Source of the DNA: Abditibacteriaceae bacterium
GTDB lineage: Bacteria; Armatimonadota; Abditibacteriia; Abditibacteriales; Abditibacteriaceae
NCBI GenBank assembly: GCA_031425655.1
Contig: JANPJS010000232.1
Coordinates: forward strand, 1-10,221
Reading direction: 5' to 3'
Length of the DNA: 10,221 bases
Part shown: positions 1 through 10,221 of the stretch, in pieces
Layout: each line of letters starts with the position of its first letter
How positions within the stretch are numbered: the first letter of the stretch is position 1
Made by a program: the position numbers and the translations under genes
The notes under the pieces: generated by a model
Databases searched by the model: none
Told to the model about the DNA's origin: nothing
What the model saw: only the letters and a program-made list of their open reading frames with translations

Positions 1-33
1 TCCAGAACCCAACACCCAAAACCCAGTCCCAAA
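1..33. repeat. Degenerate 7-bp tandem repeat (TCCAGAA CCCAACA CCCAAAA CCCAGT CCCAAA) abutting the livF start; may continue upstream of the window
   Basis: About five imperfect CCCAAAA-type units read directly; ends at the ATG at 34. Confidence 0.65.
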
Positions 34-738
34 ATGCTTTCCATTGAAAACCTCAACGTTCATTACGGCGTGATTCACGCGCTGCACGATGTCTCGCTGC
101 AAGTCAACGCGGGCGAAATCGTCACGCTGATTGGCTCGAACGGCGCCGGAAAATCTACGACGCTGCTGGCGTTGTCGGGCTTGTTGACGCCGACGGCGGG
201 CCGCATCGAATTCGAGGGCAAGGATTTGCTGGCGCTGCCGGCGCACACGCGCGTGGCCGCCGGTTTGGTGCAGGTGCCCGAAGGCCGCCGCGTATTTTCG
301 ACGCTCAGCGTGGCCGAAAATCTCGATCTCGGTGCGTATACACGCAAAGACAAAGCGCAGGCTGCCAAAGATTTAACCGAAGTTTTCGAGTTGTTCCCGC
401 GCCTCGCCGAGCGTAAAAACCAAGCGGCGGGCACGATGTCGGGTGGCGAGCAGCAAATGTTGGCCGTCGGACGCGCTTTGATGAGCCGTCCGCGCCTGCT
501 GTTGCTCGACGAGCCGAGCTTAGGACTCGCGCCGCTCTTAGTGAAGGAAATTTTCAACGTCATCAAGCGCATCCGCGAGCGCGGCGTGACGGTGCTGCTC
601 GTCGAGCAAAACGCGCATATGTCGCTCGCTATCGCAGACCGCGCTTACGTTCTGGAAACGGGCCGCATCGTGATGAGCGGCGCGGCGAAGGAAATCGCCC
701 GCGACCCGCGCGTCAAAGAAGCTTATTTGGGAGCGTAA
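34..738 (+). CDS. livF: Branched-chain amino acid ABC transporter ATP-binding subunit (LivF type)
   Basis: 234 aa; Walker A GSNGAGKST, VPEGRRVF, signature MSGGEQQMLA, Walker B LLLLDEPSLGLAP, VEQNA, C-terminal VKEAYLG, all typical of LivF. Confidence 0.93.
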   Translation: MLSIENLNVHYGVIHALHDVSLQVNAGEIVTLIGSNGAGKSTTLLALSGLLTPTAGRIEFEGKDLLALPAHTRVAAGLVQVPEGRRVFSTLSVAENLDLGAYTRKDKAQAAKDLTEVFELFPRLAERKNQAAGTMSGGEQQMLAVGRALMSRPRLLLLDEPSLGLAPLLVKEIFNVIKRIRERGVTVLLVEQNAHMSLAIADRAYVLETGRIVMSGAAKEIARDPRVKEAYLGA

Positions 739-903
739 ATGAAACGAGTTTTTTACTGAATAGGCGTTGGGCTGATGGTTCTGTCACCATTTTTTGTTTT
801 AAGTGACAGGTCAGCCGGTTCAATGCACATACAGGGCGGCGCACTGGCGCTGGCAGCACTCGCGTTTTTCAAAGCGCACGAACTTTATCCGCCGAAACCA
901 TAA
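739..903 (+). pseudogene. Possible small two-helix membrane protein (54 codons) interrupted by in-frame TGA at codon 7
   Basis: ATG directly follows the livF TAA; reads MKRVFY*IGVGLMVLSPFFVLSDRSAGSMHIQGGALALAALAFFKAHELYPPKP-stop; TGA at 757-759; two hydrophobic stretches. An intact 42-aa ORF from ATG 775 is the alternative. Confidence 0.4.
770..816. other. Bulged stem-loop in the livF-DUF1080 spacer
   Basis: GGCTGA (770-775)/TCAGCC (811-816) and CTGTCAC (781-787)/GTGACAG (803-809) around a 15-nt T-rich loop; no 3' U-tract. Confidence 0.4.
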
Positions 904-940
904 AACGCGATGTTTCCGCGTTTCAAACAGGAAAAATACC

Positions 941-1657
941 ATGAAAAAGCTGTTTCTCATTCTCGTGCTGCTCTGCGGTGCGACCATTACCAACCGCGCT
1001 GCCGACGCGCCCGACTGGGCGCAAAACGTCGTGCTGCCCGCCACCGAAACGCCTGTAAAATTGTTCAATGGCCGTGACTTGACCGGATGGGAAGGGCAAA
1101 TCGAAAAATACTGGTCGGTCGAAGGCGGCGCGATCAAAGCGCGCAACGACAAGGCTCTGGCGCCCAGCACTTATCTTTTCACGCAGAAAAGCTATCGTGA
1201 TTTCCGCCTGCTCTTCGAGGTAAAGCAAACGCGCGGGCCGGAGTTTTCGACGATGCACTCGGCTGTCGCGGCGCTGGGCGAAAAATTCACCGATGGCGGC
1301 GACGCTTTCAGCTTCAAAGGCCCGCTGCTCATGTTCTGCCAAGACTGGGGCATCTGGGACGCCAACCGGCGCAACCGCGTGGTGCCCGTCGGGCATGGCG
1401 GCACCTGGCAGAATACCACCGAAAAAATCGGCGACTGGAACCAGATCGAAATCCTCGTGCGCGGCGAGCGTATTCGTGTGGCGGCAAACGGGAAACTGGT
1501 CTTCGACTTCACCGACAAGCCGGAAATGCTCAAAGCCTCGCCGATAGGCTTGCAATTGCACGCCAACAATCGCCCGCAGGAATGGCGCTTTCGCGGCCTG
1601 ATTCTCAGCGAAAACCCCGAAGATAAATTGCTGACCGTGGAGCCGGTCACCAAATGA
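941..1657 (+). CDS. Secreted DUF1080 (3-keto-disaccharide hydrolase family) protein
   Basis: Start moved to ATG 941 (AGGA at 929-932; signal peptide MKKLFLILVLLCGATITNRA). Family motifs LFNGRDLTGW, WSVEGGAI, YRDFRLLFEVK, GDWNQIEI, NGKLV, IGLQLH, WRFRGL. Confidence 0.85.
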   Translation: MKKLFLILVLLCGATITNRAADAPDWAQNVVLPATETPVKLFNGRDLTGWEGQIEKYWSVEGGAIKARNDKALAPSTYLFTQKSYRDFRLLFEVKQTRGPEFSTMHSAVAALGEKFTDGGDAFSFKGPLLMFCQDWGIWDANRRNRVVPVGHGGTWQNTTEKIGDWNQIEILVRGERIRVAANGKLVFDFTDKPEMLKASPIGLQLHANNRPQEWRFRGLILSENPEDKLLTVEPVTK

Positions 1658-4644
1658 AATCGAATTTTTGGACGCTGTTTTTCTGCTTGCTGTTGTTGCT
1701 TTCGCCCGGCTTCGCCGCGCCGCAAACCATCGTCCTCAAAAACGATCTCGTGCGCCGCGAATTCGCCACCGATGGCCGCGTTTGGCGCACCGTGAAATTC
1801 GCCCGCGCCGACGGCTCGGACGCGATTGTTGTGCAAAGCGACGAGTTTCATCTGCTGTTTTTTGATGGCGTGAAGCTGACAGTCGGCGATTTTATCGCGC
1901 GCGAAGAGCCTCATTTGCACAGCGAAAACGGCACGCAAACGCTGACGATTCGCTACTTTGCACCCAAAGGTGACAAAACTGGCCCCGAAATGCCGCGCGG
2001 TGTAACCATCACCTATTCGGCGAAAAAAGGTGAGCCGTATCTCCGCAAGAAAATCGAGTTTGAATTCGCTTCGCAGATTGCGGTTGACCGTCTCGACGTC
2101 GAGCGATTTTCCGTCGCGGAAAAGGCCGGGCGCGGCGGGCGCGGCGAGCCGGTTTTCGTGAAGAATTGGTTTTTCGGCCTCGAATATCCCGCCGGACACA
2201 GTCGCCACACCGACGGCAACACGCCCGTCGCCGACGCGCATCATTTTGAAAAAGTCGGCAATTACAGCGACGTAAACCTCAACGGCCACGACCGCGACGC
2301 CAACGCGCGGCCCGGTTTGCTGCGCTTGTTTCACTTTCCCGGCGACGCCAAAGCGGATGGGCAAAGCTGGAAAATCGTCTGCAAAACCGCCGTCGCGGGC
2401 ATCGGCGCGAAGCAGCAGCCGATTGAGCTGGCGTTTCAGGATTACCTCGCCACCATCGCCAAGCCGGCGCGTTCGTTCACGCATTACAACAACTGGTTCG
2501 ACCCGGCGGGCAAGAATCTGCGCGGCGACAACTTCGTCAACGTCTGGCGCGACACCAAAAAGGCGATTGAGCCTTACGGCATCAAACTCGACGCGATGGT
2601 GCCGGACAACGGCTGGCAGAACCGTCAGTCCATCTGGGAGCCGAACGCCGGACAGTTCCCCGGCGGCTTCGACGATCTGAAAAAACTCAGCGAAAACCTG
2701 CGTCGTGAAGGCACCAGTCTGGGCCTGTGGCTGTCGCTGGATGGCACGACGAACGACATTTCGTGGGGCGAAAAGCAAGGCTACGCCCGCGCGAAGGCGA
2801 ATCCGTATTTTTCGCAGTATTTCGCGCACCATTCGCTGTCGCAGCTCCAATATAAAGAGGCGATGCTGGCGCAACTGCGGCGTCTCGTCAAAGACGCCGG
2901 CATCACTTATTTCAAGCACGATTTTAATCATTTGTCGGACATCGGCGAGGGCAACGGGCATCCGCCGACCGACCGTCACGGGCACGAAGCCAACGTGGAC
3001 GCGATGATCGAAATGCTCGACGCCTGCCGCAAAGCGAACCCGCAGATTTATCAAAACCTCACCAACTGGATGTGGTTTTCGCCGTGGTGGCTGATGCACG
3101 GCGACGCCATTTGGATGCTGGCCGGCGACGACGGCTTCAACGGCAACTGGCCGGAAATTTCATCGCGCGCGATGGCCACGACCGACCGCGACGTGTATTT
3201 GTGGCGAATGTGGAGCGACGTTTCCGACCGCCCTCTTTTGCCGATTTCGCGGCTGATGACGCACGGCATCGTGCGCAACGCGGCGGGGCAAATGGAAAGC
3301 AAAGAGGACACGCTGGCCGATTGGGCTGACCATGTGATGATGTATTACGGGCGCGGCGTGCAGATGAAAGAGTGGTATCTTTCGCCCGCCGCGATGGACG
3401 CCGACCGCTGGCGCGTGCTGTGTTCGATTCACAAGTGGAGCGAGAAGCACTTTATGGCACTAACGAACACGGTTTTCGTGGGCGGACGGCCCGACGAAGG
3501 CCAGCCTTATGGCTACGTCGGCTGGGACGGCAATCTCGGCGTGCTGGTAGCGCGCAATCCGTCCGCGCAAGCGCAAACACTGCGCGTGCCGTGCGACGCG
3601 CGGACATGGTTTCGCGGCGCGCCGGGTAAGGCTTATCGGGCGCGCGTGGCGTTTCCGTATCGGGACAGTTGGCCCGCTGCGTTTCGCAGCGGAGAAACGA
3701 TGAATTTTGAGTTGCCTGGCTACGCGACGATGGCCTTTGAGATCGAGCCGGGCAAGCTGCAAAAATCCGCCGCGCTGCCCGTCGCACCGAAAATTCAAAG
3801 GCAAGGCGCGAGCGCCGAATTTAGGGTTCCCGCCGAAGCGATGTCGCGCTGCGATTTGCTGGTCATCGGCTACGACCGATTGCCTGACGTGAAAATCAAC
3901 GGCGAAACGGCCACGCCTGCGCGCCGCAACAGCGGGCGCGTCAACGATTTCGCAAGCTATGCGCGTTCGGGGATGCCGAGCGACAAAGCGCGTCCGTGGC
4001 AGATGGCCGCCTTCGATTTGCGCGCGTTTCGCGGCAAAATCGTGAGTGTTCAGTTCGCGGCGCAGGATGAAACCAGCCTCGAAAGCTGGCTGCTGCTCGA
4101 ACGCGCCGTGGCGGAATTGAGAATTGAGAATGAGGAATTGAGAAAAACGGCCAACGCGCCGTGGCCGCCCTCGCAAAACGCGCGGCGCCAGACGGTGCAA
4201 GTTCTCGCCGAAACTCGCTCCGGCGCCGCCACGCAACGTGCGCTGACCGATGCAGAATTGCGCACCATCAAAAGCGCCACGCTGACGCTGGAAGTTTTTG
4301 GCGTCAACGGCGGGCAATTTGGCGCGAAAGAAATGTGGCTGAACGGCGCGAAAATCGGCGTGTTGCCCGAAGGCGGCGATGCGTGGCAGCGCGCAAAAAT
4401 TGCGGTGCCCATCGCAGCCGTGCGACCCGAAAACCGTCTCGAAATTCGCTGCAAAGACACCGGCGACAAGTTCAAATTTCGCCGTGCCGTTTTGACGGTA
4501 GAACTGCCCGCCGGCGACTTCGTGCGCAGTTCCGCTCAAGCCAAAGCGCAAACCAGTTACGCCGATTGGGCTTTCTCGGAGGGCGCCGCCTTTCCTGTGC
4601 CTGAATCGTCTGCGCCGGTTACGCTCGATTTCAAAGCGCCATGA
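1654..4644 (+). CDS. Large secreted glycoside hydrolase, GH36/GH27 (clan GH-D)-like TIM barrel with unassigned N- and C-terminal domains
   Basis: 996 aa; signal peptide [21 protein letters not shown]; ordered clan-D-like motifs HYNNW, MVPDNGW, FPGG, LGLWLS, YFKHDFN (candidate nucleophile D423); ATGA overlap with the upstream gene. Confidence 0.72.
4114..4141. repeat. Intragenic 7-bp tandem repeat GAATTGA GAATTGA GAATGAG GAATTGA
   Basis: Read directly; AT-rich patch in a GC-rich CDS, translated in frame within [11 protein letters not shown] (aa 821-831). Confidence 0.8.
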
Positions 4645-4656
4645 ATTGAATATTTC

Positions 4657-4764
4657 AATGGAACACGGATTCCACAGAAACGGCACGGGTTCTCACAGAT
4701 TTGAATTCAAGAAAAACCGCGAAAATCCGTGCCGTTTCCGCGTAGCGAAGCTCCGTGTTCTATT
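4657..4764. repeat. REP-like nested imperfect palindrome (CACGGA/TCCGTG type), possible terminator
   Basis: Outer arms 4657-4669/4752-4764 (12/13 complementary), inner arms 4677-4691/4724-4738 (14/15), central palindrome TTGAATTCAA at 4701-4710. Confidence 0.8.
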
Positions 4765-4813
4765 CAGCATTTTTATACAGCAGCTTTTGGGTTCTCCTGC
4801 CAAACTGGGAATC

Positions 4814-5650
4814 ATGCAAATTCAAGTTGCCAATTACGCGGTCGGCGACGGCCAGCCGCTTTTATTGATTGCCGGGCCATGTTTGCTGGAAAGCCGCGAA
4901 CTCTGTTTAGAAATCGGCGCGTTCTTGAAGCATGAATGCGCGGCGCGCGGCATCAATTACGTTTTTAAGGCTTCGTTCGATAAAGCTAACCGCACTTCGA
5001 TTCACTCCGAGCGCGGGCCGGGATTGGAAAAAGGGCTGCAATTATTGGCCGAAATCGGCGACGAATTGCAGCTTCCTGTCACGACCGACGTGCATGAAGC
5101 GGGGCAATGTGAGGCTGTCGCCGAAGTCGCGGCGATTTTGCAGATTCCCGCGTTTTTGTGCCGCCAAACTGATTTATTGGTCGCCGCAGCGCAGGCGGCG
5201 ACGAAATATGGACGTGCGGTCAACGTGAAGAAAGGGCAGTTTCTCGCGCCTGAAGACATGAAAAACGTGGCGAACAAGCTGCGCGAAGCCGGCGCCGAAA
5301 ACATCTTCTTAACCGAGCGCGGCGCCACGTTCGGCTACAATAATCTGGTTGTAGATTTTCGCGGCTTGGAAATTATGCGCGGCTTCGCGCCGGTTTGCTT
5401 CGATGCCACACACAGCGTGCAAAAGCCGGGCGGCGGCGGCGATAAATCGAGCGGAGACCGTCGTTTCGTGCCCGGATTGACGCGCGCTGCTACTGCGGTC
5501 GGCGTAGACGCGCTTTTTATTGAAACGCATCCCGACCCCGACAATGCCCAAAGCGACGGCCCGAACATGGTGCCGCTGCACGAGATGCCGCGTTTGCTCG
5601 ATTCGGTTTTGGCGATTCGCAGCGCCAATCTTCTGACTTCTGACTCCTGA
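4814..5650 (+). CDS. kdsA: 3-deoxy-D-manno-octulosonate 8-phosphate (KDO8P) synthase, metal-dependent type
   Basis: Start moved to ATG 4814 (the upstream extension translates the palindrome). Motifs [67 protein letters not shown]. Cys/His/Glu/Asp metal-ligand set present. Confidence 0.95.
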
Positions 5651-5665
5651 ATTCTGTCTTCTTCC
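5631..5665. repeat. 7-bp tandem repeat TTCTGAC TTCTGAC TCCTGAA TTCTGTC TTCTTCC spanning the kdsA stop and spacer
   Basis: Read directly; contains the kdsA TGA (5648-5650) and ends 1 nt before ATG 5667. Confidence 0.8.
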
Positions 5666-5666
5666 T

Positions 5667-6320
5667 ATGAACATGACTTTTATTTACGTCCTCGCCGGCT
5701 GGATTTTTTCGCTGTGCCTGCACGAATGGGCGCACGCGCGCGTCGCTTATGAAGGCGGCGACACTTCGGTGAAGGATAAAGGCTATCTTTCCTTTAATCC
5801 TCTGAAATACATGGATCCTCTGACGTCCATCGTGCTGCCTCTGGTTTTCCTGTTTATGGGCGGCATTGGGTTGCCCGGCGGCGCGGTTTACATTGATGAG
5901 CGCCGTCTCAAAAGCGCGTCGTGGAACACTCTGGTTTCGTTGGCCGGCCCGGCTTCGAATCTGTTGGTGGCGATTATTATCGGCTTGATTTTTCGTCTGG
6001 CTCCGCCTCCAGTGGAGGCCGGAGGCCCGGCGCTGGCTTTTATCGGTGTGTTGCAAGTTTGGGCAGTGCTTTTCAATATGATTCCGATTCCACCTCTGGA
6101 TGGCTTCGGCGCGATCCGTCCACATCTTGATCCACAAACCCGCGCCAAGCTGGATGGTTTTGGATTTTGGGGCGTATTTATTCTCTTTATGGTCTTTAGC
6201 AACGTCGAGCCGGTGAACAGCTCTTTTTATATGGTGCTGCGTTCAATTTGTGGTGTGCTGGGCATTCCTTTAGATTGGGCCGCCGAGGGGCAAAGACAGT
6301 TCATGTTCTGGCAACAGTAA
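5667..6320 (+). CDS. Site-2 protease family (M50) intramembrane Zn metalloprotease, short form without PDZ/CBS domains
   Basis: 217 aa, multiple hydrophobic segments; HEWAH, SFNPLKYMDP, SLAGPASN, FNMIPIPPLDG. Confidence 0.92.
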   Translation: MNMTFIYVLAGWIFSLCLHEWAHARVAYEGGDTSVKDKGYLSFNPLKYMDPLTSIVLPLVFLFMGGIGLPGGAVYIDERRLKSASWNTLVSLAGPASNLLVAIIIGLIFRLAPPPVEAGGPALAFIGVLQVWAVLFNMIPIPPLDGFGAIRPHLDPQTRAKLDGFGFWGVFILFMVFSNVEPVNSSFYMVLRSICGVLGIPLDWAAEGQRQFMFWQQ

Positions 6321-6333
6321 TAAAATTAGGCTT

Positions 6334-6362
6334 TTGACGCGACGGCTTGGCTCAGTTAATCT
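6334..6362 (+). promoter_or_regulatory. Candidate sigma70-type promoter for the VanW-family gene
   Basis: TTGACG (6334-6339), 17-nt spacer, TAATCT (6357-6362). Confidence 0.5.
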
Positions 6363-6427
6363 TTGCATGGCGAAAACGTCGCGTGGCCGCTATGTCGCTG
6401 CTTAAATTGATGCCTTTGTCGAAACCC

Positions 6428-7888
6428 ATGATTGAAACGCCGCAAACCTCATCGCCGCAGAACGTTTCCGATCCTCTGCCGCCCAACGCTGCGCGCCGCA
6501 CGGCGCGGCGTCAGCGCTTGCAAGAGCAGCGCAAGACACTAAATCCTGTCGCCGCTGCGCCAATCGAAGCGCCAAAAATCGCTGGCTCAATACCAAAAAC
6601 AGCAGTTCCGGCAGCGAAACTTAGCACTCCACAACCGAAACCGGAAACTTTCTTAGCGAAAACCGAGTTTGCGGCGCCGAAAATGGTTCCCGTTGCAGGA
6701 AAGGCATCTCAAGCGACGGCTGCCGCGCCGCGCCGCTGGATATTGTGGACATCGCTCGGCGTTCTCGGATGTTGCATTGCGGCCATCGGAGGCGCGGTGG
6801 GCACGTATCTTTCGTGGCGCGGCGGCGAGCAAATCGTGCCCAACGCCTTTATCGCCGGCGAGCCGGTCGGCGGCCTGACGCGCAACGCGGCGCGCGAGCG
6901 TTTGAAAGCGCGTTACGGCAATTTGCGCCTCACGGTGAAAACGCCCAACGAAAATTACGATTTATCTCTGCGCGAATTGGGCGGCAGGTTGGATGTCAAT
7001 CGCGCGGTCAACGATGCTTATTGGTTCGGACGCAGCGGCAGTGTTTGGCAGAACGCACCGCGCATTTTAACGGCGCGTTTCGACGAGCGCGATTTAGCTT
7101 TGCCGGTGCGCTGGGACAAAACCACGCTGAAAACGCGAATGCGCGCGGTCGCCAAAAAATACAGTCGCCCGGCGCGTAACGCCACGCTCATCGTGAGCGG
7201 CAGCGGCGTGCGCGTCGTGCCGGATGAAGCCGGACGCGCTCTCAACGTCGGCGAGACTCTGGCGCGCTTGCAAAAGCGTTATCACGTCGCATTGACCAGC
7301 ATCGAAGCGACGGTTCGCCCGGTCGCGCCGCGCATTGCCGTCGCCGATCTCGAAGGCAGCGACGTGAAATTGGAGCAATATACTACGCGCTTCAATCGCG
7401 GTTTAATCGGGCGCACGCGCAACATTCGCGTGGCGTCCGAGGCAGTCAACGGCAGAGTTTTGATGCCGGGCCAGACCTTTTCTTTCAATGCTTCGACCGG
7501 CGAGCGCACCTGGAAAAAGGGCTATCGCATGGCGCATATTTTCGAGCGCAAGCCCGGCGCTGAAGAATCCGAAGTCGTAGATGGATTAGCGGGCGGAGTT
7601 TGCCAGGTATCGAGCACGCTATTCAACGCGGTTCGCAAAAGCAATCAGCGCGTGGATTACAAATTGAAGATCGTGCAGCGCGAATCGCATTCGCTGCCGG
7701 TGCCTTACGTGCCGCGCGGATTGGACGCGACCGTGGCCTGGCCTTATAAAGATTTCAAATTCAGCAACACGCTGCCCAACCCGATTTATCTCCGCAGCGC
7801 CGTCAACGGCTCGCGCCTGACACTCAGCGTGTGGGTGCGCGTTCCAACAGGGAATCGTCTGCTGGCAAAAAATACGTCGGCAGAATAG
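6428..7888 (+). CDS. Membrane-anchored VanW-family protein with YoaR-like putative peptidoglycan-binding region
   Basis: Pro/Ala/Lys-rich N-terminus, one TM helix (WILWTSLGVLGCCIAAIGGAVGTYLSW), IAGEPVGGLT..A region, VanW motifs RTRNIRVA, LMPGQTFSFN, GGVCQVSSTLFNA, HSLPVPYVPRGLDATV, DFKFSN. Start uncertain (ATG 6392, 6410 or 6428). Confidence 0.88.
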   Translation: MIETPQTSSPQNVSDPLPPNAARRTARRQRLQEQRKTLNPVAAAPIEAPKIAGSIPKTAVPAAKLSTPQPKPETFLAKTEFAAPKMVPVAGKASQATAAAPRRWILWTSLGVLGCCIAAIGGAVGTYLSWRGGEQIVPNAFIAGEPVGGLTRNAARERLKARYGNLRLTVKTPNENYDLSLRELGGRLDVNRAVNDAYWFGRSGSVWQNAPRILTARFDERDLALPVRWDKTTLKTRMRAVAKKYSRPARNATLIVSGSGVRVVPDEAGRALNVGETLARLQKRYHVALTSIEATVRPVAPRIAVADLEGSDVKLEQYTTRFNRGLIGRTRNIRVASEAVNGRVLMPGQTFSFNASTGERTWKKGYRMAHIFERKPGAEESEVVDGLAGGVCQVSSTLFNAVRKSNQRVDYKLKIVQRESHSLPVPYVPRGLDATVAWPYKDFKFSNTLPNPIYLRSAVNGSRLTLSVWVRVPTGNRLLAKNTSAE

Positions 7889-7891
7889 CCG

Positions 7892-8002
7892 ATTAAACAC
7901 AAAGACACAAAGGACGCACAAAGAATCTCGAAGGGGAAAGACAGCGTAATATTTTCCGGCTCTTAAAATTCTTTGTGCAGCCTTTGTGTCTTTGTGTTTA
8001 AT
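7892..8002. repeat. REP-like long inverted repeat built of CACAAAG units between convergent genes; probable bidirectional terminator/RNA hairpin
   Basis: Perfect 22-bp arms 7892-7913/7981-8002, 2 mismatches, then perfect 11 bp 7916-7926/7968-7978; 41-nt loop. Confidence 0.88.
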
Positions 8003-9083
8003 GTTTTTTCGCGTTTTTACGCACGCGCTCAATCGTGGCGTTATCGAGCGCCTTCTCGAACGAGCGGAAGCCGGCTAATTTGAAGCCGTGTTTTCGGGAG
8101 ATTTCGCCGATGCGCGTGACTTGCTCGATAGTCAGGTCGCGGCCAAGAGTGAACGGCTCGTAAGTGCCTTCGAGCGCCATCAGAATCGTTTCGCTCATGC
8201 AGGCGTAGGCGGTTTTGTCGGGGAAGCCGAAGTTGAAATTAAAGTTGACGGGGCCGGGAATCTCAATCACGCCGCCTTCAATGACTAAAACGTCGTCGCG
8301 CTTTTCGATCACGGTTTTGCTGACGTCACGCGGGCGGGCCACGTCGCAAACGACGGCGCCGCGCTTCAAATCTTCGGGGAAAATCACGGCGTCTACGGCG
8401 CTCGATACCGCCAAAATCAAGTCGGCATCGCGCAGAGCTTCTTTCACTTCGGTCGTATAAGAAATCTGCGCGCGGCAGCCCGGCGTGCTTTGCGCTTTGG
8501 CGCGCAGTTCTTCCAACTTCTCAGGGTTACGTCCGGCCAAAGAAATCGCCGCGACTTTTGGCGCCAAAAGCTGCGCGCAGACCGCGCCAATCGAACCCGT
8601 CGCGCCGATAATGGCGACTTTGGCGTTCGCGATGTCGGTTTCCATCATTTCGGCGGCGCCCAGCAATCCTTCGATGGCCGTGAAAACCGTGTAGGAATTT
8701 CCGCTCGTCACGCTAATCACGCCTTCCAATTTTCGCGCGACCGTGAGGCCGGCATCGCCGACAACGGAGGTAAATGCGCCCAATCCGACGATTTTAGCGC
8801 CCAATTCAGCGCCCAAACGGCCCGTAGCGGCGATTTTCTCGTAAACGAACTCGACCGGCAGCTTTAATTGCTGTTCTGGACTCAGCGGACAGCCGACGAA
8901 CCAACCTTCGGCTTTGGCGCCGGTCGGCGATTCGATGCCGCTGATACGGCTCATCACTTTGGGCGAGATGCGTTTGGCGATTTCTTCGACCGCGATAAGA
9001 GGCAGATATTTGAGAATCGGATATTTGCGCGCCGCGTCGCGCTTTAAATCCATCGGATGTATGATGAAGGCGAACTTATTCAT
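7998..9083 (-). CDS. Acyl-ACP reductase-like NAD(P)-dependent oxidoreductase (COG5322-type; often auto-annotated shikimate/amino-acid dehydrogenase)
   Basis: 361 aa; FAFIIHP, IESPTG..AEGWFV, IVGLGAFTSVVG, TSGNSYT, Rossmann IIGATGSIG, DVARPRDV, EGG, YACMSET (Cys295), FTLGR, KHGF; same motif order as cyanobacterial AAR. Confidence 0.8.
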   Translation of the reverse strand: MNKFAFIIHPMDLKRDAARKYPILKYLPLIAVEEIAKRISPKVMSRISGIESPTGAKAEGWFVGCPLSPEQQLKLPVEFVYEKIAATGRLGAELGAKIVGLGAFTSVVGDAGLTVARKLEGVISVTSGNSYTVFTAIEGLLGAAEMMETDIANAKVAIIGATGSIGAVCAQLLAPKVAAISLAGRNPEKLEELRAKAQSTPGCRAQISYTTEVKEALRDADLILAVSSAVDAVIFPEDLKRGAVVCDVARPRDVSKTVIEKRDDVLVIEGGVIEIPGPVNFNFNFGFPDKTAYACMSETILMALEGTYEPFTLGRDLTIEQVTRIGEISRKHGFKLAGFRSFEKALDNATIERVRKNAKKH

Positions 9084-9164
9084 AGTTTTGAGTTTTGAGT
9101 TTTGAGTTTTGAGTTGTGAATTCGGGACTTTAACTCAAAATTCACAATTCAAAACTCAAAACTC
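9084..9164. repeat. Inverted pair of 7-bp tandem arrays (AGTTTTG)n / (CAAAACT)n forming a hairpin that fills the intergenic space
   Basis: AGTTTTG x4 plus AGTTGTG at 9084-9118; arms 9097-9122 and 9139-9164 complementary at 25/26; 16-nt loop. Confidence 0.9.
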
Positions 9165-10109
9165 GACCACACGTGGCTGCCATTCCAGCTTTTCCAATAG
9201 CGCGAGATATTCCGGCGCGGTGCGAGCGCCGAGCGCCACGAAAATGCCTTCCATGACATTGGTGCCGAAGCTGCGCCCGCCGAATTCGGGCGTGGTCGTG
9301 ATTAATCGCTTCAGGCCGCGCTCGCGCAGTAATTCGAGGTCGCGCGCCGTCGTGGTGTTGGTCAGAATGGTTTTTCCGTCTAATCGGGCCGGCAAATAGC
9401 GCCGAATTAGCAGAAAATCGCCAGCGATGATTTCGGCGGCTTCCATTTGACGCCGGTGCGCGGCGCTGTCTACGATTTCGTTTTGCTTGTCGCCGGTCGG
9501 GTAGAGCATTTTGAACGGCAATTTCGTGATGAGGGGCAGCATCAAAGCCGCCAGACGGCGCACCATTCTCATGCTTCGCACCGGAACATTCAAGCCAAGA
9601 TTAAACAGCAAGTCACCGAAAACGCAATTCGCGCCGGCAGCGGCAATTTCTTCGGCCATGCCAAACCGATCCACAGCCGAAACGACAAGCACGTTTTTGT
9701 TCTTGAAATCCAGCGTGCCCTTGTTTTGCAAGCGCCGGACCGTGGCGCGTTCTAAGGTATCTTTCAATCCGCTGCCATCCACCACCGGCGTGATTTTCGC
9801 CGCTGACGCCAATTTCGCCGCGTCGCGCATGATGTAGCGACGTGATCCGGCCACAACGTAAAGATCAATGCCGCCCAAGCCAATCGCGGCGACTTGGCCG
9901 TCGAGTTCGGCAATCGCCGCGCGTGCGGCGGTCAAATCGCCGTCCATCCCGCGCCGTTCGATGGAAAATTCCCGTCCGAGAAGCGTGGCCTGCGCCGTGT
10001 GATTTCGCTGCGACGAACCAAGCGAAACCGACACCACACGCAACGGCGTTTGAAGCGCAACAGGCGGCGCGTTTGTTTCAACAATCAAGGCCGGAGCCGG
10101 GGAAGTCAT
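9156..10109 (-). CDS. Conserved protein of unknown function (family I recall being auto-annotated 'quinate 5-dehydrogenase'); probable partner of the AAR-like reductase
   Basis: 317 aa from ATG 10109; motifs VVSVSLGSS.R, IGLGGIDLY, PVVDGSGLKDTLE, VSAVDRFGMA, FGDLLF, LYPTG, TNTTT, TTTPEFGGRSFGTNVMEG. Confidence 0.78.
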   Translation of the reverse strand: MTSPAPALIVETNAPPVALQTPLRVVSVSLGSSQRNHTAQATLLGREFSIERRGMDGDLTAARAAIAELDGQVAAIGLGGIDLYVVAGSRRYIMRDAAKLASAAKITPVVDGSGLKDTLERATVRRLQNKGTLDFKNKNVLVVSAVDRFGMAEEIAAAGANCVFGDLLFNLGLNVPVRSMRMVRRLAALMLPLITKLPFKMLYPTGDKQNEIVDSAAHRRQMEAAEIIAGDFLLIRRYLPARLDGKTILTNTTTARDLELLRERGLKRLITTTPEFGGRSFGTNVMEGIFVALGARTAPEYLALLEKLEWQPRVVEF

Positions 10110-10118
10110 GCGTGCGAA

Positions 10119-10127
10119 AGTATAGCA
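10119..10127 (-). promoter_or_regulatory. Candidate extended -10 promoter (TGcTATACT) for a leaderless or near-leaderless transcript
   Basis: Minus strand reads TGCTATACT-TTCGCACGC-ATG(10109); 9 nt between hexamer and ATG; no Shine-Dalgarno. Confidence 0.6.
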
Positions 10128-10133
10128 ACGGCT

Positions 10134-10203
10134 GGGCGGAGGGATGAGGGATGAGGGATGAAGGATGAGGGATGAGGGATGAGGGATGAGGGATGAAGGA
10201 TGA
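10134..10203. repeat. 7-bp tandem repeat (G/A)GGATGA x9 plus one degenerate unit GGGCGGA
   Basis: Nine contiguous units 10141-10203 (seven GGGATGA, two AGGATGA). Confidence 0.95.
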
Positions 10204-10221
10204 AAGTTGGCGCTACGCACG

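Follow-up and report, generated by a model that had tools for sequence, protein, structure and literature searches.

Two neighbouring genes, one for an acyl-thioester reductase and the other for a protein of a large family labelled 'quinate 5-dehydrogenase', recur together in the Armatimonadota, the Deinococcota and the Bacillota. We give an even chance to the reading that their products, here called P0001 (the reductase) and P0002, act as two separate enzymes of a housekeeping pathway that makes the fatty-amine third tail of an N-glyceroyl-alkylamine phosphoglycolipid. The reductase-aminotransferase chemistry on which such a pathway would draw is already known, and it is the P0002 family that is unstudied: a literature search, with most subscription journals outside its reach, returned nothing on the family or on this pathway assignment. 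New here are the structural homology of P0002 to the cyanobacterial AAR and to the TAD domain, the fusions of the two proteins in both orders, and the recognition of the reductase as the decaying partner.

The locus

The window (the whole stretch of DNA that was analysed, 10,221 nucleotides) is an entire contig, C232, and the pair are the last genes at its end; the other genes in it encode VanW-like, M50, KdsA and ABC ATPase proteins. Both members of the pair lie on the minus strand. The upstream gene, P0002, occupies 9156..10109 (317 aa from the ATG at 10109) and the downstream gene, P0001, occupies 7998..9083 (361 aa), coordinates that bear out the preliminary description of two co-oriented genes 72 bp apart. 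The spacer (9084..9155) is made up mainly of two 7-bp tandem arrays, at 9084-9119 and 9132-9164. Each gene is single-copy in its own genome, for which the nearest named homologues come from Abditibacteriaceae of the phylum Armatimonadota.

A candidate promoter ahead of both genes had also been proposed, and this finds no support. A scan of 7700-10221 gave a single sigma-70-like site where 1.1 would be expected by chance, and that one site is on the opposite strand, inside P0002. Only 112 bp of contig lie upstream of the P0002 ATG, and shared transcription of the two genes is no more than possible.

P0001, a likely fatty-aldehyde-making reductase

The best family match of P0001 is NF053554 PigE (E 4e-61 over residues 43-358, below the cut-off). 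It also matches the AAR family TIGR04058 with an E of 1e-33, at 116.9 bits against an equivalog cut-off of 449.7 that is not reached. Sequence matches in the PDB include 4ppm (E 3e-34), the AAR structure 6jzq (E 9e-26) and TAD. The predicted model (pLDDT 93), compared by Foldseek, gives TM values of 0.76-0.78 to AAR at 26-27% identity and of 0.81 to TAD.

Cys295 (codon 8199..8201, minus strand) aligns with the catalytic Cys of AAR in the 6jzq alignment, is conserved in 203 of the 206 homologues aligned, and is position 2 of helix 294-305 in the model. The GxxGxxG dinucleotide loop, assigned from the sequence and from homologue conservation, reads GATGSIG at residues 160-166 (8586..8606, minus strand); G160 is found in 207/207 homologues and G163 in 206/207, and G166 is present. 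The preliminary description had placed both the loop and the Cys correctly. Arg185 (182/207 rows), where the second Rossmann strand ends, aligns with AAR's Arg, and this suggests NADPH as the cofactor. The family matches, the fold and the conserved Cys agree with the earlier view of an AAR-like enzyme, and P0001 is likely an AAR/PigE-N-type acyl-thioester reductase, probably NADPH-dependent, that makes fatty aldehyde.

An alkane pathway for this aldehyde was considered and rejected. No match to the aldehyde-deformylating oxygenase family (PF11266) was found in the source genome, which is 97% complete, while a Synechococcus control was positive; the aldehyde from P0001 is therefore presumably not bound for alkane.

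P0002, a probable remote relative of AAR

The upstream protein belongs to a family that is uncharacterised and large, with 7,248 homologues among 7,999 candidates scored. P0002 has no Pfam, NCBIfam or PHROG family match, PDB sequence searches with the protein or its profile gave no meaningful match, and a plasmid search was empty. An Atlas search returned only the family's own clusters, which carry the quinate label as an automatic name.

Structure comparison is more informative. When the predicted P0002 model (pLDDT 95) is compared with 48,161 representative chains, AAR comes out on top (VIA Z 12.3 to 6jzq, 240 aligned residues, rmsd 5.0, 10% identity), followed by TAD at 10.6 and GDH at 10.5. 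In a second comparison AAR and TAD tie at Z 12.0-12.5 and GDH reaches at most 11.0; here the VIA Z is 12.5 for TAD 9e50 (257 aligned, rmsd 5.1), and the AAR and TAD alignments as a group cover 240-257 residues at an rmsd of 4.5-5.2. The P0001 and P0002 models have their secondary-structure elements in the same order. Asn284 of P0002 (codon 9258..9260, minus strand; helix 283-292) and Cys295 of P0001 each occupy the second position of the helix past the last Rossmann strand, with a Glu three residues on. This helix placement, the shared element order and the fold ranking make it reasonable to regard P0002, as modelled, as a remote structural homologue of AAR with Asn at the Cys position. The structural homology between the two proteins that had been suspected is thus supported, AAR and TAD being the best solved matches of P0002. 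Asn284 is present in 378/380 family rows, and P0002 has SAVDRFG where P0001 has its glycine loop, in agreement with the degenerate loop and the Asn that had been reported.

The collinear similarity that the preliminary description saw in the two sequences stands only in part. Each of the four motif pairs is there, and their order is collinear in the two proteins (P0001 97, 123, 150 and 292; P0002 74, 107, 134 and 281), two of them being KIVGLGAF / AAIGLGGI and ISVTSGNSY / TPVVDGSGL, and the structural homology is in keeping with them. The similarity is, however, not significant by sequence comparison. The best BLASTP match between the proteins (E 0.013) is a non-collinear 52-residue piece, and hhalign between the two families gives E 0.18, or E 0.069 with a probability of 0.8% from deeper alignments. 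The deeper alignment is collinear over 229 columns, reproduces the same anchors and pairs N284 with C295. The further proposal of an ancient duplication in which Cys was replaced by Asn claims too much, since neither the event nor its direction can be shown at about 10% structural identity, with GDH just 1.3-1.8 Z units lower.

The score of GDH raises a different explanation, in which P0002 belongs to the glutamate/shikimate dehydrogenase superfamily and serves as a dehydrogenase of amino acids or hydroxy acids in a non-lipid small-molecule pathway, so that the existing labels would be roughly right. Glutamate dehydrogenases reach Z 9-11 and shikimate dehydrogenases about 9 against the model, and the quinate label of the Atlas clusters, automatic as it is, points the same way. 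So does the DGSG of P0002, which lies at the domain junction like the NTDG stretch of AroE. However, AAR and TAD rank higher, no Pfam or NCBIfam dehydrogenase model matches P0002, and linkage is to PlsY-like, START-fold and aminotransferase genes, not to aro genes. We regard the dehydrogenase explanation as improbable. The shikimate/quinate labels, which had been suspected of being misannotations, indeed have behind them either the Rossmann domain alone or no family match, and a misleading 'quinate dehydrogenase' label can thereby be corrected for a family of more than 7,000 database members.

What is conserved in P0002 also bears on its function. Conservation reaches 90% or more at 50 positions among 380 distinct family rows, and about 15 polar residues in all are near-invariant. 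Conserved residues include S29, R35, R52, D70, D111, K116, E120, D147 and R148, together with D166, D231, T250, T252, N284 and E287; the counts are 380/380 for D166, 376/380 for D111, 375/380 for D231, 374/380 for R148 and 373/380 for K116. The model places the invariant residues (Asp, Arg, Lys and Thr) where the Rossmann strands end and where the two domains join, a predicted placement that resembles an active-site pattern. D166 comes after the second Rossmann strand, and an acidic residue at this point usually grips the adenosine ribose.

Linkage of the two genes and decay of the reductase

Genomes within a phylum are kin, and the following counts are descriptive rather than independent. P0002 occurs in 150/151 Armatimonadota genomes and P0001 in 145/151, mostly as single copies, and both profiles match 61/61 Deinococcota genomes. 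A sample of 301 Bacillota, in which one record is titled Sumerlaeota (L046), showing that record titles are not fully reliable as taxa, contains 180 genomes with both genes, 2 with only the reductase, 36 with only P0002 and 83 with neither. The common neighbourhood of P0002 among 80 loci is a coaX-dusB-HTH-P0002-reductase-greA-lysS block.

P0002 and the reductase are adjacent in 41 of the 80 loci and in 73 of the 142 Armatimonadota genomes for which both positions are listed, and lie within 5 kb of each other in 10 more of these genomes. Among 20 long P0002 homologues, 15 carry the reductase on the same chain; P0002 comes first in 13 of these, one of which is degenerate, and second in the other 2. 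The fusions and the co-occurrence support a functional link between P0001 and P0002; such associations had been anticipated in the preliminary description, and the two proteins are indeed fused in both orders and co-occur in three phyla. The same data might be taken to favour a P0001-P0002 complex of the kind that description had inferred, with P0002 a non-catalytic subunit whose task would be to dock acyl-ACP, to channel the aldehyde or to regulate the reductase. P0002 has neither the Cys nor the GxxGxxG loop, and in some Bacillota Cys-less reductase remnants are kept beside P0002, which suggests that the pair has a role beyond catalysis. However, P0002 occurs without a detectable reductase in 36/216 Bacillota genomes and in 5 from the Armatimonadota, and its invariant residues are placed like an active site in the model. 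In the Deinococcota, moreover, the two genes are well separated in the examples compared, and another partner is fused to the reductase. A purely structural or regulatory role for P0002 is, on balance, unlikely. Prediction of the complex scored 0.00 twice, which is evidence neither way.

The gene that decays is the reductase. A Cys-less reductase remnant follows P0002 in loci of the Syntrophomonas-like and Caloramator-like kinds; it was recognised by hhalign (97.9%, E 6e-13) from an alignment of 6 sequences, one of them a clear homologue. Ten of the 36 P0002-only Bacillota loci were opened; 3 have a Cys-less remnant, and 7 are without an AAR-like neighbour. In the Armatimonadota, the reductase was not found by profile in four genomes of one genus and in one other genome, and those four carry both P0002 and an aminotransferase (see below). 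P0002 is thus the more persistent gene, and the reductase is the partner that has lost its Cys or is not found in several lineages. This persistence, together with the conserved polar residues, makes P0002 likely to be an enzyme in its own right and renders the original proposal of a non-catalytic subunit doubtful.

Additional partners and the likely end product

The original name for the pair, a two-component fatty-acyl reductase, leaves out two further partners, a class III aminotransferase and a PlsY-like fusion. The source genome encodes the aminotransferase at G000:C314:18485-19756 (PF00202, E 3e-107), beside a START-fold gene, and 145/151 Armatimonadota genomes have it at E <= 1e-110, orthology being assigned throughout by score thresholds with no tree. 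Of the Bacillota genomes, 121 are aminotransferase-positive, 116 of them with P0002 and 115 with the reductase; just one of the 36 P0002-only genomes reaches the threshold. The split-hit pattern of an aminotransferase-reductase fusion is seen in 37 of the 65 remaining two-gene Bacillota genomes, and the fusion was confirmed in all 6 of the split-hit genomes that were opened. Such a fusion lies directly behind P0002 in two loci (L094, L104), and three others (L084, L087, L097) have four-gene operons of P0002, the reductase, the class III aminotransferase and a START-fold gene. The aminotransferase is also found in Thermus and Meiothermus genomes, and Thermoanaerobacter sp. A7A carries all three genes.

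The reductases examined from the Deinococcota are fused behind a PlsY-like PF02660 domain in 14/14 cases, with the Cys kept, and so are 8 of 9 divergent reductases from the Armatimonadota. Judged against the genome's own PlsY, the Deinococcota domain has lost the canonical PlsY motifs, and it may therefore be a membrane anchor. The aminotransferase and the PlsY-like fusion together point to a fatty amine destined for a membrane lipid, and not to an aldehyde or alcohol as the end product.

One might instead suppose that the two proteins catalyze sequential acyl steps towards another lipid, with P0002 turning the aldehyde into a fatty alcohol, an ether or vinyl-ether lipid or a long-chain 1,2-diol, and with the aminotransferase as a side branch. 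The PlsY-like fusion by itself indicates a lipid rather than an amine, and P0002 is joined to an AON-synthase-like PLP enzyme in four proteins. A DUF2229/HGD-D/BadFG gene trio, which resembles plasmalogen or ether synthases, is found just upstream of the P0002-reductase pair in three Bacillota loci. This explanation seems quite unlikely, however, because the aminotransferase tracks the intact reductase (115 of the 121 genomes above) and is repeatedly fused to it, and because a plain aldehyde reductase would be expected to have the canonical glycine loop for the dinucleotide, which P0002 is without.

A proposed route to the alkylamine lipid

The alkylamine pathway put forward at the outset would consist of three steps. 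P0001 would move an acyl chain from acyl-ACP or acyl-CoA onto Cys295 and release the fatty aldehyde with NADPH, as its family and conserved Cys suggest. The class III aminotransferase, encoded elsewhere in the genome, would then convert the aldehyde to an alkylamine, a step suggested by its co-occurrence and fusions. The combination of an AAR-type domain with a class III aminotransferase is known aldehyde-to-amine chemistry in PigE-type fusions (PMC10829540), and the tambjamine pathway follows the same logic with an unrelated reductase (bioRxiv 10.1101/2025.08.11.669332). In the third and weakest step, P0002 would bind a nucleotide along with a small polar substrate and act on the C3 (glyceroyl) side, in the simplest form by joining a glyceroyl unit to the amine; its conserved polar pocket and its likeness to TAD are what suggest this role.

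The phosphoglycolipid (PGL) of Thermus has an alkylamine third chain, the enzymes for which are given as unidentified as of 2022 (PMC9636437). The same source describes alkylamine phosphoglycolipid as a main lipid of the Deinococcota, the lineage in which both profiles matched all 61 genomes. Moorella thermoacetica has N-glyceroyl alkylamines according to a table in PMC13274423. Against the pathway, Thermoanaerobacter has the genes, yet that table, which covers iso-diabolic compounds and may not be exhaustive, places N-glyceroyl alkylamines under M. thermoacetica only and not under T. wiegelii. The four Armatimonadota genomes with P0002 and the aminotransferase but no reductase by profile also count against it, and the literature search found no report of N-glyceroyl alkylamine lipids in the Armatimonadota. 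P0002 may do something else in the P0002-only Bacillota, given the 7 of 10 loci without an AAR-like neighbour and the near absence of the aminotransferase (1 of 36 genomes).

In its most ambitious form, the proposal would make P0002 the founder of a Cys-independent enzyme family of AAR/TAD fold that forms the glyceroyl-alkylamine amide. Together with the reductase and the aminotransferase it would supply the missing core pathway, and the lipid would be a main membrane-lipid class in the Deinococcota, the Armatimonadota and many deep-branching Bacillota. This extended version is speculative, and we think it a good deal more apt to fail than to hold. The pathway reading predicts the alkylamine lipid across the whole phylum Armatimonadota, and it provides testable candidates for the Thermus third-chain enzymes in the genetically tractable Thermus and Deinococcus.

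Comparison with known systems

Cyanobacterial AAR (TIGR04058; 6jzq, 6jzu, 6jzy) has the same fold, catalytic Cys and glycine loop as P0001, and also heads the ranking of representative folds for P0002. The partners differ: P0001 is accompanied by P0002 and an aminotransferase, with no aldehyde-deformylating oxygenase found. In the PigE-type fusions (NF053554; 4ppm; PP_2782/KecF, TamH and Tfer_2018), the reductase and aminotransferase domains share one chain inside a secondary-metabolite cluster, and some relatives found here fuse these two domains as well, whereas P0001 itself stands alone and the class III aminotransferase is a separate gene in its own genome. No carrier-protein or synthase cluster surrounds P0001 in the window. 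Unlike PigE, TamH and KecF, the genes described here are near-universal in two phyla, lie among housekeeping genes and are joined by the P0002 family.

AroE and GDH share the two-domain superfamily architecture of P0002. The shikimate/quinate dehydrogenase model PF01488 matches P0001 over residues 145-261, that is, the Rossmann part only, and does not match P0002; no full-length AroE family match was found, the aroE models giving P0001 20-33 bits against cut-offs of 200-252 and giving P0002 none.

The TAD of CarI (9e4s, 9e50), for which amide formation has been proposed by a mechanism described as unknown (bioRxiv 10.1101/2024.10.28.620694), ties with AAR as the best fold for P0002 and also matches P0001. 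TAD, a domain that in most cases closes an NRPS module, carries an invariant Cys together with a GxGxxG loop, whereas P0002 has Asn, has no such loop and stands alone. As a Cys-less relative of AAR and TAD, P0002 may help to explain the still puzzling chemistry of TAD.

Variants of the reductase and its partner

Reductase remnants that lack the Cys found at position 295 of the window's AAR-type reductase are retained 3' of the gene for P0002, the "quinate 5-dehydrogenase" partner, at several loci from other genomes (L109:5495-6394, L107:8902-9780, L075:8836-9903, L092:8952-9737, L187:5178-6248 and L189:2693-3679). These downstream remnants are putative natural pseudoenzymes of the AAR family. 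A different alteration is seen in one Armatimonadota genus (G076:C20, G141:C15, G132:C5 and G150:C3), where the match to the reductase is split in two pieces. In three of the genomes both pieces lie inside one open frame, and the split suggests that extra sequence has been inserted around residue 172. An additional AAR-like gene that stands alone is present in some Deinococcota with large genomes (L194, L195, L196, L197 and L199); it has a beta-oxidation-type gene nearby, and one copy has Ala where the Cys would be.

The P0002 family also varies. Two actinobacterial loci (L032:6525-8903 and L097:323-2739) each contain two family copies, which flank or follow an HTH gene, and in the four members of the P0162 cluster an AON-synthase-like PLP enzyme (PF00155) is followed by the P0002 family on the same chain.

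Neighboring genes and repeats

The window also encodes a 3-keto-disaccharide hydrolase (944-1657), followed by a secreted glycoside-hydrolase-like protein of 996 aa (1654-4644; weak Melibiase match); its remaining genes encode a livF-like ATPase, KdsA, an M50 peptidase and a VanW-like protein. Tandem arrays of 7 bp occur at 4114-4144, 5630-5662, 9084-9119, 9132-9164 and 10139-10203, mostly where genes meet, and the two at the 72-bp gap between reductase and P0002 genes (9084-9119 and 9132-9164) look like two arms that are roughly complementary to each other.

Directly 5' of P0002, 42 of 80 loci carry a conserved uncharacterized protein of about 180 aa (e.g., L040:7444-7995) with a weak N-terminal HTH match. 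This protein, which has no match in the window's own genome, may have a regulatory role in the pathway.

At L212 (8350-11395), and also at L211 and L213, a DUF2229/HGD-D/BadFG trio separates the aminotransferase gene from the P0002-reductase pair; this trio may resemble plasmalogen or ether-lipid synthases.
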